Positions 1 to 64,000 of a stretch of DNA of 64,000 nt are shown here, piece after piece. Below the pieces are notes generated by a model. That model was not told the origin of the DNA. It saw only the letters and a list, made by a program, of their open reading frames with translations, and made no database searches. Location: contig CM000153.2 in assembly GCA_000004695.1 (NCBI GenBank), forward strand, positions 3,296,001 through 3,360,000, read 5' to 3'. The position numbers were made by a program, and so were the translations under genes. The stretch comes from Dictyostelium discoideum. Its lineage: Eukaryota. Position 1 is the stretch's first letter; each line of letters starts with the position of its first letter.

Positions 1-600
1 TCGATTTCAATATTATTTAATAAATTATTTAATTGATTGGAAACTAGTAAAACTCTATTTTTTTTATATAAATAAACATATCTAAAAATATTATTATTAA
101 TTACTAAATTTCTCCAAACTTTAAAAAATAAATTATCCATTTTATATTTTATATACAAATAAATACATATTATAAAAAAAAGTGGAAAAAAGAAAAAGGG
201 TGTGGTAAATAATAAAAAAAAAAAAAAAAAAAAAATTTTTGTATGACCCTTTCAAAATCTCTTTTAAAATTCCTTTTAAACACTATAGATCGAAAAAAAT
301 TTTTTACTTTTTTTATTATTTAAAATAATTGTTGTAGGGAATTTTCAATAAAATTTCACTGCCCAGCGCAGTGAATTTTATTATTTAATTTCACTACACT
401 TGCGCAGTGAAAAAAAAAATCGCTGACCCTAAATTTTTTTTTTTTTCAAAAAACAAATAAAGTTTATTAAATTATTATCTTTTATTAGTTTTTTAAACTT
501 TTGTTTTATCAACCAAATAATGGTTATGAAATATAAACCCATAGAATTTTAAATGAAGTGAGTATTCATTTTTTTAAATTTAATAGTATTATAAATTAAT

Positions 601-619
601 TTTAAAATTATTTTAGGGT

Positions 620-687
<68 letters not shown>

Positions 688-712
688 AAAAAAAAAAAAA
701 AAAAAAAAAAAA
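601..712. repeat. About 110-nt poly(A) homopolymer tract in the 5' intergenic region
   Basis: Direct reading. Confidence 0.9.
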
Positions 713-1333
713 TAAATAAATAAAAAATGAAGGAGAAACAAACTCACAAATAAATGTACCATTAATTTTTGGTTTTTGCAATAGGTCTAATTCTAGTTAT
801 ATTAATTTTGTTTTTAGTGTAATATTAATTTCCTATTATTATTATTTGATTTGATTTGATTTTATATTATTTATTTATTTATTTTTTTTTTTTTCTTTTT
901 CTTTTTTTTTTTCTTTTTTTGTACTCCTTTATCTTATTAAAATAAAAATAAAATTACACATTAAATAGTTTACCTTTTGCTTTCAAATTTTAATTTGTTT
1001 ATTTTTATATTTATTTTTTTTTTTTTTTTCAACTGTTTTGGCCAATATTTTTTTTTTTTTTTTTTTTTTTTTTCCCACCACTTTTTTTTTCCTCATATGG
1101 AAATAAAATAAAAATTAAAGTAATGGCTAAAAATAAAAAAAAAAAAAATAAAAAAAATAAAAAAAAGTAAAAAAAAATGAAAAAAATAAAAAAAATAAAA
1201 AAAAAAAATTCGGTGTAAAGAAAAGTAGTTGTAATATCCAATTAAAAAAAAAAAAAAATAATAAAAAAAAAAAAAAATTCCCAATACAAAAAAAAAAAAA
1301 TCAAATTAACACTAATTCACACATAAATGGAGA

Positions 1334-6185
<4,852 letters not shown>

Positions 6186-6459
6186 ATTTTTGTCAAATAA
6201 TAAAAAAAATTATTATCACTTAATTTTTCATTTAAATTGTTTCAACAATTATATTTAATTTGTTCGATATAATTACAAATTGAGAATCTTTTGTTGAAGA
6301 TAATTTGAAGTTTTATTTTAATTTTTATTTTTATATTTTTATTATTATAATTATTATTATTATAATTATTATTATTATTTTTAAATTATTCAACCTTATT
6401 GAAAAAGAAAATTTTATTGAAAAAGAAAATTTTATTGAAAAATAAATTCTTTGAATAAA

Positions 6460-8636
6460 TTATTTGATTATTTGTTTTGTTTTGTTTTTCATTTTTGAGA
6501 AAAGATCAATTTCAACAGCTTCACTTTTGTAATGACTACTCTGTTTGAGTTTAATTTGATTTTGGATGATATAGCCTACATTTGGTAAAGTAAGTAGTTT
6601 ATCAAATGTAGCGAATATTTCTTTTTGAGTCTTAACAGATGCTTTATTATTTTGGACATTATGTTTTATTTCTTCAACACTTGCTTTATATTCACTTAAG
6701 TGTTCATTGAGTTTTTGAATTAATTCTTGCGAGTTTTCAGAATTTTCCAATTGCTTTATTTGCATGTTGATATAATCTTCATAGTAACGATTAAATTTAA
6801 TTAATGAATGGTGCCACAAGAATACTGAAAAGTCAACAATTGCAGTCTTAATAGTATCATATTCTTCTTGGAATTGTATTTTTCTTTCTCCCATTTTTGT
6901 AACTAACAACTCCCTCTCATTAAATATTTCACTCTTTGTTCTTTGACCTATTGTTTTTTTATCAGTGCCTGGTAATTGATTGAGTTGAGGTGTTTCTTTG
7001 ATAGTAACTACTTGATGATCAAACCATAAACAAGGAAGTACTCCAGTGTTTGAACATTTTTTGCAAGTTCCCATCTTATTAATATTATCACACCAATAAA
7101 GTGAAGAATACCATTTTGGAGAAACAACATCAATGTTACAAGGATTATCGGTATTACTAGAGCATCCATTCTTTGTGCAAACCAATAGACTGTTTTCCAA
7201 TTTTTCCGCTATCACCACAGATACTGGAATGTATAATAATGATTCATCACCAATACTATTGTTCCTCAACTTTTCAGATTGTTGCTCCATTAATTTAATG
7301 TTGGTATTAATATTTGAAATACATGTTGACATTGGTTGAGCTAAATTGGAAATCATTGTTCTTGCATTATTTATACAAATTGTATTTGCAACATCATGTG
7401 GTTGAACTTTTGATATCTCTTCTAATAATCTTTTAAATTCTTTTGATGATCTATCCCAACTTCTACCAAAATCAAACTCATCATCTTCTGAAAAATTAGT
7501 TTCAATACCAGCAGTAGCATTATATTTTTTAACGGCTAAATAATTAAAAGATTCATTATCAAAACAAAATGTTTTTTCATTAGCATTTATTTCAATATCT
7601 GATTGATCTTTCATTTTTTTTAAATGATCCTCTAGGATGGCTCTTGTTGGACCTGGTTTATACATTGTACCTCTTGTATGAGTGAAACAAAAGAAAATAT
7701 TATCTTTTGCACTTGAATGTAAATGTAGTAATAATTGATTCAAACAATATTTGAATAAAACAGTGGCTCTAGTTTCATCTGGACGCATTAAAATACAAAT
7801 TGCATTTAACTTTTTTAATGATGAAATTTCGTGTAGGATATTCTCAAAATGTTTATTATCTTGCAATGTACCTTGTGGATCACCGACACCTGGAGCATCA
7901 ATTAAACAAAGTGTTTTACCATCTGGTAATTTAATTCTATATTGTCTTGAATACTGTGTAACTGAAGAGCCAATTTTGTAATCTTCAACATCTCCAAGTG
8001 AAAATTTATGAGTTTTATTTTCATCTTGAATTTCAATTTTTGAGGCAATTGTATAGATTTGTTCTAATGTTGCGTTTTCAAGTGCATCTTTTAAATTTGA
8101 ATACTCGATATAATTAACCACCATATTAACAAACGTTGATTTACCAACACCAGTTATACCAATTAAAAGTAGATAGATTGTATCCTTGTCATCATCAATC
8201 AAACCATTAACTTTATTAATAAGTAATGATGAATTTCCAATTGTTTTACCTCTATTTGATGAACAAGAATCTGGTGCTTTGGTTAATGGAAGTATTGAAT
8301 TTTTTAATATAGATAAATTTTCTTGAAATCCATTTGCTAATAAATTATATTCAAACTCATCATCTTTTTAAAATAATTTTAAATATATTAGTTTTTTTAT
8401 TTTTATTTTTATTTTATTTTAATTTTTTTTTTTATTTATTTTTTTTTTTTTTTTTTAAATTTTGTCTTACATTGTATAAAATTTTGGATCTCCCCAAAAT
8501 CTATATATCTTTCTTCTTGAGTTAATTTATTTTTAATGGTCACTCTGTTCTTAACATCATCTTTTGAAATTTCAAAAAACCTTCCGTTTGACTCCAAATG
8601 ATGTCTTAAAACAATGATTGCATAATCCAAATCCAT
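6460..8636 (-). CDS. P-loop GTPase, AIG1/GIMAP/septin-like (paralog A). Two exons join(8636..8471,8363..6460), about 634 aa, with a C-terminal Cys-rich module and a coiled coil.
   Basis: G1 motif LLLIGITGVGKST and G3 motif LIDAPGVGD. After switch II comes ICILMRPDETRATVLFKY...FFCFTHTRG, which resembles the AIG1-type hinge pattern. The small ORF 8436..8636 (MDLDYAIIVLRHHLES...) is homologous to the N-terminus of paralog B. It joins in phase (phase 1, T+AT=Tyr) through a GTAAGA donor at 8470 and a TTTTAAAAG acceptor at 8364. The Cys-rich block is CTKNGCSS...WYSSLYWC...GTCKKC...PCLWFDH. The C-terminus is heptad-rich. Confidence 0.65.
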
Positions 8637-9176
8637 ATCTTTTTTTTTTTTTTTTTTTTGGGTGTTATTTTATAAAAAAAAAAAAAAAAAAAAAAAAATG
8701 AATGAAAGAAAATTTTTAGTGGTGAAAAAAAAAAAAAAAAATTAAAAAAAAGAACTTAATTTTTTAAGAAAAAACATTGTCCAACTTTTAAAAAAAAATT
8801 AAAAAAATAAAAATTATTTAATTTTTTAAGAAAGATTTTGATGAAAAAAAGATTTTGGTGAAAAAAAGATTTTGATGAAAAAAAGATATTTTTTTTTTTT
8901 TTTTTGTAAAAGTAAAAATGGTTGGTCATTTTTTTTTTTTATTTTATTTATTTAATTTTTAAAAAAAGGTATGAGATTTAAGGTTGTGATTAGAAAAATA
9001 TTTCAAAATTTGGAAAAAGCTTTAAAACTTTAATAGTTTTCAGATTTAACTTTATCAGATCGCCATTGGTAACCAATCATGTTTCCAGTAGTTAACATTG
9101 GTTGGTTGTTTGCAAAAGGGCTTCTGAGTATCTTCTGTTGAATTTGATGAACGGCATACGTTTATTCTCTTGTTCT

Positions 9177-9212
<36 letters not shown>

Positions 9213-9627
9213 GGAAAAAAAAAAAAAAAAAAAAAACCCCCAAAAAAAAAAAAAAAGAAAAATAAAAATCCGTTTTTTGAGCCGGAATTAAAAAAAAATA
9301 AAAAAAAAAACAAATTAAAATAATATTTTCGTGATAACCCAAACATTATTGAAAGGCCAAAAGATTTCGAGAAGATGAAAAATAAAAAATATTTTTGGGT
9401 TAACTATAGCCACTTTACGTTTTGGCTTGCGACATAATGTGATTGTGTTTTCAGTGGTTGATGATGATGAATTTGTATATAAAAATGTTAAGGTGGACAA
9501 CAGATTAAAGGGTAAATTTTAATTGAAAAAAAAAATAATAAAAAAAAAAGTATCATGACTACTACAAAAGTAGAAGATATTGACAACAAAAAAAATGTCA
9601 AAACAATTATAATAAAATTAAGGTTTG

Positions 9628-11876
<2,249 letters not shown>

Positions 11877-12404
11877 TTATAAAGTTTATTTTTTAACCAA
11901 CACTTTGGTTTGTTTTTTTTTTTTTTATTTATTTATTTTTGTTTTTTTTTATTTTATACTTTTTTTTTTTAATGTGTTTGGAAAAATAAAAAAAAAATAA
12001 AAATAAAAAAAAAATAAAATATCTGTTCATTTTTATTTATTTAATTTTTTAAGAAAATGTTATCCGTTCATTTTTGTTTATTTATTATTTTAAGAAAATT
12101 TAAATAAGGAAAATGAAAAAAAGTGGTGTCACACACAAGTTTTGGCATGGATAAAAATAAAAATAAAATTTAAATATTTAAATAAAAAAAAAAATGAAAA
12201 TAAATTTGGTAATTAAAAAATATAAAAAAATAAAAAATTCAAAAAAAAAAAAAAATTTCGTTTTTTTTAAAATCTTTCGTTTTTTAATTTTTTTTTTTTT
12301 TTTTTTAATTTTATTTTTATTTTATTTTTTCATTTTTTTTTTATTTTTTTTTTTTTTTTAATCAACTCCTATACACACAAGCATTAATAAACTCAAATTA
12401 AAGA

Positions 12405-12952
12405 ATGAAGATTTTAACACACAATATGATGGCTTGCACTAAAAAGCAATGTATGGGTAAAGGTTTCCCATTAAAAGTAGAAAGCACAGAACAAATTGTA
12501 TTAGAACAAGAATTCAACTATGAATTCACTAAAAATATATATCCAAAACTTGATTGGTTAGGAATTGCTGAAATCTCAATAAAATTTAATATACCAATTC
12601 AATTAGATACAACAAAACATTCTTTAGAAGATGAAGAATTTTTAAAAACTTTACATAATTTACTTTGTAATGTAAGAATCAATATATAAATATATACTCA
12701 CTCACTCACTCACTCACTCACTCACTCACTCACTCACTCACTCACTCACTCACTCACTCACTCACTCACTCACTCACTCATCTAAATAACTTTACTAACA
12801 CATAAATACTTTTTATTAATTTTATTATATAGCTTAAAGTTATTACAGGTAGTTTAACATGTCCAAATTGTCAAAGAGTTTATCCAATTGATAAAGGTAT
12901 TCCAAATATGTTATTAAGAGAAGATGAAATTTATCAAGAAATTAAAGAATAA
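12405..12952 (+). CDS. trmt112: Trm112 (TRMT112), methyltransferase activator subunit. Model join(12405..12671,12833..12952), 128 aa.
   Basis: [16 protein letters not shown]...GFPLKV and ...LHNLLCN | [28 protein letters not shown] align to human TRMT112 (MKLLTHNLL...GFPL ... [21 protein letters not shown]). GTAAGA donor at 12672, AG acceptor at 12831-12832, phase 0. Confidence 0.85.
12697..12780 (+). repeat. (CACT)~21 tetranucleotide microsatellite inside the trm112 intron
   Basis: Direct reading: ctcactcactcact... spanning about 84 bp. Confidence 0.9.
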
Positions 12953-12998
12953 ACTTTTTTTTTTTGTGTGTGATATTATAATATATGAAAGTTTTATT

Positions 12999-13805
12999 TT
13001 ATTTATTATTATTATTATCTTGTTGTGTTGTTGATCTTGATTTACCTTTTAAATCTAAAACTACAGTATTATCTCTTTCATTATTTTTTTGAATGATTAT
13101 TTTCTTTTCTTCTTCAGTGATTTCTTTAAGTGGACTTAATGATTTTAAAATTTTTGAAAAAGTAATTGGATCTTCGTTATCATTATTACTATTATTGAAA
13201 GCAGGATCACTCATTCTATTATCAATACCTTCCATAAGTTTATCATATAAATTTTGATCACGAATTGATAATTCAATATTATGATTTTTGTTTTTATTAT
13301 CTTCTACTAATACTTTTAATTCGGTTATATCTGCAATTATATTTTTATTGATACTATCTTTGTATATCTTTTTATGTGCCATATGACCTAATGCACCGAA
13401 AATACCTCCACAAAACATACCTTGAATAAAACGTCCACGTGCTAATATATGTGATGTTGTACCACCGATAATGAGACCGCTAAGTGTCCATGATGACATT
13501 GGTGGTAATAAAAGATTATATTGAAGTACATGTAAAGTTGATGCAAATGTTGTACCTATAAATGTTAAATTTAATACTGATTTCATAAATGAACCAACTG
13601 GTTCAACTCCTCTACCTCTAAATATTAATGGTGTAACTAAACCAACACCAACTCCACATAAAAATCCTGTCTTTGTACCTTGTAAAACACTATCACCAAT
13701 TGATGGTGCTTTTGGATGTAATAATATTCTAATTCTATCTGTTACAATTTTCTTTTCTTTATTATCATTTTCAATATTATTATTATTATCTTTATTTGAT
13801 TCCAT
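12999..13805 (-). CDS. Hypothetical membrane protein with glycine-zipper transmembrane segments, possibly Tim17/Tim22/OEP16-like. 268 aa.
   Basis: Intact 268-aa ORF. The central region GFLCGVGVGLVTPLI...GLIIGGTTSHILARGRF...GGIFGALGHMAH has GxxxG-type glycine-rich hydrophobic segments. The N- and C-termini are hydrophilic and N/K-rich. Confidence 0.4.
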   Translation of the reverse strand: MESNKDNNNNIENDNKEKKIVTDRIRILLHPKAPSIGDSVLQGTKTGFLCGVGVGLVTPLIFRGRGVEPVGSFMKSVLNLTFIGTTFASTLHVLQYNLLLPPMSSWTLSGLIIGGTTSHILARGRFIQGMFCGGIFGALGHMAHKKIYKDSINKNIIADITELKVLVEDNKNKNHNIELSIRDQNLYDKLMEGIDNRMSDPAFNNSNNDNEDPITFSKILKSLSPLKEITEEEKKIIIQKNNERDNTVVLDLKGKSRSTTQQDNNNNK

Positions 13806-14152
13806 TTTATTTTAATTATTTAAAAAATAAAAATAAGAAAAAAAAAAATAAAAAAAAAAAAAGTGAAAGGGGGAGCGAATGAAAATTTTTATTTTTTTTT
13901 TATTTTTTTTTATTTTTTTTTGGTTGATTAAAAAAGCAATGAAATAAAAATAAAATTTCAAATAAAGAACCAAATAAAAATAAAAAGGAATTAAATACAA
14001 TTAAGATTTTAATTATAATAAAATATAAAAAAAAAAGAAAGTTATTAAAAATCTTTATTTTTTTATTTTTATTTTTTTTTTTTATTTTTTTTTTTTTTTT
14101 TATTTTTTTTTTTCCAAAAATTTGCCTCTCAAAAAAATTTTTTTCTTTTTTT

Positions 14153-14192
<40 letters not shown>

Positions 14193-14296
14193 AAAAATTT
14201 TTTAATTTACAATTATTTGTTATCCCCATTAAGCCAATTAAAAAAAAAATTAAAAATATTAATTTATATATTGTATATATAGGGTAGGTTAAAAGA

Positions 14297-14421
14297 ATGT
14301 GTGATAATTTTGCAAGAGTTTTATGTAAAATAGTAGTTGCTCAAGTTGCTAAAAATTTAGGTTTCCCTTCAATTAGTCAAATTGCAACAGATTTTTTAGC
14401 AGATGTAATTCAATTGGGTAG

Positions 14422-14475
<54 letters not shown>

Positions 14476-14893
14476 TAATTATAATATACTTATATAATAA
14501 TACATTAACAATATATATATTTATAAATAGATATACAAGATATTGGTATTAGAGCACATGAATATAGTGAATTATCATGTAGAACCGATTCAAACTTTTT
14601 CGATGTTAAACAAGCATTTGAAGATATGGCAATTAATATACACGAATTACAACAATTTCTTTTACAATCTGACGAAATACCATTTGCGCAAGTTGTCCCA
14701 CCATTCCCTTTACAAGGAAGTGTTGAGCAACCATCTAAACCATCACCATATAAAACTGAGGAACAAGAATTCCCATTACATATACCTTCTTTTTTACCAA
14801 GTTTCCCTGAGAAACATACTTTTTCAAAAACACCTGTAAGTGCTTTGTAAATTATTAAAAAAAAAAAAAAAAAAAAAAAAAGTGTAAAGTTAC

Positions 14894-14953
<60 letters not shown>

Positions 14954-15350
14954 GCTATATGGTGAAGTTGTAACAGATCCTTATAAAATAAAGAAAACTA
15001 AAAATAAACAAAAAAGACAGATTGAAAATTCATTAATTAAATTAACAGATATTACAACAACTAAAATTCCAAATTACGATATGATAAAACAACAACAATA
15101 TTCAAAAAAAGAAGAAGCTTCTGGTGTAAATAATAATAACAATAATAATAGCAAACAAAATAATAAGATATATAATAAAAATAATGAAGGTAGAAACAAC
15201 CATAATGAAAATAATAATAAAAAAGATGACGACAAAATGAATTTAGATAGTAATAATAATGACGATAGTAATAGTAATGAGTTTAATAAAAATAATTATA
15301 ATAATAATAATAATAATAATACCAGTGGTAACAAAGATGGTGAAAATAAC

Positions 15351-15391
<41 letters not shown>

Positions 15392-15653
15392 TAATAAACA
15401 AGAAATTAATAGAGATATTATACCGCCAACACCATTGGAATCTGTAAGCAATACATTTTATCAAAAATTAGAAGAGGAGGATTTAAAAAAACATCATGAT
15501 GAAGCACCAAGAAGATCATTATTATCAGAGGAGGATCAAGAAAGAGCTAAAAAGAGAGTAAAATGTGAAAGAATTTTAAGTTTAGTTCATGAATCATCTC
15601 ATTCTACAATTAATGAAGATGATAAAGATAAAGATATCATCGAACATGATTAA
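14297..15653 (+). CDS. taf8: TFIID subunit TAF8. Model join(14297..14417,14531..14835,14955..15653), about 374 aa.
   Basis: An N-terminal histone-fold-like segment (ARVLCKIVVAQVAKNLGFPSISQIATDFLADVIQL) is followed by IGIRAHEYSELSCRTDSNFFDVKQAFEDMAINI and the proline-rich motif FPLHIPSFLPSFPEKHTFSKTP. This matches human TAF8 (...HIPSHFPEFPDPHTYIKTPTY). Introns: 14418..14530 (poly-T, phase 1) and 14836..14954 (GTAAGT donor, contains (AAT)n, phase 0). Confidence 0.7.
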
Positions 15654-15818
15654 TTGAAAAAATAAAAAAAATAAAAAAAATTAAAATTAAAATTAATAAA
15701 TCTTTAAATTTAATTTATAAATCAATCAAATTATATAATTATTTGTTTTTTTTTTTATTTTATTTTATTTTATTTTGGTTTATTTTCTTATTTTTTTTTT
15801 TTTTTTTTTAAAAATTTA

Positions 15819-16212
15819 TTATTGTTCCTCTCTCCATAAACAATTTGGAGGTAAACAACCAAATTCTTCAATCCAAGTTTCTTTAATTGATGATTCTAAT
15901 CTATTTAACATTTGATAATGAGATTCTTTATTTGATTGAGCAACCGTTAATTTACTAAATATCATTGCAATGATTTTATCTAAAATATTTAATACTGGTG
16001 GTGGAGGTGCTTCAATTTTTCTCTTTTCATTCTCTTTATGAATTCTTTCTGCTTCAATCTCTTTTATCTTTCTTTCTTCAATTAATTTCTCTTTTTTATT
16101 TTTTCTATTATCTTCTTCATCTAATTCATTATCTGCTTCATCATCATCAGATTGCTGAAAACTTGTACTTGTTGTATCATCGCCTTCAATTTCTTCAATC
16201 ATTCTATCTTCA

Positions 16213-16262
<50 letters not shown>

Positions 16263-17306
16263 TTCATCATTATTTTCATCATCATTATTTTCATCATTAT
16301 CATAATCACTACCACTACCATCACAAGTACTACAATAACTACCATCATCATTATCACTACCACTATAATTTTCATTATTATTGTTATTATAATCATCATT
16401 TATTTCATTAATTTTATTATTATTAATTCTATTTAAATTATTTGAAATACCTTCATTTGTATAGATAACTTGTTGTAAATTTTTAATTATACCTTCATTT
16501 ATTTCATTTTCATAACGTTTTTGCATGATTTCTTCATATTGACGTAATTTAATTTTATATTCTAAATCTTCTTCATCCTTTAAACGTTTAGCTGTTGGAC
16601 CTAATAACTTTTGTTCTAATGCCATGAATTCAATTGCCAATGCCATATTATGTTTGTAGAGTAATGATCTATTGGTTTTAGCTAAATAAATACATTTCAG
16701 AATATTTACACTCTTCCATTCGGTTCTCTCTTTAATCTTGGACCAAATACTCTCCAAAAGGAATCCACCCAACATTGGAGGATATGATAGTAATGAGAAA
16801 TAATCACCTTTATACGCCTGTTCCAATTGCTTGATATCGTCTCTCCATTGTTTATTAGTCGTATGAAATGCTAACTCTCTCTCTAATAAATCGTCGGTCA
16901 TGGTGATAAAGAATTGCTCTTCACTATTTAATTTATTTAATAATCTGTCGAATAGATCTTGATTTTCAATTTTACCACCACCAATATACTTGATTTTGTT
17001 ATATGACCATTTAGTGAAATTAATTAATAATAATGGCTCTTCTTCTTCTCCATCTTGTTCTTGCTCTTTATTAATTTCTTCACCACCTTTTTTAATCTCA
17101 TTTTTTATAAATTCTTTAATTTTGTTATCTGTTTTATTTAATTCTTTATTTTCAATTTCTTTTTCTTTTTCTTCTAATTTCTCATATTCTTCTTCTAATA
17201 ATTTCAATTCTTTTAATTTATTACTAATCTCTAATGTTAATAAATTATTTTTAATTTGATCTTCTGAAATTGTATCCCATTCATCTGGAATATCTTTATC
17301 TGTCAT
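15819..17306 (-). CDS. Conserved-looking hypothetical coiled-coil protein with acidic/poly-N low-complexity insert, 495 aa
   Basis: Single uninterrupted ORF. The N-terminus is a heptad-rich K/E coiled coil. The central globular-looking segment is FITMTDDLLERELAFHTTNKQWRDDIKQLEQAYKGDYFSLLSYPPMLGGFLLESIW.... I did not recognise the family. Confidence 0.45.
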
Positions 17307-17378
17307 TTTTTTATAAATTTATTAAAATAGATAATAAAACAGATAATAAATATGAAAATAAAAAAATAAAAGTATATA

Positions 17379-17412
<34 letters not shown>

Positions 17413-17726
17413 AAAGCACACTTCCAAAAAATGAAATTTTTTTTTTTTTTTTCATTTTTTTTTTTATTTTTATTTTTATTTTTTATTTTATTTTTATTTT
17501 TATTTTTTTTGTTCTTAAAAACAAGTTTAAATAATTTAAAAGATCTTTCATAGTTTTAATTTTTTATTTTTTATTTTATTTTATTTTTTTTATTTTTTTT
17601 TTTTTTTTAATATTTTTTTTTTTTATTTCAAACTAAACAATTCAAAAATATATTAACATCTGAATAATCATAAAAAACAAAAAAAAAAAAAAAATATTTT
17701 TTTTTTTTTTCAATTTTTTTTTTTCA

Positions 17727-17757
<31 letters not shown>

Positions 17758-17913
17758 CATAGTTTTGATAATAATTTGTATAATAAACGAAAAATTAAAA
17801 TATTTTATACAAAAACAAAACACACACAAATTAATATTTAACCAAGAAACATTAGATATATATACACATTTATAAATTGGGTGTAAATAATAATAATAAT
17901 AATAATAATAAAA

Positions 17914-18438
17914 ATGAATAATTTATTAAAATCATTCACAAAATTCTCAATAAATGTACCACAAAATTTAATAATGAAAAGAAATTATTCATTAGTTTTA
18001 GATTCAGTTGAAATACCAAAAGAGATTGAACTTAAATATCATCGTCCACATCGTAAACAACCAACCAATGCACATAAATTATTAGTAAAGAGACAACATC
18101 AAGCTAAAATCAATTTAAAACGTAAAAGATTACAAAAAGAAATCCATGATTGGAGATTAGCACCACCACAACATTTACCAAAATTCAATGCAGAAAAAGT
18201 TAAACCAGCAAAAGAATACACTGGTCTCAAAGCTGATCAATTCGAAGAAATCCCATTTGGTTACAGACAACGTAAACATGTTAAATATTTGGAAAATCAA
18301 CAAGAAGAAAAAAGAATATTAGATGAAATTAAACAAAAACGTTTAAGAAAACATGTTGAATTAATCAATAAAGAAAAAGAAAGAAAAGAAACTTTTAAAT
18401 CAAAAATGGAATCAAGAAAACAAGAACAACAACAATAA
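17914..18438 (+). CDS. Small basic Lys/Arg-rich protein, possibly a mitochondrial ribosomal or other RNA-binding protein, 174 aa
   Basis: Clean ORF. The N-terminus looks like a presequence (MNNLLKSFTKFSINVPQNLIMKRNYS), followed by a highly basic coiled segment. Confidence 0.4.
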   Translation: MNNLLKSFTKFSINVPQNLIMKRNYSLVLDSVEIPKEIELKYHRPHRKQPTNAHKLLVKRQHQAKINLKRKRLQKEIHDWRLAPPQHLPKFNAEKVKPAKEYTGLKADQFEEIPFGYRQRKHVKYLENQQEEKRILDEIKQKRLRKHVELINKEKERKETFKSKMESRKQEQQQ

Positions 18439-18675
18439 TAATAATAATAATAAAAAAATAAAATAAAATAAAAAAATAATTTTAAAAAAATAAAATAAAT
18501 ATATATATATATTATCATTTAAATAATAATAATAAAATTTTTTTTTTTTTTTTTTTTTTTTTGATTTCAAAAATTAGATAATCACTTTTTTTTTTTTTGA
18601 TTTCAAATTTTATTTTTTTTTTATTTTATTTTATTTTTTTCTAAAAAAAAAAAAAAAAACGAAACGATAATACTT

Positions 18676-18716
<41 letters not shown>

Positions 18717-18744
18717 CACTTTTTTTCCAAAAAAAAAAAAAAAA

Positions 18745-21700
18745 ATGATTACCACAATACAACAAATTGAAACTTTTTCAAAAAGTTTAAATAAAAATAG
18801 TATTGATAGTGATAAAAATGAAATTTATGATTCATTTTTAGATTGCATTTTAATAATTGATGATAATAATAATAATAATAATATTCTTGAACAATTAATT
18901 GAAAAATTAAAATCGATTTCAAATATTGAATATTTAAATAGTAATAATATAAATTATCACTTTATAAAATTATTATTAATTTCAATTCAAAGAATAATAA
19001 ATAATAATAAAAATGATAAAAATAATAATAATAATAATAATAATAAATTATATAAATCATTGTTTAATACATATATTGAAATATTAGAAATATCAAAAAT
19101 AATATTAAATCAAGATGAAAATCATTTAAATAAAGTTAAAATTTTAGAAATGGTTATTAATAATATTAAAGATACATTATCTTTAAATATTATTGAAAAT
19201 AGTTTTGAAATTGTAAATGATTTATTAGAGAAATCAAATTTATCAATGATATCAATTTTAGAAGAAAATGATGAAAATAATATTCATTTTAATGTTTTAT
19301 TTAATTTATTAAATAAAATTTATAATGAATTAAATAATAATAATAACAATAATAATAAAGAAATTTTATTAGTAATTAATAAATTTAGAGATATTTTTAT
19401 AAAGAATTCAATTGAATTATTAAAGAAATCAATAGATACAGATATTAGAAATGGTATTATTTCAACTTTATTATTACCATTAGTTAATGATTCAATTGAA
19501 ACTTTTAATATGGTTAAAGAATTTGCATATAAAATGATTTCTGATCCACCTGAATCATTATTCGTTTCATTAGTTAAATCTGAAGGTTTTAAATTATTAT
19601 CAAATCTTTTTAATTCATTTTATAAGAATTTAATATTTGATCCAATTTTTTGGCAATCTATAATTGTATGTAAATTATTTTTTAATTATTTAAAAAAAAA
19701 TATATATATAAATATTTATACATATAAACTAATTATTTTTATTTTTATTATTTTATTTTATTTTTTTTTTAAAAAAAAGAATGGACTTAATGATATTAAT
19801 GATTCATTAAATAGAAAAAGATCAAGTTATTTATTAAAGAAATCAATAAAGATATCAATTGAAAAAGAGAATGAAATTTCAACATGGGGTGATAATTGGA
19901 GTAAATATTTTAAATGGAGTAAAGAAGATAGTGAAAAATTACAAAAACTTTGGAATACATTCTTTTTGATTTATGAATCATTAGATGATTTTACAATTCA
20001 TTTAATTCAACCAGTATGGAAAGAAATTGATTCATTAGTAATTGGATCATCATCATCATCACCAATGTCATCACCATCATCAAAAGAAGGATTAGATTTT
20101 GAATGGGTTGAAATTTTATTTAAACGTTGTTTAAATCATCAAAACCCAGCAGTTATTAAAGTTTTAATAATTGATGTTTTAAATTCTAAACAATATATTC
20201 CATATTTACCAATTGAATTTATTAGTGGTACTTTAATTCAATCAATTTCAAATGCAGCTCTATATAAAGGTGTAACAGAATCAACTATTCATGTTGCCAC
20301 TATTAATTTCTTTACAAATTATTATCAATCATTATCAACAATTAAAGAGAAATCAAAATTCATTCAAACAATAATCAATTGTTTGGTTGTTAATCATTTT
20401 CAAAAGGAATTATTAGTTAATATTATAAAATTCATTGAAACTATTACAAATCAACAAAAATTGAAATTAACAGTTTTAAATAATGAATTTTTTCCAGTGT
20501 TTTTAAATTTTTTCGAAATTTCAATTAAAAGATTACATAGTAATGTTCGTAATAGAATTTATAAATCAATTATTAAATCATTAATTTATTTATGTGATGA
20601 AAATAATCAAGATTATCAACAACTTGATTTTAATAATAAATCAAAAATAATTTATTCAATTCCATTACATTTTCATACAAATTTAAAATATAATCAATTA
20701 TTAAATAATTGGTTAAATTCAATTAATCATAATGAAAATAATAATTTAAATAATATAAAATTAATTTTAAATAATTATAAAATTGAAGAAAAAGATAACT
20801 TAATAATAATTGATAAAGATATAATAATTAAAATTAAACAAGAATCATTTATAATTTCAAGAATGATTTTATATTTAAATTCAAAAGAATTTTCAGAAAT
20901 TATAAATGAAATATTAATTGAAATTTCAAAATTAATGATTAAAGATTCTACATGCAAATTTGGATTGGAGAATATGTCATTTAATAAATTTATTATATTA
21001 TTAGGTTCAATTTTATCAATTACAGAATTATCAAATCAAATTGAAACTTTGAAACCATTATTTATAAATACTGAAAATTTTTATGAAAGCTTTTTAGATT
21101 TCTTATTAAATAATTTTAAAAATCAACAACTTTTAAATCAATTACAATCAAATTATATACCAACTTTAGAAATTGAAGAATCTTTATATTTAATTCAATC
21201 ATTTATTATTGAAAATATTTTAAATGATAATAATTTAAAAAGTTATAAAATTAAATTAAATAATTATTTAAATCAAATTTTTAATAATAATAATATTGAT
21301 AAAAATAATAATAATAATAATAATATTAAAATTGAAATTCAAAAAGTAATTTATATTCAAAAATTATTTGGTATTTTTAAAGAACGTTCAAATATAAGTA
21401 AATTATTTAAAGTTGAAGAAATTGAAAAATTAATAGATTTTATTTTTAATATAACAATTCAAAAACCAAAACAACAACAACAAGAACAATATGATCATTC
21501 AATTAAAGAAACATTAGGATTATGGGGTAATATTAATTCATATTTTATAAAAACAAAATGGATGTTAATTAGAAATTTATTAACATGTCAATCAGAAATA
21601 ATGAAGAATGAAAATCAATCATTAGATCAATCAAAATTATTAATAGAGAAATCAAGTAATTATTTAGAGATATTAATTGATGATTTAAGTGGTTCAAATT

Positions 21701-23892
21701 TTTATTGTTCTCAACCAATATTTCATTGTTTAACTATTCTTTTACCAATTGGAACAAAAAGAAAAGATGGTAAAATTGGTTTTAACAAAGAATTATTTGA
21801 AAATTGTTTATCATATGCATGGACATCAGTTATGGATAGTGGTACATTAACATTTATTGGTTCATTTATTCAATTAGCTTATCAACATGATATTTTATCT
21901 GTTTGTATTAATGAAGAAGAAGAAGAGGATGATGAAGAGGAAATTTTTAATCATCATAATTTATTAAAAGAATATTTTTATAAATTATTAAATCAAAGTT
22001 CATTAGTAATTGGATTATATAATTTATTAATTATGAAAACTACAATGATTTGGAAAGAATATCCAGAGATTGCAATTCTTTATGTTGATGAAATATATGA
22101 ATCACTTGTATTTGGACCAACTAGAACTGCTGGTAATGAATTACATCAAGATGATTTAGAATTAACATTTCATGATGCTTTAATTGGTGTACCAACATTT
22201 GTTTTTAATTTACATCAAGATTCAATTTGTGAAAGTGCTAAAGATCAAATTAAATTTGGTTTTGGTAGTATTCCACATAAAGATAGTTTTGGTAGAGCAA
22301 TTGCAACAGTTTTCCTTTATGAAATGGGTAAATTATCAAAATCATCATCATCTCATCATATGAATGAAAATAAAAACAAAATTATTGAATTTATAAATTT
22401 AATTTCAATGAAATTATTAAATTCAAATTTTGATAAAGAATTTTTAAAGAAAAAAGAATATATTTTAAATACACCAATTCATAGATTAAAAGTTAGAATT
22501 TGGCAAAGTTTATGTATTTTATCAAAATTTATTCAACCAAATTCAAATGAACAAATGAATGAAATTGGTAGTGCTATCGTAAAGATTTTCCATTTATTCA
22601 ATTTACCATCAATTAGAAAATATGTAAATATATTTTTAGTAAACTTTATGAAGAGACATCATGAAATCATTGAAATACATTTAATTCAATTATTGGATAA
22701 TTTAAATGTACGTGGTGATATTTTAAGTTCAATAGTTGTAACAGCAGGTTATATTCTTTTGAATATTGAAAATAATAATCAACTTTATCAAAAGGTTTTC
22801 AATAGAATTTTATCATTAACAACATCTGGTCATCAAGTGGTTAAAACTATTGCCTCTTCAATCATTGTACAAATCTATGATACCGATAATAAATTAGCAG
22901 AGAAATTAAGTTCCGATAGTACAATGTTGGCATTTTTAAAACAATTACATTATTTTTTCACTAATAATCAACAAGCATTTAAATCATTGGAAAAACAAAA
23001 ACAAGTTATGGATTTAGAAAAGAAAAATCAATTTTCAAGTTCAAGTTTTCAAAATGTTTTCTATGATACACCAGTTTTAGAACAATTATCTCCAAGTGAA
23101 ATAATTTCACCAGGTATATTTGAATTTTTATTATCATCAAATGATTATTCAATTGGTAATCCACTTGAAAAACAATTACGTGATAAATTATTAGAAAAAT
23201 CAAAATATTTACCAAAAGTTATTGGTGTTGACAATGGTAATGAAAATGATAGTGATGATGATGATGAAAATCATAAAGAAAATAATATTAAAAAATTAAT
23301 TTCAAATACTGATGATATTGATGAATATATTGATAATAATCCAACAAGTTATCAAAAGAAAATTTTACCTTGGTCAAATGATTTAGATTTAGAAACTCGT
23401 GATGAATTAGTAGTGAAAAAAGCAAGACAAAGTATAATTATTGTCGCTAGTTTTATTGATAAAATACCAAATTTAGCTGGTTTAGCAAGAACTTGTGAAA
23501 TCTTTAATATTGAATGTTTGGTTGTATCTGATTTGAAAATTCGTGATAATAAAGAATTTCAAAATATAACTGTTACCGCTGAAAAATGGTTACCAATGGA
23601 AGAAGTTGCAGAGAATGATTTAAAGCAATACCTTTTATTAAAGAAATCTCAGGGTTATAGTTTATTAGGAGTTGAACAAACCTCTTCAAGTGTTTTATTA
23701 AATAAATTTGAGTTTCCTCAAAAATCAGTTTTAGTTTTGGGTAAAGAAAAAGAAGGTATCCCAACTGAATTCATTAATTTATTAGATAAATGTATTGAAA
23801 TTCCACAATTAGGTATCATTAGGAGTTTAAATGTTCATGTTAGTGGTTCTTTAATGATTTGGGATTACTTTAGACAACAATTAAATAAATAA
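18745..23892 (+). CDS. TARBP1-like probable tRNA/rRNA 2'-O-methyltransferase. Large HEAT/ARM-like N-terminal region plus a C-terminal SpoU/TrmH methylase domain. Contains a likely in-frame intron at 19666..19779.
   Basis: The C-terminal 170 aa (IIIVASFIDKIPNLAGLARTCEIFNIE...VLVLGKEKEGIPTEF...IPQLGIIRSLNVHVSGSLMIW) has the SpoU class IV methylase signature. This is the TARBP1 architecture. The 114-bp segment starts with GTATGT, ends in poly-T+AAG, and translates to FNYLKKNIYINIYTYKLIIFIF..., which is typical of intron read-through. Confidence 0.7.
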   Translation: MITTIQQIETFSKSLNKNSIDSDKNEIYDSFLDCILIIDDNNNNNNILEQLIEKLKSISNIEYLNSNNINYHFIKLLLISIQRIINNNKNDKNNNNNNNNKLYKSLFNTYIEILEISKIILNQDENHLNKVKILEMVINNIKDTLSLNIIENSFEIVNDLLEKSNLSMISILEENDENNIHFNVLFNLLNKIYNELNNNNNNNNKEILLVINKFRDIFIKNSIELLKKSIDTDIRNGIISTLLLPLVNDSIETFNMVKEFAYKMISDPPESLFVSLVKSEGFKLLSNLFNSFYKNLIFDPIFWQSIIVCKLFFNYLKKNIYINIYTYKLIIFIFIILFYFFFKKKNGLNDINDSLNRKRSSYLLKKSIKISIEKENEISTWGDNWSKYFKWSKEDSEKLQKLWNTFFLIYESLDDFTIHLIQPVWKEIDSLVIGSSSSSPMSSPSSKEGLDFEWVEILFKRCLNHQNPAVIKVLIIDVLNSKQYIPYLPIEFISGTLIQSISNAALYKGVTESTIHVATINFFTNYYQSLSTIKEKSKFIQTIINCLVVNHFQKELLVNIIKFIETITNQQKLKLTVLNNEFFPVFLNFFEISIKRLHSNVRNRIYKSIIKSLIYLCDENNQDYQQLDFNNKSKIIYSIPLHFHTNLKYNQLLNNWLNSINHNENNNLNNIKLILNNYKIEEKDNLIIIDKDIIIKIKQESFIISRMILYLNSKEFSEIINEILIEISKLMIKDSTCKFGLENMSFNKFIILLGSILSITELSNQIETLKPLFINTENFYESFLDFLLNNFKNQQLLNQLQSNYIPTLEIEESLYLIQSFIIENILNDNNLKSYKIKLNNYLNQIFNNNNIDKNNNNNNNIKIEIQKVIYIQKLFGIFKERSNISKLFKVEEIEKLIDFIFNITIQKPKQQQQEQYDHSIKETLGLWGNINSYFIKTKWMLIRNLLTCQSEIMKNENQSLDQSKLLIEKSSNYLEILIDDLSGSNFYCSQPIFHCLTILLPIGTKRKDGKIGFNKELFENCLSYAWTSVMDSGTLTFIGSFIQLAYQHDILSVCINEEEEEDDEEEIFNHHNLLKEYFYKLLNQSSLVIGLYNLLIMKTTMIWKEYPEIAILYVDEIYESLVFGPTRTAGNELHQDDLELTFHDALIGVPTFVFNLHQDSICESAKDQIKFGFGSIPHKDSFGRAIATVFLYEMGKLSKSSSSHHMNENKNKIIEFINLISMKLLNSNFDKEFLKKKEYILNTPIHRLKVRIWQSLCILSKFIQPNSNEQMNEIGSAIVKIFHLFNLPSIRKYVNIFLVNFMKRHHEIIEIHLIQLLDNLNVRGDILSSIVVTAGYILLNIENNNQLYQKVFNRILSLTTSGHQVVKTIASSIIVQIYDTDNKLAEKLSSDSTMLAFLKQLHYFFTNNQQAFKSLEKQKQVMDLEKKNQFSSSSFQNVFYDTPVLEQLSPSEIISPGIFEFLLSSNDYSIGNPLEKQLRDKLLEKSKYLPKVIGVDNGNENDSDDDDENHKENNIKKLISNTDDIDEYIDNNPTSYQKKILPWSNDLDLETRDELVVKKARQSIIIVASFIDKIPNLAGLARTCEIFNIECLVVSDLKIRDNKEFQNITVTAEKWLPMEEVAENDLKQYLLLKKSQGYSLLGVEQTSSSVLLNKFEFPQKSVLVLGKEKEGIPTEFINLLDKCIEIPQLGIIRSLNVHVSGSLMIWDYFRQQLNK

Positions 23893-24020
23893 ATTTAAAA
23901 AAAAAAAAATAAAAAAACAAAATAAAAAACAATTTCTTTTATTTGATTTATAAAGAGTTCTTCTATACAGAATTATTCATTTTTCCATTATAAAACTTTT
24001 AGACCAAACTAAGAAAAAAG

Positions 24021-24031
24021 AATCGAACCTA
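24021..24031 (-). promoter_or_regulatory. External B-box (exB) downstream of tRNA-Gly
   Basis: The minus strand reads GGTTCGATTC about 30 nt 3' of the tRNA, after a TTTT terminator. This matches the dictyostelid exB element associated with tRNA genes. Confidence 0.5.
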
Positions 24032-24059
24032 CGTTCTATCGAAATTTGGCACAAAATTT

Positions 24060-24130
24060 TGCGTATGCTGGGAATCGAACCCAGTTCGCATCCGTGGCAG
24101 GGATGCATCATACCACTAGACCACATACGC
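24060..24130 (-). tRNA. tRNA-Gly(GCC), 71 nt
   Basis: Minus-strand sequence: GCGTATGTGGTCTAGTGGTATGATGCATCCCTGCCACGGATGCGAACTGGGTTCGATTCCCAGCATACGCA. Perfect 7-bp acceptor stem, anticodon loop CTGCCAC, T-arm CTGGG-TTCGATT-CCCAG. Followed by a TTTT terminator. Confidence 0.85.
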
Positions 24131-24205
24131 TTTTTTGATGAATTTTCAGTTCCAATAGAAAAATTTGGGGCATTTTAATTTAGTATGGTACTTTTTAAAA
24201 GGAAT

Positions 24206-24278
24206 CGCCTAGACATGGGATCGAACCATGGACCTAGCGGTTAACAGCCGCTCGCTCTGCCTACTGAGCCATCCAGGC
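24206..24278 (-). tRNA. tRNA-Asn(GTT), 73 nt
   Basis: Minus-strand sequence: GCCTGGATGGCTCAGTAGGCAGAGCGAGCGGCTGTTAACCGCTAGGTCCATGGTTCGATCCCATGTCTAGGCG. Anticodon loop CTGTTAA, T-arm CATGG-TTCGATC-CCATG. The acceptor stem pairs with one G-U. A TTTT terminator follows. Confidence 0.8.
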
Positions 24279-24508
24279 ACTTTGGATATTTTTGTTCGTA
24301 AAATATCCAGGTTTTTTTTTTAATATTTTGAAATTAAAAAAAGTTTTGTAAATTTTTGATTGTAATAAATTTTTAAAATTCAAAAATGAAACCAATAACA
24401 TTTTAAATTCAAAAAAAAATGTTTCAGTGATCCACACTGGACTGATTTCTAAACAAGAAGAGGTGATTAAATAAAAAAATTTATACATCCATTAAGTTTT
24501 ATTAATTT

Positions 24509-24555
<47 letters not shown>

Positions 24556-24639
24556 GTTATTATTATTTTTATATGATTTTCATATTAAAATATTTGTATT
24601 TTTTGAATTAATATTCTAAATTGGTGATTAATATATATT

Positions 24640-25603
24640 TTAAAAACCATATTTTGAAGCTAAATTTTTTGATAAAGAAAATGCTTTCTTATACATTTTA
24701 ATACTTTCATCAGTGGAACCAGATCTTTCTAATTCTTCAGCCATAACTAATAATCTTTCAGCTTCAGCTTCAGGGTCAACTGGTTGATCGGTATTGATAT
24801 CTGCAATTTTTTCAAACATTACATCAGTTCTCATGATATATTTAATTCCATCCAATACGGGTGAACCTTCATGGAAAAGATCTTGTGGGAATACAACTAA
24901 ATTACCAGTTTTTAATGGACCAACTACATCGATAACTTTTAGTGATTGCAAATCCACCGCTTTTAAAGAGTCATCATCATCATTTAACTCTAAATCATTT
25001 CCAGTACCTGTATTGGTATCTTTGAAATGTAAAACTGATGAAATGCTCTTTAAACTTTGATCATCTAAAAAGTTTGTTGCACCACCTGTATAATCTTGAT
25101 TTAAATAAAACATAAATGTATACAATGATCTCTTTGTTGAACTTTGAACATAGGAGCCATCATAATGTTTCTTGAATAAACCACCTTTATAATATTTACA
25201 CATTCTAAACTTTGGATTTAAGCCAATAGGTTTCCAAACACCACTCGGTGAACCAATTTTATATAGACCGTCACCTGGTTTAACTGTTGTAGTTATGTCT
25301 AATCCATTATCGTTCAAAAAGTTTTCAACTCTTTCCCAAGCAAACCTTGCAATATCTTCACTCATTACCATAATTCTATCATTAATTCGAAAATCATTCT
25401 TTTCACCACGTTGCCAATGTAAACTTTCCCAACCAATCTTTTCTGCTTCCTCTATAAAATATTTACATTCCTCTTCACTTAATGCATTATGTAATATAAA
25501 TCCACCACCCCATAAATCTTTTTTTGTAATTTTTGATAAATCAAATGAATTGCTTATTGAAATTGATGGTTCTTTCATATAATGTCCAATTGATCTTTGT
25601 TGT

Positions 25604-25608
<5 letters not shown>
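24640..25608 (-). CDS. 2-oxoglutarate/Fe(II)-dependent oxygenase (prolyl-4-hydroxylase-like), about 322 aa
   Basis: HxD...H facial triad (KKHYDGSY ... LFHEGSPV). The ORF track's MKKKKKKKKKM start is read-through of an A-tract. The real ATG is at 25608 (MAQQRSIGHYMKEP...). Confidence 0.65.
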
Positions 25609-25635
<27 letters not shown>

Positions 25636-26099
25636 CAATATTTTATTATTGATGTTATTGTTGTTTATGCTAATAAATAAATAAATAAATAAATAAATAA
25701 AAACTTTAAAATTTTGAAAATTTTTTTTTTTTTTTTTTTTTTTTTATGAGAAAAATATTATAAAAAAAAAAAACTATTGAAAAAATCTAATAATTACTTT
25801 CTTAAAAAAAAACATAATTAGTAGTTTTTCATTTTTTGGTTATTAAAAGTTTTTCATTAATAGATGGATATTGGATATTGTTTTGGAAAAAAAAAAAAAT
25901 TAAAAAATTAAATATTTTTTTTTTTTTTTTTTTTTTTTATTTTCATTCATATTTTTTTTTTTTTTATTTTTTATTTTTTAAAATTTAGAACATCAAAATT
26001 TTAAAAAAATAGTTGACTAATTATTGTTGTGTTTGTAATAAAAAAAAAAAAAAGAAATTGATATAAAAAAAGGTACAATTAGTATTTTCATTACAGGAA

Positions 26100-27816
26100 A
26101 TGTCAGAAGGAAATCAACCAAAAAGAGTATTAGGATTACCAGATGTTGATCCATCACAACAAGATACATTTGAAACACCTGATCCACCAGAATCAATCTC
26201 AAATTTGGCAGTATGTTATAATATAAATAATATTTAAATATAATATAAAAAAATAAAACAATAATAATAACCAACCATTTTCTATAACTACTATCAATAG
26301 GATGAATCATCAGAATTAGTAAATGAAAGTATTGATAGATCATCACTTAAACCAGCAAAATCACATTTAAAATTTGCAAATAGAAAATTCAATAATGATA
26401 ATGAAGGTAAATTATATTATATCAACCAATTAATCCAATTAATCCAATCAATCATATAGTTAATTAATTAATTAAACAATGAATCAATAATGATCATTAT
26501 TAACAAATTAATTACTTTTAAAAACATGTATATATATATATATATATAGATTTTTCAGATTCAATTTATAAAAAGTCAGTACCAAGAACTGGTGGATTAC
26601 TTAAAAATCAAACCGTATTCGATATATTACCATCAGATGAGAGTAAAGTTGAAACACCACTTCAAAAATTTCAAAGACTTCAATATGAAGTTATGAGTTT
26701 TAGAGAAGAAATGCAGGTAATTGCTGATGTAAGTTTATAATAATATATATATATATTTATATTTAATCATTATCAAAATTATAATTTACATAAATAATAA
26801 TTTATATTTAAAAAATAATAACAACAAATAGAATGGTGGTGAAGTTGAAAAAGATATTAAAGGTGTTGATTTAACACATCAATTAGCAGATTTACAAAAT
26901 CAATTATCACATTTATTAGAGAATGAAAAATTACAACCAATTTTAGACGAAAATAAACAAGTAATTCATTATTCTCAAATTCAAAATAATTCTTCTAAAA
27001 AGCTAATTTCTGAAATTGAATCATTTACACAACAATCATTATCATCATCAACAACTGAACAAAATACACAACAACCATCAAATAATAATACAACTACCAA
27101 TATAACATCATCATCATCAATAACACCAAATCATGTTACTTATGAATTATTTTATACTGGTGAACAATCAAAATCACAACAACTTCAAAGAATTCAAGAT
27201 CTTGAAAAAAGATTAGCAAAATTAGAAACTGCAACTGGAAATAAAACTACCGACTCTGTACCAATAACTCAATCAATTTTAGAGATTAAGGAGAAATTAT
27301 CTTTATTAGATACCACTAAAATTGATGTTTTACAACAAAAAATGAAAGTAAGCTATTTTTTATTTACTTAACACCCACTCTTGATCATTATTTAATATTA
27401 ACAAAAACAATAAAAAAAAAAAAAAAAAAAAAAAGACAGTTTCAAAAGAAATGGAATCATTAAAAATTCAGGATGAAACATCAACAAAAGCATTAACAAC
27501 CAATGAAAAGAAGATTAATGATATATTTGAAACAATGAATAAATGGGATATAGTTGGACAACAAGTACCAGCTATTATAAATAGACTCTACACTTTGAGA
27601 TCTTTACATGAAGAGGGTATCTCATTCTCTAATCATGTTTCAAATTTAGAAAAACAACAAAACGATATCACCTCACTTTTAATATCAAATAGTTCTTTAA
27701 TGAATAAAATGGATGATTCATTTAAATCAAACCTTTTAACAATTAAATCAAATATTCAACAATTAGAATCAAGAATAGAAACATTACAAAATAGACAACA
27801 ACAACAACAACAATAA
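26100..27816 (+). CDS. Dynactin subunit 2 (dynamitin/p50). Model join(26100..26210,26301..26406,26559..26728,26832..27347,27436..27816).
   Basis: MSEGNQPKRVLGLPDVDPSQQDTFETPDPPE aligns to human DCTN2 [52 protein letters not shown] aligns to [25 protein letters not shown]. Coiled-coil remainder. Donors are GTATGT, GTAAAT and GTAAGT. The exon 3 donor could alternatively be GTAATT at 26717. Confidence 0.75.
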
Positions 27817-28152
27817 TGATAAATAATAAATAATAATATGGTTTATTTAATTTTCAAATCTAAACAAAAATGAATACCAATATTTAAATAACCTATAATA
27901 TAAATTTGATTTTTTTTTTTTTTAAATCATAATATTTGTTTAAATTTTATTTTATATTTCTAATTTAAAGACAAAGAGCTAGAAACTTGATAAGAAAGAA
28001 ATAATAGTGTTCGAAATTAGATATATCTTTGAAAAAAAAAAAAAAAAAAAAAATATAATTTAGAGTTATTAAATTTTACAAAAGATTATTTTATTATAAA
28101 TGGAAGTTATTTTTTAAATAAATGTTATTATTATTGAAATTGTTTGTATTAT

Positions 28153-29825
28153 TTATAATCTTTGTTCTAATAACATGTTATTATCTGGAGCGATACCAAC
28201 GCATGCTTTGAAGATATTTTCTATGCAGGCTCTTTGTTTGAAGAGTGCATTTACAACGGTAGCATGTTTTGGAACAATTGGTGCTTTAAGGAGGTATGAT
28301 CTGTAAAAATAAAAGTAAATTATCAATTTATACAATATTTTCATTGATTATTAATATTTTTAAATAAAAAAGAGAAAAGAAATATTATTTAGTATTTTTT
28401 TTTTTTTTTTTTTTAATAATTTTTAAATAAAACTTACAATAATGATAAAACTGGATGGAAAGTAGCAAATTGATCATCATCTTGTTTTTTCATTGTGATA
28501 CGACTAGTAACTTCAGCAAGAATAACTAAATCTAAAATAATTGGAGCGGCTAATAAAGAATCTTCACAAGTGTTGTGGAGAACGATTGTATTGTGACCAC
28601 CCATAAAGATTTGTGAGGTATATTCATCCATAGCTCTCTTTGAATCACCTACGTATGGGACGTATTTGATGACAATAACGTGATCTGGGTGTTCACCTTG
28701 TTTGTAGAGGATGTTATTTGAGGCAATCATATCATCGACAACATTTGATTTGGTAATTTCTTTGGAACGGAATTGTTGTGGAGCAGAGAGATTCTTACCA
28801 TCGTTATTACCTAAATGATTGTATGAAACGATTGAAACTGGTTTAATACCAGCACTGACGAGATAATCAGTGAGGACAGATTTGATTTTGGTTTGACCAG
28901 TTTTGAAATCATCACCACCAATGCTAACATTGTGTTGAATGGCTAAATCAACGACAGCTGGAACAAAGGTGTTTTGTGGTGAACCATTGATGTATGTGGT
29001 ATTTTCGAGGATAGAGGCGACGGCGAATAAAGTGGATGGTGAGATTTCTTCTTCGGAACGATCGATTGCGGCCATTAAATTTTCGATGGTATCATTGACA
29101 CCTGGAACGAGTGAAGAGAAACGTTCAGTGTTTGCGGACCACATAACGACGACGGTGTCGAGTTTGTTTGATTCTTTGAAATCTCTAATATCTTTTCTAA
29201 TTTGTTCCATTTGTTCCTTTTTGGTACCAGTTAAAACATTGTTGGCACGATCCTTTTGATTTGCAGCGATAAAGTCTGGGAAATAGATGGATGGGAGTGG
29301 AGTGATGTTTTTCATGTGTGGAATCAATTGAACTTGTAAATCATAGTCAAAAACTTGAGCACGTTGCATGGCATCAGCTAAGTTGGCATTGTTGATATCC
29401 CAACCACCGAAAACAATATCGTTTGGATGAACCATTGGGATTAAGTTCTTTAATGGAATGTAGGCATCACAACCATTTTCATCCATACCCATTCTAATGG
29501 TTGAGGACATAACAACTGAACCAAAATAGTTTGGTGTTTGAAGACCTTGTTTGGTATTCCAACATAAACCTTCACGATTGGCAATAACACCACCAACTAC
29601 TGTTGTACCATTGTTACCACATAAACCAACAATCATAACACCCATTCTTGGAACTTTACGTTCAGTCTTGAAAATATATTTTTGATCAACTGGTTCAACA
29701 ATTAATTCACCATTAACATTTTGAACTTTGGTAGTTTGATAAGTATAATCGGAAATAATATGTTCATCTGTATATTTAACATTTGGTGAATTAACCTTGA
29801 ATGATTCAAACATTTGTGCTGACAT
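28153..29825 (-). CDS. ino1: Myo-inositol-3-phosphate synthase. Model join(29825..28438,28300..28153), 511 aa.
   Basis: Strong family match along the whole ORF ([31 protein letters not shown]). The true ATG is at 29825 ([14 protein letters not shown]); upstream 'codons' are poly-T UTR. The last exon ([49 protein letters not shown]) joins through a GTAAGT donor at 28437 and a TTTTACAG acceptor at 28301, phase 2. Confidence 0.9.
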
Positions 29826-31386
29826 TATTTTTTGTATATATGTTTGTTGATTTATCTGTGAAAAAATAAAAAAAAATAAAAAGTAAAAAAAAAAAAAAAC
29901 AGTTGCCAAAAAAAAAAAAAAAAAATTTTAGAAAAAAAAAAAAAAAAATATCAAAAAAAAAAAAATAAAATAAAAAAAAATAAAAAAAAATAAATTCGTT
30001 AGAAGGTCCCTTTTTTAATAGAAGGAAAAATAAAAAATTTTATAATAAATGTTTAAAAATTATTTAATTTAATTATTTTTAAATAAATAAATGAATAGTT
30101 ATTTCCAGCATTGCAAAATTTTTAAAAGAATAATTTCAAAAAAAAATCTATTTTTGTGTGTGTGTAATTTGTTGGATTTTTTTTTTTTATTTTTTCGTTT
30201 GTTTAAAAAAAAAAAAAACAATTATTTGTTTTTTTTATTTTTTTTTCTAAATTTAATTTAAATTATTTTATTTAAAAATAATAAAAAAAAATACATACAA
30301 ATATTAAATTTAATGTGGTTTGGTTTTTGATAATACGATAAATTGTATTTTTTCAAATTACTAAAAAAAAAAAAAAAAAACCTATTTTTAAGTAAAAAAA
30401 AAAATTTAAAAAAAAAATTAAAATTAAAAATCCAAAAAAAAAAAATTTAAATTTCCCCCTCAATGGTATTTTCAACTCAACATAGTATTTGATCCCGCAA
30501 TCAATGATACGATTTTTTTTTTTTTCCAAATTTTTTTTTTTTTTTTTTTTTTTATTTTTTTTTTTTTTTTTAATGAGAGAAAATTGAAAGGGTGTCGACG
30601 AGTTTTTTTGTAAATTCCAGAATTTGAATCGTACAAAGAAATAAAAAAAAAAAGAATAAATTAATTGTTTTTTGAATAAGCCATATTTTATTAAAAATTC
30701 AAACAATTACCAAAATAATATGGGTTTTTAAAACAATAATGATGATCACAAATTGATTTCAATTTAAGTTCTTTACAGTTTGCAACCTTAAATTTTGATT
30801 TTTTAAATTAAAAATTTTTTTTTTTTTTTTTTTTTCACCGAATGGCATTGCATTTCCCAAATTATTGACTCAAAATATAAAAAAGGAAATTTAATTTAAA
30901 ACAGATTATTTTAATTTTTCCCACCTTTTGGTATAAATAAAAATAATAATATTAATATTAAAATTTATATTTATTTAATTAATTTTTTTTTTTTTTTTTT
31001 TTCATTTCATATTATTTTATTCAGAGAATGGATTTTGCAAACAAAGCAAATGACATCAAAAATAATTTTTTTTTTTTTTTTTAACACCAAAGGGTATGAT
31101 AGATATTTGCAATCTTGACCAAAAGCAACTTTTAAAAATAAAAATCTTTTCAATTTATTTTTGGTCAGGGAAATTTAAAAGTTCCAAAAAGAAATTAATT
31201 CTAATAATTCAATTCAAAGTTTAACAAAATTTTAAACCATATGTGGTTTTTTATTTTTTAGTGTTTTTAGAAAAAAAAAAAAAAAAATAAAAATAAAAGT
31301 AAATAGATTAATTATTATGTAATTTTAAAATACATGTTCTTATTGTTATTATTTTATTTTGTTTATTTAATTTTTTTTTTTTAATT

Positions 31387-31539
31387 TTAATTTTCCATCC
31401 ATTTTAATGTGCCTAAAAGTAAAAATCTTGAAGGAAGTGGACCCGGTGCTGGTGAAATAACTGTAATTTTCTTTGTTTCCATATCGATATCAGAACTATA
31501 AATAAAATAAAATAAAATAAATAAAAAAAGGTTAGTTAA

Positions 31540-31589
<50 letters not shown>

Positions 31590-31950
31590 TACACATAAAG
31601 GAAACCAGCAACATTTGAATGAAAAATATTTGAAGCTTGTTTTGCATAAGAGATTGCAAATATTGAATGACACATATCTAAACTAGGATAAACTTCAGTG
31701 ATTTGAAGTGGATCAATTTGAGATGAAGTACCAATTGGTAATGCTGAAGCTGGTGCAGCAGGACCACCACCAGTTCTATAAATACTAACATCTTTAAAAT
31801 CTAATACTATATAATGTGGTGATAAATTATCGTTTATACCATTAAAATATTCTTTTATTCTATTCATTCTTGTTTTTTTTCTAAATACTGGTGGTCTTAT
31901 AAATACCTATTTGAAATAAATAAATTTATTATTAGTTAGTAAATTTATTG

Positions 31951-31982
<32 letters not shown>

Positions 31983-32942
31983 TACACCACCAGATTTTGG
32001 TAATTTTATAATTTTAATTGAATTATCTTTTTGAGAATAATGAGAACTGATATCACTATAAAGTTTTTCATTATCCATAACAATGATTAAGTTTGCTTTA
32101 AAGACATCAATATTTTGTAAGAGTATTTTATAACCTAAACCATCTATCCAACCACAAGTATTTGCAATGAAACCAGAGATTCTTGAAATGTTTGAACTGT
32201 CTAATTGTTTATCGATAAATGATGCTAAATTTTTACAAAGTGCTTTAAAGAGATCAGGATTCACATCCAATGAAGTGTGACCATAGAAATGAGCCAATGG
32301 AATCCCACCAGCTAACCCCTCCTCGATATCCAATGGATTTTGAATATGTGCTGCTGAAATTGTGCCTGGTATGGTGATTGAACCTTGACCAGGGTCTAAA
32401 TCAACAAATAATGGTTGATAGCCTGATCGGGCACTGTAGGCTAAAAGTATCTTTGAGAGTGACGATTTCCCACTATCGGTAGGACCGACAATTATAACAC
32501 GTGGACCACTCTTTTTTGGTTCGTCCAATATGCTAACTCTAAATGCATCCAATTCTTGATATACTCCTGCGTATTGTGGCATTGGAGTTTTCTCCCCAAT
32601 ATAAGGTTGACAATTATTAGTTATCTCTATCTTGCAACCTGTCCATGTAAAAACTGCACCCTTTGTACCTGACAATTTATAAACTTTATTTAATGATAAT
32701 TCCGTACCAAAACATTCTGCTGTACCTTCAATTAATTTCATCCAACCATTTTGGTCAAAATCAATCTCATATCTTAATTCTTGTGTAATCTCTAATGTTC
32801 TAATTGTACTTTGATTTATAGAATTTTGTTGTTGTTGTTGTTGTTGTTGCGATGGTTTTAAAGGAAATTGAATATCTGAACCACCACCACCACCATTCAT
32901 ACTTGAAAAATTATTAATATTTACACTATTATCATTTGACAT
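31387..32942 (-). CDS. clp1: Clp1 polynucleotide 5'-hydroxyl kinase (pre-mRNA cleavage factor II subunit). Model join(32942..31986,31906..31593,31495..31387), about 459 aa.
   Basis: P-loop VIIVGPTDSGKSSLSKIL. The C-terminus RIKEYFNG...HYIVLDFKDVSIYR...SPAPGPLPSRFLLLG aligns with human CLP1 (RIREYFYG...SPAPRPLPKNFLL). GTAATG and GTATGT donors, phases 0 and 2. Confidence 0.8.
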
Positions 32943-33350
32943 ATTAGTTTTTATTGCTTTTTTTTTTGCTTAAATCTATTATCTGTTATTTTATCTATTA
33001 TATTATCTATTAAATCCTATAGAAATAAAAAATTATAATTCCCTAAATGATGGAAGTGAGTGTGTTTGTATTATGTAAAAAATTTTAAAAATGAAATTTT
33101 TTTTTTTTTTTTTTTTTTTGACTTAATTTTTTAAAAAAAAATAAAAAAAAATAAAAAAAAATAAAAAATTAAAAATACTTTATTTATTTTTTTTATTTAA
33201 TTTATTATTATTATTATTGGTAATTACTTAAGAAAACTAATTCGTATTAATTGTTTTTAATTTTATTTTTATATCTAATTTAATATTTATTTTTTTTTTT
33301 TTTTATAAAAGCTCAGGTTTTTTAAAATTTTGGAAAATGAACAATCAAAC

Positions 33351-33381
<31 letters not shown>

Positions 33382-33708
33382 AGAGAATAAAAATTTTATA
33401 CCTACATATGTCGATATTATGATTCACATTTTTAACAAAAAAAAAAAAAAAATAAATTCAATTTCAAAATTTACTGTGCCCAGCTATCTGGCCGAAATAT
33501 CAAAAATTATTTTTTTTTTTTTTATTTTTTTTTTTATTTTTTTTTAATTTTTTTTTCTTTTTTTTTTTAAAAATTTTATGTGTTTTTTTTTTTTTTTTTT
33601 CTTTTTAAAAATTAAAACAAAAACAAAAACAAAAACGATAACAAATATAAAATTTTCAATCACAAACTAATCATACAATACATACTTTAAATAAAATATA
33701 GCATAAAA

Positions 33709-33817
33709 ATGTTTGGTCGTTTTATTAGACAATATTCTACATCAAAAAATATAATCAATGTAAATATATATATATGAACTTCAAAAAAAGTTATATTAAT
33801 TTAATTTTATTTGTTTT

Positions 33818-33849
<32 letters not shown>

Positions 33850-34998
33850 TTTTCTTTTTTATTTAATGTATATTTATTAATAATAAATAAAATAAAAAAT
33901 ATATATATATAGGTTAATGAATTAATTGTTGAAAAAACTAAAACACCATTTCAAAAATATACAGATAAAACTAAATTAGTATTTGGTAAACAATTTTCAG
34001 ATCATATGATTGAAGTACAATGGACAAAAGAGGAAGGTTGGGGAGTACCAAAGATTTCAGGATATCATAATTTATCAATTCCACCATCAGCATCAGTATT
34101 ACATTATGCATTGGAATGTTTTGAAGGTATGAAAGCCTATAAAGATAGTAATGGAAAGATTCGTTTATTTAGACCAGATCAAAATATGAATCGTTTCTTA
34201 AACTCTGCAAAGAGAATTTGTTTACCAGAGTTCAATAAGGAGGCAGTTATTGAGTTGATTAAAAAGTTATGTGTTTTGGATAAGGATTGGATTCCAGAGG
34301 GTAAGGGCTACTCTTTGTATTTACGTCCAACTTTAATTGCCACTCAAAATAGTTTAGGTGTTGGTGCATCCAATTCCGCCTTGATGTTTGTCATTGCCTC
34401 ACCAGTTGGTCCATACTATCCAGAGGGTTTCAAACCAGTGAAATTGATCGCCGACGATCAATATGTCAGAGCATGGGCTGGCGGTTCCGGTGCTTTCAAA
34501 TTGGGTTCAAATTACGCTCCAACCATTTTCCCACAATTGGAGGCTGCAAAGAAGGGTTTCTCTCAAGTACTTTGGTTATTAAATGACTATGTCACTGAAG
34601 TCGGTACTATGAATATGTTTGTCTTTTGGAATAACGCTCAAGGTGAGAAAGAATTGATCACTCCACCACTCGGTGATGGTACCATCCTTCCAGGTGTCAC
34701 TCGTGATAGTATCCTTAAATTAACTCAACAATGGGGTGAATTCAAAATCACTGAAAAGAATTTCACAATGACTGAATTAGCAAAAGCCATCAAAGAAGGT
34801 AGAGTATTTGAAGCTTTCGGTGCTGGTACTGCCGCCATCGTCTCTCCAATTGAATCAATCTCTTACAAAGGTGAAAATTATAGTATCCCAATTGATGCTT
34901 CTTTAAATTGTGGTCCATTAACAAAGAGAATTAGTGATTCAATCATGGCAATTCAATATGGTGAAACCAATTCTGATTGGTCTGTCATTGTTGATTAA
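33709..34998 (+). CDS. Branched-chain-amino-acid aminotransferase (class IV PLP). Model join(33709..33759,33913..34998), about 378 aa, with a short exon 1 that looks like a mitochondrial presequence.
   Basis: Near-colinear match to human BCAT (LVFGKQFSDHMIEVQW, ALECFEGMKAYK, EVGTMNMFVFW, GVTRDSILKL, GTAAIVSP). Exon 1 MFGRFIRQYSTSKNIIN ends at a GTAAAT donor at 33760. The acceptor is at 33911-33912. Confidence 0.85.
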
Positions 34999-35062
34999 AA
35001 TTTTTTTTTTTTTTTTCTTTTTTTACTTTTCTAATAATAAAATAAAAAAAATAAAATTAAAA

Positions 35063-35093
<31 letters not shown>

Positions 35094-35169
35094 TAATAAT
35101 AAAAAATCCATGTATTTAAATTATTAATATAATATTTTATTTACAATTTTTATTTATTTATTTATTTAC

Positions 35170-36852
35170 TTAATTAATTACTGAAATATTTGTTAATGAT
35201 GTTGATTTTTTAATTATTGCTATTTTCTTTTTAACATTTTTTCTAATTAATGGATTTGGATTTTTATATTTTTTCCAAATAATTAATGAAGCAATAAATG
35301 TTGAAAATAGAACAATTGAATTAACTAAATAAGCGGCACCAGGGAAATAAATGGTATTGCCAGATGTAAATTCTCTATAGATATTTGATGCTGCTAAAGA
35401 TCCTAGGAAACCAGCTAAGGAACCGATGGCACGTGATCCAGTTAGAATTGAACCTTTAATTTCGGGTGGGGTTGCTCTTGAGATTACACTTTGAAGTAGG
35501 TATAGTATATTTGGTACAAATGCTGCTACGATACCACTACCAATCCATATCCATTGATTATATGCAAATCCATAAGAGACATGAGTTAATGCACCAACTA
35601 GAAATCCAACTGATATTAGTTTCCTTTCAGAGTAACGTTTCAAAAGTATTGGTATTAAAATTAAACTCCAAATTATCATTAAAATACCAACACCACCCAT
35701 GTAGAAACTGTTATAAGTGCCATCCCAATTATAAACCAATTCATTGTGATAGTAGTAGGTTGTGAATACGTCTTGTTCAGTATACGAGATTGAAGTGTAT
35801 AGAATAATGACGAATGCGACATACCCATTGGCACTGAAAATCAGTTTAATTAATTTGAAAGGATTTGACGAGGATTTAGTTTGACGGATTTTATGATTCT
35901 CTTTGGCAATTGTTAAACTCTCTTTTAGGAATGGAATTATGAATAGAGAACATGCAACCAAACCACATCCAATATAAAGTGATGACATTGAAAGATGGTC
36001 AAGTTGTTGTTGTGGAGTTTCATGAAATGTTGAAGCCACTGATATAACCGGACCAAGGACCACGCCCAAGCCCAACGAAACCCCTATCAATGAGTAGAGG
36101 TAGGGTACGGCATGTTCTTCGGAAATATCGGCAATGTAGGAGTACACCGCTGCCAATGCCACATTATAAGTGCCCGCAATACTATGCACAACATAATAAT
36201 AATAAAGATTATTGGTCCTAATGGTGACATAACAAGACACCATATCCAGTATAACCATAATAGTTCCATAGTAAAACATTAATTTTCTACCAAATTTATC
36301 GGACAAAACTCCACCCAACGCGCCGAAACAAAACATGGAAATGTATGGTATGGAATCTGAAAATGATTTATAATAGGTGGCTTTGGTTTGGATGTCTTTC
36401 TCATCTGGAAAATTGATTCTAACATAATTTAAAAATACATTTGGAATGAATAGAGAGTATATTAAACTACCCATAATCATAAATGTAAACATTAATAAAA
36501 CCAGTACTAAATCTTTCTTATATTTATGTTCCAAGAATGGAGCAATCGCTGATTTCTTTGGACCATTTCCAATTGGTAATTGATGTTCTTGTGCTCCATC
36601 AATATCATCTTCATTGATTTTTCCAAAATCTTGAACACTTTGACTAACATTAATTTTTGATGATACCAATAATGGACTAATATCTTTATCGTCAATATTG
36701 GCTAAATCTTCCAATAATCCAATTAAACTCTCTTTTCCAACTGATGATTCACTATCACTATATTCATTTACACTATAATCATGTGAACTTGGATTTGAAT
36801 AACTACCATTACCTTCATTAATTATTGAAGGATTATTATTTTCATATTCCAT
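35170..36852 (-). CDS. Major facilitator superfamily transporter (HIAT1/MFSD14-like), 560 aa
   Basis: 12 predicted TM helices. MFS signature GVLSDKFGRKLMFYYG. About 110-aa hydrophilic N-terminal extension. Confidence 0.7.
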   Translation of the reverse strand: MEYENNNPSIINEGNGSYSNPSSHDYSVNEYSDSESSVGKESLIGLLEDLANIDDKDISPLLVSSKINVSQSVQDFGKINEDDIDGAQEHQLPIGNGPKKSAIAPFLEHKYKKDLVLVLLMFTFMIMGSLIYSLFIPNVFLNYVRINFPDEKDIQTKATYYKSFSDSIPYISMFCFGALGGVLSDKFGRKLMFYYGTIMVILDMVSCYVTIRTNNLYYYYVVHSIAGTYNVALAAVYSYIADISEEHAVPYLYSLIGVSLGLGVVLGPVISVASTFHETPQQQLDHLSMSSLYIGCGLVACSLFIIPFLKESLTIAKENHKIRQTKSSSNPFKLIKLIFSANGYVAFVIILYTSISYTEQDVFTTYYYHNELVYNWDGTYNSFYMGGVGILMIIWSLILIPILLKRYSERKLISVGFLVGALTHVSYGFAYNQWIWIGSGIVAAFVPNILYLLQSVISRATPPEIKGSILTGSRAIGSLAGFLGSLAASNIYREFTSGNTIYFPGAAYLVNSIVLFSTFIASLIIWKKYKNPNPLIRKNVKKKIAIIKKSTSLTNISVIN

Positions 36853-37229
36853 AAATTAATTTTACAAATTTTTTTTTCAAGTCAAGATTTTTTTTTTTTT
36901 TTGGATTTTTTTTTTTATTTTTTTATTTTTTTATTTTTTTATTATTATATTTATATTAAAAATAGATTTATTTATGAAAACATGTTATGAAAATAAATAA
37001 ATAAAAAAAATAATAAAAGTATTTAAAAAAAAAAAAATAATAATAATATTGATAAAAATGAAGGTGGTATTACAGATGGAACTTGTATGTGAAAATAAAA
37101 AAAAAAAAATAAAAAAATAAAAAAAATGAAAATATGAAAAAAAATTAAAATAAAAATTTAACACTGGTAAAATTTTTATTTTTTTTTGACACTGTCAGTG
37201 TGTCAGTTATTTTGACTTTTGGTTTTATT

Positions 37230-37262
<33 letters not shown>

Positions 37263-37744
37263 CAAATGGTTTTGTTGATGCTTTCATGTCGATGATTTTA
37301 AAATATCTGGATTCACTTCTATTATTATAATAATAGTTTTATTTTTATATTTCCAAGATTTTTCATTTTAAATTTTTTTTTTTTATTTTTTTTTTTATTT
37401 CAGCAAAAGCGACTGATTGCTAAAAAAAATAATTTTCGAATGAAATTTATTTGTTCAAGTTGAATTATTGATTGAAAATTCTAATTATAATAAATGGATC
37501 CTAAGCATTGTACAATTATGAAAAAAATAAAAAAAATAAAAAAATCAAATAAATGAAAAAATAAAAACAAAGAATTATTTTTAGAATTTTTTTATTTTTT
37601 TTTTTTTTATTTTACAAATATGCAAGTATTTTTATTTCTTTTTTTTTGGCGTTATTTTAATTTCAAAATCGGTTATCTCGATCATTTCATTAACTGACAC
37701 TATAAACTTTAAATTTTACAACATCTAAAAAAATTATAATTTAA

Positions 37745-37975
37745 TCATGATTTTATTTTTTATTTTATTTTTTTGGTTTTTGGTTTTGGTTTTGATTTTG
37801 GTTTTGATTTTGGTTTTGGTTTTGGTTTTGATTTTGGTTTTGGTTTTGGTTTTGATTTTGATTTTGGTTTTTGATTTTGGTTTTGGTTTTAGTTTTAGTT
37901 TTGGTTTTAGTTTTGGTTTTGGTTTTGGTTTTGGTTTTGGTTTTGGTTTTGGTTTTGGTTTTTTTCTTTTTTTTT
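37745..37975. repeat. Compound hexanucleotide microsatellite (GGTTTT/GATTTT)n, about 230 bp
   Basis: Direct reading: ttttggttttgattttggttttg.... It generates the periodic (PK)n and (GF)n pseudo-ORFs seen on both strands. Confidence 0.85.
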
Positions 37976-38164
37976 TTTTTTTGTTCAGTTGGTTAGTTGT
38001 GATGATCACAAAAATAAACAACAACGTTATTTTTTTTTTTTTTTTAATGGGTTTTGTTGTTTGGAAATGATAAATAAATTTGTTTTTAAAGTAAATTGGT
38101 ACAATATATTATTGGTTATTAAATTAACTCCATTACATATAGATAAAATACTAAATATTCAATA

Positions 38165-38326
38165 TTAATTCCACTGTATTGGAAAACCTGTAACTACAGG
38201 CTTGTCATCCATTACATTTCTTTGTATCTTTGATAAATCTGGTGTCTCTGGTGGATTCTAAAAAATAAAAAAAATAAAAAAATAAAAAAAATAAAAAATT
38301 GAAAATGTTAGTTGTTTCTTTAATTT

Positions 38327-38361
<35 letters not shown>

Positions 38362-39058
38362 CTTTGGTTTTTTTTTTAGTTCAATTTTTAAAGTAAAAAA
38401 AAAGAAAAGAAAAAAAAAAAAAATTATATAGGTGTTGGTTAATTGATAATTATTAAACTCTAAAATAACATACATCTTTAAGTTCTTGTTCAAAATAGTC
38501 ATTATTTACATAATAACCAACCCTAATGAAATCTTCACCTTTATATGCACAAATTAAAAAAACAACAGTAACACCTAATAAATCATCCTTTGGAATTTTA
38601 TTTGCATCTGGTGGATCAACTTCAAAAACAAATTGATTTTGACCAACTGCGACTGGTCCTAATAAAATACTATCTAATACTTGATCATTCTTTTCATTAT
38701 CTGCTGATCCTACATATATTACCTTCCATTCTAAATCTAATGTTTTGTTATTTATATAATATATAAATATTTGATAAAATATTAATATATTGTTAGTATA
38801 TTGATTTGGTTATTGATAATGTTTTTTTTTTTTTATCCATACAAATAAAAAAGAAAAATAAAAAAAAAAAAAGAAGTTATATACACATATATTGAAAATT
38901 AAAAAAAGAAAAAGAAAAAATAAAAAAAAAAAAGAAATTATAAACTTACCTTCTTTTATTGGACTAACGCATTCAAACGATATATCAAATATAAATGGAC
39001 TATTAAATGACGAGGGATTATTATGAATTAATACTTGTGTTAACCTGATGTGACTCAT
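38165..39058 (-). CDS. asf1: Histone chaperone ASF1. Model join(39058..38950,38736..38474,38257..38165), 154 aa.
   Basis: MSHIRLTQVLIHNNPSSFNSPFIFDISFECVSPIKE | DLEWKVIYVGSADNEKNDQVLDSILLGPVAVGQNQFVFEVDPPD...VGYYVNNDYFEQELKD | NPPETPDL...GFPIQWN is colinear with human ASF1A. GTAAGT and GTATGT donors, phases 1 and 0. Confidence 0.85.
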
Positions 39059-39176
39059 ATTGTTGTGTTTATATTATATTTTATTATTTTTTTATATTAT
39101 GTGTGTTTGGTGGGCGGGTAAATAAATGAAATGAAAAAAAAAAAAAAAAAAATTTAAAAAATTTAAATTTGGTGGG

Positions 39177-39209
<33 letters not shown>

Positions 39210-39963
39210 GCGCCAAATAGAGTTTAACAATAACTTTTTTTTTTTTTTTTTTTAAAAAAAATATTATTTTTATAATTGGATATTTAATAATAATATCTAT
39301 AGTTTTTTAAATTCTATATTCACTAAATATTTAAAAAAGGAATAATAAAATAATAACAAAAAAAAAAAAAAAAAAAATCCAAAACATTTTTTTTTTTTTT
39401 TTTTTTTATTTTTTTCATCATTTTTCATTTTATTTTTTTTCTTAGAAAAAAAAATTATTTCTTATAACTGTTTCAAATAAAACTAAATCAATTTTTTTAT
39501 TTTTTTATTTTATTTATTTTTTATTTATTCACTCATTTATTTATTATTTATATATTTATTTTTATGATTAAATCGGACTTAAATTTTATTTATCAAACCA
39601 CTATTAAATATAGATAATAAAAAAAATAATAATAAAAAATAAAAAGGATAATCTTTTTTTTTTTGTTTTTTTAGTAAACAAATATGTTTTTTTTTATTTA
39701 TTTTGTTTATTTGGAGATTAGTTTGGAATAAACAGTTATTAGTAGAAAAAAAAAAAATAAAAATAAAAATAAAAAAAATAAAAAAAAAAAAAAAATAAAA
39801 AATAAAATAAAATAAAAAAAAAAAAAAAAAATAAAAAAAACGAAAGAGCCAATTTTTTTTTTTTTTTTTTTTTCTTTTCTTTTCTCTACTTCCTTTTTTT
39901 TTTTTTTTTTTTAAATATTTGAAAAAAAGAGAGAAAAATTGAATTAAATAAATAAATAAAAAA

Positions 39964-41568
39964 ATGGCACCACCAAATAAATCATCAAATAGAAATAAAA
40001 GTAATAATAATAATAATAAAAATAAAGTTAAAAGTAAAAAAAGTAAAAGATCAATAGATGAAACACCAGAAGCATTAGATTTAGATCAAGCAGCAATTAG
40101 TAAATCAATTGTATATAAAAGAGGTGATTGTAATAAAGGTATAAAGAAATTAGTTAAAGAGTTTAGACAGGTAATGGAGCCATATACAGCAACTAAACTC
40201 CAAGAGACATCAGACAATACCACCAAAGATTTTGTAAACATTGCAGCACATTACGGTGTTTCACATTTGGTTGGTTTCAGTTCAACCGATATCGGTAGTT
40301 ATATGGCAATGGCAAGATTACCAAAAGGTCCAACTACAACCTTCAAAATCCAAGAATACTCTTTCCAAAGAGATGTCGCAAAGGCTAAAATTCGTCCAAC
40401 TAGTTTTGAAAAATCTTATCTCAATTCACCTTTAGTAGTTTTAAATGGTTTCACTAGAGGTACACCACATTTAGAAATGGTTCAAAATATGGTTCAAAGT
40501 TTATTCCCATCAATTAATGTTTATACTGTATGTTTTTTTTTAAAAAAAAAAAAAAAAATTTAAAAATTAAAAATTTTATTAACTTTTTTTTTTTTTTTTT
40601 AATTATATAGTTGAAATTATCAACATGCAAAAGAGTTGTTTTATTCAATTATAATAAAGAAACTGATAATGTTGAATTTAGACATTATGCTATCAAGTAA
40701 GTCTTCTTTATAATAATAGTTAATAATTATTATAATATTAATATAAAATTTTTTATTTTTTATTTTTTTTTTTATTTATTTTTTAGAGTTTCAAATGTTG
40801 GAGTTAATCGTAGTATTAAAAGAATTATTCAATCAAAGATACCAGATATTTCAAATTTAGGAGATATTAGTGATTATGTTATGAATGGATTGGGTGCAAC
40901 AGAGAGTGATTATGAAGATGCAAATGATGGTCAAGTTGAGTTGAGTTCAAAGATGATCAATTCAAAAGCAAAGAATATAAAATTGGAACGTAAGGGATTG
41001 GATATTAATACCACTCAAAAGAGAGCAATCAAACTGGAAGAAATCGGACCACGTATGAATCTTTCTTTGTTAAAGGTTGAAGATGATCTTTACAAGGGTG
41101 AAGTACTCTACCATCAATACATTAAAAAGAGTGATATCGAGAAAGAAGAAGCTAAACTTCGTAGAGATGAAGCTAAAATCGAAAAAGAACGTAGAAGAAA
41201 AGATCAAGAAGCAAATGTCGATAAGAAAATAAAAGAAAAAGAAAGAAAAAGAAAATATTTAGATCAAGGTAATGAAGATAAACATTCTGATGATGATGAT
41301 GAAGAATGGTATAGAAAAGAAGTTGGTGAAAATCCTGATGAAAGTAAGTTTTTAAAAATAATAGATATTCATTAAAAAAAAAAAAGAAAAAAAATTTAAA
41401 AATAGAAATATTCTATTTTTATTTTATTTTAAAAAATTTTTTTTTTTTTTTTTTTTTATTACACATTACTAATTTTTACTATTTTTTTTTATAGCATTTA
41501 AAAATAATAGAAAATCTAGATCTACAGGTGGAGGACGTCCAAACAAAAAATTCAAATCAAAGAAATAA
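39964..41568 (+). CDS. Brix-domain ribosome biogenesis protein PPAN/Ssf1. Model join(39964..40527,40611..40696,40787..41343,41495..41568), about 426 aa.
   Basis: [45 protein letters not shown], then [29 protein letters not shown], then [15 protein letters not shown]...GEVLYHQY. This matches human PPAN. Phases were checked at each junction (0/2/1). Confidence 0.75.
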
Positions 41569-42610
41569 ATAAATAAAAAAAAAAATATAAAAAAAAAATA
41601 AAAAAATAAAAAAATAAAAAGTAAAAATATAAAAAAATATTATTTGTAAATCTTGTCTTTTTTTATTATTATTATTATTTTTTTATATTGGTTAAAATAA
41701 AATTTTTAATTTTTTTGAATTTACTTGGTTTTTCAATTTTGTTTGCACAAGTAAAATATTTTTATTATTGTTTTAATTTTTTTTATTTTTTGTTGATATA
41801 TGATGAATATTATCTTCATAACTAGCGGTGTTAAAATGTTCAAATAACAATACCAACATATACATTTTCAAAAATAAAAAAAATTATAAATTTCAAAGGT
41901 AGTTACACCAAATATAAATAATAATAAAAATAATTTATTTACATAAACACACTAAAATTAGTGTTAAAATCAATAAAAAAAACAATAATAATGATAATAA
42001 TAATAAATTTCATACAAAATTTTGGTATTGTTATTTTCAATTAATGCAATAAAATATTTATTTTTATTTTTTTTTTTTTTATTTTTTTTTTTTTTTTGGG
42101 ATCAATAATAAAAAATAATCCTCAACAACCCCCATTTGCACAAAAACAGTCTTATTTTGGATTTTTTTTTTTTTTATTTTTTAATTTATTTATTTTCTAT
42201 TTTCTTTTTATTTTTATTTTTTTTTTTATTTTTTATTTTTTTTTATTTTTTTTATTTTTTATTTTTTTTTTTTTACTATATTAAAAAATTCAAATAAAAA
42301 AAAATCAAAAATAAAAATCTTTTTTTTTTTTCATTTTTTAATAATAAAATAAAATAGATTTTTTTCCACACTGTTGATTAATCACTTATTTTATATAAAA
42401 ATAAAAAAATAATAATATTTACTATTATTACTAATTGTATTGTTAAAGTGTTTTTTTTTTTATTATTATTAAAATAAATTTTCTTTTTTTTTTTTGTTCT
42501 GTTTTGTTTTTTTTACATATACAATAACTATAAAAAAAAATTTTTTTTTTTTTTTTTTTTTACTAAATTGGTAATTTTAGAAAGTATTAATAATTAATTT
42601 TTTATTTTTT

Positions 42611-42647
<37 letters not shown>

Positions 42648-42967
42648 GGTATAATTTTCACACCCACACAAAAATTATTATTTTAAATTAAAAAGAAAAA
42701 AAAAAAAAATTAAAATTAAAAAACGAAATTCTTATTGTGTTTTATCTTTAATTGTGTTAATATTCATAGATAAATAATAATTTTAAAACAATAAATAATT
42801 ATATAAATAATATCTATTAAAAATAAAAATAAAAATAAAAATAAAAATAAAAATAAAAATAAAAACAATTAAAAAAAAAAAAAAAAACAAAAAAAAAAAA
42901 TAAATAAATAAATAAATAAATTAATAAATAAATAAATAAATAAATAAAAAAATAAATAATATAAGAA

Positions 42968-43690
42968 ATGACACTTTCAATTGCCAAACCGTTTGTTTCA
43001 ATTTTTAAAAAAGGAAAATCTAAAAAGAGTGAACATGATGATATCAATGGAAATTCTCACCACCATCATGATAGTAATTATATAAAATCGAAACACCACG
43101 GTGACATTGAACAAAATTCAAATTATTTAACTGTAAATCACAAACAAAAATCATATACTGATAATGATAAAATTGAAGAGACATATACTGTATTGGTAAG
43201 TTAATAAATTTAAGTATTTAAATTTTTAAAAATAGTTGCTAATTCTAAAATAATTTTTCATTTTTATATTTTTTTTATTTTATTTTAAAAGTATCAAGTT
43301 TATGATGAAAATTCATGTAGAGGTGCCAGTCCACAATTAAAATATGAAGAAAGAGTTTTAAAGATAAATGAAGAGGGTGTATTTTTATTTGAACAAGAAA
43401 AGTTGGTTTGCCATTGGGGATTCTCATTAATTAAAGAATTTTCATTGGATGAAAATTGGACTGACTGGATAGTAATATTAAGAGATTCAACAAAACATTA
43501 TTTTAAATCTTATGAAGTAAGTAATTTATTATTATTATTTTTATTTTTTAAAATTTAAAAAAACTATTAACATATCTTATTAATAATTTAAATTATTATT
43601 TTATAGAGTATTCAAATCCATTTAAAGATAAATGATATAATAAGGAAATTAGTTAGTCAAATTCCATCTTCATCTTCTTCATCTTTCTAA
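42968..43690 (+). CDS. Hypothetical small protein, 3 exons join(42968..43195,43292..43516,43607..43690), about 178 aa, with a His-rich N-terminus
   Basis: Three ORF pieces link in phase through GTAAGT donors and AG acceptors. The middle exon (YQVYDENSCRGASPQLKYEERVLKINEEGVFLFEQEKLVCHWGFSLIKEF...) looks globular. No family recognised. Confidence 0.45.
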
Positions 43691-43979
43691 GAAAATAAGA
43701 AAGAAAAAAAAAAAAAAAAAAAAAAAAATTATTATGGACCTTTTTTTTTTTTTTTTTTTTTTTTTATATTTTGTAAATAGTAAATAGTATTTGTTTTTTT
43801 TTTTTTTCTTATAAGTTTTATTTTTGTTTTTTTATTTTATTTTTAGTATAAGGTCATTTGTAAATAGTAGTAAATCAAAAAATTAAATTAGACATTAATA
43901 AAGATTAGAATTTATTTTTAAATCATAGTTTTATTAGTTTTTTTTTATTTTAAAATTATTATTATTATCAGTTTAAAAT

Positions 43980-44927
43980 TTATTGAACTTTTTTAATATT
44001 ACTTTTTTTTTGAGATTGTTGAGGTTGTGCTGATGGTGGTATTGTTGATCGTTGTTGTTGTTGTCTTTGTTGTGACGGTGGAAGGAAAACTGATTTACCA
44101 CCCCATATCTTTTGATTAATTGCCCTACCTATGATATAAAGAGAAACACCGAAACAAGAGGAAGAGAAAATGAAAATAATTTTTGAATGAATTGGAATTA
44201 CAGCTAAAATTGGATAAACCCAAAAATTTAAATGAAAACGTGTATAAGCAATGATACCAATATAAAAGAGAATAAAAGATACTAAATATGATACATCTTG
44301 TTTTAAATCCGATGTAATTGGCACAATCTCAGAGATTGGTGATGATCTTTCTTTGAATTTTCTTAATGTATTTGGGTCTGGATGGTATTGATGATTTACA
44401 ATCAATGTTTCAATTACAATTAAAATACCTGGTAATGTATGATGTAAATGATTTAAATAAGATGGAAACCATGAATCTAATGCTTTTCCAAATATTAATT
44501 CCCTATCATAATGATAAATTCCCCAAAATAATGATGTTATTACAATTCCAATTGGGAATATAATTGATCTAAATATTAAATCTCTAACTCTTAAAAATAA
44601 ATAATAATATGGTGTATTCTTTTTTGCTTTAAAAATATTTAATAAATCTACAATACTTGATGTACCAAAAAAGAAAATTAAGAAAAACTAATAAATTAAA
44701 TAAATTAAATAAATTAGTATAAGATTTAATGATTTGAAAAAAAAAAAAAAAAAAAAAAAACTACTTACTTGACCCCATAATGTTAAAAAACATAACATAA
44801 TAAGAGGATCTGTACGACCTGCAACACCACCATTTGATACAAATAAACTATAAAATTTTGCCATACCAATTGATGTTAATACAAAAAATGGACAATGGAA
44901 TAAGAATAATAATGAATCTTTTAACAT
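43980..44927 (-). CDS. FAR-17a/AIG1 (androgen-induced 1)/ADTRP-family integral membrane hydrolase. Model join(44927..44769,44687..43980), about 288 aa, with a Gln-rich tail.
   Basis: FWGIYHYDRELIFGKALDSWFPSYLNHLHHTLPG aligns to human AIG1 [31 protein letters not shown]. 5-6 TM helices. GTAAGT donor at 44768 and TTATTAG acceptor at 44688, phase 0. Confidence 0.7.
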
Positions 44928-45294
44928 TTTTTAATTATACAAAATAAATAAAATAAAAAATAATAATTAAAACTATCTTCTGTATTATTTTTTTATTTAT
45001 TTTTTTTTAATTTAATGGGAGGTAAGATCAATAATAAAAAAAAAGACAATTGTGATCACAAACTATTTTTATTATTTTTATTTTTTTTTTTATTTTTATT
45101 TTTTTTTTTTTCAAAAAATAAAAAAAAAAAAAAAATTAAAAACAAAGATTTCATTTCATTTGTAAAAATTCATAAAATTAACAAAAAACAGTGCCCCCAA
45201 TCTTCAACAACACATACATACACATTTGTTATTATTTTTATTATAATAAATTACAACTGTATTACAATAATAAAATAATATATAAAAAAATAAA

Positions 45295-46194
45295 ATGGCA
45301 CGTAATGAAGAGAAAGCAAAATCTATGTTAAATAGATACCTTCAATTAAAGGGAACAGAATCAAAACAAGAAGAAAGAAGACCTTACCTATCAAATGAAT
45401 GCGATTCATTGGTAGATGCAGAGAAATGGAGACGTCAAATTTTAAAAGAAATTACAAGAGGAATCACTGAAATCCAAAATTGTAATTATCATATACCACC
45501 CACCCCACCCACCATCACACCCATTTCTATTTATATCACTATCTCCCCATCTTACCATAATTATAATTTCACCACACACATACACACACACACATATATA
45601 TAGTATATTATTAATATTATTAACATTTTATTTTTATTTATTTTTAATTTAATTATATATATATATTAGCTGCACTTGATGAATATAAAATTAGAGATTT
45701 AAATGATCATATAAATAAATTAGTTAGAGAGAAAGGACATTGGGAAAGAAGAATATTACAATTGGGTGGACCAAATCATAGAGCATTAGCACCAAAATTA
45801 TTTGATGCAGATGGTAAAGAACCATTGGGAACAGGTACATATAGATACTATGGTGAAGCAAAGAATTTACCAGGTGTTGCTGAATTATTTGAAAAACCAG
45901 AACAAACATTACACGGTACAGAAAAAAAAACAAGACAAGATCTATATAAATATATTGACTCTGATTACTATGGTTATAGGGATGATGAAGATGGTAAATT
46001 GGAAGAAATTGAAAGAGAATATGAAAAATATGCAATTGAACAAAATGTTGAAAATTGGAAAAAACAACAAAGAGATAAATTTCAAATTAATACTAATAGA
46101 TTTAACAATAATAATATTAAAAATAGCATTGCTATTAATAAAAATACAGAAAATAAAGATGAAATTAATATAGATGATGATGAAGAAAATGATG

Positions 46195-46225
<31 letters not shown>

Positions 46226-46382
46226 AGAAAATACAGAAAATATAGAAAATATTCAAGAAGAAGAAGAAAAAGAAGATATTAAATTTAAATCATATGTATC
46301 ATTACCATCAACATCACAAATTGAAACTATACTTTTAGAAAAAAGAAAAGAAGAATTAAGAAAACGATACACCCAAAATTAA
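45295..46382 (+). CDS. isy1: Pre-mRNA splicing factor ISY1. Model join(45295..45481,45670..46382), about 299 aa.
   Basis: MARNEEKAKSMLNRYLQLK...ERRPYLSNECDSLVDAEKWRRQILKEITRGITEIQN aligns to human ISY1 MARNAEKAMTALARFRQ...ERRPFLASECTELPKAEKWRRQIIGEISKKVAQIQN. Exon 2 (ALDEYKIRDLNDHINKLVREKGHWERRILQLGGP) aligns to [38 protein letters not shown] donor, phase 1. Confidence 0.85.
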
Positions 46383-46492
46383 ACAAATAAATGTACATAA
46401 AATAATAATATTTTTTAAAATCACCTTTTTATTTGGATTTTATTTTAATTTATTATTATTTATTATTTATTATTATTTTGATAGTATTAATT

Positions 46493-48145
46493 TTAAACAG
46501 TTTCATAAATTTTTCTTAATTGTTCAGTATTTGTTGGTAGGAAAGTAATTGGACATTTACTATGTTCATTTACATATCCAAATATACAAGGATAACAAAA
46601 TACAAAACCACTACCACAAATTGTTGGATTTGTTCTTTCTTTAAGACATAATGGACATAATCTCTTATCTCTTGGAATTTCTAATCCACCTGGTGCTCTC
46701 TATTTTTAAAAATAATAATAATAATAATAAATCTTGATTAGTATAAAATAAAAAAAAAAGAAATCTATTTTAAATTTATTTTTTATTACCTTTGAAGGAG
46801 TTGGAGGTGTTGGAATTGGTAAAGTTGGAGCAGATATTCTATTTTCACTATACCACCATTCTAATGATTTAAATATGAAAACTGATAATGGTAAAATATA
46901 TTTTGAATAATCTAAAATCGAATCTAAAATTGAAACTAATCTAACAAAGAAACTTGAACCTGGCCAATCCCTAACAAAATTAATTCTATCCCTTCTTCTA
47001 TTTGATATTACAACTCTATGTGATTCCTATAAATATTTTAAATTTTAAATATTAATTAAATTGAAAAATAAATAAATAAATAATAAAAATAAACTTACAA
47101 TATCTTTATGATTTAATCTTTTTAATTGTATATTTTGAAAATGAAAGAATGGTGTATAATAATTTGTATATTCATAGAGATATAATAATTGATAAATAAA
47201 GAAAAGTGCTTCATAGATTGCACTTATGAATGGATAAACTTTTAAGAATATTGTTTTTAATTTTTTTAATGTTTTTGAACCTTTTAAAAATCTGATTAAA
47301 ATTAAAAATTTAATCTTTAATTTCTTATTGTTATTGTTACTATTATTATTTCCATTGACAATTGTTTGTTGTTGTTGAATCTGTTCTTCAAGTTGTTGAA
47401 TTTGGTCATTAATATTATCATTATTATTATTATTGTTATCTGATGACACTAAACCAAGTTCTGCTAATGGATCAGATTCTTTTTTATAATATTCATCTAA
47501 TTTACCTTTAAAATAAGGTATGAGTACTAAATATATTAATGATTCTTTTCTATCGCTATCTTGAATCATTGTATTTAAATCATCTTTAGCTTGTTGTGAT
47601 GATGATGCTGCTGCTCTATTTCTACGTATCATTGCAAATGATTTCTTTAAAATTTGACTTTTTGTATATGTTTCTGGTCCTTGTCCTGCATTTGATGGTG
47701 TTACTACTAATCTTTTCAATAATGAAAATAATGTATCACCATCACCATTTGCATTATTATTTCTTGGTTTAATTCTTTTTAAATTATAAAAATTCTCTGA
47801 AAATGATCCCTCTAAAAATAATTAAATAAATGAATAAATAAATAATAAATATATATTGCAATTAAATAAATTTGGATGATGTGAATTATAAATAATGAAA
47901 AAAAAAAAAAAAAGATAATTACCATAATATTTTAAATAATGATATTCTAGTAATAATAATAATGAATAAAAACATTCATCATAATAATTAACAATATATC
48001 TAAATTTAGGATTTCTTTGAGAAAGTACAGTGAATATATACTTTAATGCAGGTTTGAAAGAAGGCATCATTTGATGTTGATTTAACATTTCAAAAAATGA
48101 TGGCCTATTTGGATCGTGACCATTATCAAAGTTGAACATAAACAT
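46493..48145 (-). CDS. pex12: Peroxin PEX12 (peroxisomal RING E3). Model join(48145..47923,47811..47099,47026..46790,46699..46493), about 459 aa.
   Basis: PSFFEMLNQHQMMPSFKPALKYIFTVLSQRNP aligns to human PEX12 [32 protein letters not shown]. The motif SFSENFYNLKR matches SFSENFYGLKR. LEWWYSENRISAPTLPIPTPPTP matches [25 protein letters not shown]. The C-terminal RING is CPLCLKERTNPTICGSGFVFCYPCIFGYVNEHSKCPIT. Confidence 0.85.
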
Positions 48146-48365
48146 TTTTTTTTTTTTTTTTTATATATGTTTATTATTCTAACTCTTTATATATTATAAT
48201 TTGATTTTTGTTTCTGTTACTATTAATTATTACATATATTTGTAATTCTCAAATGAAGAAGAGAAATTAAATGAATAAGTAAAAAATTTCAATTTTTTTT
48301 TTTTTTTTTTTTGAATTTTAAATTTTTTTTTTTTTTTTTTTTTTTTTAATTAATTAAAATACAAT

Positions 48366-48989
48366 TTATTTATTATAATTATTTAATAAATTATTAATTT
48401 CATTTTGAACTTTATTTTTTGTAATTTCATAATCATCATTTGTTTTAAAAACTAAATTTGCATACTTTTCTCTTTCTTCATTTGTTAATTGAGAATCAAT
48501 TCTTTTGCAAGCATCAACTTCTGATAGATTATTCCTAGTTTTTAATCTTTCTATTGCAACTTCTCTTGGAACTTGGGTTACCCAAATAAGATCTACCATT
48601 TCATTGAAACCAGCTTCAATTAAAACAGCAGCTTCTAATACAACTATTTTATCATTTGGACATGTTGTTTCAATCTCTTTAAATTCATTCAATATTAGTT
48701 CTTTCATTTCTGGCCAAACTATATTTGTTAATTGTTTCATTTTTAATGGATCTGAAAATACTATTGGTCCTAATTTAGATCTATCAATTGATTGATCATT
48801 TTGATTGATAATATCTTGACCAAATTCTTGAATTATTTTATTATAGGATGGCCTACCTTTTTGATAAACCATATGTCCAAATTTATCTGCATCAATACAT
48901 TTTATATTCATTTCTTTTAAATATCCTAATATTGTTGATTTACCAGATGCAATACCACCTGTTAATCCAATTTTTATTAATTTTGACAT
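48366..48989 (-). CDS. Dephospho-CoA kinase (CoaE), 207 aa
   Basis: P-loop IGLTGGIASGKST...CIDADKFGH and overall CoaE topology. Single exon. Confidence 0.8.
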   Translation of the reverse strand: MSKLIKIGLTGGIASGKSTILGYLKEMNIKCIDADKFGHMVYQKGRPSYNKIIQEFGQDIINQNDQSIDRSKLGPIVFSDPLKMKQLTNIVWPEMKELILNEFKEIETTCPNDKIVVLEAAVLIEAGFNEMVDLIWVTQVPREVAIERLKTRNNLSEVDACKRIDSQLTNEEREKYANLVFKTNDDYEITKNKVQNEINNLLNNYNK

Positions 48990-49268
48990 TTTCTTTTTAT
49001 TGGTTTTCTATATTCCTATATTCCAAAAAAATAAAAAAAAATAAAAAAAATAAAAAAAATTATAAAAACTTTTTCTTGTTTTAATTTCACCATTTTTTTT
49101 TTTTTTTTTTTTTAATTTTAAATTTTTTTTTAATTTTTTTTTATTTTTTTTTGGTGATGATCCCCTTTTAATTTAATTTTAAAAAAAAAATAAAAAAATA
49201 AAAAAAATAAAAAAAAAAAAGTTTCATTTTTTTTTTTTTATTAATACACAAATAATATACAAATAATA

Positions 49269-50553
49269 ATGTCAGAGAATGAAGGATGGTGTACAATTGA
49301 AAGTGACCCAGGTGTATTCACAGAATTAATTACAAAAATTGGTGTGAAAGATATTCAAGTTGAAGAATTATATACATTAGACTCATCAGAATATGATAGA
49401 TTAAAGTAATATTAATAAAATATTTATTTATTTTTTTTTTTTAAAAAATTTTATTTCTTTTTTTTTATCATTTTATTATATTTCTAACAAAATTTATAAT
49501 TTTTTTTTTTTATTTTGTTTTTTTATTTTATTTTTTTATATTTAATCAAATTAATTTATATATAGACCAGTATTAGGATTAATATTTTTATTTAAATGGG
49601 AAAAAGAAGAAGAGAATAGAACAATTTCTGATAATGAAAATATATTCTTTGCAAATCAAGTCATTCAAAATGCATGTGCAACTCAAGCTATCCTTTCAGT
49701 TTTATTAAATTCTGAAGGTATTGAATTGGGTGAAGAATTATCAAATTTTAAATCATTTGTTGGTGATTTTCCACCAATGGTATAGTATCAATTTAAATTA
49801 TTATTATTATTTTAAAATTATTATTTATTAATTCATTAATTTATTATTTTTTTTTATTTTTTTTTAAATTAGATGAAAGGTGAAGCAATTGGTAATAGTG
49901 AATTAATTAAAGAAACTCATAATAGTTTTACAGTTCAAGACCCATTTATATTTTCAAAGAAAAAGAATAGAAAACCATCAGATGCATTCCATTTTATAAG
50001 TTTTATACCATTCCAAGGTAAAGTTTATGAGTTGGATGGTTTAAAAAAAGGTCCATATTGTTTAGGTGATTGTACCCCTGATAATTGGTTAGAGATTGCC
50101 ACTCCATTCATTCAAAAAAGAATGGAAAAATATAGTCAAGGTGAAATTAGATTCAATTTAATGGCTGTAATTAAAAATAGACAAACTACATTACAAGAAA
50201 AGATTTTAACTTTAGAAAAGAAAAAAAATGATCTTGAAATTAAATTATCTGAACTTAATAGTGGTAGTGGTGGTGATAATAAAGAGGAATCTGGTGGTGC
50301 AACACCAACAACAAAAGAAGATTTAAATTTTATGATAAATGTTGTAAATAATGATATAGAAGAAGCAAATAATGAAATTTTAATGGAACAAGAGAAATTT
50401 AGAAATTGGAAAGATGAAAATATTAGAAGAAAACATAATTTCACTCCATTAATCTTAAATTTAATTAAAGGTTTAGCTGAAAAAGATAATCTCCAACCAT
50501 TAATTCAAAAAGCAAAAGATCAAATCTCTCAAAAACAACAACAACATAAATAA
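49269..50553 (+). CDS. Ubiquitin C-terminal hydrolase UCH37/UCHL5 (peptidase C12). Model join(49269..49405,49566..49779,49873..50553), about 343 aa.
   Basis: [38 protein letters not shown] (catalytic Cys), [48 protein letters not shown]. All are colinear with human UCHL5. Phases 2 and 0. Confidence 0.85.
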
Positions 50554-50711
50554 ATTAAATTAAATCATAAATTAAAATAAAAAAATCTTTTATTTATTAT
50601 TTTTATTTTTCTTTTTTTTTTCCAATTTTTTTTTTAAGTCTTAATATTTTTTTATTTTTTTATTTTTATTTTTAAATTCAGTTTTAAAAAAAAAAAAAAT
50701 AAAAAAAAAAA

Positions 50712-51860
50712 ATGGAATGTAAATACAAATTAACAGATTGTTTAATTGGGCATAGTAGTGAAGTAACATCATTATCAATAACACCAGATCCACAACTTAA
50801 TACTAGCTCAATAAATTATTTTGTTTCAGGATCAAAGGATGGTACAGTAATAATTTGGAAATCAACCATGTTAGAAAATAATATACCAAATACTACTCTT
50901 TATAGGGTATTAAAAGGTCATTCAGATGTTGTTCAAAAGGTTGCAATTACAAATGATCAAAAATTTGTCATATCTGGGTCATGGGATTGTAATGTTTGTA
51001 TTTGGGATATTCAAAGTGGTGAATGTATTAAAACCATTAAACATCAATCACAAGTAATCGATATATCATATCAACGGGCTGATGTTGATTATATTTCATC
51101 AATTCAAAGCAATGGTATGGTAATGATTTGGAAATTATTTTCAAAAATTGAAGAACCAACATTTCATAAATCATTTCATAATGATAATAATATTAATAAT
51201 AATAATAATGGTAATAGATTAAATTGTTGTTTATTAGGATATCATCCAACACTTTGTACAGCTGGGAGTGATAATAAAATTTTTAATTGTTTAAATGAAT
51301 TCAATGAAGAATTAAAATCAGTAAAATATAATAAACCAAAAAATTTAAAAAGAAAGATACCTCAATTTTTCAAACATAAAGGTGGGAAAATAAATTGTAT
51401 TACTTTTTCACCAGATTATTCAATATTAGCATCGGGTTGTAGTGATGGTGAATTATATTTATATAGTTTTAATGAACCCCATTTTGATCATTTAATGCAT
51501 TTCAAGACTGATAATCAAATAAATAATATAACTTTTAATCCATTAAAATATTGGTGTACAGCTGCAAATGATAATAATATAATAATATGGGATTTGGAAA
51601 GTAAAGATGTAATTGTAAATATTATTATCGATGATTTAGGCTATGATATCAATAATGAAAATAAAAATGAAATCATTTCAAAATATAAAGAGAATTGGAG
51701 AGATTTAGAATATCACAAAACTCAATTAAATTTAAAAAAAGATCAAGGAATTCTTGATAAACCTTTTATTCGTTCGCTTTCAATTTGTTGGTTAAATGGT
51801 GACATTTTTTATGTGGCTTGTGATGATGGTACAATAAGAGAGTATACTTTAAAACAATAA
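50712..51860 (+). CDS. WD40-repeat protein, divergent RACK1-like (paralog 1), 382 aa
   Basis: LKGHSDVVQKVAITNDQKFVISGSWDCNVCIWDIQSGECIKTIKHQSQVIDISY resembles RACK1 [37 protein letters not shown]. Confidence 0.6.
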   Translation: MECKYKLTDCLIGHSSEVTSLSITPDPQLNTSSINYFVSGSKDGTVIIWKSTMLENNIPNTTLYRVLKGHSDVVQKVAITNDQKFVISGSWDCNVCIWDIQSGECIKTIKHQSQVIDISYQRADVDYISSIQSNGMVMIWKLFSKIEEPTFHKSFHNDNNINNNNNGNRLNCCLLGYHPTLCTAGSDNKIFNCLNEFNEELKSVKYNKPKNLKRKIPQFFKHKGGKINCITFSPDYSILASGCSDGELYLYSFNEPHFDHLMHFKTDNQINNITFNPLKYWCTAANDNNIIIWDLESKDVIVNIIIDDLGYDINNENKNEIISKYKENWRDLEYHKTQLNLKKDQGILDKPFIRSLSICWLNGDIFYVACDDGTIREYTLKQ

Positions 51861-52009
51861 AAATAAAATAAAAAAATTAATTTTAAAAAAAGTTATTTTT
51901 AGATTTTGATTTGTTTTTTTTTTTTTTTTTTTTAATTTTTGATTTTTTTTTTTTTTTTTTCAAGAGTATGGAGACTCGTTTCGAAAATAATCAATATTGA
52001 TATAATTAA

Positions 52010-53209
52010 ATGATTATTTTATATTCATTAAATGACTGTTTATTTGAGCATAATTATGAAGTTACATCATTGGCAACAAATGGTATACGTTATTTAATAT
52101 CAGGATCAAAAGATTGTACAGTTAAAGTTTGGATTGTTGAAAGTGATAAACCAACGACTCTATATAGAACATTAATAGGTCACTCAAGTATTATTCAAGA
52201 TGTGGCAATAACTCAAGATGAAAAATATGTTATTTCAGGTTCATGGGATGGTAATGTTTGCATTTGGGATATTGAAAGTGGTCAATGTATTAAAACTATA
52301 AAACATCAATCACAAATTATGAAAGTTTCATATATACATCAACAAAATGGTGATTTTATATCATCCATTACAAATGATGGCACAGTAATGATTTGGAAAT
52401 TATTTTTTAAAAAAATAAAAGATGAAAATCAAAATGAAGAAAAACAAGAAAAAGAAAAAGAAGAAGAAGAACCAAAATTTTATAAATCATATCATGAAAA
52501 AGGAATTTTCAATACTAGTTGTGCATTTTCTACATCTGAGGATATTAATCCAATTTTATGTACATCTGGAAGTGATGGAAAAATATTCAGTTGTTTTGAT
52601 GAATTTAGAAATCAGTATAAATTATCAAAAAGTGATGAATTCGAAGAAACCATTAGAAACCATGTCAATGATGATGATGGTAATAATAATGATAAAAATG
52701 TAAAAATTTGGAAACATGATAGTGATGGTATTATAAATTATCTATTATTTTCACCTGCAAATCTTTTTATATCATCAGGTTGTAGCGAAGGAATTGTTTG
52801 TCTTTGGAGATACGATGATTGTAATGAATTTATAAAATTAAATTGTAATAGTCCAGTTAATAGTTTTAGTTATAATCCTGCTATGCTTTTATGTGCAACT
52901 GCGAGTGATGATAATATTTTAATATGGGATTTAGAAAAAAAAAAAATTTTAACAACAATTGTAATTGATGATTTCGACAGTCAACTTATCAATAATGATG
53001 AAAATAAAGATGAAATAATTTTAAAAGTTAAGAATCTTCAAAGATATAAAGAATCTTATAAAGCTCAATTAAAATATCATCAAAAAAATAGTGATAAACC
53101 ATTAATTCGTTCATTATCAATAGTTTGGTTTTCTTATGATATTATTTTTGTAGCATGTGATGATAACACTATTAGAAGATATAAAATAAATAATATTTAC
53201 GAAAATTAA
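52010..53209 (+). CDS. WD40-repeat protein, divergent RACK1-like (paralog 2), 399 aa, with a K/E-rich insert
   Basis: About 50% identical to paralog 1 over the propeller (ISGSWDGNVCIWDIESGQCIKTIKHQSQ...SLSIVWFSYDIIFVACDDNTIRRY). The 5' end may be incomplete. Confidence 0.55.
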   Translation: MIILYSLNDCLFEHNYEVTSLATNGIRYLISGSKDCTVKVWIVESDKPTTLYRTLIGHSSIIQDVAITQDEKYVISGSWDGNVCIWDIESGQCIKTIKHQSQIMKVSYIHQQNGDFISSITNDGTVMIWKLFFKKIKDENQNEEKQEKEKEEEEPKFYKSYHEKGIFNTSCAFSTSEDINPILCTSGSDGKIFSCFDEFRNQYKLSKSDEFEETIRNHVNDDDGNNNDKNVKIWKHDSDGIINYLLFSPANLFISSGCSEGIVCLWRYDDCNEFIKLNCNSPVNSFSYNPAMLLCATASDDNILIWDLEKKKILTTIVIDDFDSQLINNDENKDEIILKVKNLQRYKESYKAQLKYHQKNSDKPLIRSLSIVWFSYDIIFVACDDNTIRRYKINNIYEN

Positions 53210-53370
53210 TTATTAATTTTTGTTTTTTTCAATTTAACACAAAGATTTTATAATTATAGAAACTTATTAATAAAATGTAAATTTGCGAATATTGATTTAT
53301 TGTACAAAATCCAAAAAATAAAAAATAGGCTTTTATTTAATTTTTTTTTTTTTTTTTTTAATTTTTTCCT

Positions 53371-54478
53371 TTAATTAATTTGATTATTGAGATAAGGGAT
53401 TACATTTTGATTAAACCATTGATCAGTGAATTGTAAATGATTACCAGGGCATGATATTTTAATTAATCTACCTTCATTATCTAATTGTTGAATACCAATC
53501 CAATCTTCAATGTATAAATCTGTTTTTTCCATTGGTAAGATAATATTATCTTGACCTGGTTGATAATAACCAAATAATTCAGATTCTCTTGGAACTACAA
53601 TTGTATCTGCTAAAAATTCACCCAATATAAAATTATTTACACTTAATAAATTATCCTTATATGTTTGATTCTTTTCAGAACGAACATTATTAATATCTGC
53701 TAAAAATACTGATTTTTCAACATATTCATCATAATTAAATGGATCTTGCCAATATTCTATAACAATTTATAATAAATATTTATTTATTAATTAAATTATT
53801 TCATTGAAAAAATAATGTAAAATAAAGATTTATTATTATAAAAACTTACCACCAGGTACTAAAGTATTCTGAACATATTTTTCATAAACACCTAATTCAA
53901 CCAAATCATCAGCTATTTTACATAATGTTGAATTTAATGCAGTACATCTTGGTAATGAACTAACACCTTGATGTTGACCACCTAATGAAATTAAATTATA
54001 AACTGGTGGATCATTACAACGTTCAACATATCCTCTAAGAAATTGACCACCTTGTGATAAACCTTTTTTTTTTTTTTTTTTTTTTTAATAAAATTAATAA
54101 ATTTTATCTTTTTATTTTTATTTTTATTTTTATTTTTTCATTTTATTTTTTTGAAAAATACATACCAACAGCATTAAATCCAGATGTCAAATTTGTATCT
54201 TCTTTTAACATTTTACAAACTATTTCAAGTTGTTCATTAACATTTTTAAAGAAAGAATTAAAAGAATCTTCTGCAATACTATCACCAATTGCAATATTTT
54301 TAACATAAACACCAGGTAATTGATTCTCTATCAATTCTTTTAATTTACCCATTGTAAGTGGATCTAAACCTGAATCACCAAGCCCATGCCATAATACAAC
54401 TGGTCTAATATTTTCACTATTTGAATTTTGAATTAAATAACAATTTATTATTAAAATAATAAAAAATAATATTTTCAT
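53371..54478 (-). CDS. ppt1: Palmitoyl-protein thioesterase 1. Model join(54478..54166,54062..53850,53756..53371), about 303 aa.
   Basis: Signal peptide. VLWHGLGDSGLDPLTMG and LSQGGQFLRGYVERC align to human PPT1 VIWHGMGDSCCNPLSMG and FSQGGQFLRAVAQRC. EYWQDPFNYDEYVEKSVFLADIN aligns to [24 protein letters not shown]. Both introns are phase 1 with GTATGT/GTAAGT donors. Confidence 0.85.
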
Positions 54479-54718
54479 TTTTTTTAATTTTTTTAGATTA
54501 AATTATAAAAAAAAAAAAAAAAAAAATGATGTGTTGGAGAGAGAGAGAAAGATGATGAAAAAAATTAAAAAAAAAAAAAAAAAAAAAGAATAATCAAAAA
54601 TTAAATTTAATTTGAAAAAAAAAAAAAAATTTAAGGGAATAAAAAAAAAAAATCAAGATATTTTATTATTAAAAAAAAAAAATATCTAGATTTAAATTTA
54701 TTTTTTTCTTTTTATTTT

Positions 54719-56098
54719 TTAATAAAGAGGTAATTCAATTGATTGTTGATATTTAAAATAATTATTTGGATCATATTTTTGTTTAATTTGTTGTAATTTT
54801 TGATAATGATTTCCATAATATGCAAATTGCCAATTTGAACATTCATCATCTGGATAATTTTGATAAATTTGATTTCCAAAAATATTAAGAGATGAATTAA
54901 TTTTTAATTTCCATTCTTTAAATATTTCATCATTAATTTCTTTTGTATATAAACAAATAAAAGTATAACTCCAAGTACAATCATCACCTCTGTGAATAAA
55001 TGAGCAATTATCTTTTGATAACTGATTTTGAATACCACCATGATAATAAATTGTTGAACTGAAATTAGCGATTGCGTCAGGTTCTTTCATGTTATTGATT
55101 ATAATAGGTGCCATTTCCATTATCTCTTTTAATGCCATTGATTTTTGGTTACTCAAATCCTTTGAGAATCTACATTTTGTAAAAGATCTTCTAGTTTTAT
55201 TTGAATATGGTACACGTTCAACAATTTCTAAAAATGTTTTTTTAACTTTTTCAAAACTAATTTCAACCACCTTTACAGGTGATTTTAATAATTGTAATAA
55301 TTTTTTAAATTCGTTTTCCCCCTCTTCTAAATCACCAATAAAAAAGAAAATTAATGTATTTATTATCCTTTTTGATTTAATTGTAATTCTATAATCTAAA
55401 CCAATATAAACATTATTTTTCAATTTTGTAGTTTTCATATACTCATCAATGATTTCATTCGATTCAATGATTGAATCAAATGACAATTCAGCAGAGTTAT
55501 GGTAATAGTGTGGTTGGATATCGTATAATTGGATTTTAAAATCCAATGCAATACCATAACTACAATGACCAGCACCCCGTAATGCCCAGAATAAATCAGA
55601 GTATTGATTTGTTGGGTTTGATTTAACCAATTTCCCATTTTCTAATAAAATAGTAATCTCTAAAATATTGTCCAATAAATAGCCATGTTTTATTGACAAC
55701 GGATTTGACCCCCCACCCAACGCCAATCCACCCATGCAAACTGACGGACATGATCCACCTGGCCCGCCTAATAAATACTTTGATGTCTCTTTATAGTACT
55801 CTAAAAAAGTTACACCACATTGTACAATTGCAGTTTTATTAATTAAATCAATTTTACATTCTTTTAATCCACTCATATCTAAATTAACAGTATCATTTAA
55901 AATTGAAAAATTACAACATGAATGACCACCAGATCTAATTGATACCCTTTTTTTAATAATATTCTTTGCATAATTTAATGAATCTTTTAATTGATTTGAA
56001 TTTTCAATTTTTATATAACAAATTGGTTTATTTTTAAATAATGGATTTAAAAAATTATAATATGAAATACTATTATTATTTTCATTTATTATTATTAA

Positions 56099-56137
<39 letters not shown>

Positions 56138-56212
56138 ATTATCATGTTTTATTATTTCATTATTAATATTTTTATTATCTTTTTCATTATTTAATTCTAT
56201 GACCTCAATCAT
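54719..56212 (-). CDS. FAD-linked oxidoreductase, berberine-bridge-enzyme-like (FAD_binding_4 + BBE domains), 497 aa
   Basis: RSGGHS, GGPGGSCPSVCMGGLALGGG, and the C-terminal YQNYPD...NYQKLQQIKQKYDPNNYF, which is typical of the BBE family. Confidence 0.7.
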
Positions 56213-56381
56213 TTTTTTTTTTTTATTTTTTTTTTTTTTTAATAATTATATTATTATTTTTTTTATTATTTTAAAGAAATTAAAATGAAAAAAAATATAT
56301 TAAATTAAATTAAATAGGTTGTGAAAATAAAATTTTTGATTAAAAAAAAAAAAAAAATTTATGTGAAAACTTACAATACTT

Positions 56382-56415
<34 letters not shown>

Positions 56416-56622
56416 TTTAGATTCAATGAGATATTATTTCAACCAATTTTTTCAAAAAAAAAAAAATAAAAATTTCCAAAATAAAAAAAAAAATTTTTAA
56501 AAATAAACTGATTGGTGTGTGTGTTGGTTATTATTACAGTGTGTTGGTTATTAATATGGTGTTTTTTTTTTTCTTTTTTTTTTTTCAAATAATTGATCAA
56601 GATTAGAAAAAAAAATTAAAAA

Positions 56623-56660
<38 letters not shown>

Positions 56661-56784
56661 TTTTATCATATCTTTTGTTATTTTTAAAATACCATTTATT
56701 ATATTTTATTATATTTTATTTTATTTTATTTTATTTTATTTTATTTTATTTTATTTTATTTTTTCCAATCAAAAAAAAAAAAAT

Positions 56785-57913
56785 TTAATAATGATAAGTG
56801 ACAGATGGAATGAAAAATAATGGACGGTAATATTTAATTTGGAAAGCGAGGGATTGGAAGAAGAGTAAGACTATAATTGATGACATACCCATAAAGAATA
56901 ATAAACCCTTACTTTTTGATGAAAAATTTGTATAATTTGGTAAAATATCTGAAAGGAATACAAAAATAAGAGTAATTGCAATAGCTATTTATTATTTTTT
57001 ATTAATTTTGGATTTTTTTTAATTTAATAATTAGTATTGAATTATAATTTGGAAAGTAATAAAAAAAAATTAAAAAATAAAAAAAATTAAAAAAAAGGAT
57101 ACATACTTGAAACACCCATGATCATACCCTCTGAAACAGTTTGACTTCTTGAACCTCTTGAGAAGTAGTTATAAGTTTGTTGACGATGATCAAACTCATA
57201 AAAGTTTGGTTTATGAATAAAGTCATAGAAAATACCCATAATAACGCATGCGAATAATAACTATTTTATAAATATAATTTGAAAATAAACTTTGTGTTAA
57301 AATATTTGTTGAATTTGGAAAATATCATTCTCCCCCCAAAAAAAAAAAAAAAAAAAGTGAAAAAATAAAAAAAATATAAAAAAAAAATACATACAATTGT
57401 TAAGAAATACCAAAACATTGGACTTTTTCTTTTTCTATAGGCAGTAATAAGGAATCTAACTGATGCTAAAAATACAACAAAGCTTAAAATTTGAACTGAA
57501 TATTTTTCATAAAATGTTTTAACTGGTTCAATCTAAAGGATATATATATTTTTATTTTTAAAAAAAATGTTAATGATTATTATTAAATGTATATATATAT
57601 GATATAAATTAAATAAATAAATACTCTAATCTTTGAATGACTATAAATGAAATCAGAGATTGATTGAGAAGAGGTTTGTTCGAAACCTGTGTAGGCATAA
57701 CCTTTTTGAGTGATTGGTTTTGATCCACTTGGTATGAATAATAAATGTGGAATTGTATTTAAACCAATTGTTTGGAATACTTCCATATTATAATCGACTT
57801 CCAAAATAACGATAAAAATTGGTTTCTCCAAAAATCCTGCTGAATTTAAATATGGTTCATATGAAAGTGAGAATGATTCAATTTGATTCTTTAATTGACT
57901 TTAATAAATTAAA

Positions 57914-57977
<64 letters not shown>

Positions 57978-58349
57978 GTTTTATTAGTATTTATTAATTT
58001 GAAGAATGTATATAATATGTATGAATGAATGAATGAATAGGGGGTATTGTGACACATACACACAACCACTACAACCATATTTTGGATTAGAAGATGTGAA
58101 AAGAGCTAATAAATCATATGGTCTATTTTGAGCGGTAACGAATTTCTTTGAATCTAAATTTGATTTGAATTCAACTACACCACCTGCTTTCTTTGCTCTA
58201 TCGTATAAATCATTCAATAGTTTCTTTTCGCTTGATGTTAATGGTTTTTGGTTGGTTGTTGATGGTGCACCATATGTTAAACAAAAACTACCAATTATAA
58301 CAACAAATAATAAAAGTAATATTGTTGAAACTTTTGATGATTTCATCAT
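56785..58349 (-). CDS. Oligosaccharyltransferase subunit OST3/OST6 family (TUSC3/MAGT1-like). Model join(58349..58060,57898..57625,57532..57395,57260..57107,56984..56785), about 351 aa.
   Basis: Signal peptide. Thioredoxin-like YGCSGC motif. VDYNMEVFQTIGLNTIPHLLFIP aligns to TUSC3 [55 protein letters not shown] aligns to [30 protein letters not shown]. Four TM helices. The exon 2 donor is a weak GTATTT. Confidence 0.7.
57915..57976. repeat. (AAT)~20 microsatellite in OST3 intron 1
   Basis: Direct reading. Confidence 0.85.
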
Positions 58350-58944
58350 TTTGTTTTTTATTACTATTATCAGTGATCTTCTAAAATAAAATTAAAAAAA
58401 ATAAAAAAAAAATTAAATTAAAAAAAATAAAAAAAAATGAAATTTTTTTTTTTTTTTTTTTTCATTTTATTTTTAATTTTTTTTTTGTTTTTTTAATTTT
58501 ATTTTTGTTTTATCTTTGATTTATCATCAATTTGATATTGTGTTTTAATATTTTACTTTTATTGAATATTATTTAATATTTTTTATAAAAAAAAAAATAA
58601 ATAAATAAATAAATAAAAAAAAATAAATAAAAAAAAAATAAATAATCAAAAGTGAAAATTTAATATTAATAAAATTTTATTAAAAAAAAAAAAAAAAAAA
58701 AAAAAAAGAAATTTAATAGAATAAAAATTAGAAATTTAATATAGCTTAAAGCTCGGATGATTTAATCATATATCCAAATTTAAATAATTTTTTCAATATT
58801 TCCCATGTTGTCATTAAAATTTAAATAAAGGAAATCTTGGCAACACATTTTTTTTTTCATTTTTTTTTTTTTTTTTTTTTTTAATTTTTTTTTTTTTTTT
58901 TGTCATTTTTTTTTTTTATCATTTTTTTTTATATAAATAGAAAT

Positions 58945-60519
58945 ATGATCACCTTTGTTGAAAATAAAAATAGTAGTGTTGATAATATAAATACAAATAA
59001 TAATAATAGTAGTAGTAATAATAATAATAACAACAATAATAATAATAGTCGCTCTTTATTCAGGAATTTAATAATATTGTTGTTTCTCTTAACATTTTTA
59101 AATTTAATTTTATTAAAAAAAATAGATTTAAATTATAAAGATAGTGATATATTCTATAGTAATAATAATAATAATAATAATAAAGGGACCACCCAAAAAT
59201 TTAATATAGATAGTTTAGGTATTAAATTAACAAATTTAGATAATTTACATAATACAGCAAATAGTATTGTAATTAATAAAATGGATAAAACAACTCAAAC
59301 CACCACATCACAATCATTAAACGATAATGATAATATTAATAAAAATGTAATGAATAAGCGTGTTTATTGGCCAAATGTATATCAAAGAATTAGTAACAAC
59401 AACAACAACAACAATAATAATAATAATAATTATAATAATGATGAAAATGATGATAATAGTAATAATAATAACTATGTTGAAAAAATTGAATGGAATAAAT
59501 GTATATTATCATTGATGGGTATTGATTCAATTAATAAATCAATTGGATACTCATTTATAGAATTAGATATTGAAGATGGTAAATTAATTTTAACTTCTGA
59601 TACTAATCAAGATGAACCACGTGTAAATAGTGGTGGAGATGAACCAACAACAACAACAACAACCTCATCATCATCATCATCATCAGATTTCTTTACTTCA
59701 TCAATTAATAGAAAAAGAGTTATAATGGCACATGCAAAAAGTTGTCCATTTCATGAATTAGAATTATCAAATTCAATAATACATAAAGATTTACAAATTG
59801 AAAAATTCTATCCACCTGTTAAAGTTGGTGTATCAGTATTGGTTGAAGATAGTTATAATAGGATATTGTTAACTAAAAGATCAGAATCCTTAAGAATATT
59901 TCCAGGTATTTGGGTACTACCTGGTGGTCATATGGAAATTGGTGAAAATTTCATACAGACAGGTTTACGTGAACTAAATGAAGAAACTGGTATTACCATT
60001 GACATGATTGATACAAAAACTTTACAAGTTATTGGTATATTTGAAAGTTCATATCCAAATTTATTACCAGTTGATAAATTACCAATTGATCATCACATAG
60101 TTGTATTTATATATGTTAAATTAGCATTACCAACAAATAATAATAATAATAATAATAATAAAGTAATAATAAAATTACAAGAATCAGAAGTTCAATTAGC
60201 AGCATGGACACCAAAATCATTATTATTAAAATTATTAGAAGGTACACATCCAGAATTTGATCTATATCCAACAGATACATATCATCATCAATCTCATAAA
60301 AATACTTTAAATTCTGCTTCTTTTGCACCAACTAAAGATATTGAATTAATTCTTCCAATTGGTAAAGAGAATGATCCACACTATCAAGATTTAACAAATG
60401 ATAAAATTAAAGATATCTTTTTTAAAGGCACTGATAATATTGCAACTGGTACAATTTATATTTTAAAACAATATCTAAGAGAAGAAGAAGAAGAAGAATT
60501 ATTAAAAAATAATAAATAA
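58945..60519 (+). CDS. Nudix hydrolase family protein with an N-terminal TM anchor and an N-rich linker, about 524 aa
   Basis: Nudix box GIWVLPGGHMEIGENFIQTGLRELNEETGI. A hydrophobic segment LIILLFLLTFLNLILL lies near the N-terminus. ATG at 58945 (MITFVENK); the upstream track residues are poly-T read-through. Confidence 0.7.
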   Translation: MITFVENKNSSVDNINTNNNNSSSNNNNNNNNNNSRSLFRNLIILLFLLTFLNLILLKKIDLNYKDSDIFYSNNNNNNNKGTTQKFNIDSLGIKLTNLDNLHNTANSIVINKMDKTTQTTTSQSLNDNDNINKNVMNKRVYWPNVYQRISNNNNNNNNNNNNYNNDENDDNSNNNNYVEKIEWNKCILSLMGIDSINKSIGYSFIELDIEDGKLILTSDTNQDEPRVNSGGDEPTTTTTTSSSSSSSDFFTSSINRKRVIMAHAKSCPFHELELSNSIIHKDLQIEKFYPPVKVGVSVLVEDSYNRILLTKRSESLRIFPGIWVLPGGHMEIGENFIQTGLRELNEETGITIDMIDTKTLQVIGIFESSYPNLLPVDKLPIDHHIVVFIYVKLALPTNNNNNNNNKVIIKLQESEVQLAAWTPKSLLLKLLEGTHPEFDLYPTDTYHHQSHKNTLNSASFAPTKDIELILPIGKENDPHYQDLTNDKIKDIFFKGTDNIATGTIYILKQYLREEEEEELLKNNK

Positions 60520-60592
60520 ATAATAAATTAATAAATATATAATTTTTTTTATTTTTTTTATTTTTTTATTTTTTTTATTTTTTTTAATTTTT

Positions 60593-61897
60593 TTAATGAA
60601 CTCTTTTATGTTCTGGTTTATGTTTATATTCATAATCAACATGAACAAAAGCTCTATCAACATCTGATAATGATTCTAATTTCTCTTGAAGTGATTCACC
60701 AATATCATGAGTTTGAACCAATGGCATTGATGGTGGTAAGACTATATCAACTTCAACATATAAATTATTACCAACATGGAATGCTCTACAAGTATCAACT
60801 TTAAGTACTTCAGGATGATGAGTTAAAGCTATAAAAGTTAATTTTTGAAGGAATTCTGGTGATGCTGATTTACCAACTAATAATTGAATTTGTTCATAGG
60901 CTTCAGAAGTCCAAGAACGTAAAATGATTAAAGCAACAACGATTGCACCACTTGGATCTAACCACCAAACCCAATTTTGACCTAAAATAGCCATACCAAC
61001 ACCAAATGAATTAACCACGATATCATTTCTATGATCGGTTGCTAAAATCATTGAAGATGATGAATGAGTTAATCTACGACAATATAAAAACATTGCTACT
61101 TTGATTAAAATTGCAAGACCAACCAAAGAGTACATTAAAATCTTTGTTGAGAGTGTTATTTCTGGGTCTTCTGGACGTGAAATTAATTTTGATACACCTT
61201 CATATAAAAGATTCAAAGACACAGTTGCCATTAATGATGCAAAGATGATGATACCAATTGGCTCCATACGACTCTTGCCAGTTGGGTAAAGTATGAAATT
61301 CTTTTTCTTTCTATAACGATCTGTCATGAATAAAATGAAACCACTGAGTAAATCCATGAATGCGTCTACTGATGTTGCAATTAATGCACGTGATCCTGTG
61401 ACGAATGCTGCTGAAATTTGTAGACAAAATAATAAACAATTTACACATAGGGAACCGGTGATTGCAACCTTAACTTTAAAATCCTCTTCTTCCTCCTTAC
61501 CATGATCTAATAATTCAATTGGTTCAAGAATTGATTCGATTAATTCGTTTTGTCTTTCATAGAATTTACGTGATTTCTTACTTGAGGATTTTATAAATTC
61601 ATCATCCATTCTTGTACTTTCTAAAACTGATCTAAGTTCATCGGCTTTAACATTTCTACGATGAACGTTCTTGCCTCTATGATTATTGATATATTGTTCA
61701 AATTCTAATTCTACTGATGGATTTATTGGTACATTATGATCATCATCATTTGATGACGATGATGATGACGATGAAATACTGTCATTACTATTTCTAATAC
61801 TATCTTTATTAATTAAACTAACTTTATCATCATTATTATTATCTCTTTTTCTTGGAGATGTATACATCCCCTCATCTTCAATAATTTCTGAGTACAT
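60593..61897 (-). CDS. Cation diffusion facilitator (CDF) family metal transporter (Mn-CDF/MTP8-like), 434 aa
   Basis: Six TM helices with TM2/TM5 Asp/His-containing motifs (SVDAFMDLLSG ... ILATDHRNDIVVNS) and a C-terminal cytoplasmic CDF domain. Single exon. Confidence 0.7.
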   Translation of the reverse strand: MYSEIIEDEGMYTSPRKRDNNNDDKVSLINKDSIRNSNDSISSSSSSSSNDDDHNVPINPSVELEFEQYINNHRGKNVHRRNVKADELRSVLESTRMDDEFIKSSSKKSRKFYERQNELIESILEPIELLDHGKEEEEDFKVKVAITGSLCVNCLLFCLQISAAFVTGSRALIATSVDAFMDLLSGFILFMTDRYRKKKNFILYPTGKSRMEPIGIIIFASLMATVSLNLLYEGVSKLISRPEDPEITLSTKILMYSLVGLAILIKVAMFLYCRRLTHSSSSMILATDHRNDIVVNSFGVGMAILGQNWVWWLDPSGAIVVALIILRSWTSEAYEQIQLLVGKSASPEFLQKLTFIALTHHPEVLKVDTCRAFHVGNNLYVEVDIVLPPSMPLVQTHDIGESLQEKLESLSDVDRAFVHVDYEYKHKPEHKRVH

Positions 61898-62194
61898 TTT
61901 TTTAATAATAAAAAAAAAAAAAAAAAAAAAAAATTAAAAAATTAATACGTCTTTGAAAAAAAAAAAAAAAAAAAAAATGGGAAAATAAAAAAAAAAAAAT
62001 AAAATAAAATAAAATTATAAAAAAAATAAAAAAAATAAAACGTCCGTCGAAATAATATTTATTTATTTTATTTTATTTTATTATTTTTTTTGTCTCTATT
62101 AGTTATTCATTTTTTTTTTTTTTTTTTATCCTTATTAATTATTTGATTTGTTTTTTTTTTTTTTTTTTTTTTAAAACATTCTTATTTTTTAATT

Positions 62195-62228
<34 letters not shown>

Positions 62229-62710
62229 CAAAATTTTGGGGTTTGAAGTATGATCAAATTTTTAAAATAAATTTAATTTTCCTGAAAAAAAATGTTTTAA
62301 TTAATTGTTTTTGGCCAACCCCTTATTTTTTTTTTTTTTTTTTTTAATTTTTTATTTTATTTTATTTTATTTTATTTTATTTTATTTATTTTTTTTTTTT
62401 TTTTTTTTTGAAGGTAAGACAAAAACTAAAATTATTTTATTGAAACGGTGTGGAGTTTGTGTGATCAGGATACATTATTTTATTTTTTTTATTTTATTTT
62501 ATTTTTTTTTTTATTTTATTTTTTTTTTTTTTTTTTTCCATTTTACTTTTTTTTTTTATTTTTCGAATTTTTTTTTTTTTTATTTTTATTTTTTTTTTTT
62601 TTTTCTTTGTACAAATTTAATTTGTGTAAAAGTAATTTCTCTATTTTTTTTTTTTTTTTATTATTATTATTTTTTTTTTATATATATACATATAAAAATT
62701 AATAGTATAA

Positions 62711-64000
<1,290 letters not shown>

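Follow-up and report, generated by a model that had tools for sequence, protein, structure and literature searches.

Two adjacent intronless genes were identified on the forward strand of the window, the 64,000-nucleotide stretch of Dictyostelium discoideum DNA analysed here. Unless stated otherwise, all coordinates below refer to this strand of the window. The first gene, T1 (DDB_G0285529/Q54N37; 50712–51860), encodes a protein of 382 aa that is predicted to be a RACK1-derived seven-bladed WD40 propeller, and the second, T2 (DDB_G0285531/Q54N36; 52010–53209), encodes its paralogue of 399 aa. The preliminary description had placed two same-strand ORFs here; they lie 149 bp apart, and both proved to be intact and to match exactly D. 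discoideum AX4 proteins annotated as 'hypothetical protein'. The A/T-rich spacer between them (51861–52009; 149 bp) comprises the 3' region of T1 and the presumed promoter and leader of T2, and only its last ~30 bp can be aligned (D. discoideum and D. citrinum). It closes with an in-frame TAA that abuts the T2 start codon (TAAATG junction). The suggestion that T2 might have a missing 5' exon is contradicted by this stop codon, by the identity of the ORF with the annotated protein, and by the T2 N-terminus, which can be aligned residue for residue to T1, to five orthologues and to RACK1 from Met1. The uORF that starts at an ATG upstream of T2 (51968) is only 10 codons long and differs even among D. 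discoideum strains.

The pair is flanked by two genes outside the family that serve as conserved synteny anchors. Upstream is the last exon of a UCH-L5-type ubiquitin hydrolase gene (49873–50553; 100% match to 'peptidase C12 family protein [D. discoideum AX4]'), and downstream, on the reverse strand, are ORFs of a palmitoyl-protein thioesterase (PPT1) gene (53371–54478). The UCH-L5-type neighbour is present next to the family in 5/5 related genomes, and a Palm_thioest gene occupies the equivalent place in all five related loci. A literature search with DDB_G0285529, DDB_G0285531, Q54N37 and Q54N36 found no papers. Logan contigs of ~1.23 kb carrying a T1 allele were considered as transcript evidence and rejected: they match genomic sequence and their ends fall at genomic poly-A/poly-T runs, so these ends are probably assembly breakpoints.

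T1 and T2 share 43% identity over 413 columns (BLASTP, E 1e-96) and 49% over aligned residues (MAFFT), roughly the 50% first estimated, and ~90 columns of the MAFFT alignment are invariant across both subtypes. The AlphaFold (AF2) models of T1 (pLDDT 78.7, pTM 0.81) and T2 (pTM 0.77) each contain 28 strands arranged in seven four-stranded blades, the blade number anticipated from the sequence. The RACK1-like pattern GHSxxVxxVxIxxDxxFxxSGSWDxxxxxWDxxxG was found, as described, in T1 (aa 69–103) and in human RACK1. Resemblance to RACK1 and constraint are both strongest in the blade-2 repeat, in T1 (GHSDVV...SGSWDCNVCIWDIQSG; 50916–51020) and, by the same analyses, in T2 (GHSSII...SGSWDGNVCIWDIESG; 52178–52282). 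Against RACK1 blade 2, the family blade-2 HMM reaches 48.1 bits, with 26.4 for the runner-up. Identity in blade 2 is 0.82 among sequences of the same type and 0.72 across the two types, and omega is 0.24 in T1 and 0.19 in T2. The N-termini, earlier called unusual, are not: Met1 of both proteins aligns with RACK1 Met1, and a 9-residue loop insert in T1 blade 1 is the sole N-terminal peculiarity.

The lengths of 382 and 399 aa are due to four insertions relative to RACK1, which add 65–80 residues. The preliminary description called these inserts long and N/K/E-rich; inserts do exist, but not all are low-complexity, and the one between blades 6 and 7 is conserved. Between blades 3 and 4, T2 alone carries an acidic insert, delimited by alignment (FKKIKDENQNEEKQEKEKEEEEP; 52406–52474), which contains the EKQEKEKEEEEP run noted at the outset and now confirmed at aa 144–155. 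Its residues 134–149 have pLDDT <50 in the AF2 model, and its length varies from strain to strain through GAA-repeat changes. The T1 blade 4–5 insert (aa 194–214; 51291–51353) is poorly conserved and almost neutral (identity 0.25–0.45, omega 1.32). Its T2 counterpart (aa 197–230; 52598–52699) is N/D-rich, low-complexity and widely different in length by species, with an omega of 0.69 and pLDDT <50 at residues 197–229. The blade 6–7 loop of T1 (aa 307–352, DDLGYDINNENKNEIISKYKENWRDLEYHKTQLNLKKDQGILDKPF; 51630–51767) is a family-specific, conserved and highly charged insert of 46 aa with 8 K+R and 10 D+E, an identity of 0.79 across T1 orthologues and an omega of 0.45; the T2 loop (aa 320–365; 52967–53104) is homologous to it. 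AF2 predicts a helix at 332–344 in the T1 loop, with low pLDDT, and helices at 331–341 and 347–360 in the T2 loop. The position of the T1 loop is that of the RACK1 'knob' loop, known as the S278 loop in human RACK1 and as a polybasic lipid-binding loop in D. discoideum RACK1 (DdRACK1) (PMC4094278, PMC8451006). DdRACK1 and plant RACK1 have an extended loop at this same place (PMC4094278). Unlike RACK1, which has a near-neutral or basic pI (7.6 in human), both proteins are acidic (pI 6.1 for T1 and 5.0 for T2).

RACK1 is a seven-bladed WD40 scaffold on the head of the 40S subunit, where it associates with h39/h40, uS3, uS9 and eS17, and is among the most conserved eukaryotic proteins. Four independent tests agree with the original proposal that RACK1 is the closest relative of T1 and T2. 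In a search of PDB sequences with the family profile, RACK1 accounted for ~45 of the 60 matches listed, ranking below designed or idealised repeat proteins; these RACK1 matches span all eukaryotic supergroups and their alignments are colinear. Profile–profile alignment (hhalign) of the family with 13 RACK1s gave a probability of 100% and an E value of 6.4e-41 over 305 columns, running from end to end (query 2–372 of 377, template 1–315 of 318). In Foldseek searches of the PDB, the best 50 matches of the T1 model were all RACK1, as were ranks 1–14 for the T2 model. The HMMs of family blades 2, 5, 6 and 7 scored 48, 23, 34 and 6.6 bits against the RACK1 blade of the same position, compared with best off-position scores (RACK1, WDR5 and G-beta) of ≤26, 11, 11 and 3.6 bits. 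Blade 1 scored 23.9 bits against RACK1 blade 1 and 28.3 against RACK1 blade 3, and blades 3 and 4 had no match to any RACK1, WDR5 or G-beta blade. Blades 2, 5 and 6 have strings in common with RACK1, such as SGSWD...LWDL, SPD.S..ASG and YW..AA....I.IWDLE.K, respectively. Like RACK1, the family consists of single-domain seven-bladed WD40 propellers. The two are colinear over their whole length, starting at Met1, their blades 2, 5, 6 and 7 are positionally homologous, and RACK1 is the best structural match.

Pfam identified only generic WD40 repeats, together with many sub-threshold propeller families. A single-sequence phmmer search of the PDB with T2 placed repeat-rich WD40 proteins, FBXW7 and WDR5 above RACK1; this ranking is taken as a repeat artefact because the profile, blade and fold analyses all favour RACK1. 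WDR5, also a seven-bladed WD40 propeller and similar in size, ranks second among natural families when sequences and folds are searched, but it shows no blade-specific correspondence (≤26 bits, never the best match) and has lower profile scores. RACK1 was originally called 'G-beta-like', and heterotrimeric G-beta is likewise a seven-bladed WD40 propeller. However, no blade HMM scored above 22.7 bits against GNB1, which never gave the best match, and whereas G-beta has a coiled-coil helix that pairs with G-gamma, the T1 and T2 models lack an N-terminal helix, their first element being a beta-strand that starts at residue 2. No full-length colinear top match to a different WD40 family, the outcome that the preliminary description had named as counting against RACK1, was found, and the RACK1 assignment thus stands.

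The family occupies a narrow part of the Dictyostelium tree. All 11 clusters among the matches listed are Dictyostelium of one clade, and no relatives beyond the D. discoideum/citrinum/dimigraforme/firmibasis clade were found among these matches; five genomes or species of the clade carry the family. A profile HMM search of 1.84 billion representatives gave no further full-length relative above ~286 bits, in a list dominated by long multi-repeat WD40 proteins with additive scores. In D. purpureum and T. lacteum there is no WD40 gene beside UCH-L5 and no tblastn match in those loci; for D. purpureum, the result covers one locus and a word-indexed search. The UCH-L5 and PPT1 genes flank the family in D. 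discoideum, D. citrinum, D. dimigraforme and D. firmibasis, with 1, 2, 2, 3 and 3 copies per genome, one of them inverted, and remnants of additional copies were detected as leftover fragments. In a tree rooted with non-dictyostelid RACK1s, the T1 clade (99%), the T2 clade (96%) and a recent T1 duplication (100%) were recovered. The canonical RACK1 gene, gpbB, a two-exon gene of chromosome 2, has been described as the only RACK1 gene of D. discoideum (PMC4094278). That gpbB is on a different chromosome from T1 and T2, and that relatives occur in one Dictyostelium clade only, bears out the earlier view of a lineage-specific, duplicated offshoot. Taken together, the family very probably descends from RACK1 and is lineage-restricted. 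It would be a young family, and it has gone through repeated tandem duplication, inversion and partial loss, with T1 lost in D. firmibasis. The lack of introns in T1 and T2, in contrast to gpbB, suggests, speculatively, that the family was founded by a retrocopy of RACK1 mRNA.

Most hallmarks of RACK1 have been lost. Only 39–42 of 138 RACK1-invariant residues are retained (alignment to 13 RACK1s), and identity to RACK1 is 18–29%, compared with 47–73% within the RACK1 set. Where RACK1 has its RDK motif (R36-D37-K38), the same alignment gives K42-D43-G44 in T1 (50835–50843) and K34-D35-C36 in T2 (52109–52117). The motif is KDG in 7/7 T1 and KDC in 5/5 T2 sequences; in the RACK1 set it is RDK in 12/13 and RDH in 1/13. 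The RDK motif together with an Arg/Lys patch mediates 40S binding (PMC9120242, PMC13542104), and RACK1 D107Y was designed as a ribosome-binding mutant (PMC6573788). Substitutions relative to RACK1 are R36 to K, K38 to G or C, D107 to Q or K, W170 to S and Y302 to C, with Y228 also lost, and 2–4 of the 15 RACK1-invariant basic residues remain. Among the conserved surface residues of RACK1 (PMC4094278), the top-rim set (R36, K38, S63, H64, W83, D107, R125 and W150) keeps S63 and W83, plus the conservative R36K. From the bottom set, which also includes Y228 and N244, most T1 sequences retain P202, D203, Y246 and W247, and P202 alone is consistently kept in T2. Judged by their sequences, T1 and T2 are not RACK1 orthologues.

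The dN/dS of the family is 0.31–0.58, compared with 0.0–0.14 for neighbouring exons (one exon pair 0.24) in the same genome pairs, indicating purifying selection on T1 and T2 that is 3–8 times weaker than on the flanking genes. Twelve of 13 CDSs are intact; the exception is T2 of the wild strain ACTFIW, in which a 30-bp deletion produces a TAA at codon 101. The strong purifying selection and stable copy number of a housekeeping gene are not seen in the family. RACK1 is a universally conserved housekeeping gene, whereas T1 and T2 evolve fast and have a narrow taxon range, variable copy number and a null allele.

The overall best explanation, which we consider reasonably probable, is a young RACK1-derived family that is non-orthologous to RACK1 and would work off the ribosome. 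T1 and T2 have gained a conserved charged loop of 40–46 residues between blades 6 and 7 and would lack canonical ribosome docking. They could be free, non-essential protein-interaction scaffolds off the ribosome, a more tentative assignment drawn from sequence. Their specificity would come from the conserved blade 1–2 region and the novel blade 6–7 loop, and some partners may be shared with DdRACK1 through the partly retained blade 5–6 surface of T1.

An alternative is that T1 and T2 are ribosomal RACK1 isoforms that take the place of the gpbB product on a subset of 40S subunits and form specialised ribosomes, with the enlarged charged blade 6–7 loop near the mRNA exit channel altering the choice of mRNAs for translation, for example of those with poly(A)-rich leaders. 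A modified ribosome contact is possible because R36 is replaced conservatively by K, with D37 retained, and because blades 1–2 are the best-conserved RACK1-like parts. These blades, the most constrained in the family, form the N-terminal region of RACK1 that is most important for 40S binding (PMC9120242), and the fold as a whole is colinear with RACK1. In addition, the loop was gained exactly where loop charge tunes A-rich-leader translation (PMC8451006), and Dictyostelium leaders are A-rich, as in the A-run directly 5' of the T1 ATG. However, every member has G or C at K38 and Q or K at D107, few RACK1-invariant basic residues are left, and the proteins are acidic. Blade 4, which in RACK1 contacts the uS3 tail (PMC13542104), is the most degenerate, with 1–4 of 20 invariant residues and no blade-HMM match, and is followed by a long variable insert. 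In addition, ribosome components do not typically evolve fast, vary in copy number or have null alleles, and we regard this role as unlikely.

Drift towards loss would also fit the high dN/dS and the early stop codon of one wild strain. T1 and T2 would then be near-functionless duplicates drifting to pseudogenes, whose ORFs persist only as the duplications are recent. A dN/dS of 0.31–0.71, several times that of the neighbours, one to three copies plus broken fragments of others, the codon-101 stop in ACTFIW, and the lack of papers in the literature search and of expression evidence in the Logan contigs all fit this reading. Against it, 12/13 copies are intact across a dS of 0.4–0.67, the T1/T2 split included, and neutral drift in A/T-rich, homopolymer-prone DNA would be expected to bring stops or frameshifts. 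Moreover, omega is well below 1 outside the blade 4–5 insert and falls to 0.19–0.24 in blade 2, ~90 columns are invariant in both subtypes, and the long blade 6–7 loop is conserved. These constraints make pseudogene drift quite unlikely.

It is improbable, if conceivable, that T1 and T2 are RACK1 mimics engaged in evolutionary conflict or specialisation. They could be alternative ribosome-head subunits whose charged loop reprograms translation in 'customised ribosomes', or they could be decoys that absorb RACK1-targeting factors of pathogens or social cheaters. Either version would account for their fast evolution, for the gain and loss of tandem copies and for presence/absence differences between wild strains. 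Very improbable is an origin in another WD40 gene or in an ancient paralogue unrelated to RACK1, with only generic WD40 similarity to it: the generic Pfam matches, the T2-only phmmer ranking, the unmatched blades 3 and 4 and the slight preference of blade 1 for RACK1 blade 3 would fit, but repeat-rich proteins score high by an additive artefact, RACK1 comes first in every test among single-propeller natural proteins, the profiles align end to end with matching termini, four blades fit their positional RACK1 counterparts with a 2–3-fold score margin, and blades 2, 5 and 6 carry RACK1-specific strings.

With descent from RACK1, a gene that is normally single and extremely conserved would have given rise, in a model organism that is easy to work with, to an offshoot that diverges rapidly and varies in copy number. 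As a natural experiment, the locus would help to separate RACK1 surfaces that are tied to the ribosome from those open to new uses, and T1 and T2 are candidate young, fast-evolving scaffold genes for studies of social amoeba adaptation. In the annotation of both genes, 'hypothetical protein' can now give way to RACK1-like (RACK1-derived) WD40 propeller, and antibody, knock-down and proteomic work on DdRACK1 should allow for these paralogues. As an uncharacterised pair that is unusual for its RACK1 derivation, they are of moderate rather than major interest. Plant RACK1 paralogues are highly alike, both mutually and to canonical RACK1, and have kept ribosome binding. T1 and T2 share with Arabidopsis RACK1A/B/C the duplication of RACK1 within a lineage and the extended blade 6–7 loop (PMC4094278), but differ from them in having diverged beyond the defining features of the RACK1 family.

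Two adjacent, uninterrupted ORFs on the same strand, 149 bp apart, were confirmed at 50712-53209 in the strongly A/T-rich window (G+C content 14-32%). The first (T1; 50712-51860, +) encodes a protein of 382 aa identical to Dictyostelium discoideum AX4 DDB_G0285529 (Q54N37), and the second (T2; 52010-53209, +) a protein of 399 aa identical to AX4 DDB_G0285531 (Q54N36). Both gene models are already in the existing annotation, each as a 'hypothetical protein', and a literature search found no paper naming DDB_G0285529 or DDB_G0285531. An extra 5' exon, suspected for T2 in the preliminary description, was rejected. T1 and T2 share 43% amino acid identity (BLASTP, E 1e-96), or 49% across aligned residues (MAFFT), which identifies them clearly as paralogues. 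Above-threshold Pfam matches in both are generic WD40 repeats only. From an alignment of 12 sequences of the family (T1, T2 and their Dictyostelium relatives), AlphaFold2 predicted seven four-stranded blades in T1 (pLDDT 78.7, pTM 0.81) as in T2 (pLDDT 73.8, pTM 0.77), with low-confidence regions restricted to the inserts.

This family is very probably RACK1-derived and clade-restricted. Single-sequence searches of PDB sequences are distorted by proteins built from near-identical WD40 repeats (2ymu, Tako8, WRAP-T), which give additive scores. RACK1 is nevertheless the best natural colinear match of T1; for T2, FBXW7 and WDR5 rank above it. Four stronger tests, including the Foldseek comparison reported earlier, all point to RACK1. 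When the family profile was searched against the PDB, designed proteins came first, and RACK1 makes up most of the other listed matches (about 45 of the 60), with representatives in animals, fungi, plants, kinetoplastids, apicomplexans and Euglena. Several of these RACK1 alignments form a single stretch, e.g., profile 13-294 with 8tpu_S8 19-279. All listed single-propeller-sized matches with approximately 80% query coverage are RACK1 proteins, 47-74% identical to human RACK1, and therefore no full-length colinear match to another WD40 family was found. The hhalign comparison with 13 diverse RACK1s gave a probability of 100% (E 6.4e-41, 305 columns) and covers 2-372 of 377 and 1-315 of 318 positions, so the match spans Met1 to the C-terminus. 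Each family blade was also scored by HMM against every blade of the 13 RACK1s, human WDR5 and human G-beta-1. The same-position RACK1 blade scored highest for blade 2 (48.1 bits; best other blade 26.4), blade 5 (22.9; 11.4), blade 6 (34.3; 11.3) and blade 7 (6.6; 3.6). Blade 1 is ambiguous (23.9 bits at the same position, 28.3 with RACK1 blade 3), and blades 3 and 4 matched no blade in this set. The agreement of these searches supports the initial reading of T1 and T2 as a RACK1 offshoot, i.e., a divergent new variant within a known family and not a new kind of system.

The canonical D. discoideum RACK1 (DdRACK1) is encoded by gpbB (DDB_G0275045), a two-exon gene on chromosome 2 (PMC4094278). 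Relative to the 13 RACK1s, among which DdRACK1 is not included, T1 retains 39 and T2 42 of 138 invariant positions. Judged by this alignment, T1 and T2 are not RACK1 orthologues, as most canonical RACK1-defining residues are gone. RACK1 contacts h39/h40, eS17 and uS9 via an Arg/Lys patch and the uS3 tail via blades 4-5 (PMC13542104). In T1 and T2, it is blade 4 that has degenerated furthest. Reversing the charge of the R36-D37-K38 motif abolishes binding to the 40S subunit (PMC9120242); this motif is K-D-G in every T1 and K-D-C in every T2. D107, the site of the ribosome-binding mutant D107Y (PMC6573788), is replaced by Q or K, W170 by S and Y302 by C, and Y228 is lost. Both proteins are acidic, with a predicted pI of 6.1 for T1 and 5.0 for T2, versus 7.6 for human RACK1. 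Among 15 RACK1-invariant Arg/Lys residues, only K264 and R308 are retained throughout, K139 is kept in T2 only, and R36K is conservative; Y246 and W247 persist in most T1 copies. Seven cysteines (C10, C96, C105, C182, C243, C282 and C370 in T1 numbering) are invariant across both types. Family proteins contain 13-19 cysteines versus eight in human RACK1, several at strand sites that are non-Cys in RACK1 (e.g., L/R of ...LRLWD, which becomes NVCIWD).

Four insertions relative to RACK1 were identified in the alignment. Two are type-specific: a short blade 1 loop is confined to T1, and an acidic segment joining blades 3 and 4 (containing EKQEKEKEEEEP) to T2. The other two are a blade 4-5 insert and a blade 6-7 loop found in all members. 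The blade 4-5 insert, variable and of low complexity, is weakly conserved and about neutral (omega 0.69-1.32). The blade 6-7 loop, which bears 17-25 charged residues and has a partly helical predicted structure, equals the blades in conservation among T1 orthologues (identity 0.79, omega 0.45). It corresponds in position to the 'knob' loop of RACK1. In DdRACK1, the knob loop is a polybasic, phosphoinositide-binding insertion (PMC4094278); in human RACK1, its charge alters the dynamics of the 40S head and how mRNAs with A-rich leaders are translated (PMC8451006). The T2 acidic GAA-repeat insert (52439-52474) differs in length between D. discoideum strains (versus ACTFIW and ACTFIZ) and behaves like an in-frame trinucleotide microsatellite.

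The searches recovered homologues exclusively from D. discoideum strains, 'D. cf. discoideum', D. citrinum, D. dimigraforme and D. firmibasis, although very divergent members could escape them; scores fall sharply from 481 bits to 252, where unrelated multi-repeat proteins begin. All family-bearing genomes share the order UCH-L5 (ubiquitin hydrolase, +), WD40 copies, PPT1 (palmitoyl-protein thioesterase, -). One copy (T2-type) is present in D. firmibasis, two each in AX4, strain ACTFIW and D. citrinum, and three each in D. dimigraforme and 'cf. discoideum' ACTFIZ. The ACTFIZ locus (L004 3223-7712) is arranged as T2(-), T1a(+) and T1b(-), with T1a inverted with respect to the other two. In the RACK1-rooted neighbour-joining tree, T1 (99%) and T2 (96%) resolve as separate clades, the lone D. 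firmibasis gene falling within T2, and a recent T1 duplication in ACTFIZ has 100% support. Taken at face value, the tree would imply loss of T1 in D. firmibasis, which is uncertain with its long root branch. Evolution in this family proceeds through tandem birth and death of copies. Remnants of additional copies also occur: a C-terminal T2 fragment of 50 aa lies at L004 6366-6509 in ACTFIZ, and a C-terminal T1 fragment of 26 aa (6167-6244) accompanies the three D. dimigraforme copies (L001 6167-11273). No family sequence was detected by tblastn at the UCH-L5 loci of D. purpureum and T. lacteum, and T. lacteum has no WD40 gene of this type beside UCH-L5. In D. purpureum (GL870962.1 10001-14933), Far-17a, Isy1, Pex2/12 and CoaE lie upstream of UCH-L5 as in D. 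discoideum, but an aminotransferase and Clp1 directly downstream occupy the place held in D. discoideum by PPT1 and the WD40 genes, so that the family lies at a rearrangement breakpoint.

All 13 family CDSs are intronless. The founder might have been a retrocopy of the two-exon gpbB mRNA. Such an origin would explain why the genes are intronless and lie on a different chromosome, but the idea is speculative, introns being absent from many Dictyostelium genes. Twelve of the 13 CDSs are intact. The broken one is T2 of wild strain ACTFIW (L003 5001-6149, GCA_054859355.1), in which a clean 30-bp deletion (CACAAATTATGAAAGTTTCATATATACATC; window 52311-52340) places a TAA in frame at codon 101; in the annotation, an artificial intron spans it (345-aa model P0011). 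The deletion reflects either an assembly error or a null allele present in nature. By the Nei-Gojobori method, orthologues have dN/dS values of 0.31-0.58, and recent duplicates within one genome 0.65-0.71. UCH-L5 and PPT1 exons in the same genome pairs have mostly 0.0-0.14 (one exon pair 0.24), and their dN is 4-8 times below that of the family at comparable dS. Constraint is tightest in blade 2 (omega 0.19-0.24). T1 and T2 are thus coding and under weak-to-moderate purifying selection. A tentative proposal is that T1 and T2 may be dispensable scaffolds that carry a new binding module and work away from the ribosome, since canonical docking determinants and basic character are gone, a new conserved loop is gained, and copy-number change and a null allele are tolerated. 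The chief competing readings, alternative ribosomal isoforms and duplicates decaying towards loss, are both improbable.

Directly before the T1 ATG lies a near-pure A-run (50674-50711; A14 T A12), a poly(A)-type leader. Such leaders are common in Dictyostelium; this one is notable because the RACK1 loop has been linked to their translation. The T1-T2 spacer contains a short non-A/T-rich island (51963-52000; AGAGTATGGAGACTCGTTTCG) with a 10-codon uORF (ATG 51968, TGA 51998-52000); its conservation is only partial in a second D. discoideum strain, and other species lack it. Logan contigs of 1.23 kb were rejected as transcripts, as they end at genomic homopolymers and are assembly fragments. Elsewhere in the window, adjoining tRNA-Gly(GCC) (24060-24130, -) and tRNA-Asn(GTT) (24205-24279, -) genes were identified by both ARAGORN and Rfam.
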